A stretch of DNA of 64,000 nucleotides from assembly GCA_973895155.1 (NCBI GenBank), contig OZ316899.1, positions 14,511,934 to 14,575,933 of the forward strand, in the 5' to 3' direction. The notes under the pieces are model-generated. The model saw nothing but the letters and a program-made list of their open reading frames with translations. It searched no databases and was not told the origin of the DNA. The stretch comes from Marsupella aquatica (Eukaryota; Plantae; Marchantiophyta). Positions 1 through 64,000 of this stretch are shown piece after piece. Both the position numbers and the translations under genes were made by a program. The number at the start of each line of letters is the position of its first letter. Position 1 is the first letter of the stretch.

Positions 1-267
1 GCCGATCTCTGTTGAGTATAAAGAATTTAGGAATGGAACAAAAGTCAAACTTCTATTGAGAAGGAGCGATAGTCTGAGAGTTTCCATATTAAAACGATTG
101 ATCATAAATATTTTGAGTGATACATAGTAGTTGTGTAAGGAAAGAGACTCCTAAAGATCTCAAAATCCTTAATACCATCATAAGTTGATTTCCTTTATTC
201 CTTACGGGAACAAATTCGAGTTTCTAAGATACATTTTATACAAGTTTCATCTAAAACACTTACCACA
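1..267 (-). mobile_element. Probable end of another LTR, running out of the window
   Basis: AT-rich non-coding tract ending ...CACTTACCACA at 267, like the ...CATACCACA end of Gypsy C LTRs; composition becomes GC-richer after 267. Partner end and TSD not visible. Confidence 0.35.
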
Positions 268-703
268 TGCTCTCTGACCCTACTCAGGCCGGGACTCCCT
301 GTGCCTCACAGGTTCTCATACTGAGATAAAACAAGTCTCTCCCCCCCATAGCGGAAGGGGGAACCTAAATACTACTTGCGGAAAGGAACCAGGAGATACT
401 ACCTCCCGTGGGCAACGCGTAATTGACTAACTACCTTCTGACCTTTGACCGTCAGTGGCACGGGTCGCTGACCGGGGTGCCAACAATTGAGTCTACTGTC
501 AGTAGTACGCTCTAGTCCGTTGATGGACTCTATCCTACGTTGGATGATCCTAACTAACCCTATCCTAACCCTACCTACCGCGCTGCTAATGAGGGCCTAA
601 TGACAGCTATTCTGTCCTTCAATCAAATCCAAAAAATACCGCTGAACCCAACTGTATCGAGCGGTGCCTGACCGCTCCCTCCGCTAACCACCCCTTGCAC
701 GTG

Positions 704-1547
704 TTACGTTGTTGGTCTAGGGTTTGTCACCTTGTCAGAACAAGGCCTCGAGCCGCCTTGATCAAAGGTGGTTCCCGCCCCATCCCGCTGGCTTACGAGC
801 AGTGAAATACGGTCTTGCAAGGCCTTGTTATCTCGTACCACCTCCTTTGCCTCGTTTGCAACTTTGTCGGCCTCAGCCTGAAGCCGTGCCACCTCCTGAC
901 TAAGTTGGCCAATGGTGTTAGGGTGGGTCTGGTTCTGCGTCAGCAGTTTATCTTGCTCGGCGGAGACATTAGCCACCTGTTGGGCTGCCTGCAGGAATTG
1001 GTTGTTGAGGTCGGCCAAGTTTGTAACCCAAGCCGAGGACTCCAAGCATAGCTAAAGCACAATGTCCTCCAGTTTCTTGAGGTCAGCCTGAGTCATGAGC
1101 AACTCTTGGTTTAGTCCTTCCCGCTGTTCGATGGTGCGGACTAACTCAACACGGTGGGTGGTGGCTGCCTCTTCAAGCTGCTCTATTGCCATCTGGAGGC
1201 ATCCAATCTTGTTCCCCTTTTCCATGAGTTCTTCCTCCAAGCGGTTTATGATCCGGGGTGGTGCTCTAACATGAAGAAGGCCGGTTGGAAGTATTGTGAG
1301 ACCTGTTGCCCGATGTACGTCGCTAGTTCCCCCGAGAGGTTTTGGATAAATTTTTAGACCAGGTTGTGGGCTACGGTTCCAGGGACTACTTGGTAGTCCT
1401 CCATTCTTTTGGGCAGAGGTGCATCCTCGGTCGGCGCAACGACTTCCTCCGTGGTCCGCAATGGGGGAGGGATGGGTTCTTCAAGCGGCGGCGGAATAGG
1501 AGGTGGTTGCGTCGGGGGTAGCGGAGGCTTGACGATGGGGGGTGGTG
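704..1547 (-). pseudogene. 3' part of the long accessory ORF of element B (Pro-rich segment then coiled coil)
   Basis: Removing 1553-11157 plus one GGGGT joins ...AAPRATP (11158 side) in frame to PPPPIVKPPLPP; coiled-coil ORF pieces 1052-1240 and 704-1045 follow, separated by stops and a frameshift. Confidence 0.65.
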
Positions 1548-1899
1548 GGGGTTGTAGTATTGTACTAGAGACACAAATCATCATTTAAGCTCTAAAACTC
1601 GGTATTCGTTCCCATGGAAGAACATGTTGGGAATGGTTTACAATTCTTTAACACAAATGAATGACTAAGGTAACAAAACACAAAGATAAGCCTTTTACTT
1701 TGAATGCTCAGCAAGGCATAGATTTAAATGTCTGCTTGACATTGTAAATATAATTAACAAAATGAATGAAATTAACAAAATACAAGGAAATCTTGAGGTA
1801 TGATGAGAGAGTCTGGAAAACACCAAGGTAACTTCTCAACAACACTTAATTTGTAATGATTTAAGGTATTGAACTTGCAAGGACATTTCTGGAATGGAA

Positions 1900-3230
1900 C
1901 TCGCAAACCCCGAGTGGTATCATTGTTCCCTCGAGGGTCCCTTAACCCACTTTAGACCCCGTCCCAATAAATTAAAAACTGAAATCCTTCACAATATAGT
2001 TTTTGGACAAAAGTTTGGTTACAATAGGGCAAAAATTGAAACATTCATGTTGCAGCAAAAAATCATATGTACCACCTAAAACCACGTGTTGCAATTACAA
2101 GGAGACATGTGGTCCAACCTAAACATGACGCGTGTCGCATGAACATATGGCAATAAATTCCCTAACTTTCCTGGACACCTTCTGTGGAATATGTCCCATA
2201 TAAAAAATGCCTATTGTTCTTTAAAGCATCCCAACAATTAAAACGGACCCTTTTGTTCTTCCACCAAACTTTGGAAGTCTTCCGCTGAACCCAATTAAAT
2301 GGCCCTATACTTCATCGCACGTGATGTGGCACTTCCGTGGAAGTGACCCCCCCGAGCTTGTGATTGCCCCATTTGCACATCAGTCGATGCTCCTTTGCAG
2401 AGTTGTGTAGCTTCTAGGACAACAATAACATGTGTACTGGGATGGATAGAGGGAGCTCTTTGTCCAAGAGCTAGGGGCAAGCAATGGCATTGAAAGAAAT
2501 GTATCATGGGTTCCTGTAAGAATTGTGGTATCAACAAGTTGGATTGGTGTACATCTGAGTTAGTCCAATTGACAAGCAATGTATTGAGTGGGAGACATTT
2601 CAGTATTTGGAGTTAGACAAGAAAGCCCAGCAAAAGAGACAGAAGGAAAAAGGACCAGATGAGAGTGCTACAAAAAGGTCAAAACGGTTGAGAATGGTGT
2701 TTAAGAGAACTTCAATGGGTGAATTCAAGAGTCAGGTTTTAAATACAATGACAACATTCATTGTGCATAATTTCAAAGCACGTTACGGTGGCAATCAGAA
2801 CAATTCAAACTTTGTTTGAAAACTTTTTCTAGAGGAACTATAGTGTCATCTATTGATTTCTCTGAAAATTACACGTTCAAAATCCAAAATGAGATACGGA
2901 GTCAACTTTGGGATAATAGACAGGTCACTTTGTTGATTCATGTCACCTATAGACATAGAGAAGATTGTGTGGAATCTTTGGAGGTTGTTGTTGGAAGTAC
3001 GGTTTGGACGACATTGGATGAGGAGGGTGGTCGAGACATTGTTGCAGATTATCATTTTTATATCAATGATGACAATTGTCACGACACTCTCTTCGTCCAA
3101 CATTGCATGGATGCTCATAACCAGTGGATGAGGGAGGAAGGAATTCAGTTTGAGAAACATTGGGTCTGGTCAGATGGGGTTGCTTCACAGTTCAAGGCTT
3201 GCAGACCATTTTATTATGTATCGAGATACT
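1900..3230 (+). repeat. 1.33-kb inverted duplicate of 43656-44985 (P-like left end plus Sola2-like transposase fragment)
   Basis: ORFs 2607-2819 and 2816-3292 are near-identical to 44067-44279 and 43558-44070; flanked by a 20-bp direct repeat with 2 mismatches (1878-1897, 3232-3251). Confidence 0.92.
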
Positions 3231-4629
3231 CCAAGGACATTACTGGGATGGTTGTTAAGGTGCCGTCTACACATCTCAACCTTTCCTTCTGAGGTACTCA
3301 GTTAGGATTAACAACCAATCACTTCAATATCCAGTCGGTACTTGGAGTCACAAATCACAATCACCGTCATCGACAAACTAAATCATGGAAAATTGGTCAA
3401 TGACATTCTTTGCAGGTCGTGCACAAGTAATGTCAAATCCAATAACCACATGCATCAAGAACTTGAGTATGCATAGCCTTCACCATCATGGAATCTATCT
3501 CTATACATTCAATTTTTTTTGACATGAAACTATGTTTTACTACATTGCTCAGAATTCACAACATTCCAAGTTAAGGAAGGGGGAAGAAATCCTTTGTATG
3601 CATTCACTCTTGACAAAAGCCAGAGTTTCTCTCTACAAAGTGAAGCTTGCCATGTTGCAAATCTCCAACACAGGGCTAGATAATTTCCTCACACCAAAAG
3701 TGTCACAAAGTTTGCTACATATAAGTCAGCAAGAACCCAAAGGAAAAGAGACACCGAAGGTACATGGGTATGGCACGCGTGACAGTAAACAGGAAACAGG
3801 TTTACTGGTACCAGGAAATTTTTTCCTGTTACCAGCAAAAAGTTATTGTTACCAGGAAAAATAACCATGTCAAAATATTTTCTAAAAAGTTTCATTTTCC
3901 AAAAAAATCTAAGTTACAACATTTTTTGGCTAGCTTTGGGCGCTAGCAAAAAAAAAATTGAAAAAAAAAATTCCCCCAAAAAAATTTCAAAAAAAAAATT
4001 ACCACTCATTTTCCTTTTATCAGTGTCTGTTTTCTGTTACTGTTTGCTGTTTCCTGTTGTTTATAAATACCCCAAGGTACATGCCCCTTTCAGATCTCAA
4101 AGGTTCTTGAATGAGAATCAAAGGTAACAAAAATATGTTACAAGGGTGCCTAAGATACACTAAAATACTCCTGGAATGTGAAAAAAAAGTCACTAGTGAA
4201 AACTGACACAAAAGTATCGTTTCAGTTTTCACCGGGAAAGTAGAAACAGTGAGTTTGTCCTAATTTTAACTTCTACATTAAAAATCAGAATGAAGTGAAA
4301 CTTTGTCAAGTGATAGATCTACATTCATATTTCATAGTGGGAAAAATTTCAGACTTTTCGGAGGTGTCTAGGTGCCTCAAATAAATTGGAGATAAGTGTT
4401 GTGTGATAGAAATTGCACAACTCCGGAAAACTTTCTAAGTGTCAGGAGTGCCATTGCGCTTTTGCGCTTTGGAGTAATAGCGCCATTGCGCCTTTGCACA
4501 CTCACGCTTTTTACAAAACTAAAAATGCTGATAACTTCTAAACTACATAAGGGTTATCTACTGGTAAAGTTTCAGGCATTCCTGAATACTTCAACAATTT
4601 AACAACAAATCTAATCTAACTCCGAAAAT

Positions 4630-5933
4630 TCAATCTTGCTCCATTAGAGCTTCAGGGTCTGGTTGCTGTACTCGTCTGAAGATCTCTCTCTGAATGACTT
4701 CACGGATCGCATCCATATCATTGGAGTGATGTTGAATGAAAGGGAGTGATTTTCGCTGACACTTTATATTCAGCTCTGGAAGTAACCGCCTAGTAAACAT
4801 GGTGTTGATCTTGCTGGCTTGCATGTAAATACCAACCAGGTCATGGGAACAACAGGAAGCATGATAGTTATGTGGGAATTTTCAAATGAATGCTTCAGTA
4901 TCCCTAGCCAAATCGAGAAGTGGATGAATGGTAGAGGAAAGAGCACGCCATTTCCTAGTATAATCTTTGAGTCGCTGGGAAGTGATGTTGTTCCAAATCC
5001 TTTGTTTCTCAGTAACTGGAGTGATAAACTTTTGTTTGATGAAAGGATGTTCTGGAATGTTATGAGGATCAACTCGACTCTTCCTGTTGGTCTGCTTCAA
5101 AAAGAGATAATAAACTCAAGATGGTAGGCAGAAAGATTTCCAAAATAAGCTAAAGCTAAATCTCCATTCTCCAACACAATGTCACCAACCAGAATCATGG
5201 TAGCAAGGATGGGCCTGAAATATTCTGCCTCCGTCCAGATTTCATCCATCTCAGCTATCTCCAAGCGAGTGGTATCCCTCAAGTGTAGCTTCAAGATATA
5301 GAGGCATTCAATTCTCCTCTTAAGATAGTAATTCCAGTATTCTAAGATGGGAGGAGTTCTGAGATCTACTACTTTAAGAAATTCAGAAAACAGTTTGATA
5401 TTCTCTATGGTGGTCTTAGGATCTATATGGATGGTAGTGATAAGATTAACTTGGCAGGACTTATTCTTCCTAGGAGGTAGGGAATCAGGGTAGCCGACAG
5501 CCAGAGCTTTGTCTGTAGGTGTGATCGTAAGGATTGGGAAACTAGGAAAATGGTGATCAGGACAATCGGAAAGACTATAAGGTGGGAGAATGATCAGGAG
5601 AAGAGTGGGAGAATGATCAGGAGAAGAGTGGGAGAGGGGAGAACCAAACTTGGACGTGTGGTAGTGTACTGCAGCGTACACTTGAGTAGGTTCGCAGTTG
5701 AACATCTGGGCAAGCCTGACAACAAGATTCTCACAATACTCCAAGTGATGATCTCGACTTATAACAGCAGTGGCTCTCTGTAATACTTCCTCCATCACTT
5801 CAACTATGTGCTCTGGATTGCACTCTAACATAGAGGTAATCTTTGCAATTAATTCAGAATAATACTGAACCTCTTCTGAAGCATGCTGAGGGATCGGAGG
5901 TTGCTGTTGGAGTTGTTGATTAACATCAGCCAC
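4630..5933 (-). pseudogene. Downstream ORFs of element D (5097-5933; 4630-5100 with one in-frame stop), function unknown
   Basis: 278-aa ORF with two copies of a helical L..(I/M)(L/F).C.P motif also present in D's upstream ORF; overlaps it in another frame. Confidence 0.5.
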
Positions 5934-6771
5934 TGGTTAATGATCTTAGCAATCTCCACAATGTCAATGTCCATATCCTCACCACCAACCTGTTCTTCAA
6001 CTACATGAGAAGGTGGTTCCTGAAATAAACCTTGGATAACAGCTAGGGGTCCTTCGGTAGGTGAGTACATAGATGTAGGGTCCTGAGGTTCAGAGATAAG
6101 GACATCAGGAAAAACTTCTCTCTGTGGGACTCTCTTCAAGTCACGCACAAGAGTAACTACTTCTCCAGGGCCACAAGATAAAATCTCAGTCAAGGCTTCC
6201 ACAATACCTTGGTAATAGAAAATCTGTCTTGCTTCTTGATCAAGAGGATCTAATGGGGAGAGAGGAGCTTGGGGACTCTCAACACAATCTGTCAGCGGAG
6301 CAGCTGTAGGGGGAATAACTTCAGCGGGTTTGGAAAGGAGAGGTGAGCTTGGTGGTGCAATGGGATCCCTTTCCTCACTGGTAGGACCATGCTGCTGATC
6401 TATTGGGGAAGGTATTGGTGTCTCTTCCTCACCTTCACCTTCAGGTAGATCTCCTTCTTCCGGAATTTCAAAGGGAAGTTCATCAAGTAGCCTTCGGCGC
6501 TCAATTTTCTCCTCAAGCAGCAAGCAATCTCCCTAGAAGTAAAGCTGGCTGAGATAAGCAGGTAAGCAGTTTAGCTTTCCAGTTTTAACTTCCTTCACTT
6601 GTGAGAGCACTGTCCTTTGTAGCAGCAGAGCCCAATTTACTTCAGCAATCTTCTTCCAAGAAGTGTATAGAGTATTAGCTAAAGACACAGGAACCATCTG
6701 GGGTCGGTTCGGATACAGGATAGGAACGAGGAAATCAAGAATCAGTCGGAAGGTGTAGTCAATGCACTGAT

Positions 6772-9700
6772 TGTAGCAAGGTGATAAAGAGATAAATGAC
6801 TATTTACTCCTTAATAACTCGATTTCATTCCCGTTAGGAGTGGATAAGATCGAAAAGACTGAATTAACACAATTTGAGAAGTTTACACCAACATTCTTAG
6901 GTTGAAGAGATTTCTAATGATCTCCTTACCATAAGTGTTTAACCACAAACTCAAGTGGGTAATCCTTAGGATTCACAGTGTAATAATAAAAACTAGAATT
7001 AACAAAGATTGAAACTAGAGAGAGTAGGTAGGATGTTTCAAAGCGCAAGGAAATTGAATTTCGACCATCACCACTCCTTCAATAAGGATTATGGCCTAAT
7101 TTAAGATTCGGAAATCAACATTGTATATGCTTTTTGATTTCTCATAGCAACTCTTCTCCATCTCTTGAATTTAGAAGACAACAATGTAAATCAACCCGAG
7201 ACACTTTTCTGGTCTTGCTTAAGACGGTACTAGGATACTCGAATTGGTTTACTTCTCCTACTATCCTTAAGATTGCTTATTTGAGTTTCACGTAAATTCC
7301 AATTTCTCTTTGGTGAATCTTCTATATGAATTGGTCACAGACCTTGCTGATCTTCCAATATCATCATAGGCACACGCTAGTATTCATTGAATATTGCACA
7401 AAAACTCAAAGGGTTGCTAATCTTGAAACTTCTCTTTACTTAACCATGGTAAAAAGAAGGGAAGAAAAGGCATAGATTTCTCCAAAATCAGATGCATCTC
7501 TCTCTCCCAAGGTTGACTTTGGGTTCTCCTCCTTTTGTACTAAAAGTGGAGATTATGAAAAGACATGCCTCTTCAAAACCCAAGTCTAAATAAATATGTA
7601 AATAAAAGTGAACTATCCTAGACAAAAATGGAGTAGAGTCTCCAATGGATACACCAACAAAATATTGGAGTCTGCTTACTCATATACTAGTCTATATAGC
7701 TATTTCTAAGTCTAAACTAATGTGGCTCTAACTCTCTAAATATAACTCTATTCTGGTCCTAGCTTCTGGGAAGGAACCTCCTCAGGGTTAGCCATGGCAA
7801 GGGGTTCTGGTCAAAGGAAAACTCCCTGCTGGCCAGTGGTAAAAGGGATGGACGGGTCAATATCCATGTTCTCCTGATGGGCACTTGGGTCATGAGAATA
7901 AGTGTAAGAATGGGAGTGGAAGTGTGTACTGGGAGTGGGGAAACCAGGAGGGTTGAGGGGTGATGAGGGGCCAGTGGAATAGACTCCTTCATGAGGACTA
8001 GGAGAGAAAGATCTGGTAGTAAAGGCAGGAATCTCAGTATCAGCTAATAGCTCCTCTGTAGTCAAGTCACTCATCTCCCTTAAGGCTTCACAGGTCTTTG
8101 AGAGACCCGTAAGTGCATCATCTACTCTGGCACTCACATCTACCACTAAATGGTTAATCTTGGAGAAAAGGATGGGTGTGGTGTTCTTGGCCAAATACTC
8201 ATCATAAATTTGGGCCTTAAGAAGATCCAGAGAAGCTATCTTAGTCAAAGGCTCAATCAGATCCAAAGATTGAGTGATACTGAGTTGGAGAGTATGCTCA
8301 AGCTCATTCTTCTTCTTACTCCTTTCCAACTGTTGTTTGAGTTCAGATACCTTCTTCTTGAGGAACTCATTCTCCTTCTCCAACTTCCTCTTATCTGTGG
8401 CATCACTCATGGTGGAGATCTTTTCAAGAATCTGCCCTGGTTTCACTCCTAACTTCTGAGAAATGTCAGTGATGGCCTTCTCCATCACAGTGGTCTTCCT
8501 CTTCACCTTCTGGAATGTATCTGAGATGATCTGGAAATCAGCTAGGGTGTCTAGGGAGGCATGGTCGGGTGCATCCGGAAATTCAGCCGGGTCGACGGAG
8601 TCTGGGTCGAGGTTCCGGGCAGCAGACCGGGTCTTTTGAGGATTTGTCTCTGCTGGTTCCTCATCCTCACTGTCATCAGAGGTGGCCTGGGTGATATCTG
8701 GATCTGCCTCTCCATACTTTATGAAGTTGAACTTGGCCAATAGTAATTTCTTCTCCTCTCTGAACAAAACTCCTTCAAAGCTATATAGATGTACCAGGTA
8801 GCAGGAGAGGGGAGTAGGACTCTTATTGGACAGGTTCTGTACCAACTTCCTTATCAAATCAAAGATAAGCTTAGCCCAGTTGACTTTTCTTTCTCTCTTG
8901 TAAGCAGCAACAATGGTAGAGCCAACTCCAACAATAACTCTTCGTGGCTTCTCAGGATATAGCAGGGGTAGCAGGAAGCTGAAGACTCGTTTCAAATCAG
9001 GATCCAAACACTTAGAAACATTGAACCCGTCCTTACTGTTGATGGCTCCTTTGAAGTAAGGAAAGATTACATTGACAGCTCTCCCCACTGGACCTTCTCC
9101 TTCATCTTCCAATACAAAAGCTCCTGCAACCATCATCTGAGTCCATCGCTCAGGTCGGCCTCTAGAGGTATCCTTAAACTCAGCCGGACACTCCTTGGAT
9201 CAGATCTCTCTGATCATATCTTTGCTCTGATCACTCCAGGGTAGCTCCATCAGAGACTCATAGCCCATCATGAGCAAAGACTCCCTCAATTTGACCTTCT
9301 TAGCTTCACTGTCCGGAATAGCTAGCCTCAGAATTTTCATGGCAATGGGGACCTCCTTTCTCTTTGATCGTCTCACAAGGGCTTTAACCGGAGTAGGTGC
9401 AGGTGATGTTGAGGTTGAATGCCCCTTAGAAACGCGAGAAGTGGACATTCCGGCTGGATCCGCCCCTTGCTCCATAGGATTTCTGGAAGTAGCAAATTGA
9501 TTTTTGGTAAATGTTCTGCCTCCTCTACGGTGAGCTCTACAATGATGCGGCTTCAGAATGTTCAATCTCTTCGGTGTCGACCACTGGTAGAAATGTCCGG
9601 GTCGACCTGGCCGCAGCGTTTCTGATCAACTGACAAACTTTTCTGGAGAAGTGTATCAAGATTCCGTCAACCAAAATACAGGTGCATCTAACTTGGGGAA

Positions 9701-10343
9701 AAGCTAGACTCAATCGAGCTTGAAATGGTGATGTCCGGGTCGACCTGGCCTCCCTTCTCACAACCGATGTATCCACAATCAGGATCTTAAACTTCCTGCC
9801 TTCACTTCCAGCGGTGGAGTAGGCATTCCCCTCACAACGAATCAGTCAGTACCCTCATATCTAGGCTCTCATCATGCAATGCAAGATTGGTCCTATAATC
9901 CGGACCCAAGATCCTCTACCAAAAGGGTAGAGCCTCCTCACTCTACTGCTTAAATAGCCTAATGCGCTCGGGAGCTCCAAACCTACTAAGTTTGGCTTTG
10001 AGAGGTGTGAGAGGCCGGATCAACTCTCCTTCCTTATATCCGGATTCTACTTTGGTCGTGCCTGTGTTTGACTTATGGTTTTAAAAACTTTGGCAATGGA
10101 CAACTGTTGTTCAGTAGAGTCGCGGTATAAGCTTTTATATCTCATCACGGCTTATAGTAAAAAGTTCTGGGTCGATCCTCCTTCTCTAATATCAATCCGG
10201 GTTGACCTGTGATGGGCTTGAAAGTCTCATACCACTTCAAGTAGTCTTCAGGTCCCTCTTCAGCCTCATTTGAGATCTTAAACGTAAAAATTCTAAAATT
10301 TATGATTAGTTAACCCTTCTTTCATAAACATCCTTATCTCACA
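6772..10343 (-). mobile_element. Element E: 3.57-kb gene-bearing solo-LTR-like insertion
   Basis: Ends TGTAGCAAGG...CCTTATCTCACA; TSD CTGAT at 6767-6771 and 10344-10348; excision restores D's ORF; no internal LTR pair or pol. Confidence 0.85.
7811..9475 (-). pseudogene. Accessory ORF of element E (conserved N-terminal domain, acidic linker, coiled coil); one in-frame TGA at 9200-9202
   Basis: ORFs 9200-9565 and 7811-9136 share a frame; motifs LMELPW, RGRPERW, DGF...CLD, FLLPLLYP, VNWAK, YLVHLY align with C ORF 23540-26113. Start codon uncertain. Confidence 0.8.
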
Positions 10344-11157
10344 CTGATGCAGCTTCCAACCGTGTTTACTTTGTCGAACCCCTACAAAGATGGATTCATA
10401 AACTGACTCCCTTCCAGATACCAGATTAATCCCAGTCAAAGGACAAGGAAAAGCTCGGGAAAATAAATCGATGTCCCATCGTTCCGGTTTGGCCCTCATT
10501 GTATCCTCCATACCTTCAAGATGCAGGGAACAATGCTGAAATCCCTGCAAGTACGTAGGAGAAATAGTGTTCCAGGGCATAAGGAGTCGTTTAAGATGCA
10601 TCGCTTCCAATGCCTCGGCAAGTGCCATCAAATCCTGAGGAAGTGTTGGAAGTAGAGCTGATACTGCTCTTGGGAGGCCGTCGCCCACCACAAGGTCTTC
10701 ATCACTTCCTGTGGGCGAAGTCATGGTGAACTTGTCAAAAACACAAGGGCGTAGAAACTCCCAAACTCCAAAGCACAAGGGCTCCAAAGCGCCAAAGGTG
10801 CAAAGGTGCCAAAGCGTAAAAGCGCAAAAGTGCCTTAGCTCCACTCGGGAAAAAGAAAAGATCGCGGCGCTGGGGGTAGACGTCGCGAGGTCCCCACTAT
10901 AAGGGGTTTGGGGCTGCGTAGTTCTCTTCTTTGGTGCGCAGGGAGGATTAGGTCAATCCTCTTGGTTGATCTTGAGGTGTTGATCTTCTCTTCGAACTAA
11001 CAGGTAGTCTCTAATCTATAGTTTAAGTGGAGTTTTAACTCCTAATAACTTCTAAGTTCCTATAACACTACACAGAGTAGTTATAAAGTCTTTGTTAGTT
11101 ACAAAAATTTAAAATTTTACTGTTTTTTATGATTCCTACTTAACCTACTATATTACA

Positions 11158-12790
11158 GGGGTGTAGCCCGTGGTGCTGCGGGTTCAAGGTTTACCCGAGA
11201 TGTGGTAGTCTGGTCGCTCGGTGCAGTATCTCCATGAGTGGGGGCGATGCTAGTTGGGGCCGAGGTGGCCATATTCTTCCCTCTAGCCTCCCGCCGTGCC
11301 TTGTACCAACCTAGGATGATGGCGATGTGACTCCCTAGATAGGTCTTTCCCTCGATAGGCATTCTTGTTTGAGCCTGCTTAAGCTCCCCCAAGAACCAAC
11401 GACTGAAGAATTGGGCCCAGTTTTGCCGCTTGTACTATTCCACCTGTACAATTGTACAGAGGGAAATCTCAGACCGCGGTTCAATCATGTGTAGGGTAGT
11501 CCATATGAAGTTTAGCCACTCCATACAGACCAAGTTGGTACATGACCCTTGCTTATACCCGTTGTTCATCCTGCCCTTGGGTTTGAAATGCCGGGGTGTA
11601 TACTTCTTATCCTAGATCCAAAGTTCAACCGACATGGGCCCGGTTGGCAGACAAAAGATTTGCGCCAATTGATACTCCGTGAGTGATAGAGTATGCCCCG
11701 ATACCTTGGTGGCAGGCGCATCAATGTCAAAATTGGAGATGAACTTGTAGACCTCCCTTGCCCCGGCAGCGTTAGGCCTCCATAGTAAATGAGCAAACTG
11801 CTCCAACTTATGCTCCTTAAGGTAGTCCGCGTGGTCCAATTTCTTGATTGCAGACGAGACTACCTTGGGGACGTGGATTACCTACAGCAGGTTTGGCTGC
11901 TGGTGATCGGCGGCCCATCGGGACTGGTTATTGGATGGCTGGTTGGCCAGGGCAAAAGCGGGTAAGGGGGCGGTGTTATTCCGCGTAGTTGGCTTTGGGC
12001 CCGGCGTATTCCTAGCGCGCTTACGAGAGCTTTGCTCTAGTTGCAAACTAACACCTCCCTTGGAACCTGAGGAACACTCGGTGTTGTTCATCGGACGGAC
12101 TTGGGCCTGGTTTGGGGGTATGCTAGTAGCCGGAGTAATAGGCCAAGTGGCTAGGGGCGCCGATGGGGTAGCCATATCCTAGTTGAAGGCATTGGAGCTC
12201 TCATTGAGAAACATGAGATTACGCACCGCTTTCCATTGTCTACTGATGTCCTCTTTGCCCCTCTCGGCCGCAATCTGTTGCTTGATGTAACTTGGGATTT
12301 TGTTGAACTCCGCCTGAGTTAGCTTCTGACTACCCTTTAGCCTAAAGAACTTTGTAGGGACCTCAAGAATTGCTTCCGCTATCAATCTGAATCCCTCCTC
12401 GCTATTGTATAGCTTGGTAATGTAGTCCCGTAGCTCATTGTAGCTAGAATCCCTAGTAAGCGTTGCCTTCTCGCAGTTAATCTGTGCTACCTTGGCCACC
12501 AATTTTGTGTATCTTTGTTTGTAGGAGGCTTTCTTGGGGCAAGAATACCAATCAGTCTTTGAGAGCTTAGCGCCTACCTTGCCCAACAAGGTCCAAAATC
12601 CAAGAGCTGTAAGGGTCATACTAACTTTTGCAGTCCGCTCATTGAGTCTGCTTCCCCGGCCTCCTTACTCTTGGAGTCGATGGTCCCTGATTGCTTGTGA
12701 AGACCTTCCCCGCTCCAACTAAATCTTGTCACAATACGCGCTTAACCCTTGATATTCTTTGAAAGTGAGCTCGATCAAGGCAAAATGCGA
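11158..12790 (-). pseudogene. 5' part of the long accessory ORF of element B, with a plant-mobile-domain-like segment
   Basis: ORFs 12179-12619, 11882-12175, 11612-11839 and 11153-11392 are one frame broken by TAG codons; LSLTEYQLAQIFCLPTG, NGY...C, NWAQFF, TYLGSHI. 5' limit approximate. Confidence 0.6.
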
Positions 12791-12999
12791 GAGCGACCGA
12801 CGACGTCCACAAATCCTTGAAAGCGCAAAAGGGCAAATAGGTTGCCGTGCCATCGACTAGGTTCTTATGGGGGCTCCTGGGCAAGCTTGGGCGCGAGAGT
12901 GCCAAGGTCGTTAGTTGTCATGAATTGCTTGAGGTTGGACGTCTCGGTCCAAGCATGATCCTCCCTAATGGATGTTTACTCACTACTACATATTTGCCA

Positions 13000-13530
13000 A
13001 TTTTGCGAAGGCATTTTACAAGAGGAAGAAAACTTTGCAAGATTAATCTCATCGCTAAACTTGCGATACGATACGCATCGCACTTAGCGAATCTACACAC
13101 ATCGCAACACATAATTGCGAAACTTAGACCATCGCAACATTTTACGACACTTCACGTATCGCAAAACATTTCCGAAGCAATTACCATTGAACAAGTTAGC
13201 GATCTTTACCGCTTCGCAAATTCATTGAGATGCGCAGGAAAACTAAATAGTTGCGAATATTTAAGCATCTCAAAATATTTTGCGAGTCTTATTGTCTCGC
13301 AAATGAGCGATGTTTGTGGAATGGCTAACTTGCGATAGTAATAGGCTCGCAAATCCTGTGCCTGTCTAGGGTCTCATTTTGTGAATGTTTTGGTTTCGCA
13401 ACTTTGAGATGGTGGTATCTTTGGAAGTTTGCGATGAGGGGATGATGGCAATTAGGGAGCAGTTAAGTATCGCAAATGTAGTGATGAGTTTGCGGGTGTA
13501 GGGGTTTCGCAAGATGTTTCGCAAAATATT
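13000..13530. repeat. Left subterminal repeat array of the CACTA
   Basis: Dense TTGCGA/TCGCAA motifs in both orientations next to the terminus. Confidence 0.85.
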
Positions 13531-14327
13531 ATGAGCGCTTCAAAGAGGTGGAAAAGGAATGGGATTGGGGAGGGAGGGTAAAGGAGGGTGGATACATGTA
13601 ATTTTTAGGGAGGGACAATGAAAAGGAGGAGGAAGGGAATGGGGCTAGGAGGGACAAGGAACGGAGGGATCCAAGAGGGAGGATACAGGTTTAGGGGGCA
13701 CAAGGAAATGAGGGAGGAGGAAGGGTATGTAGATATAGTTTTAGGGAGGGTTTGGATTTAGGGAGTGAAAATAAAAAGGAGGGAGTTTAGGGTTTAGAGA
13801 GGGACAAGGAAAGGAGGGAGGGTATTGGTTTAGAGAGGGACAAGGAAATGAGGGAGGTTTAAGGGTATAGGTTTAGGAGGGAGGAGAGAAGCTAGGTTGT
13901 ATAGGTAAGAGTGGGGGATAGGGGTGGAAAGTAAGGAAAGTATAGGGTTGAAATAGAAAGGGGTTGGGACAAGGAGAGGAAGGAGGAAGGAGGGTTTAAT
14001 AAGAGGGACAGACAATGAAAGAAAGGAGGAGGGAGGTGGGTACAAGTAATAAGGAGAACGGCTAGGGGGGGATTAGGAAAGCATGGAGGATAGAGGACTA
14101 CAAGCAACATGAGTTTTCTTTGCATAAAGTCTACCAAAAGGTGTGGTGAGTGTGGGGTAGGGATGGGAGATATAGAAAACAACATTTGAAAATGATATAC
14201 TTACAAAACATAAGTTTATTGATAATTGAGAAGCACATATTTCTCCATTCTACCGAGAAGAGAAATCTTCATATCATCAAATCTAACTATATATCCGTGT
14301 AGCTATATATCCACAAACACAGACCCC

Positions 14328-17300
14328 TCAAACTTGGTCCTCATCATCTTCAGGTTGGGACACAACCAGAATATCAGGCTTTTCCCCAACGATTGAACGA
14401 GACCGTGGCACATATGTGATGACAAGTGACCATTCCTCTGGGTTTGGGGGGTATGGAATATAGAAACATTGTTCCACATGACTTGGAAAAGTGAACGGCT
14501 CTGATGTTTGCCAATGAGATGGCTGGAAACTAGTGGCAGACGTCTTCAGTCGTGTAAATCCACACTCATCTTGAACCACAGTAGGATTGTTACCTGCAAG
14601 GTTCACTTTGAACCACTTGCACTTGAGGACATACTCTTCAAACTTTGATTGTGCATCTAAGATATCACTAGAATCTCTTCTACCTTTCCATAATGTGGCA
14701 CAACATCTCGAATAATATTTGTGTCATGGCGACTGCTGCGGGAATCTTGAGAGAATTGTCCTTGAACTCCACAATCAAAGGTACGACCCCTCTTCTCATC
14801 AAGGGAAGAAATCCTAAAATCCATCAAACCATAAGGATATGTTACACAAAAATAGACACAAACATATTCCAATTAATTGAACACACCAAGAAACTGCCTC
14901 TTCAATATACGTGCTTGTATTACAAATGAATTAAATTAAACCAAGTGATTCAAATCAAAGGTTACTAAGGTAGATGGAGATCACCTGAAATGTCTTCCTT
15001 GTGTCCACATTGCTGTCCTTGTTGTAACCACTCTCAAGGGACCATGAACAATGGTACGAACATCATCTGTGATAGCCGGAAAATGTAATACACTCTCTCC
15101 CCTGACCACCATGTCATCCACCTCAACTAACTTCTCCTTCATATAGTCAAGGTACTTTGGAAAAATCCTTGGTCTTGTGCTGTTACTTTTGGCATCCTCA
15201 TAGAAATCCCTCCATTCTTCCATGATAGTGCTGTTACTCAACATGAATGTGGTCAGTTGTTTCACCTCCACTGGTGTCAACATGCGAGTTTTCCTAGCAC
15301 CTGTTAAACGATCCTCTTCATCTTCCCTCTCCTCTACCCAAGTACGGGGAGAGGTACAATCAATTGTGGCCAATATGTTACTACAATAGAACATACTCTC
15401 AGCTGCTAAGTATCCTGTAGCCATGCTTCCCTCAACCCGTGCACGGTTACGTACATAACCTTTTAACACTGCCATGTATCGTTCTAGCCAATACATCCAC
15501 CGACAATGCACAGGACCTGCAATGGCCACCTCATGAACAAGATGAACAAGTAAATGCACTTGACAGTCAAAAAAGGAAGGAGGAAGGGCCTTCTCCAACT
15601 TGCATACCACCTCTGCTGCCAAAACCTCCATCCCAGGGATCTCATCAGTATATATCTCCTTAGAGCATACCCATCTCAATAGTTTTCCCAATGACCAAAG
15701 GGCATCTTGCACTTCTTCACTTGCCAAACCTATTATGGCCACAGGCAATATGTGCTGCAATAACCTATGGTAGTCATGTGTCTTGAGATACCTTGGCCAC
15801 TTATGATTGTCCTCCATCCCAAAGGCCTTTCGGAGATTGACACCATAACCAGTAGGAAACCGCATGTCTCCTATGCGATTCCGAAACTCCCTTCTCTGGC
15901 CAATAGGAAGCACCCATGGAGCTGAAGGTCGATGCTCGATCCCTGTGATAGGATCACTTATGACCCACACGTCTGGATGCATCTCAAGATCCTCACAAGC
16001 CTCCCTGAAGTTAGTGTCTTTCTCTCCATAGAAAGCCTTTATCAAAGCCTTTCCCACATTTCCCTCAATGTGCATGGGGTCTAATAGATGGCGGATCTTC
16101 AACTCACCCCAATAGGGCAAAGTGGTTAATATACTCCACCTTGTCAAGCCACTACCGTCAAATTGCATGGGATCCTCTGGGTCTGCCACTCTTGCAGCCA
16201 TGTCTTTCCAGTGTGTAAAAGTTGTTGGCTCAGGTACATCACGCTCGTCACCAAAGGGCATATCAATAGAGGAAAATAGTAGTGGGTCACGCCTCATCTG
16301 ATGTCCCATTGGAAGAAACTTTGTATGCCCAAGATAAACAATCTTGCGAAGATGTGATGAATACTTGGCTACATCACCAAGGCTTGGGCCACAAGTGGAG
16401 CAAGCCTTGTAGCCTTGGGTTTGCAACCCACTCACAAAGCCAAATCCTGGTCATATAAACACACATTATGTTAGGATTAGCACATGGAAATGAGGGGATA
16501 CCATGCATTAGAATATGATGCATTTAAACAACAAAGTTCTTACCTGGGTAGTCATGCATGGTCCACATACAAACCCCTTTGAGTTTGAAAACCCGTGGGG
16601 TACCCCCTGTAGTCTTTCGACCATCATATGCCCATACTCCTTCCCATAATTTCTGGAGTTCCTGAACCAGTAATGTCAAATAGGTGTCCATGTTCTTCAC
16701 CTTCTTTGGCCCTGGGATAATCAAAGATAGCAACAAAAAACCCTTTTTCATGGACAACCATGGTGGAAGGTTGTAATTCATGAGAACCACAGGCCAGACC
16801 GATGTAGGTCTCCCCTTCCCTCCAAGTGAATGAGGGCTAACTCCATCTGATGCCAACCCCAGTCGCACATGCCGAGGGTCACGCTCAAAATCTGGCCATG
16901 TTGATTCCACATGTTTATGAGCAGGAGAGTCAACTGGTAATCGCATGACACCGGGCTCCGAACGATGTTTCTTGTGCCATACCATCAACTCGGCCAAGTC
17001 AGAACATCTATACATGTGCAACAAGCGAGGAATTATGGGGAACCAACGAACTGCTTTCCTTGGTACCTTCTGGGTTAGCATGTTTGGCTCATACCGTGGC
17101 TCATGATACACTGTGCATTCTGTGATATGGGCTGTATCCCCGTGAAATAACATGCAATCATTCACACAGGCATGAATAATATGGTAATCCATGCCAATGG
17201 ATGAGAGAACCTTCTTTGCATCCTTCCAGGTCCCTCGCAACACATTCTCCGAGGGTAACATCAAGTCATGACAATATTCAAATATGTCTGATAACATAGA

Positions 17301-19131
17301 ATTGCTTGTCTTGTGTTTGGCTTGAATGTTCAAGAGCCCCAATATGGCAGAAAGACGGCTCAACCGAGCACCCTCAAAAATAGGTGTTCGAGCATGTTCC
17401 TCTGCCTCTTTCCATTGTTGTTGTCCCTCTGGAGTATGTTGTGGCCGTGGGTCATTTGAAGGGCCAACCTCATCACCAATGTGAGGCACATCATCCTCAA
17501 CATCGGCACCAAACCAATCAACCATGAAGTCATCCATGGCTCTATCTTGATCATGCATGACCTGGTCATCAGTCCGAGGTGCGGCTTCCTCATCAGCACC
17601 ACCTACATCATTACTTGATGAGGAATCACCCTCTGATGGTTCTCCCTCTTCTGGCATACCCATCTCCCGATATGTTGCTCTCAACCTTCGTGGTAACATT
17701 TGTTGAGATGGTTGCGCATTCTATGCACATTACAACCAAAAAACCTCCTCATGTATATTTGACCAAGTACAACAAATTAAAATAGACTTAACACCATTCA
17801 TTCAAGACATTAAGAATTAAAGTAAATGCATGGGCTAAAACCTTATTACTCCAAAATGAGCCCAAAGGCCATATATATAATAGTAAATGGGAAGTCCAAA
17901 ATAGGTGCAAGAGGATAAAGGACATGATTTCCTAATCCCACTCATAGTGTGTGAATAACTCATCTTCTTCTCTAATGGTCCTAGTAGCAAGAACTAAGCA
18001 ATGGTCCTTATGATATGTCGTGCCATATGGTGCCGGCATTGGACCATCAGTAAAAACCCACTCACAATTGGCCCTACGCTTGGGCCAAGTCCCCACAATA
18101 CTATTTATGAAACCAGCAATATTCCCATTACGTATGGGATCGCCATCTATCACCCGCTGCTCACTATACCTTCTAGTGCTACCATCAAAAGTATCCATCT
18201 CTAGAGCATATGTTTTCCACTCAGGATGTTGTGCAAGGATCATGTTCCAATGTCTTCTCTTGTAGATGGGTCCACCGTATGGGAACAAAGTAGGACCCTC
18301 TCTACCACGAACACTTGACCCACCCTCCTCATCCATGATGATATCCTCACAAGAAAATACTCCATATCCATGTCTCTCTCCAAGTGTGGAAGTTTTCACA
18401 ATCCAACGTCTACCCCAAACCACAATCTCCTCATCAAAATCTGTAAAATAAGGCAAGCCAAGAGTGATAGGTTCCCAATCCTTGATGATAGAGGCACACT
18501 TGCCAGTGAATGAACAAACACCCCACCTACCCTGAACTAGTGTTCTGGATGGGTCATTGGGTGCTCGTGGCCTCCTGTTGGATTGGGGCCTGGACCGGGG
18601 TCTTCGTGTCTCAGTGGGCACATGAGGGTGTTCCCCTTTTGTCCCATGACTGGTACTAATTCCCAAACCCAAGGCTTGTGAAAGTGCATTGCCTATAGCA
18701 TCTAAAACTCCTTGTGATGGGACATAGGGTGGTGGTGTCACCAATCTACGCATACTGGATCCCTATTCCATGCAAACACCCACAAACAACCAAATGTGTA
18801 AACCATATGTGTAAACATTGATTCACCTCTAAAAATAACAATAAAGAACGGCAATCAATTGAAACAAACTTACCATATGGGATGAAGAAGCCCCGGGAGT
18901 AAGACCTCTATGACGTCCATATCTCTCAATATGTTGAGCACACACATAAGATTTTTGAGAAATTTGGCCCACACATCTGGTGCAGTCACAAAGTCTTCGG
19001 GGTGGACCACGAGGACCGGTAACCTCGGGCTGAGGAGGAGGGGGTATATCGTCATCGGAGGAGTACTCACTACTGGATAGTTCAGAGGAAGAGGACATAT
19101 CCACTGCCACATTACATTGCATGTAGGGCAT
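14328..19131 (-). pseudogene. CACTA transposase (TnpD-like); predicted exons 19131-18874, 17720-16544, 16446-14985, 14813-14328; 1-nt frameshift near 14659
   Basis: CDCTRC...HIERYG N-terminal Zn motif; IHACVNDCMLF, RLGLASDG, WPVVLMNYNLPPW, HDYPG, DPMHIEGNV, KTHDYH, WMYWLERYM, KCKWF, EPFTFPSHVEQCFY; GT-AG introns keep the frame (phases 0, 1, 2). Confidence 0.92.
17932..18762 (-). CDS. SET-domain protein, predicted alternative terminal exon inside transposase intron 1
   Basis: Intact 273-aa ORF with ordered SET motifs GYGVFS, YGGPI, IDGD...GNIAGFINS, ANC, ATRTIREEDELFTHY; phase-0 TAG acceptor at 18765-18763. Confidence 0.82.
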   Translation of the reverse strand, partial: GSSMRRLVTPPPYVPSQGVLDAIGNALSQALGLGISTSHGTKGEHPHVPTETRRPRSRPQSNRRPRAPNDPSRTLVQGRWGVCSFTGKCASIIKDWEPITLGLPYFTDFDEEIVVWGRRWIVKTSTLGERHGYGVFSCEDIIMDEEGGSSVRGREGPTLFPYGGPIYKRRHWNMILAQHPEWKTYALEMDTFDGSTRRYSEQRVIDGDPIRNGNIAGFINSIVGTWPKRRANCEWVFTDGPMPAPYGTTYHKDHCLVLATRTIREEDELFTHYEWD

Positions 19132-19202
19132 GATTAGGAAAAATTAGGCCATATATAAAGCGATTTTAAAAAAATGAACTCAAAAAACAATTAGGTTGGT
19201 TT

Positions 19203-20270
19203 ATACATGGGGTTTTATTACCCTTTTATATTTGTTAGCATGAAACCCAAATTAAGGTGAGTGTCATGCAAGAAGAAACCACATTATAACCTTTGGGAAA
19301 ATTGTAATACCCTATGTCCTAAGTGAGGTTAGATATTACCTGAATGAGACCCGGGCTCAACAGTGCCTATAGGTCACGTGGCTTTTGGAACATTTGCCAA
19401 ATCTAGAAGTAGGAGGAAAATACTGGAAACAAAATGTAAGTTTGGATGGTAATTAGCAGCCGTCAAGTTGTGGAATCTTAGACATTTACCCACATATATC
19501 ATGACACAACAAAGAAGGGCAAGCATAAAAATCTGTACTAACAACATTGACTGTATACATGATGTTATACCTTTTAGATGCCCGGGTTCCCACAATGCAT
19601 ATGCATTAGACAAAAGTTGAGGTAGTAGTGTTGGCCCTGCGTTGTATCATGATTACATGGGTTTTCCCCTCAATTGTTAGCATAAAACCCTAAACCCTAA
19701 ACCCTTATCCCCCCTCGAGTGAAAGGTGAGTGTCATGCAATAAAAACCCACCCTAGACCCCTGGGAAAACGCTAAAGGCCTAAGCCCAGAATGAAGTTGG
19801 ACAATAATTACCTGAATGAGATCCGGACTCAATAGTGCCTGTAGGTCGTGTGGCTCATTGAACATGAGCTGAATCTAGAAGCACGAGGAAAATACTGGAA
19901 ACAAAAAAGTAAGTTTGGATAGCCATTAGCTTCTCTCAAGTTGTAGACCCCCAAACATGTGCATATAGATATTCTTGCACAACAAAGAAGGGCAAGGTTT
20001 ATGAACAATCTCTTTATCAAACCCTGCTAACATACATGTTTAAATATACCTTTTAGATGTCCGGTTCCCACAATGCATATGCATTAGACAAAAGTTGAGG
20101 AAGCAGTGATGGTCCTGCACTGGATCATGATTACATGGGATTTCCCTCAATTGTTAGCATAAAAACCAAAACCTCATCCCGCTTCAAGTGAAAGGTGAGT
20201 GTCATGCAATAAAAACCCACCATAGACCCTTGGGAACTCTAAAAGCGTAAGCCAATGAAGTTAGCAAAAA
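19203..20270. repeat. Diverged tandem repeat, ~450-475-bp unit, ~2.3 copies, between the divergent CACTA genes
   Basis: TACATGGG...TTGTTAGCAT...AAGGTGAGTGTCATGCAA recurs near 19204, 19654 and 20132. Confidence 0.8.
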
Positions 20271-21583
20271 CCTAAATGGTCAATTCCCTTCAACCATCCT
20301 ATGCTTCTCTCTACCATAATTATATGCCACCCCTCTTGGTTACCCTCCTAAGATACCATAAAAGTAACCCAAGATACTATAAAACTGAAACCTCTCTTTC
20401 AAACCCTCCTAAGTTGGCCTAAACCCCAAAACCCAAAACATAAAACCCCTCCTAGCTCTTACCCTCCAATACATATAACCCCAACCTTCATAAATAAAAC
20501 CCCCCTGCAAACCCAAAACATAAAACCCCTCGTATCTAAGCCAATCTAAGCCCAACCTTCACAAAAGAAACCCTCCCCTAACCAGGCCAAACCCCCTCCT
20601 CTTACCCTGCAATATAACTCCTTCAATTTTCTAACCCCCCAATCCTTATCTCATCACATCCCACTAAAATGCAACATAATCCTCTACATCTACCCCATTT
20701 AATGTTCATAAGCCCCCTTAGTATCCCTAACAACACATCAAATACGCATGCGAGACGGGGGTTATGGCAAAACCAAATAGCGAAGGCTTTTGCGAATCTT
20801 GAAGCTTTGCAAAGATAGAATTTGCGAAGCTTTTTGCGAAGGCCGATGCATCGCAAACTGCGATGCGAAACAAATCGCAAAGCCCAATATTTTGAATCCT
20901 TATGGATTGCCGAGCGCGGACAAGGCGGATTCAGTTCATTCAGGCCTGAGGAGAGCAACGAGGGCAAGGGCGAAGCGATGGCGAGCGGAGAGGGGACTGG
21001 TGGTGATGGAGGAGCTTCTGGCAACAGCGGAGGCAACCGAGGGGGGGGGGATCGATTGAAGGCGATTGTGGATGAGCATTTTTCGGTTGCACAGTTGAGT
21101 CAAATTGATTTCACCAGTCCAGCAGGGCTGGCATCATTGAGTGCCCTTTTGGGCCAAGCCTTGCAAGCAGGTCTCACTGCAGGGCAAGCAGCAGTGGAGG
21201 AGGATGCAAGGAAGGCAGCAGAGCAGGCGGCTGCTGAGAGGAAGCGAAAGAGGGACGAGAGAGCTCAGGCTGGAGTGCTCTCGTCTCAAGCATTGGAAAA
21301 GAAGAGGAGGAAAGATGAGAGAGACCTGATCAGGAAACAGAGGGAGGAGCAAAGAAAGAAGGAGGCAACAAGGAGGAAGCTGCCTCTGATTACTTTAGAG
21401 GATGAGGGGATTCCCACCGAGCTTGCTTACAATGGGGCCAAGAGCACAATCAGGCACATTGTATCCACAAATTTTGCAAGAGGAGTCGAGTGGGGCACTC
21501 GCTCAAAGGCAGAGCAGAAGCGAGTCATCAATCAGGTGAAAGATGCATTTCGAAATGGAGGAGAGATGGATTCACAGTGGCTT

Positions 21584-22973
21584 TGTCGTATAGTGCTAAG
21601 TATCAAAAGTGACTCTCCTCACCTAAAACCAGGGTTTCGATCCCTTTAAGAACAGATTTCAGAATGAATTGTATAACTTTTATCACTCCGAGTGATTTAG
21701 AGTCTTGAGCTCTATGTTGACTTCACTTCTCAATAAAAAAATCGAATAAACAAACAACAAAGTAACTGAACTTCTGATTTATGAATTAGAGAAGAAATGA
21801 GTAAGGATTTAGAGACTACAAACTGCTACTGCCACTCCTTCAGAAAGGATTTGGGCTCAGTATAGACATGAAATCTATCTCATAATTCATCCATCTCACT
21901 CTTCAAAACACAAAGGTTAATGATAATGGAATTCTCAATCTGATGAAGCAGAAGCTTTCTGATTGCAAATGAATGATATGATTTAAAATGCCGTCAACAT
22001 GGTTTGACATCAGCGATACGCAATTCAGTCAAACTCTAAACCATATTCCAGAATCAAAGCAACAGTACTAACTACTCTGAGAATCAGAATTTACTTCTCA
22101 TTTATCATTAACTATTCTTGAATTGGCTAGCGAATCCCGACTCTGCAAGCAAGCCTAGCAGTGAATTCAATACGAGTTTCAGAAATCTGCAACTGAATTC
22201 AATCACCACAGGAATCTCTTGAATTCAATCTTAACTTCAATCAATATAGCTTTACTTCCATACAAAATACTCACAGCATGCCTTGTTATAATGGAAGGAG
22301 GAGAAAACTATTCAGAAGACTCAATTCTGAATACAGTATTAACTCTATTTCTCTCTACTTCAAATGAGCATTCTACTCTGTCTTATAAGTGCTGGAATCC
22401 TAAAATGGAGGAGGTAAGAACAGTCGTGCCTTTCCAAGCTTAAAACTAAACAAGGGAGAAGCACAGCATAAGTACTTCAACAAGGGTGGTAGAATACTAC
22501 TTTACTAGTAATCTACTTCAAAAACTAAGTGTTGAGCGGACGCTGCTAGAAGCGTCGGGAGAATCTGGACGCTGCTAGAAGCGTCTTAAGTAAAACCAAC
22601 GGACGCTGCTCACACTGCTCACAGCGTCAATACTAGGGTGGACGCTGCTCACAGCGTCGTGTGTTGAAGCTGACGCTTTCCACAGCGTCGGTCGAAATCC
22701 TCATAGAGTCTTGGTGGCGGTCGGGCACTGCCAAAAGCATCATGAGGAGGTTGGACGCTTCCGCAGCGTCTTGAGTAAAAGAAACGGGCGCTGGTCACAG
22801 CGTCGGGCAAAGTACACTAGGAATCGTCAGGAAAGCCGGAGATGTCAAATATTTCTATAAGTGTCCAGAACAAGTAAATGTTGGCCGGAAGGTGTCTAAA
22901 GTGTAAGTAAATCTTGTGATATGCTAAAAATAAACAAGTTTCCAGAAAAAATTGCAGGGACACCCATACCACA
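21584..22973 (-). repeat. 3' LTR of Gypsy C
   Basis: TGTCGTATAG...CATACCACA, direct repeat of 33742-35131; adjoins the PPT. Confidence 0.98.
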
Positions 22974-22991
22974 TAGCCCTCCACTTAAATT
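22974..22991 (-). other. Terminal polypurine tract of Gypsy C
   Basis: Minus strand AATTTAAGTGGAGGGCTA directly before the TG of the 3' LTR. Confidence 0.85.
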
Positions 22992-23050
22992 TCGCCGTGT
23001 CCCCACAAGACATGACCGAATTGAATCAGAAGCGAGTGACATGTTCTTCA

Positions 23051-23527
23051 TTAATAATATTCTGGCTTAATAATCCAAGTAGTGCTCAAAATCATTGACG
23101 GGAGTTGGGAGATATCCGAATCCAGAATATAAAAATCGAGGTCATGGAATTCTTCTCCGATCTGTATTGGGACTCCTTTAACTCTTCCCCAAAGATTAAT
23201 GATTCGTCCATCGATTGATATCTGAGCAGATATCGGTTGTACTTCTTGATGAACAAATTGCTGGCACAGTCTGTGGGAGAGGAAATTAATTCGAGAGCCT
23301 GGATCAATAACAAAGTGTTGAATAGCATGTCCTCCCAGTTTGATCTTGCCTTCAAAGGAATGTTGGAAAGCACGGGGTAAAGAATTCCAACAATCCATAG
23401 TAGCTTTGATGTCCCACATGAGCAGATAAATATCAATTCGAAGGAGAAAGAAGGAAACAATTGCAGGATGCTGCAAAAGTAACGGCTTATATACATATAA
23501 ATGACAACACCGTTTGATATCTCTCAT
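23051..23527 (-). CDS. Second retropepsin-like (aspartic protease fold) ORF of Gypsy C
   Basis: FVIDPGSRINFLS, GRVKGVPIQIG, LDFYIL, MILSTTW parallel the element's own protease (VDGGASVNLI, GKLTKVETLIA, LDYVVI, VLLGRPW). Confidence 0.7.
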   Translation of the reverse strand: MRDIKRCCHLYVYKPLLLQHPAIVSFFLLRIDIYLLMWDIKATMDCWNSLPRAFQHSFEGKIKLGGHAIQHFVIDPGSRINFLSHRLCQQFVHQEVQPISAQISIDGRIINLWGRVKGVPIQIGEEFHDLDFYILDSDISQLPSMILSTTWIIKPEYY

Positions 23528-23539
23528 AAATGGTGTCCT

Positions 23540-26113
23540 TCAAATCTGTGTCCTAGATAAAACACCTTGAATAATCACATCCGGATAAGAAGGAATAATA
23601 GGTAGGAACGCTAAACACCTAAGCGACTTGAACCCTTGGGAAGCCGGTAGCATACATTGTTTTGTAATCAACTGCTCCCTTAGCTTAACAAGCTTCTTCT
23701 CATATTTAATTGGAATAGCAAACCCACCAGGACAAACCCAAACATAGTATGGATAGGGCCATGGAATTTCCGGCACAAGGGGCGGAAATGGAGCTTGAGC
23801 TCGTCGAAGCATATACACCCAACACCAAATTTCGAACTCCGAAAACTTATGTCGTCTGTCCTTATCAATGGGAGGAACCGCCTTCCCAGGTTCATATGTG
23901 CGAATCAAACTACGAATCCTCGGATGGGATGTCATTGGCAAAATCTGCTGCTGCTGCAAAATGCTCTCCATCTCCAGATGTCGAAAAGCTACTCGAAAAT
24001 GTTTCTTCTCCCACCTGTGAATTGAAGCCAAATTAGGGATAGGATTTCGGGGTGGCAAATCCACTGTATGCCGAAGTCGAGGAGGTACTCTGATAATGCG
24101 AGGGTCTTCGTCTTCTTCTCCATCACTTGGTGCTCCTATCCAACGGAAAATTACATCTGGCATAGCGGAAGGAATCACTGACTCCTTAACTGGTCGAATT
24201 GGCAATGTAACAGGAGACGAAGGAGCAGAAGGTTCGGGCTCCAGTGGTTCAAATTCTTCTCTTGCAACAGTAGCTGGTTGATCTGCAATGGGATGCATTG
24301 GTACTAAAACAGGAAGTTCTTCTTTAAAATTATCGCTAGGTAAAGAGACTTCCTGGTTAGTTCGATCTGTCAAAAGTACAGGAAGGGGTAGCTCGTCTGT
24401 TCCGATAGGTGCTTCTCCCTGTTCAAAATCCTGGGAAGATGCTTCAGGAAAGATCTGTCGACTGATAGCATGGCGCAACCGTTTCCAAGATTTTCGAGTA
24501 TACGTCACTGAAAACTCCTCCCGAATGTTTTTATCCTCGTTTGTAGCCAATGAAACTGGTGCTGAGCTGGTTGTCGAAGCGGGTGTCTCGGGTACCAATA
24601 TGGGTACAGATATACCCATATTACCAGATACCTGATTGCGACTCGGAAAACCAGCAGAGCCTCCTTCAATCAACTCATCTTCAGGAGAAACCCATTTTAC
24701 AGGCGGAAATGAAGGAGCTCCTATCGCGGCTATTGCCTCATCTAATTCCTTAGTTATATCCAAAGGAATCGATATGAGTGAACCAGGTGTAGACCAGGCA
24801 GGGTATCTTGCGACAGATTGGGGAGAAGTCACTGGTTCACCTACTTCGTCTATATCCACAATTGCATCCTCCGAATCAACTTTAACCAGCTTCACAATTT
24901 CTGAGCTTAATATTTCTGACTCCTGGACCAGAGGGATTTCACCTATATTTGGGCTAGAACTAAGAGAGTCGGACGAATCATACTCCTGTAAAGCCTGCAA
25001 AGCATCACTATTTGCCTCTATGGGAACCAAAACAGGGGTAGAAGTAAATCCATCATACTCGTCCTCAGCAGTAGAATGTTGAAGAGGTTCCCCTGAAAAA
25101 CCTTCTTCATCCACCCTCACCTCATCTTCAACATTCATCCGAGAAGCAGAATTATCCTGATCAACATCATAAATAGGCTCGGCAGCACAAGGTGAACACG
25201 AGAGTCGAGGTGACATAGAATGCTCCAACCCTGTTGGCATTGCTGAAGGAACATCTTCGGCAACTTGAGCCTCTCTTGGTTGGTGAAGAATCGGATCGTC
25301 ACTCCCTTCAGCTGATGCTCTTGTCTCTTTCAATTTCCGAACTTCACCCACCAGTTCAGGTTCCTCACAGTCGAGTATTGCACATAGCTCTACCACTGTG
25401 GAATTGGCTCGGACTTCTCGTACTTCAGGCATATAATTTGCTTCACCGGTAGATGCTCTCTGATTGTTGCGATAAAAATCTTTTTCCAAGACAAGCAGAC
25501 AGTCATACTTATGGTAAATGTGAGCTAAATAAGGGGCCAAGTAGGTACACCTTATTTTCCCCGTTTTCAGCCTGCTACGAAAATTTTTGACCTGAGTATG
25601 AATTACTCGGTGCAAAACCTTCGTCCAATTGATAGACTGCGTCTGTTCTAATGAACAGATCACCGTTGCAGCGAACGAAAGAGTGATGCGCGTCTGGCTT
25701 TCTGGGTAGAAAATTGGTGCCAGAAATCGAAATAGACGCTGCAGAGAATTATCTAAGCAGTCCGCCGCTAGCCATCCATTCCGCCTCTTGAAAGATCCTG
25801 GAGCGAAGAAGGATTCTACATAAACCCGAGGCTCACAATCAACCCTCTGTAAATCCTCGCCCTCCATCGGCGTCGAATAGACCTTCGCTATGAGCGCTTC
25901 AGTCCAAACACTGGGACGCGAGCGCACACCAATCCTTTCTTCAGCGTCCCAGACACCTTGATCGATAAGGCTGAATTCGCAAATCTTCCAAGGAAGTTGA
26001 AGCAGCTTCTTCAAGCCCATTTTTGCCAGAGCCGTCTTCAACTGCCGCCTATGCACTGCATTCGATGGAATGTCTGCGAGTATTGGTCGCGTCGTCAGCT
26101 CAGTCTCCGCCAT
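23540..26113 (-). CDS. 857-aa accessory ORF in the env position of Gypsy C
   Basis: Intact, sense to pol; N-terminal ~210-aa domain shared with the D and E ORFs; long acidic/Pro-rich middle; no obvious signal peptide or TM helix. Confidence 0.88.
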   Translation of the reverse strand: MAETELTTRPILADIPSNAVHRRQLKTALAKMGLKKLLQLPWKICEFSLIDQGVWDAEERIGVRSRPSVWTEALIAKVYSTPMEGEDLQRVDCEPRVYVESFFAPGSFKRRNGWLAADCLDNSLQRLFRFLAPIFYPESQTRITLSFAATVICSLEQTQSINWTKVLHRVIHTQVKNFRSRLKTGKIRCTYLAPYLAHIYHKYDCLLVLEKDFYRNNQRASTGEANYMPEVREVRANSTVVELCAILDCEEPELVGEVRKLKETRASAEGSDDPILHQPREAQVAEDVPSAMPTGLEHSMSPRLSCSPCAAEPIYDVDQDNSASRMNVEDEVRVDEEGFSGEPLQHSTAEDEYDGFTSTPVLVPIEANSDALQALQEYDSSDSLSSSPNIGEIPLVQESEILSSEIVKLVKVDSEDAIVDIDEVGEPVTSPQSVARYPAWSTPGSLISIPLDITKELDEAIAAIGAPSFPPVKWVSPEDELIEGGSAGFPSRNQVSGNMGISVPILVPETPASTTSSAPVSLATNEDKNIREEFSVTYTRKSWKRLRHAISRQIFPEASSQDFEQGEAPIGTDELPLPVLLTDRTNQEVSLPSDNFKEELPVLVPMHPIADQPATVAREEFEPLEPEPSAPSSPVTLPIRPVKESVIPSAMPDVIFRWIGAPSDGEEDEDPRIIRVPPRLRHTVDLPPRNPIPNLASIHRWEKKHFRVAFRHLEMESILQQQQILPMTSHPRIRSLIRTYEPGKAVPPIDKDRRHKFSEFEIWCWVYMLRRAQAPFPPLVPEIPWPYPYYVWVCPGGFAIPIKYEKKLVKLREQLITKQCMLPASQGFKSLRCLAFLPIIPSYPDVIIQGVLSRTQI

Positions 26114-26458
26114 CGCGTGACTTGTTAGCTCTGTAAGCTCAGTGAGAATCGTGTTCCATAGTGAACTAGGGCGAAGCGCGACTGCTTACTCCTCAGTGTC
26201 CCGTTGAGCTGTCGCAATCCGCCATTGTACAAGATGCCTAGTCATCGGCTCACAGCGTCTCATGCAACTGAACTAATACAAAAGCGGACCTCTGCACAAC
26301 GTCCTTTGTAAACTAAGTGGACGCTTCCCCAGCGTCGAGTTACAATGGACGCTTTTCACAGCGTCCAATGTAAAAACTGAAAGTAACTAAAAAAAATTAA
26401 AAAAATATGCCGAATACTTACTAGGGAGGGTCACTAATTCTAACTAAGTATAACTACC

Positions 26459-26474
26459 GCCCTCCACTTAAATT
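26459..26474 (-). other. Internal duplicate of the PPT just after the integrase stop
   Basis: GCCCTCCACTTAAATT identical to 22976-22991. Confidence 0.8.
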
Positions 26475-26496
26475 GCAACCTGTCCCAGGTGGAATT

Positions 26497-27669
26497 CTAA
26501 ATGGAAGACTCATAGTATCGTTTAATCCTAAACCCATTGATTCTAGTGTTAAGTGGGTGACCATCTAAGGTAGTCAATGAAACTGAACCATTATCCCAGA
26601 TGTGTGTAACTCGGTAAGGACCAATCCAATGAGTATGAAGTTTCCCAGGAAATAGCATATAACGAGAATCAAAGACTAATGCTAAATCACCAACATCTAA
26701 CTGCACTACGCGCAGCTTCTTATCATAAGCAAGTTTACGCTGGTTCTGAATGGTGACTGTATGGTCTAATGCTAAAAGTCTAACTTCTTCTAATTTAACA
26801 ATATTGGAAAACCGATGTGAGAGACTATCTGAAGGAGAGAGTCGGTGTGGTACCAAGATACGTTCCGTTGGTAACGAAAATTCTATTGGAATAATACTAT
26901 TCAGGCCATAGGTCAGATAGAAGGGGGTGTGAAGAGTTGTAATCTTCTCAGCGGTGCGGTAAGCCCATAATGCAGAATGGAGCTTCACATCCCAATCTGT
27001 CTTGTGAGATTCTACCATTTTATTCAGAATCTTGCCCATAATGCCATTAGCTCTCTCGGTTAAGCCATTAGCTCGGGGGTTGTAAGGAGTAGTTTTGCGA
27101 TGCTTGATAAGATAAAGGTCAGTGATTAACTCAATAGTTGAGTTAAGAAAATGCAAACCCCTATCGCTTACCAACTCCAAAGGACAACCAAACCGGGTGA
27201 TAATGTGCTCAAAGAGAAATGCAGCTGCGGTTATAGCATCATTCTTGCGAGTAGCTTTCGCCTCTACCCATTTGGTGGCATAATCAGTGGCCAGAATAAT
27301 ATATTTGCTTCGGCTTTTCCGAGCTGCTGGAGAAATTGGGCCAATAAAATCAATCCCCCATTTCTCAAATGGTGCCAACGGAAGGATAGGCGTAAGAGGC
27401 CATTTGGAACTAGCAGTGGGCTTCCCGATCCTTTGACAGGGATCACAGGTCTTAATAAAATTGTAAGTATCTCGATGCATAGTAGGCCACCAGTATCCAG
27501 CATCCAAAATTTTCTTAACTGTGGTATTCACAGCATAATGCCCACCGGTTTCTCCTGAATGTAAAGCTTCAATTACTTGGGGAAGTTCCCTATCCTCTAG
27601 ACAACGTCGCAATTGTTGATCAGGACCTTGTTTAAACAAAGTGCCCCGAATAATGGTATAGGGACCCAC
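26497..27669 (-). CDS. pol: Integrase of Gypsy C (in frame with RT-RH, separated by one TGA at 27688-27690)
   Basis: H-x6-H...CDPC, WGIDF, SDRG, NGLTERAN, WIGPY. Confidence 0.95.
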   Translation of the reverse strand: MGPYTIIRGTLFKQGPDQQLRRCLEDRELPQVIEALHSGETGGHYAVNTTVKKILDAGYWWPTMHRDTYNFIKTCDPCQRIGKPTASSKWPLTPILPLAPFEKWGIDFIGPISPAARKSRSKYIILATDYATKWVEAKATRKNDAITAAAFLFEHIITRFGCPLELVSDRGLHFLNSTIELITDLYLIKHRKTTPYNPRANGLTERANGIMGKILNKMVESHKTDWDVKLHSALWAYRTAEKITTLHTPFYLTYGLNSIIPIEFSLPTERILVPHRLSPSDSLSHRFSNIVKLEEVRLLALDHTVTIQNQRKLAYDKKLRVVQLDVGDLALVFDSRYMLFPGKLHTHWIGPYRVTHIWDNGSVSLTTLDGHPLNTRINGFRIKRYYESSI

Positions 27670-27687
27670 CTTATGAGCAAAGACAGC

Positions 27688-29469
27688 TCATTCTTCCGCA
27701 TTAAAGCCTTCAGGGAACGTTCCATGAAGCAACATGTGCACAATATTAAAATATCGAGAAGACTCCCCTTCAATGTGCCACAAATGCTCGTCAGGAAATT
27801 CATCGGAGAGATTATGCTGATTCTCCGGACCAGGTAACCGAGATAGGAAGTCTGCATTCTCATGATGTTTGCCAGGTCGGACATGAACTTCATAATCAAA
27901 TTCTTGGAGTAGTAAAACCCAGCGGGCTACTCGTCCTGAGAGATCCACTTGGTTAACCAAATATTTTAAGGAATTATGATCAGTGTGAAAAGTAACCTGA
28001 TACCCCAACAAATAGTGACGAAATTTCTTACACGCAAAGACGATGGCCAAAGCTTCCCGTTCAGTGACGGAGTAGTTTTTCTCGGCTGCACTCATTTGGC
28101 GGCTGGCATAGTAAATTGGATGGTCACGGTTTTCCACATCCTTCTGACTGAGATTAGCTCCAATGCAGAACGCAGAAGAGTCAATGAAGACATGAAACTT
28201 CTTAGTCCAATCTGGGGGTGACAAAATAGGTGCAGAGATTAACCGATCCTTGAGCAACTGGAATGCTTGCTGCCGCTCCTCATTCCATGTATATTCCACA
28301 TCACTTTTTAACAGTTGGGTTAAGGGTAAGGCAATATTAGCATGTTTATAAATGAACCGACGATAATACCCCACATGTCCCAGAAAAGCACGAAGCTGCT
28401 TTAAATCGGTCGGTGGTTGCAACTCCATAATTACTCTAACCTTCTCTGTATCAACCTCAATGCCGCGTTGTGAAATAACATGGCCTAACAAAATTCCCTC
28501 CTTCATACCAATAAAGCACTTTTCTGGATGAAGACACAACTGAGCCTCTCTACACTTCTGAAATGTCTTCTCCAAATGGACGAGGTGTTCAGCCGCTGAG
28601 CCGTAAACACAAAAGTCGTCAATAAAAATCTCCATGAAATGCCGCAAATATTCTTGAAAAATAATCATCATAATGCGCTGAAAAGTACCCGGGGCATTAC
28701 ACAGCCCAAAAGGCATCATGGTAAATGCATATGTACCCCAGTCGGTGGTGAACGTAGTCTTGTCGCGATCCTCCTTCCGAATGGACACCTGGTTATAACC
28801 AGAGTACCCATCTAAAAAACTGTATAACTCATGCAAGGCCACTGAATCAAGTACCAGATCAATAAATGGCAAAGGATAATGATCTTTCCGAGTGGCAGCA
28901 TTCAACTTCCGGAAGTCTTGACAAACGCGAATTTTCGTTTTACCATCGGGTCCCGGCTTTTTGGGGACAATGACAATTGGTGAGACCCATTCACTACTCA
29001 AGACCGGGTAGATAAATCCAGCAGTCGTGAGCTTGTCCAACTCGTCTTTAACCAGGATGGAATATTTGGGATTCAAACGGTACTGTCTCTGTCGGACAGG
29101 TACTGCTCCTTCCATAAGGTCAATACGATGTTCGCCCAAATGTGGATGGATACCTTTTAAATCAGAATGACTCCAGGCAAAGACATCTTTATACTGGGTT
29201 AATAAACTGATATACTGTTCCCGTAGCTCTCCTTCGATATGCTTACCAATATTCAAAAACTTGCCTGGCTCAATTTCGATTTTCTGACAAGCTTTTGGAT
29301 CCACAATTCCATCCGTGAGGTTTGCCGGCTGAAGTCCAAGTTTGGATACTTCTGGTGCAAATGGCTCAAGGGTAGCTGACACTCCCATATCATGGTGTAA
29401 ATCCCTATTAGCCTCAGTATTAGGAGGTTCGTCTGCTGCTGGGCCCACTTCCGATGATGAAGTTAATTG
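27688..29469 (-). CDS. pol: Reverse transcriptase-RNase H of Gypsy C
   Basis: WVSPIVIVPKK, DFRKLN, LDGYSGYNQ, MPFGLCNAP, FIDDF; RNase H IDSS, EREALA, TDH, NADFLSR. Confidence 0.97.
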   Translation of the reverse strand, partial: QLTSSSEVGPAADEPPNTEANRDLHHDMGVSATLEPFAPEVSKLGLQPANLTDGIVDPKACQKIEIEPGKFLNIGKHIEGELREQYISLLTQYKDVFAWSHSDLKGIHPHLGEHRIDLMEGAVPVRQRQYRLNPKYSILVKDELDKLTTAGFIYPVLSSEWVSPIVIVPKKPGPDGKTKIRVCQDFRKLNAATRKDHYPLPFIDLVLDSVALHELYSFLDGYSGYNQVSIRKEDRDKTTFTTDWGTYAFTMMPFGLCNAPGTFQRIMMIIFQEYLRHFMEIFIDDFCVYGSAAEHLVHLEKTFQKCREAQLCLHPEKCFIGMKEGILLGHVISQRGIEVDTEKVRVIMELQPPTDLKQLRAFLGHVGYYRRFIYKHANIALPLTQLLKSDVEYTWNEERQQAFQLLKDRLISAPILSPPDWTKKFHVFIDSSAFCIGANLSQKDVENRDHPIYYASRQMSAAEKNYSVTEREALAIVFACKKFRHYLLGYQVTFHTDHNSLKYLVNQVDLSGRVARWVLLLQEFDYEVHVRPGKHHENADFLSRLPGPENQHNLSDEFPDEHLWHIEGESSRYFNIVHMLLHGTFPEGFNAEE

Positions 29470-32400
29470 TCAGGAGGGCCTAGTTGGTTTTATGGGAGCA
29501 TCAGACAGATAAACTTCCAAGTAACGAACTTCCTCCAGTTCAAATTCCAATGGCTGCAGGACTAGCGAAGAGGTCGAAAAATCCGAGGTGTACCCATCAT
29601 CTGTTTGTGTTTCTCCAAAATGTGGTTCCGGAACCCAACTAACAGTCACCTTAGGCTTCCCAAATGAAAGCTCTTGAGATTGCCAATTAACCTGAACTTG
29701 AGCCTTATACAACCATGGTCGGCCTAACAAAACAGGAAAGCTGGATGGTATTTCCGGATTAATAACCACATAATCCAACAGAAAAGGGACACCAGCAATC
29801 AAAGTTTCTACTTTGGTCAGCTTCCCTATGGGTACCACACGAGACTGATCCGCCATGCACAAAATCTTGGGAGTGGGCTCAAACTTAGTGAAACCCAAAT
29901 TAAATGCTGCTGACTGTGTAATCAGATTAACGCTGGCTCCTCCATCCACAGGAACTCTCCGAATGACACACCCCTGGATTTGAACCTCAATTTCCATCGG
30001 TCCTTTGTCCTCCCACTCTGTTCGTAGCACATCCACAGAAGGTAACTTCTTCTTCCTCCGTTTTCCTGCAAGGAGGCTCCTCAGCTGTCGCCTATAAACC
30101 GGATTGTCCTGTAATAATTCCCCAATGGTGATATGTGCAGGATGATTCTTGACATCTTCAACAATATCATAACCTGGATTTTTCAGTGGCTCTTTAGCTT
30201 TGACTACTACTGGTGGGTTAGGAGATTGCACTTGCTCCTTAACTAGCTCTTCCAGATGGTCTTTCACTTCCAAAGAGATGTCGGGCAAGAAGTATTTTGG
30301 GTCATATCGGTCATAAGCAGGGTCGTCTTCTTTGTCGAGGCCTTCCTTACATGGCTTGCGCCCTTCATCCTTGGGAGCTTTCGCGACCTTCTGATGCTCG
30401 TGCTTCTTGGTCTCCTTTTTCTTCGAACGAGTAGTTGCGTAAATATTAGTCAGAACTTTATCCCGATTCTGAACTCGATCATTCGGCATACCAACTACTT
30501 CAGGTTTCACTAAATGACTTACCAAGACATCAGGCACCACCCCGGATACTGGTTGATGAAAAAGTGAATCTGGCTTTAATTCCACCCGATTTACATCCAT
30601 ATGTTGAATGAAGCTGCATTGCTCCATCTCTTCAGAATAAACCATCCGAATCTTGGCTTCAGGTCGACTTGCTTCTTTAACTGGCTCTTGAGCAAATCGA
30701 ACCATCAGCCTAGGCTTAGCCGGATTCGGGCATTCCACCGGTAAGTGTCCTTCTTTTCCACAGTTCCCACAGACAGGTGTATACCCCACCTCCTGTTTGG
30801 GATAAGGGCACTGGGGTGAATAATGATCAGGTTGGCCACAATTCCAACAAGCCCCTTTTTGACGCGGCATTCCTCGTGGTGGGTATCCTCCCGGGGGTCC
30901 CATGGGTGGTCTTGACGTTGGTTTATTGAAAGTGGGCTTAGGTGGTCCCCAAGTCGGTCTGGAAGCAGGAGGTGGTGGGAAATACTGTCCAGGGGGTGCT
31001 GTTTGGACGGTATACGTGGGATCGTACTCATACTCCTCAGCCTCTTCTTGACCATCTACATAATTCACCGGGGTTCGTAATGTGGGGCACTCGTTCGGGT
31101 AATGGCCCTGCTGACTGCATCGGGTGCACCATACGTTCATTCTCATGGGAGCAGGCAACCTTCGTACTGGTTTTACCGCGGCGATATTGACATTCAACTT
31201 GGACAATTGGCCAGAGAGTTCTTCCATCATGCGATCCATCTTCTTCTGGTTGGGAACTTTATTATTCCCTTTTACAGAGGATTTCTTCTTTTTAGGAGCA
31301 ACGGATTCTGAGTCGGAACTTGAGCTTGAACTATCACTAGTGCTCGAATTTGTACTCTCGTCCTCCTCACTAGTGCTACTTTCACTTGATTCCGTCTCCG
31401 AGTCAGATTTAGACCTGGACGTTTTCTTCTTCTTTCTTTTGTCTTTCTTCAGGTCCTTCTTAACTCGTTTTCTCTCTGAAATCTCCGAGTCTACGTACTT
31501 CTGGGCTGCCTCTTGTACTTCTTCCAAAGTGGTGCCACCTTCTCGTCTCACGTAACGAGCAATCCTGGAGGGTAAACCGTTAATAAACCAGTCCTTGATA
31601 GTAGATTTCGAGGTAGCTGGATTATATTGATCTACCAAATCCAATAATTTGTCGGCATATTTCCTCACAGACCCATGTTTCTTCATGTGCAGATGTGAGA
31701 TTCGGGCAAAGGCACGCGCAGCTGCTCCTTCTTCTTTATATTTGGCCAAGAAAGCAGCCTTCAATTTCCCCCAATCCTGCTTGTCCGGAAAACGGTCATA
31801 CCATTTCTGAGCACCCTTTTTCATTAGACCACCAAACAGATTGGCTTTTTCAGCGTCTTGACTCTGTCCATTGGATGCAGCTGCAGCTTCAAATTCTTTC
31901 AAATACACCTCTGCATCCTCCTTGGAAGTACCGAAGAACCGGTCGTACCTCACATTATTTCGAGCCATCGTGGTTGGAGCTAGGAGGGTAACGAAAGGAA
32001 GAGCTGATCGGGTAGCAAATGGGTTTGGGCTGCCCAAGCCTGAACTGCTGCTTGTCTCACTAGAAGACGAACCACCGGCTTCACTCAGTGGTTCTGGATT
32101 ATCCAATTGTGAAAGATCGACAGAATTATCCTGGGCCAGCGATTCTGCAACTGTATTCTCGGGCAAACCCAAATTTCTTCCTTCGGTATGAGATAAGGCC
32201 CTCTCAGTGGTACTATCCACACCAGAGTCAATTTGGTTCACCGAACGTACTGTCTGCTGGCGGAGCTTGGTCTTTTGAGAACCAATAAGTTTTGGACCTG
32301 AACGAAGATTTACAAACAGGGGTCGGGTCGACGTGGGCCTTTCCAAAGAGCCACTTGCCTCTTGAATAGATCCCACTTGTTTCCACACACTACCCGGTGC

Positions 32401-32523
32401 AGGTGCTCCTGGTGACTGGAATTCGGGTAACAATGTGCGAGGGGTCACTACTAATTTTGCAGCATCCGAATTACTGGAGGTCTTGGTAGGTTTTCTTTTA
32501 TTCGGTGGATCTCCCTCAGACAT
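29470..32523 (-). CDS. gag: Gag-protease of Gypsy C
   Basis: Capsid-like region, three CCHC knuckles (CTRC, CWNC, CGNC), protease VDGGAS...LLGRPWL; ends TGA-CAA-TTA in frame with RT. Confidence 0.95.
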   Translation of the reverse strand: MSEGDPPNKRKPTKTSSNSDAAKLVVTPRTLLPEFQSPGAPAPGSVWKQVGSIQEASGSLERPTSTRPLFVNLRSGPKLIGSQKTKLRQQTVRSVNQIDSGVDSTTERALSHTEGRNLGLPENTVAESLAQDNSVDLSQLDNPEPLSEAGGSSSSETSSSSGLGSPNPFATRSALPFVTLLAPTTMARNNVRYDRFFGTSKEDAEVYLKEFEAAAASNGQSQDAEKANLFGGLMKKGAQKWYDRFPDKQDWGKLKAAFLAKYKEEGAAARAFARISHLHMKKHGSVRKYADKLLDLVDQYNPATSKSTIKDWFINGLPSRIARYVRREGGTTLEEVQEAAQKYVDSEISERKRVKKDLKKDKRKKKKTSRSKSDSETESSESSTSEEDESTNSSTSDSSSSSSDSESVAPKKKKSSVKGNNKVPNQKKMDRMMEELSGQLSKLNVNIAAVKPVRRLPAPMRMNVWCTRCSQQGHYPNECPTLRTPVNYVDGQEEAEEYEYDPTYTVQTAPPGQYFPPPPASRPTWGPPKPTFNKPTSRPPMGPPGGYPPRGMPRQKGACWNCGQPDHYSPQCPYPKQEVGYTPVCGNCGKEGHLPVECPNPAKPRLMVRFAQEPVKEASRPEAKIRMVYSEEMEQCSFIQHMDVNRVELKPDSLFHQPVSGVVPDVLVSHLVKPEVVGMPNDRVQNRDKVLTNIYATTRSKKKETKKHEHQKVAKAPKDEGRKPCKEGLDKEDDPAYDRYDPKYFLPDISLEVKDHLEELVKEQVQSPNPPVVVKAKEPLKNPGYDIVEDVKNHPAHITIGELLQDNPVYRRQLRSLLAGKRRKKKLPSVDVLRTEWEDKGPMEIEVQIQGCVIRRVPVDGGASVNLITQSAAFNLGFTKFEPTPKILCMADQSRVVPIGKLTKVETLIAGVPFLLDYVVINPEIPSSFPVLLGRPWLYKAQVQVNWQSQELSFGKPKVTVSWVPEPHFGETQTDDGYTSDFSTSSLVLQPLEFELEEVRYLEVYLSDAPIKPTRPS

Positions 32524-33717
32524 CCCTCATTCTCCAAGCACGGGTGATTTTGAGACACCAGACCCGCTCCTCAGGAGTCTTTATGCAAGGAGTCACCATT
32601 TAGGTGCGACGTTATCACCCCACTCCGGGAGATATGAACCTGCTTCCTCAAAGTGACTTCCCGTAGCGTCGTTCAACATCCCTTGCATGATTCCTCCCCC
32701 TTGCTATCCCGTAGCTAATACTTCCCTTCAGTGACCAGCCGAGATTCTAAAACCTCGTTTTCTCTGGTGCGTCCTTCAGGTTGAGACGCGGAAAGGCACA
32801 CCAGAAGCGTCGCGCACGTTGGTTCGTCACAGATTCCACCGGACGCTGCTCACAGCGTCCACTGGGATCGGACGCTACTCGAAGCGTCCTGACTTGCGGA
32901 ATCTTCTGGGACGAATCGCATTGGACGCTCTTCGCGGCGTCCTTCCTTATCTCCTTTACGGTGGCGATTACTGGAACCGGGCGTTCCCCATAATCTCCGA
33001 CTTCCTTCACCCTGAAATTTCTTTACCACATGGTACGCTACACTAGGCCATCCTACTAATCAGACGTCTAACTCCTTCCTAATCTTCTACGCAATTCCTG
33101 GTGCATGATTCTTTCCGCTAACTCCCGAATGGAAATGACTAGATATCACTCCTGTGTGATCCTACCATTCAGCCTTAATATTACTAAATGCAAACTTTCA
33201 TCTTCCCACCAGGTGATAGTTAACCAATGTATGCCATTCCTCCCTCTCAGGCTCAGAACCCAAGAATTAACATAACGATTCCTCAAATTCCTAATTCTTA
33301 ATGTTCCCAAAGATCGGATAGGTGGCATCGGTCACACGAACCAGGATGGTTGGACAATTTTACAAATCATACGTCCCGAGCAACGTTAGAATAACTTCAC
33401 TTGTCACTCAAAGTGTCTTTGGTGTCTTCGACTATCTCCAAAGCAACTTGACGAGCAACAGCTCCTCTCTGTGAGGCCTTTTCTGGTGGAAGGGCGGTTT
33501 CTTCTCTTAAGTTTGGCACCACAAATTTTTCCAATACTCTTAAGAGAGCTTCCGGGGCGCTTTGGATAGAGTACGGCATCACCTCGAAATGGAAGCTCTT
33601 CATCTTTTTAACTGGAGTGATGACGCATCTTCACAATTATAGTAGAACGTGAATTCCTCTCCCGTCTAGCTCCTTCTGGCATACACTGCCTGTACGTCAA
33701 TTCAATCTTAAATTCGT

Positions 33718-33735
33718 TCCCCGGCAGCGGCGCCA
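33718..33735 (-). other. Primer-binding site, tRNA-Asp type
   Basis: TGGCGCCGCTGCCGGGGA, 6 nt from the 5' LTR; one mismatch to the Athila-type TGGCGCCGTTGCCGGGGA. Confidence 0.9.
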
Positions 33736-33741
33736 AAAAGA

Positions 33742-35131
33742 TGTCGTATAGTGCTAAGTATCAAAAGTGACTCTCCTCACCTAAAACCAGGGTTTCGATC
33801 CCTTTAAGAACAGATTTCAGAATGAATTGTATAACTTTTATCACTCCGAGTGATTTAGAGTCTTGAGCTCTATGTTGACTTCACTTCTCAATAAAAAAAT
33901 CGAATAAACAAACAACAAAGTAACTGAACTTCTGATTTATGAATTAGAGAAGAAATGAGTAAGGATTTAGAGACTACAAACTGCTACTGCCACTCCTTCA
34001 GAAAGGATTTGGGCTCAGTATAGACATGAAATCTATCTCATAATTCATCCATCTCACTCTTCAAAACACAAAGGTTAATGATAATGGAATTCTCAATCTG
34101 ATGAAGCAGAAGCTTTCTGATTGCAAATGAATGATATGATTTAAAATGCCGTCAACATGGTTTGACATCAGCGATACGCAATTCAGTCAAACTCTAAACC
34201 ATATTCCAGAATCAAAGCAACAGTACTAACTACTCTGAGAATCAGAATTTACTTCTCATTTATCATTAACTATTCTTGAATTGGCTAGCGAATCCCGACT
34301 CTGCAAGCAAGCCTAGCAGTGAATTCAATACGAGTTTCAGAAATCTGCAACTGAATTCAATCACCACAGGAATCTCTTGAATTCAATCTTAACTTCAATC
34401 AATATAGCTTTACTTCCATACAAAACACTCACAGCATGCCTTGTTATAATGGAAGGAGGAGAAAACTATTCAGAAGACTCAATTCTGAATACAGTATTAA
34501 CTCTATTTCTCTCTACTTCAAATGAGCATTCTACTCTGTCTTATAAGTGCTGGAATCCTAAAATGGAGGAGGTAAGAACAGTCGTGCCTTTCCAAGCTTA
34601 AAACTAAACAAGGGAGAAGCACAGCATAAGTACTTCAACAAGGGTGGTAGAATACTACTTTACTAGTAATCTACTTCAAAAACTAAGTGTTGAGCGGACG
34701 CTGCTAGAAGCGTCGGGAGAATCTGGACGCTGCTAGAAGCGTCTTAAGTAAAACCAACGGACGCTGCTCACACTGCTCACAGCGTCAATACTAGGGTGGA
34801 CGCTGCTCACAGCGTCGTGTGTTGAAGCTGACGCTTTCCACAGCGTCGGTCGAAATCCTCATAGAGTCTTGGTGGCGGTCGGGCACTGCCAAAAGCGTCA
34901 TGAGGAGGTTGGACGCTTCCGCAGCGTCTTGAGTAAAAGAAACGGGCGCTGGTCACAGCGTCGGGCAAAGTACACTAGGAATCGTCAGGAAAGCCGGAGA
35001 TGTCAAATATTTCTATAAGTGTCCAGAACAAGTAAATGTTGGCCGGAAGGTGTCTAAAGTGTAAGTAAATCTTGTGATATGCTAAAAATAAACAAGTTTC
35101 CAGAAAAAATTGCAGGGACACCCATACCACA
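33742..35131 (-). repeat. 5' LTR of Gypsy C
   Basis: Direct repeat of 21584-22973; adjoins the PBS. Confidence 0.98.
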
Positions 35132-36859
35132 GGCTTGCTGACAAAATTTCAAACTCCATGTCACAAGCTAGATACCATGATAGAATGAAGATCAGGTCTC
35201 ACCTTAGAGATTTGGAGGAGTATAGGAATTTGCAGAGGCCGCTGCAATTCTCAGAAGATATCTGGCAGGCCTTCTACCAGACAGAGGTGAAGTTGAAAGC
35301 AGCCAGGCTCCTCAATGATTTCACAGAGAAGTTGGCAAAGGCTCGAAGGGCAAAGGAGGCTGGGAAGTCTGACCGGGACCTGAAGGTGATGGAGCAGAAG
35401 GTAGCCCAGCTCCAGCAGGTTGTAGCAGAAGTAGGCGATCCACCCAACAAGTTCCTGAAGGCAGCTGAGCGAGTCCGAGACAAGCCCAACATCACCCACA
35501 GGCTGGGTCAAGGTGGCCTCCCCGGCCTCAAAGCAGCATTCGTGAGTGCACCTCCCTCTCCTCCCTTGACTTCTTGCTACTCCAATTCCTATTCCAACAC
35601 ACCTGCAATGAGCCAACTCTTTCTTGCATTTCCACCAAGTAGTTACAATTAGACTTGTTGTGTCAGATTAGGTCACGTACAGTTGCTTCCCTCTCGGGTT
35701 TTTGCCATGACAGAGTTTGCGATACATTTGCGATGCGGGTAGCTTCGCAAACCTTATTATGCCCTTTTTTTGCTTACGTTTGCGAAGGCGTTGCGAAGAC
35801 GTTCGCATCGCAACCAGCTTCGCAAACGTAATTGTCCTTATGATTGCGAAGCTGGCGCCTTCGCAAAATTTCAAAAATTTGAATTTTTAAATTTTCCGAT
35901 CGTTTAAGTGTTCTTTGAGGGTCTTCCCCATATATGCCACCCTCCATAACCCCAAAACCTTGATGCACCACCCCACCAGCCCCAACAAACCCCCTAATTT
36001 TTAGAAGCCATGTGAATCGGGTTATGGGTTGGTGTTAACCCAATTGTGCTGGTTTTGTTTTGGCTTAGTACAAGAGGTACAAGAGGAAGATTACGGCGGC
36101 TGAGATGGAGGTGGGCCAGAAACATGGGAAGGAGCATCTCTTTCAGCAAGTTGATGAATTATTGGTGAGAATTTTTAGGTTATTACATTCATTGCAATTT
36201 TGAATGAATATCTCTTTTGTTCACACTTGTAAAGAATATGAGACTAACAGACACCCTGGTTTGCTAATGGAAGCAGGGAGGGGAGGATGGTGACTCCCAT
36301 ACCGAGGGTGGCACCGATAGTAGTGATGAGGATGTGGAGGGGACAGGGGAGGGGAGCACAGCTCCTGCTACTCAAGCCAGGCCAACTAGCACTGGAGACC
36401 AGTCATTTGCATCAACACGTTCCAGTGGTGCTGGGGGTGGTAGCGCGGCAAGCCAGGGCGGTGGAGGTGGGGATGAGGATGAGGATGAGGATGAGGAGGA
36501 GGGTGACCAAGAGGAGGAGGAAGTCCAGGTTGCACCCCCCCAAGAGCACACAAGGGCAAGGAGAAGGCCAAGGGGAAGAAGGCAAGGAGGGGCAGGAACA
36601 CTCCTTTCTAGCTCGATGTAGACAGGTTGTAGCTAGAGCACTTACATTGAGTTCACATGTATAGCGATCAGCATGCATGGCCGTGGCACTTTACCTAAGG
36701 GTTTTTACCCTTCCATTTTGTAACTTTTGTACTTTTTCAGTAATGCCATTTTAATTGCGACAGACTGGGTCAACATCACTTTCCTCCCTCCTTCAAAACC
36801 CATGAATGGTCTCCCTCACCCTCATCCTAACCCAAATACACAAAAACCCATGAAATATA

Positions 36860-37380
36860 CATTTTGCGAAGCTTTTGAGAACCAACCCCCATCTCAAAGA
36901 GCCACGGTGAACGTATCGCAACCATTCCGAGGAGAAACGCATCGCAACACTTGCGATGTTGTCTAAATCACAACCCTAGCGAAGACTTCCTCTCCACACG
37001 TTTGCGAGTTAAATGCCTTCGCAACAAAGCGGTCATCCGCTTCTCGCAATCTTACGAGTTTGTTTGCATCGCAAGTTATAGAGAAATTTAACATCGGAAA
37101 TTGTGATATAAATGTTATCACAACGCGAGCGATTCATTTGTTCTCGCAAAATAATGAAATGTGTCGTTTCTCAATATTTGCAAGGACAGTGCCGTCGCAA
37201 CGTTGCGGAGATGTTGCGACGTATTTAGAATCGCAAGTTGCGAAGTAGTTGCGAAGGGCCGTTTGCGAAGAATTTGAGATGGGAAGTAGCGAAGACGTTG
37301 CGATGCGAGTAAGTTCGCAAATTGGGTATTTCGGATTTTGTTTCCTTTGTATGATGCGAAGGGTGGTGGTTCGCAAAAGA
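36860..37380. repeat. Right subterminal repeat array of the CACTA
   Basis: Same TTGCGA/TCGCAA motif as 13000-13530. Confidence 0.85.
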
Positions 37381-37604
37381 GGTGCATAGTGTTGTAGTGA
37401 CTCCGCCGCCACCACCGTACCGCGGATGATCATAATAACACGCACCATAACTCCTAATTATTAAGTCAGCTATCCTATTTCTAGTCTATTCATAATTGCA
37501 AAGACTGCTCTATGCACTATTCTAGTATGCGGCTACGGTCCTAATGACCATATACGTCCTAATCTGTTATTTGTGTCATGTCTAGTGACATGCTGTCCGT
37601 GTCA

Positions 37605-40305
37605 CAATAACAATGGGTGACACCCACTCACTATGGTTCACTGGATAGATGAAGCCTGCCTCCAATAAGTTGTCCAACTCTTCCTTCACCTTCAAAGAGT
37701 ACTTTGGATTGAGCCTCTATTGCCTTTGCCTGATAGGTATTGCATTCTCTTTTAGATCTATCATGTGCTCTCCATATTGAGGTGCAATCCCTGTTAAGTC
37801 ATGGTGAGACCAGGCAAAAACATCCTTAAATTCTAGCAAGAGCTCCTTGTAAGCTTCCATCTCCACATCTTGGATGGTTCTCCTTAGATAGAACTCCATC
37901 TCAGGTGTGAGACTCATCTTCTCATATTGAACTGGCCTAATAGCAAGGGAAAGACTCTTTTTTCTCCCTCTTAAAAGTCTCATGGTAGTTCTCCATACCT
38001 GGGCCTTCCTTCAATTGCTGTTGCACCCATTCACTAGTGAATGGCACATCAAGTTCTCCCAATGCATGCTCATTCTTGTTTTTAGTCTCTCCAACATCAT
38101 TAGTATTTTCTTGCTGGTTCTCCAAAGGCAAGGGTAAAGGTGTAACCTCTTTCTCTTCTTCATCTTCCTTGACCTGTACAAGCTCCTCCTCAGGCTGGTT
38201 GAAACCAAACTCCTCCTCAGTGGCTGTCTTTAATGTATTCACCACCATCCAACAATCTGACTCCTGGCCTTCTTCATCAGCTCCATCACTCTCAATTGTG
38301 TAGCCCATAGAAGTGGCTGTTGTCTCTCCTTGATATGCTGGCAGCCCCCACGGAATTTGACTGAACCAATTTTGAACTCCTTGTTCTTCCAGTCCTCCAA
38401 GACTCCAACCTTGTACAACCAAGGCCTCCCCAACAGAACCTGGAATGTAGCTGGGATGGGCAACCTGATCACAACAAAATTCAGCTTGCACTCCAACTCT
38501 CCTATCCTAGTGACAACTTGGGATAGCTTACCCACCGGTACTACCTCTTCCTGGTTAGCCATCCTTAGTATCTTGGGGGTAGGCTCAAATGTTGTGTAGC
38601 CTAGGTCCGCAGCAGTCTGCTCCATCATGACATTCACACCTGACCCTCCATCAACTGGTACCCTTATGACCATGCAACCTTCAATCTCAATATCAATCTC
38701 AGGTGCTTCACAGTCCTCCACTTCAGTGTATCTCACCTCTGAAATGATTGGTGGCAGCCTCTTCTTCCTTGTAGTCTTCATAGCATCCAACACTTGCTTC
38801 CGGTACTTTGGGTTGTCTTTCAACAACTGCCCAATGACTTCAGCTAGCCTCTTCTCAATGTCTTGCATGATGTTATAGTGTAACTCCCTTCTGGCTGTAG
38901 GTGATGAGGAAGGTCTCACCACCACAGTAGTTCTCTTGGTGCTAGTCTCACCCTCCTTGGCATGTAGCTCCTCCAGGTGTGCTAGCACTTCCTCTGTGAC
39001 ATCGAGCAGCTCAAAAGTTGGTGCTTCCTTCTCCTCTTCACCATCAAATTTCTCTTCTTCAACCGCTGGTGCCTTGCCCTTTCCTCATAGTGTTTTGTCC
39101 TGGTAGACACCTTCCACAAATTCTCTTCTTCAACATCTTGGATCCACCTCACATTTGAAATGGTGGCTTCCTCTCTTTGCTGCTCTACTGCTGTAGGGTT
39201 GGAGTAATTCAAGGTGGTCTGCTCCCTTGGTAGAATGGGGACATAGCGGGGTTGTGCTCTCTGTTGTACTGGCTTGGGGCACCTAGAGGCCTTGTGTCCT
39301 TCCCTGCAATTTCCACATAGGAAAATGTACTCTCCCTATATCCTCCAATGGGGGCACTCAGGTGAAATATGACCAGCCTCTCCACACTCCCAACAAGTAC
39401 CAGGTATTTTAGGCATTGGATAGCCAGTCCTAGCTCTCATCTCCGCACGCATAGTTCCTTGTTGAATGGCATAAAGAGACTCCATCTCCTAAGTTCAACC
39501 TCTTGTGGACTCATCTCAGCCTCCTGAATCATCCTCCAATCAGCTTGGCATTCTTGAGAGAAGTGACCTTCTTTCTTGCAACGGGTACACCATACATTGG
39601 TGCGAGCCATAGGTACAAGTTTCCTATTCTTCTTGATGTCGGCCATCTGCACCTTCACCTCTTCAATGGCTGCCCTCAAGGTCTGCATCTCATCCTTCAC
39701 CACCTTGGCGAGGGGTGTCTCCTTAGCTGGCCGAGGCTTAGGCTTCTCCTCTATTGAATAGTCATCACTATCCTCTGAATCCTCCTCAAATTTCACCTTC
39801 TTCTTTAGCTTCTTATCTGCCCAGCGGCCAGACAGTAGTGCTGACTTCTCATACATCTTGGCTACATTAACAACAGCCGCCAAGGTTTGAGGATCTGCCT
39901 TCCTTACCTCAAAATCAAGTAACTCTGGTAGGCCAGAGATGAACCACTCCAACTGAAGGTTAGATGCCGGTGCAGTGGATAACTTCCCAATCAGCTGTTG
40001 GACCCGTTGGGTGTAGCTCCTCAAGGAATCAGTTGGCTTCATCTTGATAGAGTTCAGTCAGGACATCACTCTAGAATCAGCTCCAATCTCCCTGAACTCT
40101 TCCTCAAATGCTGACTTTAGCCTTGGCCAATTAGCTTTCACTCCAGGTGTCAAAGCATTGTACCACCTCATAGCTTCACCATTGATCAATCCACGAAATA
40201 GCCTCTTGGTAGTGGGTTCATCTCCCTCATCATTGGTTGCCAAATATTTTTCCATCCAATCATCCACATCTTGACTACCATCTCCTCTGAATCTAGTGTA
40301 CTTGA
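37605..40305 (-). pseudogene. Decayed gag-protease-start of RT of Gypsy A, related to C
   Basis: NVWCTRCKKEGH knuckle, IEGCMVIRVPVDGGSGVN, LLGRPWLYK, FKDVFAWSHHDLTGI, PIRQRQ, EWVSPIVI; several frameshifts and stops. Confidence 0.93.
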
Positions 40306-40532
40306 TTCAAAAGGAGGGAGGTATCTTGACTGGAATTACCTGGGCGGGAGTGATCTGAACTGGTACCGCAACTACAGTCGGTGCAGGTCTGGTCCTCTTC
40401 ACCAAAGCGTCCCTCGGTGAAGCTCTCCCTTCCTCCTCCTGATCTGCAACAATCTTTTTTACACTCCTTGTTGAATATCTTTGCTATTGTTCACTCATCC
40501 AGGTCTTCCACTTTTGGTCTTCAAGCCACAAC

Positions 40533-40550
40533 TCCCCGACAGTGGTGCCA
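40533..40550 (-). other. Decayed tRNA-Asp-type PBS of Gypsy A
   Basis: TGGCACCACTGTCGGGGA, three transitions away from the PBS of C. Confidence 0.75.
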
Positions 40551-40553
40551 AAA

Positions 40554-43500
40554 TGTCGTGAAGGGTAACTCACGGGTAGCACATAACCCAAGCAAAGATA
40601 TTGCTATCTCTACCAGTTCATTCCCATGGAAGAGCTTAGGGTAGGACCGCAAGCGGAGGACAGATGGAAATACTCTTTAGAACCAACAAAACCCCACCTC
40701 TATCTTCCAAGAGGCTAGAGAGTTTTCTCCACTTCAAAACAATAGACTACAATGACAAAATAACCTAACTCTCCACAAGGACTCCCTTCCTATGAGAGTG
40801 CAACTTTTACTAATATGCTTCAAGTAGGGTAGCCAGGGAAAACCTACAAGCAAGCCCCTACTAAAAGCTCACAACTAGAGGCACCAAGGTTTCATAAGGA
40901 ACCGCCAATATGATGCCAAGATGTACTGCCTGGACCAAGGAGAACCTGAAGTCACACCACAACTTTTAGTTGATCTTATGTTTCGACAACAAACCAACAA
41001 ATCACTGAGAAAAACCCTATTGGATACCCCATAAGTTATGTCGTTGTTATGCTGCTATTCTTACCATCAATTGGTTTGTAGAATGGAACTAGGGGATGAG
41101 CCCATAGGTCTCAACTACAACACAATCTCAAGCATAAGACTTTAGCAGCTTCCCTAGTCAAAAATCACCTCCCAACTCTAGAAATTAGAGTGTCACTCCC
41201 AAGGGTAACTCTGGCCAATGGGACACCAAAGATGAATAGCAACACACCACAAAAAGCATATCAAACATCCAAGAAATCAATCAGCTTGAGCACAAGGTAA
41301 CATCTAGGTACTCAATCTCTCTAAAGCTCAGTTCTCGTGCCAACTACATAATTGAAATCATAGCAAAGAAGGATGTAAGAAGAAGAGACTTTATGTAACA
41401 TCATAAATTTCCTGGTACAAATGGAACCTTTGTCCAAGGTCCTTCTCCTCACTTCTCTACAAGTATCCAACTCTGGGATCAATGCTTGCTGATCTTAGTT
41501 TCCACTCCATGCGGGTAAAGTTTCTTCTAAGCAACAAGGCATCTGTCCCCAACACAAGAAACTACAATCCTTAAATACTTTTCAGCCACTCCAATCCACT
41601 CTAATCCAAACCTCACCATGGGATGAGTGCTTCCCTCTCAATGTAGCTCATAATCAAGCCTCTAACCTCCATTCAAACTCTGGTCCACTGATTCAAATCA
41701 ATTGTCCACTACAATCCAATTGATGATTGCCTTTGGTCTATTGCTGTACATCAGCTGCAAAAATTCCATCCCCTTCATCCTCCAATGATTAACAGTAGCT
41801 CACTTTCTTTCATAATCAATCAGCATAATTCACCTTGAAGGTATCCTTTGCATAAGAGAAGTTTTCCTCCACCATAACACTCTCCACGTGCTTCAAGAAC
41901 GTCAAACAAACTCGCAGCAATTCGCACAAAAAAATCACCAACTTACTCCCTTTTGGCATCTGATTTTTCTCTCACCAATCATACCTTGTCTGGTGCTCAT
42001 ATTTTGCCAAAAGGTGAGTCTACTTCCCTTCTACCTTCACACAAAATTTCAGCCAATTTGGTTGATGAAATGGGGCTCTAAAAAATATTTACCGTTGCTA
42101 ATTTTCTCTATTCATCATTTATGCGATTTTCAATTTCGGCGACTTGCGATTGAAACTCCCAACTCCATTTTGACCTTCCTTTCCAACCTCCCACCTTCTT
42201 CCTCATGTGCTTCACAATCTCAACTAATCACAATTACCATCTTTAATTTCCACTAATCAATGGACCATAGTCGCATTCGTGTGATTGAATGTGTGAAATC
42301 CAATTTGCAGCAAAAGATAATGAGTTGTATACCCCCTCTAGTATCTGATTTTTTTCTCACCAACCACACCTCGGTTGGTACTCATATTTTCCAAAATGTG
42401 CACCTACTTTTCTTCTACCTTCACACAAAATTTCAGCCAATTTGGTCAAGCGAATGTGGCTCCAGAAAATATTTGATGGTTCTGAGTTTTCCTACCATTC
42501 TTTTTCCTCAAATTTCAACTTCGATGACTTGTAATTTGACATTATCTCTCCAATTCAACTTGTCTTTCCAGATCACGATTGCTTCACTTTGTTGCCTACA
42601 GTTGATGACCACCTAATCTACCATATTTCATCAAACAATTGTTGATGGAGTCTTCATTCCTACCTAATTCCATGCCTCAATCAAGTTGATCATCGGCTAA
42701 ATAATTTTCTAAATTTTCTTTACTCCTTTGATTACCCTCTTTCTTTTCTTTCCTCCTTTTGAATACCCTCTATGTTTTTAGAGTATCCCAAAATAATAAA
42801 ATACCTTGGGCAATTTTAGATTACCCTAGGTGCCACTTCCCGTGTGTATATGATTACCCTCGTCCACATTAGAGTACCCTAGTTGATTTTAGAGTACTTT
42901 CCTCGACTTTAGCTTACCCTATCCAAATTTTAGATTACCCCGGTCATCTATTTTTTGACTATATTTGATTACCCCCTTTTCACTTAGGAGTACCCTCCTA
43001 GTCAACACGCAACAAAATGGTTAAACAGCTTAGCGGCGTAGCAGTTCCGTGGCAGAACTATTAGACACCTATTCTTTATGATTTTTTAAAAATCTAACTT
43101 GAACTCCATTTGTGCTGAATTTTGCCAATACCTTCAGACTTTTTGGACTAATCTAAGTCTACCAATAAAATACTGGAAGATGTCAATATAATATAAAGTC
43201 ACAAAAAATAGAAAATTCTTCTAAGTGTTAAAGAGCCAAAGTGTTAACTCGTGAGATGATAATGGTCCTAACTTCCTAACGTGTCCGTTTTGCCTGAAAT
43301 TTTTAGGTTAGATTTCTCTATCTAAAACTCTATCTACTCACTAAAAAATCAGAGTTTTTCATGACCTACAAAGATTTGATTAAAATGTCGCAGAAGGCTA
43401 CTCTACCTTAAAACTATCAATATTAACTTCTCATTCAATCTTCTAGGTTCAAAGTTGACCAAGGCTAAAGCTTTCAACTACACTAAAATTACACACAATT

Positions 43501-43554
43501 AGGTAACTATAAGTCTTAATAAGCTCAAAAGTTAACTAACAGCCCTGTGTGACA
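40554..43554 (-). repeat. 5' LTR (~3.0 kb) of Gypsy A
   Basis: TGTCG next to the PBS and TGACA at the junction with the Sola2-like sequence; internal ~380-bp duplication (about 41940-42620) and TACCCT array (42730-43000). Partner LTR not in the window. Confidence 0.7.
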
Positions 43555-43559
43555 TCTTT

Positions 43560-44529
43560 AAGGGGGTGCACAATAATATTGCAACTTATAGCAACACCTT
43601 ATTCCGTGCCATGAAACGTGTAAATACCACTTCATTCGTGCACCAAATCTTTTGTAGTATCTCGATACATAATAAAATGGTCTGCAAGCCTTGAACTGTG
43701 AAGCAACCCCATCTGACCAGACCCAATGTTGCTCAAACTGAATTCCTTCCTCCCTCATCCACTGGTTATGAGCATCCATGCAATGTTGGACGAAGAGAGT
43801 GTCGTGACAATTGTCATCACTGATATAAAAATGATAATCTGCAATAATGTCTCGACCACCCTCCTCATCCAATGCCATCCAAACCGTACTTCCAACAACA
43901 ACCTCCAAAGATTCCACACAATCTTCTCTATGTCTATAGGTGACATGAATCAACAAAGTGACCTGTCTATTATCCCAAAGTTGACTCCGTATCTCATTTT
44001 GGATTTTGAACGTGTAATTTTCAGAGAAATCAATAGATGACACTATAGTTCCTCTAGAAAAAGTTTTCAAACAAAGTTTGAATTGTTCTGATTGCCACTG
44101 TAACGTGCTTTGAAATTATGCACAATGAATGTTGTCATTGTATTTAAAACCTGACTCTTGAATTCACCCATTGAAGTTCTCTTAAACACCATTCTCAACC
44201 GTTTTGACCTTTTTGTAGCACTCTCATCTGGTCCTTTTTCCTTCTCTCTCTTTTGCTGGGCTTTCTTGTCTAACTCCAAATACTGAAATGTCTTCCACTC
44301 AATACATTGCTTGTCAATTGGACTAACTCAGATGTACACCAATCCAACTTGTTGATACCACAATTCTTACAGGAACCCATGATACATTTCTTTCAATGCC
44401 ATTGCTTGCCCCCAGCTGTTGGACAAAGAGCTCCCTCTATCCAGCCCCGGACACATGTTATTGTTGTCCTAGAAGCTACACAACTCTGCAAAGGAGCATC
44501 GACTAATGTGCAAATGGGGCAATCACAAG
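43560..44529 (-). pseudogene. Sola2-like DDD transposase, central part
   Basis: CDCPIC, LCP...C..GSCKNCG, IDFSENY, QNEI, SDD..HD, WSDG..SQFK, W...HG. Assignment to Sola2 is from recalled motifs. Confidence 0.7.
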
Positions 44530-45129
44530 CTTGGGGGGGTCACTTCCACGGAAGTGCCACATCACGTGCGACGAAGTATAGGGCCATTTAATTGGGTTCA
44601 GCGGAAGACTTCCAAAGTTTGGTGGAAGAACAAAAGGGTCCGTTTTAATTGTTGGGATGCTTTAAAGAACAATAGGCATTTTTTATATGGGACATATTCC
44701 ACGGAAGGTGTCCAGGAAAGTTAGGGAATTTATTGCCATATGTTCATGCGACACGCGTCATGTTTAGGTTGGACCACGTGTCTCCTTGTAATTGCAACAC
44801 GTGGTTTAGGTGGTACATATGATTTTTTGCTGCAACATGAATGTTTCAATTTTTGCCCTATTGTAACCAAACTTTTGTCCAAAAACTACATTGTGAAGGA
44901 TTTCAGTTTTTGATTTATTGGGACGGGGTCTAAAGTGGGTTAAGGGACCCTCGGGGGAACAATGATACCACTCGGGGTTTGCGAGGGCCGTCCATGTTTA
45001 GGGTTTAAGATCGAACGGTTAATAATGGCCCGGGTGGCGGCTTTAGAGATGGGGATTGTGGGCCCAAGGATGGGGGAGGACGCGCGAACATTGAGTTTCA
45101 AACTCAATGTTCACTTTCTTTGTGCAAAT

Positions 45130-46160
45130 TGGGAGGGCTGCGTTGCGCTGCCGTGACTCTCTTTGTGACAATCGAGAGGGCTGCGCTGCGCTACCCGTGA
45201 CATTGGAGGATCTTCAAGTTTAATTTCTTCGTGACAATCGGGACTGCGCTGCGCTGCCGTGACTTTGGAGGATCATTTGACTGCGCTGCGCTGCCGCGGC
45301 ATAGGAGAGGACCGAGGAGAGGATCGGGGTAGACTGAGTATTGCTGTTGCCACGAGTTCTGGTGCGAGTTTTTAGAGGAGGTACATTGTCGAGGCCGACT
45401 GTTACTTGGTTTGGATCAAGCTTGATAGAAACTGATCAGGTTTCCACCATAGCTTTTTGCTTGTTTCCCTGTGTACTGCTTCTTCTTATGTTTCTTTCTG
45501 ATATGTGTTAGGAGGACGACAACGCTATAGAGAAAGGTTGGCGGAAAGTAAGTGATGCTCCTAGCTTATGTGGCCCCTTGGAGGTTGCTCCTCTTGCAAA
45601 TGCTGCCGCACATTGATGTCAATTGCTATTTGTTTGCTAGCATTTCCTCTTTGTCTGTGATGTGGTCTTTTTGTTTCATTCAAGAGGAGCTCTAGTTGAC
45701 TGAGGAGGTCGGGAGGACTGTTGTTGGCGCGAGTTCAGAGGCTCTCCATGTTCTTTGTGAGAAATCAAAGGTTGATTGCTGTGCGCTGCTGCAAGCTGGA
45801 GCTGTAGTCAGCTGTGGAGGCCACGAGGACTGCTGCTGCCACGGTTTTAGAGGTCCGTCCATTCTCTTTAAGACAATTGGGAGGACTGCTGTTGCGGCAA
45901 GTTTGGAGGGCGGAAGGACTGTTGCTGTGCAAGTTTGGAGAGTAGGTAGACTGTGGAGGCGTGTGGAGGTCGACTGCTACTTGGTTTCAGACACTACTTT
46001 ACAGAGCTCGGATTGGCAGAAAGAAGGTGATACTCCGAGCTTCTATGTCCCCTTGGAGGTCGCTCCTATTGCAAATGTTGTCGCACATTGATGTTGCTAT
46101 TTTTTGCTAGCATTTCCTCTGTACCTGCGACATGGTCTTTCCTTTCATTGAAGAGGTCCG
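45130..46160 (+). repeat. Short repeats in the leader of the P-like element
   Basis: CTGCGCTGCGCTGCCGTGAC-like motif about 4 times (45135-45300); about 45550-45690 recurs at about 46025-46160. Confidence 0.65.
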
Positions 46161-47193
46161 GAGGGCGATGCTGGCTAGATGTCTGTTGTTGTTTGGTTCT
46201 TTAGTTGCGGGGTTGAGCTGCGTGATATTGCTTGCAGACAGACGCGGACCCAGAAGGGATGCTTGGTGAGGGCGGAAGATAGAAGGAAGTGTTTGATCTG
46301 CCAGGTTAGAATCTATCACTCCTGTGAGTTTGTAATTGGAAGTTTCCATACAAACAGAGTCTATGTTGTCACGGTCACAAGCCTATGTGCTTGCATTGCC
46401 TTGAAAAGAGCCACCCTGAAATCCAGCTTGTTCAGTTATAGAAGCTTCTAAAAAGTTGCGCATCTGATCCCCACTCGCATTGGCAAGATTGTCCATTTAG
46501 GGTGAACTCAGCAAGAGACATCGATGCTTTCTTGGTGAGTACTGCTTGGTTGGTGATCGGTGCTCGATCGTTGTTGTGATCGGTGCTTGGTGCTCGCCAT
46601 CCAAATCAGATCCAATCCAATCCTGCACTGACTGTGCTGTGAAGGTAAGAACATTGCTATTCATATAGCAACTCTTTTTGTGGGTTCCAAAGTGAATGAA
46701 ATTCTGCTAACTATGTTTACTTGCAGCTTGGCTTAGCAGAATGCACATAGTTAGCAAAAAACTGATAGTCTCTCAGGGGGGGTCTACTATCAGAGTTGGA
46801 ACATGTTAGTAGAAAACTGATAGTAGACAGACAGACCCTCGGACTATGAAAGAAAGCTTGTTTGTCAATGTGATAGAGAAGCTGGTTTTTTTACCTGCGC
46901 AGTTTATTTAACTTGGCATTTTTGTTTTTCAAAGCAGTTCTGGTGAGACTGTAAAGAGTGTCACAGTGAGAGAGTTTGCGGTCCTCATTCACTTTCATTG
47001 TACTAAGCTTTTGGTGTATGTTGAGACTATTGATGTTTTATTGAGATTTTTGTTGTGTGTGGGACTTGTGCAGGGGTTTTGTATTGAATTATCATAGAGC
47101 AGCAATTCTAGGCATTTGTTTGGAGGATTCAAGTAAGCTTCATTTTGTTGCAGATTAGCAGATGGTTTCTTATAGTTTATGGTTTAGTGTACC

Positions 47194-49290
47194 ATGAGTC
47201 GTAGACAAGCCATTCCACAAAAAGCCACACCTAGTTCAGTATCAAACCCCATTTTCCAAGGCGTGAATGCCATCTTAGTTCAAAATGGATTTTCCAAAGC
47301 TCATTTTCAAGTCTTTCACAAAAAGCTGATAGAACGTCATGGTGGACAATGTGATATTCTATCCACCAAGACCACTCACATTGTTGCCGATTCATGGAAA
47401 GCAGTCCTGTCCACATGGTCCTAGTCTGATGCGAATCACTTTGTTCAAAATCAGGCAATGAAAGTTGTCTCATTTGAATGGATGTGTGAATCCTTAAAGG
47501 TAGGGGTATGTCTGCAAGAAGGCCCTTTCAACTTAATGTTGACTGAGGTAGAAACCGAGGCTCACAATACCAAGAGGAAACTAGAAATGATTAAACAGGA
47601 TGAGGCAAATGCCCTTTGGCAAACTGTAAACTTGATCATACCAAAACGCAGGTGTATATAGGACTGGTTACGTTTTCCAAGTGTATCCCTGTGTTTGGTG
47701 CAGTTTACATAATAAAGACCTGCTTGTCTGATGCAAATGTTTGCATATAGGAGTCTGTCTATTTTTGGACACTATCTACTCTGTATGTTTGTTTGATACT
47801 TGTATGCATGAAATATAACTTCAACTCCCTTTCTTTCTTGCAGGGATGAATTGGTAGAAGTCGGGAATTGGGGAGGTTGTGTTCAGGCCCTTGCTAAGGT
47901 CAATCCCGATACCTTGTTTGTTGTGGCCTTGTCATTTTGTTGGAGTGGGCACAATCTCTGTGTACTGCACTGAAGATGGTTGTCACACGCAGTGTATTGT
48001 CTGAGTACCATCGACAGAAGGGTGAGCGCTTTCGTGTGAAGATGATCCAATCTGGGATCGTGCCTACAGACTGTGCTGTGACCTGGGGCTATCCATCTGT
48101 GCCTTGCAACCATTACCGGAGGCTAAGTACATCCCCACCAGCCCCAAACAGTATCCGTCTAGTTAAACATACAGATGGGGTGCTGGATGAGGACTGTGTC
48201 TTCTTGGAGGCTTGTCTCCATTGTCACACCCAGACATGTGATCGTTGTAGGGGAGGTGACTCTAACATAGTACAGACTTTTGCACAATACAGGCAAGAAT
48301 GTCATGGGGTGGTTGCCTGGAGTGGAACACCTGTCATTTCATCAATGATTGTGTGTGTGGTGGGACACGTCCAGGTTCTGCCCATGATGGTGATGCACAC
48401 TCAAGTTGTTGACTTCTGATTCTGCATTGCTCACATTGCAGGATGGATCAAAGGAGCCCACAGGGAAGTCATGCCCCTGGTGGTGCCTACTGACTATGAT
48501 TGCTGGTGGACTATCGCTCCTTCTGGTACATCACATGCCTACCCCTCTGCCTGCCCCTAATCTTTGAAGGTAATTTTGCAGATCTTGTTCAGCATGGCAC
48601 ACATTGCTCGTCAGTTGCTGGATCCAAGATTTGGGCATAGGGAGCACCTTCGTATGGATCCCCCTTGCTGTTTTGAATGTGATGAGGGAGGAACTGTTTT
48701 GTTCAGTGATGGCCCTTGTGGTCACCATTTTCATTATGTAGTTGATGGCCACAACCCCGATGAGGAAGATGGCCATGGACCTACATGTCAGCGGATTGTC
48801 ATTTCCAGAGATCATGATTGGGCCGCAGCTTGGCTTTGTGACCTCTGTCAGCAAAACAGAGGAAGATGTTTTGGTTGTGGACTCCTTGGCAGAACCTTGA
48901 GACCCACCACAGACAAGCCCCTTGTGATCCAGTGTTCTCATGATGACTGCTACTCATTTTACCATGTGGGTTGTCTTCGGACACTTCTGCAATTGGGGGA
49001 AATGCCTTTCACCCGCCATCCAGATAACCCTGATGCACATCCCGATGCTCTTATATGCCCACGACATTACTGTGAGGTCTGTAAGGAGTATCGGGAGGGC
49101 ATTTGGGATTTTGTCCAGGCAATGTCGTAGATGCCCTCGTGCATGGTGTCGTGATGAAGGACCAACAACAGACAGGCACTTGAGGAGAAGGGTGAGGGGC
49201 CGAGACACCTGGGACATTGGATAGTGGCGCATGATTTACTATACTCGCCATGTCATCCCAGAGGGTTCTGATATCCCAAGTACCCATGAC
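47194..49290 (+). pseudogene. Cargo gene: N-terminal BRCT plus C-terminal EDM2/NSD-type tandem PHD fingers, intron-containing and disrupted
   Basis: BRCT: IFQGV, IERHGG, TTHIV, VVSFEWMCESL (in-frame TAG 47422-47424). PHD: CFECDEGG...GPCGHHFH, WLCDLC...CFGC, QCSHDDCYSFYHVGC, CPRHYCEVC, then frameshifted CRRCPRAW. Predicted intron 47652-47843. Confidence 0.8.
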
Positions 49291-49373
49291 TAGACCAGCA
49301 TGACTGCTACTAATTCCACCATCTTATAACTTGAACCTTTTTTGTAGTGGACCCATAAGACAACCTAAATTAT

Positions 49374-49548
49374 ACTTAAGTATTTGGTTGAATGCTATGG
49401 ATCGACTTAAGTATTTGGTTGAATGCTATGGATCGACTTAAGTATTTGGTTGAATGCTATGGACTTAAGTATTTCGATGAATGAAATGGACTTAAGTATT
49501 TGGTTGAACGAAGTGGAAGTTTGATGAACTGAAATGGACTTAAGTAAG
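49374..49548. repeat. Minisatellite, unit ACTTAAGTATTTGGTTGAATGCTATGGATCG (31 bp) decaying to ~27 bp
   Basis: Copies start at 49374, 49405, 49436, 49463, 49490; no unique spacers. Confidence 0.9.
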
Positions 49549-49701
49549 TTTCATTGACTACAATAGATTGAGTGTTCAAATGACATAATTGTGAATGGTT
49601 GACTTGAGTCCTGATCTTTTTCCATGTCTGTCCATTGTTGTATGACAGGTTCATGTCCTAATCCCTATCCCTTACTTTCACAGCCTGTATAACTGTCCAT
49701 C

Positions 49702-52700
49702 ATGGCACACCTAGGCATGAGCTCTGTCAGATTGGTAGAAAAGGGTGAGGAGGGAGGAAAGCCTGATACGCCAATCTGTGTCATGTCCTTCAAAGAAGGG
49801 CAGACTCTGGCAGATTTTCGTCTGAAATGCGTTGGTGCAGTAGAGTTTGACTTTGATTTTTGGGATGAGAGGTTGCCTGGTCGAGTCCGACGCTTTTCAG
49901 AGAAGACTGTTGGGGTGATTGAACTTCAAGGGACAATTTACGTGATTGCAGAGTTACCCTCAGTTGCCTTGCTTGCTGAGAGGGTCACTATTGGTTCCTC
50001 TCATTCATCTGCTGCCACTGTGTCCAATGTGGCAGGCAGGACTCCATTGTCTCAAGGACAAACACAAGGGGTGCCAGTATAGGCTATTGTACAGCCTGTC
50101 ACAGGCTCCTTTGAGTCTCACCTCATGTCTGAGGCTGCATCAAAGGCCTGGAATGATGAGTGGTTGAAGCTACAATCCTGGGTGAACCAGAAGGGCTTTG
50201 GTGAGCACAAGTGGAAAGTGCAAACATGGGATGAGGGAGGGGAGTGTCGAGGTCATCTAGAATGCTTAGAGTGTAGGGAGACTTATGGGAATGCAGCCAC
50301 TTCACAGGTGCTCAAGTCCATCGCAAATTACTTTAGCAACTTCAAGACAAAGCACCTGACCAACCCTAAACACAAGGAGAACTGGTGTAAGCGAAGGGGT
50401 TTAGCTGGAGCTTTGGTGACGGCTGCTGACACTATACAACAACCACTGTTTGATCATAGTATGCAAATAGGGGCTGGTGTGGAAATAGTTGGAAAGTTGA
50501 ATGCAGAGGTAGGTGGCATGGTAGAAGTGTTCTCTATCACACCATCTCCCACTGATCCAACATTTGCACAGAGGTCATTCATGTTTAAGGTTAGATGTAC
50601 AGTCTGTGGCAAGCTACAAACTGACATGTGCCCTAAGAAATCCAATTTGGAACACAATTTAAGGCAACACCTTGTCAGTCGGGATCATATGGATGCACTT
50701 GAGAATGTCGTCACCAGTACCCAGACTGCACTGAGGGCAGGGAAGAAGGGGAGACCAAGGAAGCCTGATGCTCGTGATCTATTTCCATCTCAAAATTCTA
50801 TTCTGAATTTCTTTAGAGAGGACAGCTCTGCTGCAGGGAGCAGTTCAGGCAGAGGTGGGTTGTATTCCTCCGTTGAGCCAAGTTTAAGTTTGCTTTGTTG
50901 GGGCCTGTGGGAGTCAGAGGTCAAGTGGACAGGGGATTCTATGGCTGTGAAGGGCATACTTGATGATCAAGAGGGAGGGAATGTCTGGGACTATGACCGT
51001 ACCACCTGTGCTGAGGTTTTCAATGTAACTAGCCAGTCAGTTGTTGGTATACAGGGTTGTTTTAGGCACAAGCAATGTCACAGGGTGTCCATTAATGGAG
51101 GTGGTTTTCAAAACCTCACTTGCACTCTATGTGATTCAATAACACGTGAAGATGATTTTCGTGGCAGGGTGCACAGGGAAGCGGAAGCATTAGTGCAGAG
51201 AGGAGACAGGACTACATAGGGTGGGATGAGGTTGGCATACTTGACCAAAACCGAACTGAGGGAACATGTTGGTAACCTCAACACTCGCTTTAGGAAATAG
51301 CGTTGGCTGTTGGCACAACAGGCTCAGAAAATTTGTGCCTTGAGTGTTAGGCGAAAGAAGCTAGAAGATTTATTAGGAGTAGCCCATGATAGGAAAGATT
51401 TAAGACTGTTTCTGAGAAATATTGTGAATGGACATAGGCGTGGTGCTTTTGGTGGCACGGAAGGGTTGTGGGATTTCTAGACAGATGTAGCTAAGAACTT
51501 GCAGAGAGTTGCTAAGGGTTATCAATACAGTAAGAGAACCAAGGCCTTTTCCCAAACCATGTTCCAGTTTGGAGGTAGACAAGTGGCTCATTGTTTCCAG
51601 GCAAACCTAGGTGGTCCAGGTTTGAAGACCTTGAAATGTGATAGAGCAAAACTACCACCCTTTAGAGCTGGCAGTTGAAAAGAGATATTCCAAGAGGTGT
51701 GCAGAGTACTATGTGCATCAAAGTAGTCACTTGGAATTTCAGGAGATGTACCAGTAATGTTTGCTGAGGATGAAACAAGGATAAAAGAGAGACCCAAGTT
51801 TGTGTTTTTGTCTCTGTAGTAAATTAGCTTGTTCTTTTGAATGTGTTGGATGAGTTTGCACGTCATGAGCTGATGTGTGTTTTGTATTGTGTGTGACAGA
51901 TGGGAAGCTAAATATGACACCCTCATTGGTTTCTGTGGCCCCTTAGAGGAGCACACATGTTCTTTTGGCTTGGAAGTACTGGTTGGAGCAGGTACTGAAG
52001 GGTATGACAAGATTGTAAGTACTTTTGAGCAGTATGCCAAAGGCATGTATGCTAGAGTAATCATTGTCAATCCTCTGCATGCAAAGATGCCTAAATTGGC
52101 ATTGTGTGTTCTACCAACATGTAACAAGTTTAGAGCTCCCTGGGTAAGAGAGCATTGGGTGCAGCTGAAGTCCATGTGGAACACACATTGCAGAGACAGT
52201 GTTGGTCCTTTGTTGGGCCATGCTAGTGATGGTGATGCTCATCGTAGGAAATTGATGATGGAAGATTATACTGTTGTGAATGGTTCCTTTCCTAGGTACA
52301 GTGTAGGATGGGTTGGGTGGCAATACTCAGTGTCCATACTTCCGAATGGAGATCTATATGGTTTTGGAGACCAAGACCCACCTCACAATGGCAAGAAGGC
52401 AATTAACCCATTGGACCGAGTGTCTGCTATGTTAGTTCTTGGTGATCAGCATGCATCTTTGTCATATGTCACATCTGTTTATAACCATTATGCAATTCAT
52501 GAGCATGGTTTGCATTGGGATGATGTGAATAGGATAGATAGACAAAACTGGGCTGGCCCACAATGAATAGCTTCTAGGAGAGTGTAGGCCTGCCTGCAGC
52601 ATATGTATGAGCGACGAGATGTTCGCCATGACAAAAGCTTTGGGACCATGATATACTTGGAGGTTTGTGCAGACTACATGGATATTTTCTTCTCTGTTAA

Positions 52701-54297
52701 GCATGACCTAAGAACCCGTGTTGTCTTGGCATCAAAGGTATCTTGGTTCTTCCGATTGTGGAGGCTATGGTTGAGGTATGGTGATCATTTTGTGATAGGG
52801 AATGCTGGATCTATCACAGAGAAGAACTTGATTTCTGTGCAGGCTTTCCATGATATCAACATGTCTTGTCATTTTGTAGTATTGTTAATCTGTGCCTTTC
52901 GGGACAAGTTCCCATATCTGCAAGTTCCATTTCACTTGTTGGGATCAGATTGTTGTGAGATATTTTTCAGCAAGGTAGGTGGCATGAGTGGCCATGAGAG
53001 AAATTATGACTTTGGATCTCTACTAGACAGTGCAGTGGGACTGAATCGACTAGCTGGATTAGAGTATGGACCAAAGGGATTGAAGATACGTTGATCACAT
53101 GATAAACAGGATCATGTTTGGGCAACTTTACATCCTCTGGATGAAGGAGAACAAGCTCCAAATTTATTTGATTACTTTGCAGTTCAGACTAATGAGCTGG
53201 TTGTTGATGCTCTAAAGGAAGGTTTGCAGGAAGCAAAGGATTTGTTGTGCAAGCTGAACATGTCACCAAGGAGTTCTTTGCCAGCAACCAAAAGACGATG
53301 GTGGGTTCATCCTTGGGAGGTGGAGGCAGAGACTTCACCGGATACAAGTGTCATGAAAGAGGTTGTGTTATGTGATGATGCTAAAGACACAATTGAGCAT
53401 TGAACTACTGTAGGCCCTAGACCTGAGCCCCCAATTGGAGAGTTTCTAGAGTTTGAAGATCTTGAAGAAGATCTCAATCGGATTGATTCATGGGACACTC
53501 TGGACAGTTAGGATTGTATTGAGCCACTAACAGTTGATGATTGTTCGATTGAGGTGGACACTAACCCATTTTGTGAGATGGAGACACTAGGACATGAAGT
53601 AAGGCATGTCTTGGCTGGAGTTCAAGCAGACTTAACTGATGTGCAGACACCCCGGTCAGTAGTGTCTACTATAACTTATGAGGGAAGGACTATCTACAAG
53701 TCCACTCTTGTGAGTCAATTGTGCTGCAATCCTTTCATGTCAAAGGATAGGCTAACTAGGATAGCCCAGAAGACCTATTACACTACTGGTAAGGAGAAGG
53801 AAAATGGTGACTCTGTGACTTGTTTGGTTGACATTGGTACTGATATAGCAGTTTTGTTTGAGTCTGCTATAGAGGTTGGTCCTTCTACCAGATCATCCAA
53901 GTCAAAGAAGAGGAAGGGAATAGATAAAGGGCCTGTTGTTGACGCAACATCTGCAAAGAAGGAATATTGGTTGGGTAGGATTGAGTTTATGATACAGAAG
54001 AATGGCTCCCATTGGGTCAGACGTCGGAAAGCAATAGATCTGTTGGACAGGCCTGTACCTGCAGTTGGACAGAGTGGAAGTGTGTGCCGCTTGCAGTGTA
54101 ATTGGTACAAATCTACTGGTAACAACAAAACTTTGTTCACTTATGACGCAATAGATGGACAATGGATTGATATTGAGATAGTAATTTCAAATGTGAACTT
54201 GACAATGAAGTCTGGGATAGTTGACAGAGTGTATGTACTAGATGCAAGTGACTTGCAAGCTTTGACTGCATACATTCAAAGTGTGAGTAAATTGTGA
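49702..54297 (+). pseudogene. P-like transposase, ~1500 aa, predicted intron 51798-51899, about ten in-frame stops
   Basis: Two C2H2-like fingers, AT-hook KKGRPRK, AEDETRIK, HASDGD, DQDPPHNGKK, DRQN, GSDCCEIFFS (compare P-element DE, DG, DxPHLLK, QDxLExFF); C-terminal YWLGRIEFM...QCNWY. Confidence 0.78.
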
Positions 54298-54936
54298 TAT
54301 ATAATTGACTATTGTTTATTAAAAGTAGTTTGTTGTGTGTGTATGTGATGCATGTGTAGGGTTAGTGGGAGGGAGTAGAGTAGGGGATGGCGGATTGGCA
54401 AATTGAGATTTATGCTCAATCAGGGGTTCAATTCCCCTCCGTCATGTGGACATCATCATGCATGAGTCTGTGAAGGAAGGTAGAGATGTGGACATCATCA
54501 TGCTAGAGTTTACAGTGAAACAAGGTAGAGTACCGATGCCTTGAATAGGCAACCTAAGATGTTCGGTTACCTATTCATAGTATCTGGCACCCACCATGCT
54601 TCACTATTCAAGAGTAAAAACTACAAGTTGTTGGATGACAATGAATGCATTACAAGATATTCAGCTTCATGATGCAAATTCATTGAATGTATTGGAAATG
54701 CGCATCAATTTGCACAATTGGCTCTACACTATTGAGGTACTTTACTTTCCTTAATAGGCATTTTTTAAATCATCATAAAACTTTCCATAAAGTTTTATAG
54801 GGGTAAACAATTCAAAAAATGGCCGCTTTTCAGAAAGTAAGGGAGTGGGGAAAAAAAATTCACTTAAAAGTTAGGGGGTCCAGACCCTAAAACGTCGCAC
54901 GCGATGTAGAGCCCTACATACAGTGACCCCCCCAAG

Positions 54937-56420
54937 ATCACAAGAGCAATGCTTATTGTGTTGATGCTTCCTGAATTTGTTGATTGCCTCCTTCAAGAGG
55001 TCCATTTCAACATGTTGCTTATAGCAACAAACGTTTCTGTCTTTCATAGGACAAATGTAGTAAGGCTTCATATATTGAAAAGACCTCAAGCCTATATGAA
55101 CTCCATTCTTGTCTTTGTTGCAAAACTCCTGGAATTTCAGAAAAAACTCCACCTGAAAAAGATGCAAGCCTTGCCTCAAAACATATTCAATTGATTGTAC
55201 ATAAACAAAGATACAGTAGAGTTCAAATCGCTTACTGATGAACATGAAGCCTTGTACACTATTGTAAGCCCTATTTGAATGTCATTGATAATGACAAATT
55301 AACAAAATCTAACCTGGGTATCCTCCAACCAATGCACCCGATGCTCCTCGTACACCTTTCTACTCAATCGTAGTCTAGCCTTGTCCTTGGGGCAAGGAGA
55401 GATTTGAGTATTTTATTCCCAAAACTTTTCCACATTTCTTTGGACTTCAGCTGAAATTTTGTCGCTTCTCACTTTCCTTTCCCCCACTGGAAACCTTATC
55501 GAATAATTGGAATCTATGGACTTCCTCCTTCTTGAAGCTTTATATGTGATTTGTCATTTTGTACCCAAAGCCCCAGCCACTGAAGTTTGATACCTATTCA
55601 CTACTGTGGCCTCGCTTGCTAGTGTAACTGTCAAGATCTGCTTTGCACCTAGATGGTCTTTTCACTTTGCAGTTCTCACTTTTTGCAAGCAATTCTTTTC
55701 GGCAACTGCAGCAAGTATCGTTACATCTCTTTGATGGGTGCCAAAAACTGCAAGGAGGTAGTTCTTCAAGGAACAATGGAGCATAAACTTAGTGAAAAAT
55801 AGTTTCCTTGGAGACAAATTAATCTGTCCAATCTACTCATGATGGATGTCACCTGAGACTGAACACTCAGTGTTCTCCTATTGGAATTCAATTCATCTTC
55901 TAAATCACCAGCAGACCCACATTGACAAGCCTCTGTGCGTGTATTACCCTTTTTCTTCTAGTATGTTGCTCGCTTCCTTTGAGCATCTCGTGCTCTAAAC
56001 TCTATTGAAGCATAGGATTGACAATTTGCTTGCCTCAAAGCTGAACTCTCCCGCTGCAACTCTGAAGTTTGGCCATGCATGCTCTGGCTGAGAACTTGCC
56101 CATCTAAGGGCCAAAGACGTGCTTCTTGACGCCCTATATGCGACTGCGGAGAGTGTGTCTTCTTTGTATCAATTTGTCACATTGTAATTGTGTAGTATGT
56201 AGGATGCTAGTAGCTTGTGTATTTGCATTCATTATGATGTTGGCAGCCTCTTGGGAAGCCTCCGCACAAATTCTACTCGCTTCATTCTCAGCTGATGAAA
56301 TCATTTGTTGGCATTTGTTTTGTGCATCTTCCAACAACCCCTGTCCAGCCACATTGCTACTATTACCACCATGTGCAATCAATTGTCCATGGGTGATCCA
56401 TTGCTGCCTATTACCATAGG
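54937..56420 (-). pseudogene. Sola2-like transposase, decayed N-terminal part
   Basis: IGLRSFQYMKPYY...RNVCC...H.EMDLL continues into 44521 after removing the P-like element; 5' terminus not identified. Confidence 0.65.
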
Positions 56421-56487
56421 ACTTGCGTCTGCTAAGGTTTTGTCTTTCTTATCTCTCTCTTGCTAGGGCATCGTGGACTTTCAGGAT

Positions 56488-56600
56488 GTTATTGCCCGGT
56501 GTGAACAGTGTGATAGGGTGAGGACTTCTTCCACATCTCGACAACCCACACTTCATCCACTCCCTATTCAGGGCATGTTTTATCGTTGGTCATGTGATTT
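56488..56600 (+). pseudogene. Ty3/Gypsy integrase fragment
   Basis: VIARCEQCDRVR...LHPLPIQGMFYRWSCD (end of the Zn finger to the first catalytic D). Confidence 0.7.
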
Positions 56601-56926
56601 CTCAGGGGGGTCACTTCCACAAAAGTGGCACATCACGTGCGACGAAGTATAGGCCCATTTAAATGGTGTGGCGAAAGACTTCCAAAGTTTGGTGGAAGAA
56701 CACATAGGGCATGTTTTATTGACTAATCTACTTTAAAGAACACATAGGCCTATTTAATTGCAAAAAATATTTTCTTAATTTTTTTAGGGGTTTTTTAATA
56801 AAAATGACAAAATTTAAAGAAAGAAAGGGCTTTGCAAAAAAATATTTTTCACTTATAAGTTAGGGGGGTCAAACCTAAAACATTGCACGCAATGTATGGC
56901 CCTCCATATAGTGACCCCCCCCCAAG
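56601..56926 (+). mobile_element. 326-bp non-autonomous relative of the P-like element
   Basis: Left end resembles 44530 onward; right end resembles about 54835-54936 (GTGACCCCCCCCCAAG); no TSD. Confidence 0.82.
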
Positions 56927-57349
56927 GATGATGGAGTCCGTTGGGAGTTGGGATGCAGATAGGAACCTTACCTACATATTTGAGAGGAGTTCTAGCTGAG
57001 TGAGAAGGTAGTACCAAGATTGAGATGAAGTTCTTCAGGAAGGATGACGTCTTTATGTAGTTCTTCAAGAAGGATGACCTTTATGGAGTTTACAAGGGGG
57101 CTCATAAACATAGAAAATATTTTTGAGGAAATTAAATTCATTTGGGTTTTTACCATTCAGCAAACTACTTGAGGCGGTAAGAGTAAAATGTGAAGCACTC
57201 AATCTATTCAAAGTTTTATCTACAATGAAAGCCAAATAAGGTATTTATATAAGAATCTAAATGTACTTTACATTGTTTTTGGTATTTAAACTATAAAATG
57301 GTTGGAAAATCCAAAAAAATACAAAACTTAAACTCTCTCTAACACAAAG

Positions 57350-60300
57350 CTATGGAGGAACTGAGAGCGGAGAGAGCAGAGAGAGCTCAAGTTGGTCTCT
57401 CTATGGTTTTTTGCATTTGCGTTCTTTGATTGTTCAGGTTTTAGATTTTTGGGAAGCACGCCGTCAGTCTCATTGGATTCAGGAGCATCGATCAATGCTT
57501 CATCCCAATACCTTTTGCACCGCGTTAGGTAGCAATTGGACTAACTTCTGATCAATAGAGGAACTCTTGCTTCATCCCTAGGAATGGACCTTTGTGGGCT
57601 GATCAGATGGATGCGGATTTTCAGGATGCTGCTGCCCTTGAAGAGAGATCCTTGGCTTCTCCCCCGGGCGCAGTTGCTACTCCTCATTTGGGTGCCCACC
57701 ATGGATCTGGAGACCATAGGAATGACTCAGTGCAGCCTAAACCTTTACGTGAGCTCAGGGGAGAACTTAGAGATACCGATCATGGCAATGCGATGAATAA
57801 TAGGGGATTGGAGAATAATGCAGAAATCATATCTTAGCTGCCATCGGGCCCATAGGAATGCGCATGCTCCCTTCCATGAACACATGATTTTTCTGGAGAG
57901 GATTCAGAATCTTGTTTAAATATACTAAAGACAACCTCAAACAACTCTAGGGAAGATTGGCCAAATAAACTCCATACTACTTTCAAGTGGTCAATTGACA
58001 AGGCTGCTCTTTCAGTTTTGGAATTTACAATTGCACCATGATGTGTTACTTCATTGATCGCACCCCTCTGCTTCCAGTCTTTTGCAATTGGGTTGAAGGC
58101 ATTTTTATTAGAGATATGGGTTAGTCGGTATCGTAGATAAGATTTGTGGGCAACAATTTTTACATGATTTCATTTGTACACCCGGAGCATAGAGATGCAG
58201 CATTAGATCTGGGCCCATTCTTCATGGATTGAAATGTTGTACGCACATTCCCTTGGGAGCCTTCTTTTGATGTGCGTAGTGAAACCTATACCAAACTACT
58301 TGTTTGGATTGAGATCCCTTTCTGTGCTTTGGTTCTTGAAGGTTGCAAGAAAAGAATTGTTGAATCCCTTGGGAAGCTTCTGTATTATATCCAGGGGGAC
58401 ATACAAAGTTCTTTTCCTCATGATCGTGCATGTATACTTTGGGATACATGTTGTGAGATCCCCCAAAGTGTGGAAGTTGAGATCATTGATGATATCACTA
58501 TCTGGCAGCCGGTCACGTTCAAAAACATTCCTTACCACTGTTTTAGATGCAATGAACGGGGCCATTTAGCCAAACAGGGCAAAGCCTTTGAAGCAGAAGA
58601 GAATACAAATAATGAGCCCAAACTAGATAGAGTCTACAAAGAGGTGGAGGAGACGATTGCATCTGACCGGGTGGCTCCACGGTCCACTGACTCTACTCGC
58701 GTTGAGTTTGGGGGGGCCATTGGGTTCCCCTCCTCGTGGCCCTAACACGGTCCGTGAGTGTTACAACTGGTGCTGGCGCGGCTGGAGGATCTTTGGCTGA
58801 TGGCCCTCCAGGGACGGTCCCTCCTGATCCTACGGCGGAGAGAACTAACTTTAACCCTGGCAATATCATTGTTCTTTCAAGAGGCGGTAGTGTTATCAGC
58901 CCCAAGACACATTTGAATCAAAATCTGGCTTCGTCTCCGGCTGATGCGTCGATTGAAAAAGCTCACTCTCCCAGCATTGGCACCCCGGTTGGGGATGAGA
59001 ATTCTTCTTTGTCCACCACCATCCTTCCAATTCCCCCGACTAATCGATCCAATGAAAACCGTCCTCCTCTTCTCAGAGACAATGCTCTCTTTGAAGATCG
59101 TAGAACGCTTGATGGACTCTTTGACTCTGAGGCTTGGCCAGCTCTAGGGAGAATATTTGATTTGCAGGCATTGAGGAAGCATGGAGAAGCGGAAATTGAC
59201 ATTCAGGATCCTCTGGACACAGTACTGAGCCCCTCCTCTCGTACTACAAAGCATACTTCAAACAAGGATTATATGGACATTCTACCAGCCATGGGTGTTG
59301 AAGTGGTTTCTCTGCAGGGTGGTTATGATATCAAGATGTCAGAATATGAAGATATATTTTCAAGAGTCAGCTAAAGAAGGAGCAAGCACGTAAGCTGGAA
59401 CTTTGAACTCCACCTGCTGATCAAAAGAAGAAAGATAAAAAGGGCGATAACAAGAAGGGTCGTTCTCTTCACTACCCTGCTCAAAAACCTCTTGCCCCGG
59501 ACACACGCTCGACAACTAACTCCAACTTGGTTGTTCCGGTTTCCCCGGGGCGCCGTGCTAAATAAGTTGTGAGAGGAATTTGGATGGGCCTTCCTCGGAA
59601 ACTGCTGAATAGCATTTTCTGCTGGGATGGCCTCTCTTGTTTGTAGCTATAGACAAGAGTAGAAAGAACTTAGGGACTACAGAAATGGGAAATGAATTGT
59701 ATATAGCTTCATGGAATGTCTGTGGCCTGTGCAAATCAAACAGGAAACATGTGGTGAAAAACTAGTCAGATTACCTTGCTTAAGACCTCACTGATTGCCT
59801 CAGCTTTACACAAGGTTAAAGCTGATAGATTTAGCTAGATTTAGCGCTCCGGTTGATCCTACCATATTATCAGTATTTCTCTGCTGAGCTGGATGATGGT
59901 CGTGGGAGTACCTCTTTACTTATTCACCCCTCCCTTTCTATCACAGATTCTGGTGTAGTGGACAAAGGCTGCACTGCTTGGGTTAGAGTTACACACTCTA
60001 TGGGCAACTTTGGATTAGTTAGTTTCTATGCACCTAATCTTCCCCATGAACTATTGTGGCATGAGCTCAAGATATCTCTACCTCATGAAAACTGGATTAT
60101 TTGTCGGGATTTCAACATGACTGAAAGCTAACTTGATTTGTCTGGATCATCACCACTGATCAGAGGGAGAGGCAGAATTCTGGAGGTTTTTAAAAATGAG
60201 GCTTGATTTGGAGGATGCTATTAGTGTTACTCAGAGTTTTTGTGGCGCCAATTTCACTCGGAGACGGAAGATCAATGGGATAATTGTGCAGTCAAGACTT

Positions 60301-61651
60301 GATCGCTTTTATCTCAATGGAAAGAGCTGGTGGACAGATGCTGTTGAAGAACTACGTCATGACAGAGTTTCAGCCCTTTTGGATCATGACCCAATCATTC
60401 TTTGCTTCCGTCTCTCCAATGTGGAGACTGGAACAACCACACATAAATTGTCCTACTTCAAGGCTAATGCAAGGATGCTCAGAATTGAAGGCTGTTTGGA
60501 TAAACTTTGCTCTGCATGGGAGGCGCAAGAAGAATTGTTGGATGATCCTCACCTTTGTTTTTACCTGGCTAGCTTAAGACCGAGGGAAAAATACAAGGAA
60601 CTACAATCTGCACCCCATGCTTGAGAGGTGGAAATCACTATTTTGAGAGATTGACTTAGAGCACTTAAGGCTGCCCTTATTAGTTCAATATCAGATTCAG
60701 ACATCAAAGATTTTGCTATAATGGATGATCAAGTAAGAATAGCTGAACACGAGGAAGCACAAATGGGCAAGAGACTTTCACGGATCAAATGGCTGGGGCA
60801 GGGAGACAAACCATCCAAGTTTTACTTTGCTATGGTAAAAGCTAAAAGGCTCAGAGAAAACATGTCAATGCTACTTCTTGATAATGGCGAGACACTAACT
60901 CAAGAGGATAAGATCTTGAAAGAAGTAGAAAAACAATATTGTGCTCTTTATGAGGCGCCAGTGGATCTAGCTTTTAGCACTTTGCGCGAGGTCAGAGAGG
61001 CTAGACAAAAACTTTTTGCTAACATAGGTAAGACTCTTACGGCTGCTGAAATTAGGCTACTGGAATCCCCCCCTTTGATGGAGGAGATTTGGACTACTCT
61101 CTGGTTGCTTCCGGTTGACAAGCACTGGGACCTGATGGTATCACTGCCAAAGTGTACTGAGCCTGCTGGCACTTTATGAAAGAAGACATATTTGAGATGA
61201 TTCTGGACTTCTGGAGAACAGGAAAATTATTGGCGAACATGAAGGAAGATGTGATCAAGTTGATCCCGAAGAAACTCGATAAACGACGTCTAAAGGATTG
61301 GCGCCCTCTTACCATGCTCAATATGATCTATAAAATTGTGGCAAAGATCTTGGCTTTACGCCTTAAACCCCTTATGTACAAGCTTATTAGTCCTCAGCAA
61401 ACTGGCTTCATTCCAAGCAGGCACATTTTAGAAAACATATATGTTGCCTGACTGACTGTTGATTAGATACAAGTCAACAAGAAAAGCTCTCTTTTTCTTA
61501 TGTTGGACTTTGAGAAGGCCTTCAACAGAGTCTGCCATTCTTACATCTGGGAAGCCATGCATTTGCTCAAACTAGGTAGTCATTTCATTAGTCTGGTGAG
61601 ATCCTTACTCACGGGTGCTGGCTCTAGGGTACATTTAAATGGCTTGTTCTC
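57350..61651 (+). mobile_element. Decayed L1-clade LINE (ORF1 ~57590-59560, ORF2 from ~59690), cut by an LTR element
   Basis: ORF1 knuckle CFRCNERGH; endonuclease SWNVCGL, FYAPN, DFN, SRLDRFY, DHDPI; RT LIPKK, WRPLTMLN, QTGFI, LDFEKAF. 5' end approximate. Confidence 0.92.
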
Positions 61652-63144
61652 AGTCGCGGAACTCAACTACCTTAACACTTAGCTCCGGCGTCGCTGACTC
61701 CGACACCGAGCTCCCTTATGGTCCAAGCCCGGATAGGCCATCCGGGGAGGACTTAGCATGGAGAGACTTGTGGGCAATGAGACGTGGCACTAGCGAGGCA
61801 AGGAGCCAAGCTGGGGACACACACTAAGGACTTGGGCTAGCTGATAGCTGGTCGAGTCAAGGTAAAATGGGCCAGGCTCAAGGATGGCCGTCCGGACCTC
61901 CGGATGGACTTTGAGTTATGGGGGCTTGAGTGTGAGCTCCTCTTGGGCCCGAGGCCAATGGAGTTGACGCCATGGGCAACAGACGCTTGGGGCGCAAGTT
62001 ATGGCCCGATCCGGGTTGGGCCGGTCGGGGGCCCTGAGCGGCGATCATACCTGAGGGCCTAGGCACGAGCACTGGGTCAGCCCGAACATGGTGGGCTAAG
62101 GCACTCCGCTTGCGCATGCCTAACGAGAAAGTTATGGGCGTTGCCAGTTGGTGGCGCGCCCATTATGCGAGATAGGTTCCGGGTTGGGGGCCAAATGTTT
62201 AGGGACCAAAGCTGGTCCGGGGGTGGCAGGTCTCCAAAAGCATATATGAAGGGAGTGGTATCTCCTTGGGGGCTAAGGGCGAGCCGAAATCGTGAGCCGC
62301 GGCGGTCGCGACACTAAGGGAAACCACCAAACGGAAATGACGATATCTTCCCAACGAGAAGTTCATTGGAGGACTTCTTGGGTGCGTTTAAAAGCTCTCA
62401 AGGAGAGATACGCCCTCCTGAGCTCAGCTGGGTCTAGGGGAACCAAGGGTTGTTGAGGTTTGCGGGTGTTAACTTGCCCGCTTGCCAAATCCTGCCGAAC
62501 AGCAGCTAAACCGCATTTAGTCTCCCAAGGGAGCTTGCGTTGGGGAGGCAAGGCCAAGTAGGTATGGAGGTTGAGTTCCAAGGGTACTCGGTCCCTAGAC
62601 TGTCAGTGGGGCAAGTTGGGAGTTGGTTGCACAAGGCAGGGCCATTCTGGTCCCGAAGTGTTGGGACAAGCTTGGGACAAGCTTCAGGACAAGCGACGCT
62701 ATTTGGGCCATGAGCATGTCCTGAGGTCAGGGAGGTCAGTTGGTGATGGATAGGTACGAGGGGGAACCCGGGCCGTGCCCAAGGAAGGAGCTGTTTTGGA
62801 CGAACAATGGGCGTGGGTTCTGGTTCCGGCTTATGGCATCGGGAGGACCTATTGCTGACCTATTTACCAACATCTGTTGAGCTTGAGTTAGGATGGTAGA
62901 CTTGGCGAGTTCTAGAACCTGAGGGGTTACTTACCAAGGTGCTTGGTTGCTTGTGCAGACAGTGAGGACCGTTGAGTAGCGGTCGTGTAGGTGAGCAAGT
63001 ACGGCTTTGAATGGGAGGGGCCGCTGGCGGTGCAAGGGGCACTAGGGTGCTTGCTCGAGGTATTTTGTGGAGGCGCTCGGGCACCAGGGGCTCTTAGGCG
63101 CGAGTGTTGGGATTGGTGAGGGCGCTAAGTGGCAAGGTTCACCA
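61652..63144 (+). repeat. GC-rich 5' LTR (~1.5 kb) of a further LTR retrotransposon
   Basis: L1 similarity stops after VHLNGLFS; ends ...CACCA just before an iMet PBS; left terminus is not a clean TG, so the start is approximate. Confidence 0.65.
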
Positions 63145-63148
63145 CTTG

Positions 63149-63160
63149 TGGTATCAGAGC
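63149..63160 (+). other. Primer-binding site, initiator tRNA-Met
   Basis: TGGTATCAGAGC. Confidence 0.9.
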
Positions 63161-63291
63161 AATTGCTGGCATAGACATCGGACCGGGGTTGTGCTAAGTC
63201 GGAGTCCAAAAATCTTAACAGATTTTTGCGGGGACTTAGTGCTTGAACGTGCCCGGCGGGTCGACTGCGAGCAGATTTGGTTGCTGGGAAC

Positions 63292-64000
63292 ATGGCTAAA
63301 AACACTCAATCAAAGAGTGGCAAACAAGCTCCCCCCACCAAGGGGAGAGCCCAAGTTCAAGATGAACAGAAGGAGGACGGGTTGACTTCCCTAGACAAAC
63401 GTTACAAGTAGGATGAAGAAGACGCAATGGCCGAACCATCGACCGCTGCGGTGACCACGTCAAGTGCAGAGCGCCGTCAACTTAAAGGGAAGGAGGTGGC
63501 CGATCCTTCAGAGGACGGGTTGGACGATGACAATTCTGATGCAGAAGGAAGCGACGACAATGCTAAAGCCGAATTGGGGGAATAGGGTCAGGACCCAGAA
63601 GAGGAACTGATCCTAGCCTTGAGAGGGTTGAACTTTGAACCAGAGGATGACGTCGAGCCGGACGTCATCGTGGATAATTTGACCAAGGAAAACCAGGGCG
63701 ATGCGGGTGATGCCTCAGCCCTGGGGGGTCATGGTGCTTGCAAGATGCGGGGGGTGTCACCAAAATCCACGAGAGAACCTAAGGACAGGCGGCTTGCAAC
63801 CGTCCTCATACAACCCGCAAGGGCCCAGCCGTTGACGACAATCTGAGTCCGTGGACTCAAGACCAATGACTCATTTATGAGCAGTTGGAACACAACAAGG
63901 GGGCACAGATTAAGTACTTACTTAGTCTGGGTAGTCAGAGTGCGACGCATCTCGACAGGGGGAATGGTAGTTGGATGGAGTATGTTCCAAGTGAACTAGC
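63292..64000 (+). pseudogene. Decayed acidic N-terminus of a probable gag ORF
   Basis: ATG 63292 in frame with 63619-63846, with internal TAG stops; located after the PBS; no diagnostic gag motif inside the window. Confidence 0.45.

Follow-up and report, generated by a model that had tools for sequence, protein, structure and literature searches.

Positions 47194–49290 of the window, that is, of the whole 64,000-nucleotide stretch of Marsupella aquatica DNA analysed here, hold segments that resemble a BRCT domain and a PHD-type Cys/His array, upstream of a transposase gene. The locus raises the question whether a transposon has come to encode a chromatin reader of its own, and whether these segments make up one gene or several. 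To our knowledge, few transposons carry their own chromatin readers, the known cases being chromodomain integrases and the RAG2 PHD finger in the RAG ancestor, and such transposon-borne readers inform on how mobile DNA chooses its targets or evades silencing. In our best explanation, which we consider quite probable, the region forms the accessory-gene portion of a dead transposon of the P superfamily, where three separate genes owned by the transposon lineage lie upstream of the transposase.

Bounds and transposase of the element

The preliminary description had placed the genes within a P-like transposon whose bounds are defined by terminal inverted repeats (TIRs) and a target site duplication (TSD). 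Such bounds are indeed present. Perfect 15-bp TIRs, with the same 8-bp TSD on either side, delimit the element (Table 1), and its terminal motif also occurs at the ends of loci L009 and L008 and of the Riccia locus L003. The TSDs are likewise of 8 bp in the relatives L009 (GTTTTCAT) and L003 (ATTCTTCC), and the TIR lengths range from 15 to 26 bp across these two loci and the window element. As an end motif, CTYGGGGGGGTCACT marks copies of the element. Near the accessory genes, a blastn-short search for TIRs gave chance matches only; the true TIRs sit farther out.

Inside these bounds, the genes lie in the order BRCT, Cys/His-rich, PHD, and then transposase, all on the + strand, and the proposed location of BRCT and PHD upstream of the transposase and co-oriented with it thus stands. 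All four genes are broken by stops or frameshifts in the window copy, which agrees with the earlier remark that this copy is disrupted. L009 is a complete relative, which measures 6.1 kb from TIR to TIR and has a single ORF. No F-box gene was seen in the window element.

Table 1 The transposon and its parts in window coordinates
Feature	Position	Strand	Description and support
Whole P-superfamily DNA transposon	44530–54936	+	Dead autonomous-type copy, 10,407 bp; TIRs + TSD
Left TSD	44522–44529	.	ATCACAAG; identical 8-mer at 54937–54944
5' TIR	44530–44544	+	CTTGGGGGGGTCACT; 100% complementary to 54922–54936
BRCT gene (predicted single BRCT)	47194–47661	+	155 codons + stop, basic KPKRR tail; Pfam BRCT, homologue P0038
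Cys/His-rich protein gene	47976–48412	+	~145 aa, starts MVVTR...; 53% identical to L088:334–768
Very conserved block	48442–48569	+	~128 nt; ~90% nucleotide identity to L002/L088
PHD gene (predicted NSD/EDM2-type triple PHD)	48594–49293	+	~230 codons, ATG at 48594, TAG at 49291–49293; PF22908, homologues P0001, P0002, P0047, P0048
P-like transposase gene	49702–54297	+	Collinear with the 1520-aa ORF of L009
3' TIR	54922–54936	-	Exact reverse complement of 44530–44544
Right TSD	54937–54944	.	ATCACAAG; same 8-mer as the left flank

The transposase gene keeps a single frame throughout and has 15 in-frame stops, four of which fall in a likely short intron near 51740–51895 (for one transposase alignment, the stops were written as X). 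At the N-terminus, the protein carries Cx2C...H fingers together with a GRPRK AT-hook, and the transposase of the relatives has a BAH-like C-terminal domain. The motifs run in the order DE.., SDGD, D..H..K...N, and then E..F..GG, an order like that of the P element. No Pfam family, those of P/THAP9 included, was matched at E<=0.1–1 by the window pieces, 20 homologues, and eight intact relatives of 816–1517 aa. Neither did the intact full-length relatives show a THAP domain in Pfam, nor the transposase a match in sequence and profile searches of the PDB. The ORF pieces of the window were searched separately and not as joined or spliced protein models.

At the structural level, we have modelled the relative L018:1827–4685 with AF2 in place of the window's broken gene, to whose pieces it is 45–46% identical. 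With a 51-row alignment, the model has a pLDDT of 74.5, and the core is above 90; a first model (P0016, 21 sequences) was discarded at a pLDDT of 51. In VIA-align, the L018 model aligns with the Drosophila P element transposase (6pe2_A) at a Z of 26.1 over 386 residues (rmsd 4.2), whereas Transib reaches 11.5, RAG1 ~10, and Hermes 8.7. This alignment covers residues 135–566 of the 6pe2 chain, and the GTP-binding insertion domain should fall inside. Foldseek also matches the family core to the P element transposase (E 3.5e-10, TM 0.66 on the target). Since the core of a relative matches the P element transposase well above the next fold, the term P-like is supported, in line with the 8-bp TSD, and the model supports an RNase-H-like DDE core of P element transposase architecture for the family transposase.

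Genes upstream of the transposase

The span at 47194–49290 had been described as one gene that carries both BRCT and PHD, with the single polypeptide given as a prediction. We have found three separate ORFs in it. The BRCT ORF is in one frame and is interrupted by a nonsense TAG at 47422–47424, where the homologues have a Trp. Its first piece scores 17.7 bits with Pfam BRCT, just under the cut-off of 21.3, and the intact 146-aa homologue P0038, which is 58% identical, spans positions 4–78 of the 78 in the profile at 20.0 bits against the same cut-off. The window and P0038 ORFs stop at the same position. In addition, phmmer ties the BRCT pieces and P0038 to P0039–41 (E 1e-10 to 2e-9), which are clear BRCT proteins with 33–56 bits; the earlier identification of a BRCT domain probably holds, at a sub-cut-off score. 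A whole-library HMMER search with the window BRCT gave five matches, namely P0038, three tandem-BRCT proteins, and one generic protein. Phosphopeptide binding is predicted less well by a single BRCT than by a tandem pair.

For the PHD gene, the ORF at 48564–49130 matches PHD_NSD (PF22908) at 35.4 bits over a cut-off of 23.9, which confirms the view that the Cys/His array is of the NSD/EDM2-type PHD. The same profile gives 32.7 bits for P0001 and 26.2 bits for P0002, two of the four intact homologues listed in Table 1. In the intact homologues, PHD-1st_NSD, PHD_NSD, and PHDvar_NSD are arranged in this order, with the first (17.9–20.4 bits) and the last (13.4 bits) below their own cut-offs; the PHD homologue of a CACTA transposon clears the PHDvar_NSD cut-off at 31.2 bits. 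A PDB search with the PHD gave a weak match to NSD3 PHD5-C5HCH, and no relative emerged when metagenomes were scanned with the PHD alignment. The window copy has a 4-nt insertion near 49116–49119, a TAG at 49222–49224, and changed zinc ligands (Cys to Ser, Cys to Tyr). Judged by its profile matches, the transposon PHD falls under the NSD/EDM2 type of Pfam but lacks the architecture of EDM2.

Between these two lies a gene for a Cys/His-rich protein, which has no Pfam or PDB match. A word search with the 160-aa ORF at 47937–48419 was also without match, and its conservation is shown by comparison with the L088 DNA. In the window copy, a 1-nt deletion near 48292 has caused a frameshift, and only in the proposed frames are the dN/dS values 0.38 (47976–48290) and 0.22 (48294–48416) obtained. 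Between this gene and the PHD ATG, the very conserved block stands out from the surrounding coding DNA, of which the identity to L002/L088 is ~72–75%, and it is bordered by acceptor-like and donor-like sites.

One may suppose that BRCT, the Cys-rich part, and PHD are exons of one spliced BRCT-PHD protein, for the ORFs are closely packed on the same strand, acceptor-like sites at 47842/47843 and 48441/48442 are conserved in a related copy, and a donor-like site is present at 48569/48570, 24 nt before the PHD ATG. We regard this as quite unlikely. The BRCT stop codon is the same in both lineages and no donor exists there in the related copy L088, and on these grounds we have discarded a predicted intron at 47652–47842 that would connect BRCT with the following exon. 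A 4-nt indel lies downstream of the acceptor and ahead of the Cys-rich ATG, and this stretch is therefore non-coding. Further downstream, the Cys/His-rich ORF keeps both its ATG and its TGA in L088, the PHD ATG ('MA..') is kept in three lineages with stops directly upstream in all frames, and a CACTA cassette has PHD and BRCT as separate genes in the reverse order. Overall, starts and stops are the same, or nearly so, wherever a boundary is covered by a diverged copy, and a third gene intervenes, so that the idea of one polypeptide is not supported; the span is read here as holding three predicted genes, and not one BRCT+PHD gene.

We have also rejected 48442–48560 as a C-terminal exon of the upstream gene, as the codon-wise substitutions favour a different frame and the Cys/His-rich ORF stops at 48412. 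Neither the ~128-nt block nor the donor-like site ahead of the PHD ATG agrees with a simple model of one mRNA per ORF. Since conserved acceptor-like sites precede the Cys/His-rich, PHD, and transposase genes, each of these ORFs may come from its own spliced mRNA.

Conservation and relatives of the accessory genes

The three genes might be host-gene fragments taken up once, by transduplication of the Pack-MULE type, with no role for the element. Gene fragments are often carried by plant DNA transposons, and the window copy is rich in stops and frameshifts. On the other hand, other samples yield an element of ~72% identity in which these three ORFs recur in unchanged order and those of BRCT and PHD are intact, and the start and/or stop of each ORF matches its position in the window, or nearly so. 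The contig of P0038 follows the order of the window, with BRCT, an 82-aa ORF, a 247-aa PHD_NSD ORF, and a cut ORF. Across 47617–50221, the DNA of L088 and L002 is ~72–75% identical to the window, and the identity falls in the spacers and returns at each ORF; the copies compared all derive from a single series of sequencing runs and, L001 (PHD gene only) apart, may represent a single species. The dN/dS of the PHD is 0.23 (window vs L002), and the PHD and Cys/His-rich genes evolve under purifying selection (dN/dS 0.2–0.4). Moreover, the proteins contain whole domains rather than pieces of them. One-off captures absent from other copies had been named as what would speak against the original proposal, and neutral capture is already largely refuted by these observations; we give it hardly any credence. 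The three accessory genes belong to the transposon lineage.

Within the P-like family, 80 loci were recovered from metagenomes with the transposase as query, and neither PHD nor BRCT was found by tblastn and profile HMM in 83 other P-like loci (573 kb scanned in all). In the transposase tree, for which two stop-free pieces of the window were concatenated, the window transposase groups among cassette-less elements (supports 99/98, 97/95, and 99/99). Because the 83 other loci have neither gene, one P-like sublineage appears to have gained BRCT and PHD.

By sequence similarity, the two genes come closest to the tandem-BRCT and PHD genes that a CACTA (En/Spm) transposon carries; its contig (L087) has the order PHD, tandem BRCT, and Transposase_21 + DUF4218. 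PHD P0001 is 30% identical to the L087 PHD (E 5e-19) and BRCT P0038 is 32% identical to P0040 (E 1e-15), and the single BRCT is collinear with BRCT1 of the tandem pair, including the TTHIVA..W.AV...WSW motif. No homologue of the Cys/His-rich ORF was found in L087. As in the window element, homologous PHD and BRCT genes lie just upstream of the CACTA transposase and are co-oriented with it. The differences are that the transposase is Transposase_21 there, while the window family has the P-type fold and an 8-bp TSD; that PHD precedes BRCT there, while BRCT, Cys-rich, and PHD follow each other here; and that two BRCTs are found there, compared with one BRCT plus a basic tail here. What is new in the window element is its P-type carrier, the altered order of the genes, and a BRCT that is single.

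With the closest relatives of BRCT and PHD being CACTA-borne, the three genes could also be a fragment of a CACTA cassette that landed in a P-like element and serves, or served, CACTA elements. However, the window BRCT and PHD are only 30–37% identical to the CACTA genes, below the 58–67% to the P-like-linked copies, the gene order is different, and the single BRCT has a new tail. The placement of the accessory genes directly upstream of the N-terminus of the P-like transposase recurs in the diverged copy, and selection has lasted since the split of this copy and the window. Besides, no Pfam match to Transposase_21 or DUF4218 was found inside the window element. Such nested debris is thus a rather improbable source, and we keep to genes owned by the P-like lineage.

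Based on the above analyses, the module may have been acquired by one P-like sublineage, most simply from a CACTA element, with the direction of transfer read from the distribution only. Since BRCT and PHD are common to CACTA and P-type elements, they suggest a chromatin toolkit passed from one transposon family to another, and the occurrence of homologous, rearranged PHD/BRCT genes before two unrelated transposases, together with purifying selection, argues for a functional module, not passenger DNA. More specifically, and with considerable doubt, we put forward that a portable module of BRCT plus PHD reader has been exchanged between CACTA and P elements in bryophytes and kept by selection in each for reading histone marks and engaging break repair, as a counterpart of the RAG2 PHD with RAG1, and possibly for anti-silencing. 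In such an exchange, the Cys-rich protein accompanies the module in the P-like lineage.

Possible roles and comparison with known systems

In the proposed mechanism, the PHD protein would read marks on the histone H3 tail, and the BRCT protein would act as a phospho-protein or repair adaptor. Both would cooperate in trans with the transposase, the relatives of which have the BAH-like tail, either in choosing or tolerating the chromatin at donor or target sites, or in recruiting repair factors to the excision break. Histone reading, repair, anti-silencing, H3K9me2 reading, and heterochromatin targeting are functions that we can only infer.

The same structure might do another job, with the module serving as a repressor or copy-number regulator, e.g., by competing for the transposase or the ends like the truncated repressors of the P element. 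P and En/Spm elements are regulated by small accessory or truncated proteins, and the direction of the effect is fixed by nothing here. However, the PHD and BRCT folds are typical of chromatin/repair adaptors, the family transposase has a BAH-like tail, and none of the three proteins showed a domain for binding DNA ends. A regulator is unlikely on these grounds, and we prefer partners that would assist the transposase. Should a defined histone mark turn out to be bound by the PHD protein, chromatin sensing by cut-and-paste elements, a long-standing question, would become testable, and the CACTA and P-type carriers constitute a natural replicate for testing the role of the module.

Among known systems, the Drosophila P element and THAP9 share with this family the P-type catalytic fold, the 8-bp TSD, and short TIRs. 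The bryophyte family differs in that it has no THAP but Cx2C...H fingers, an AT-hook, and the BAH-like C-terminal domain, and the window element, in its bryophyte host and without a Pfam P/THAP9 match, adds three accessory genes. A large P-superfamily clade is documented in this way in bryophytes and environmental samples, which is without THAP, invisible to Pfam, and provided with a BAH-like transposase tail.

EDM2 is an H3K9me2-binding protein with 2.5 atypical PHD fingers (PMC7529245). The intact homologues of the transposon PHD show, with the two outer modules below their cut-offs, the Pfam series of PHD-1st_NSD, PHD_NSD, and PHDvar_NSD of the EDM2/NSD family, but the transposon proteins, at 226–247 aa, consist of the PHD module alone, and the ELP methyltransferase-like domain, the PGR domain, and the proline-rich tail of EDM2 are missing from them.

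Chromatin-reading or anti-silencing proteins of their own are also encoded by the chromoviruses (Ty3/gypsy), where a chromodomain is fused to the integrase, and by VANDAL21, whose VANC is an anti-silencing factor. Their carriers, however, are retrotransposons or Mutator elements, the reader is integrase-fused or an unrelated VANC, and no PHD/BRCT is involved. In the RAG system, the RAG1 recombinase is stimulated by the PHD finger of RAG2, a reader of H3K4me3. RAG1 resembles Transib rather than the P element (Z ~10 against the family model), and RAG2 is a kelch protein with one canonical PHD finger and without a BRCT partner. Still, both systems combine a DDE-type cut-and-paste enzyme with a PHD reader encoded separately by an adjoining gene, and RAG1/RAG2 is the closest functional analogy for the way in which a PHD partner could guide a transposase.

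Bounds and surroundings of the element

The window is eukaryotic DNA of land-plant type, and the best named relatives found come from the liverwort Riccia sorocarpa. Since an exact pair of terminal inverted repeats (TIRs) is flanked on both sides by the target-site duplication (TSD) ATCACAAG, the element is 10,407 bp long. Two relatives are bounded by this terminal motif, again with 8-bp duplications, i.e., the metagenome contig L009 (26-bp TIR, TSD GTTTTCAT, 6.1 kb, one ORF only, 1520 aa) and the Riccia locus L003 (TSD ATTCTTCC). The bounds by TIR and TSD in the preliminary description are thus real, and the copy is disrupted as described there, with breaks in the BRCT, Cys-rich, PHD and transposase genes.

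Features of the transposon and its surroundings
Feature	Position	Strand	Remarks
5' TIR CTTGGGGGGGTCACT	44530-44544	+	exact reverse complement at 54922-54936
TSD ATCACAAG	flanks both element ends		8 bp
Subterminal short repeats CTGCGCTGCGCTGCCGTGAC (about four copies) and two ~470-bp tandem units	45139-45290, 45560-46140		between 5' TIR and BRCT gene
BRCT-like domain frame	47194-47661	+	single frame
BRCT break	47422-47424		TGG>TAG at the homologues' Trp position
Third accessory gene, Cys/His-rich, ~145 aa	47976-48412	+	between BRCT and PHD; conserved ATG 47976, conserved TGA 48410-48412
Cys-rich break	near 48292		1-nt deletion in window copy
Conserved block, ~128 nt	48442-48569		~90% identity to related element, vs ~72-75% in neighbouring coding DNA
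PHD breaks			window copy: 4-nt insertion, one TAG, two zinc ligands lost
Tandem ~31-bp repeats CGACTTAAGTATTTGGTTGAATGCTATGGAT	49385-49560		PHD-transposase spacer; missing in related element
Transposase-like frame	49702-54297	+	long single frame
Transposase breaks	49702-54297		15 in-frame stops, of which a short intron probably holds four; no frameshift vs L009 over 4.6 kb
Interrupted gene of another repeat	43558-44279, 54871-55245	-	P-like element sits within; ORFs share IDFSENY...DDNCHD
Inverted duplication	1900-3234 vs 43652-44985		1.3 kb, 98% identity, 15 transitions, 7 transversions; holds second 5' junction (5' TIR, 455 bp interior, 880 bp flank incl. TSD)
MITE-like deletion derivative of the family	56601-56926		~326 bp; both subterminal regions common with the 10.4-kb element

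In the 2.7 kb from the 5' TIR to the BRCT gene, a coding signal was not found. The ORFs of the interrupted repeat have no Pfam match, and no clean TSD was found at the deletion derivative. The inverted duplication is a segmental duplication younger than the insertion.

Transposase and its P-type fold

Pfam matches neither the window pieces of the transposase, nor 20 homologues, nor eight intact relatives (816-1517 aa); neither a THAP domain nor sequence membership of Pfam P/THAP9 was found, and a PDB sequence search gave no match. A word search returned 34 relatives, Riccia proteins among them, and a metagenome scan 80 loci. For an intact relative, we have modelled the core (L018:1827-4685) with AlphaFold from a 51-row alignment (pLDDT 74.5, core >90). 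The best Foldseek match of this model is the Drosophila P element transposase (6pe2/6p5a, E 3.5e-10, TM 0.66 on target), followed by RAG1 (E 3.8e-4); VIA-align also ranks 6pe2 first (Z 26.1, 386 residues, rmsd 4.2), ahead of Transib (Z 11.5), RAG1 (~10) and Hermes (8.7). Because of this fold match in the modelled relative and the 8-bp TSD, the reading of the family as P-like, proposed from the sequence beforehand, is supported.

The C-terminal domain of the modelled transposase (L018:4227-4595, model residues 801-923; window equivalent within 53554-54297) resembles a BAH domain. The match is modest but consistent (EBS, Z 7.6, 86 residues, rmsd 3.3; ZMET2, Z 7.2, 81 residues, rmsd 2.6; DIM2 and MTA1 weaker), and according to the model the transposase itself may carry a chromatin-reader module.

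CGA>TGA or CAG>TAG changes account for several of the transposase stops, and the BRCT stop is TGG>TAG; C>T transitions (methyl-cytosine deamination), not indels, look to have driven the decay. In two relatives, L003 (Riccia sorocarpa CM100795.1, 7139-18952) and L008 (308-9064), 3-5 kb of extra DNA lies 3' of the transposase; its ORFs have no Pfam match and may be other, unrelated cargo.

Three accessory genes

The PHD ORF (48564-49130) scores 35.4 bits with Pfam PHD_NSD (PF22908), where the cut-off is 23.9. A composite PHD of the EDM2/NSD kind had been claimed here; HMMER upholds this for the middle domain of the order PHD-1st_NSD, PHD_NSD, PHDvar_NSD, while the two flanking ones stay below their cut-offs. 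By sequence, the module belongs to the NSD/EDM2 type of Pfam. EDM2 itself binds H3K9me2 and contains 2.5 atypical PHD fingers (PMC7529245); the transposon protein differs in being stand-alone, without EDM2's other parts. A word search found the homologues P0001 (247 aa, intact), P0002 (226 aa, intact) and P0003, and two more intact variants, P0047 and P0048, are cluster members.

The first BRCT piece scores 17.7 bits with Pfam BRCT, under the cut-off of 21.3, and a HMMER search of the whole library with it yields five proteins in total. The best is the intact P0038 (146 aa, 58% identity), on a 3.2-kb contig where the BRCT gene (113-553), an 82-aa ORF, a 247-aa PHD_NSD protein (1403-2146) and a cut ORF follow one another in the order of the window; P0039-41 are tandem-BRCT proteins of 264-294 aa.

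The Cys/His-rich protein has 53% identity between the window lineage and that of L002 and L088, two contigs with related accessory genes, and matches nothing in Pfam or PDB. Its L088 copy has 10 Cys and 8 His, with the motifs CAV.WGYPS and C.H.HTQ.CDRCRGGDS.

The DNA of L002 and L088 aligns to 47617-50221 at ~72-75% identity, and this bears on whether BRCT and PHD form one polypeptide, as had been predicted. The BRCT ORF stops at the same codon in the window and L002/L088 lineages, without a conserved splice donor at that point; an unalignable spacer follows, and conservation resumes at the acceptor-like CTTTCTTT..GCAG/G. A 4-nt indel precedes the conserved ATG of the Cys-rich gene, so the stretch before it is non-coding. 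Three lineages have the start ATG of the PHD ORF ("MA..") in common, and the ends of this ORF differ by no more than two codons; in L002 the ORF 3' of PHD continues unbroken into the transposase N-terminus. Given these conserved starts and stops and the intervening Cys-rich ORF, a single polypeptide is unlikely, and the comparison favours three genes.

For PHD, window against L002 gives dN 0.21, dS 0.95 and dN/dS 0.23; against L001, a further contig with a related PHD gene, synonymous sites are saturated (pN 0.27). For Cys-rich, window against L088, dN/dS is 0.38 (47976-48290) and 0.22 (48294-48416), values valid in the proposed frames only, as other frames give >0.8 and contain stops. That the P0038 ORF is intact at 58% identity likewise speaks for selection on the BRCT gene.

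Acceptor-like sites are conserved in a related copy before Cys-rich (47842/47843), PHD (48441/48442) and the transposase (49649/49650), which points to a shared leader with alternative splicing. This model does not account for the block at 48442-48569, which is so highly conserved and is followed by a donor-like site. An acceptor-like site lies on its other side, and none of its frames shows a convincing coding signal.

Origin and possible role of the module

On the 13.4-kb contig L087, the tandem-BRCT protein P0040 has a PHD gene (224 aa) on one side and a CACTA transposase (Transposase_21/DUF4218) on the other. Identity between this CACTA PHD and the P-like-linked one is 30% (E 5e-19), with the cysteine scaffold alike throughout, and P0038 is 32% identical to BRCT2 of P0040 over the whole domain (E 1e-15); in a multiple alignment, the single BRCT falls on BRCT1, with a common TTHIVA..W.AV...WSW signature. 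Neither tblastn nor profile HMMs found a PHD or BRCT relative in 83 other P-like loci (573 kb of fetched DNA in all), among them L009, a complete element, and three loci from Riccia, each with 8-10 kb of DNA upstream. In a maximum-likelihood tree of 18 stop-free rows, excluding loci with stops or partial coverage, the window transposase nests within cassette-less lineages: its sister is Riccia L004, then L010, then L008/L009 (supports 99/98, 97/95, 99/99). The simplest reading of these sequences is that the module was gained in one P-like sublineage, and the simplest source, with the direction inferred, is capture from a CACTA element.

A literature search found no paper combining CACTA, BRCT and PHD, and nothing on bryophyte P elements or on EDM2-like or BRCT genes carried by transposons. 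Transposon-encoded chromatin readers are already known as a kind; new here are the P-type carrier, the three-gene layout and the evidence of a module common to two superfamilies.

The PHD reader and BRCT adaptor would act in trans with the transposase, whose relatives have the BAH-like tail, and cutting and integration would thereby be coupled to chromatin state. Alternatively, they might recruit repair factors to the break left by excision. The nearest analogy is RAG2, whose PHD finger assists RAG1.
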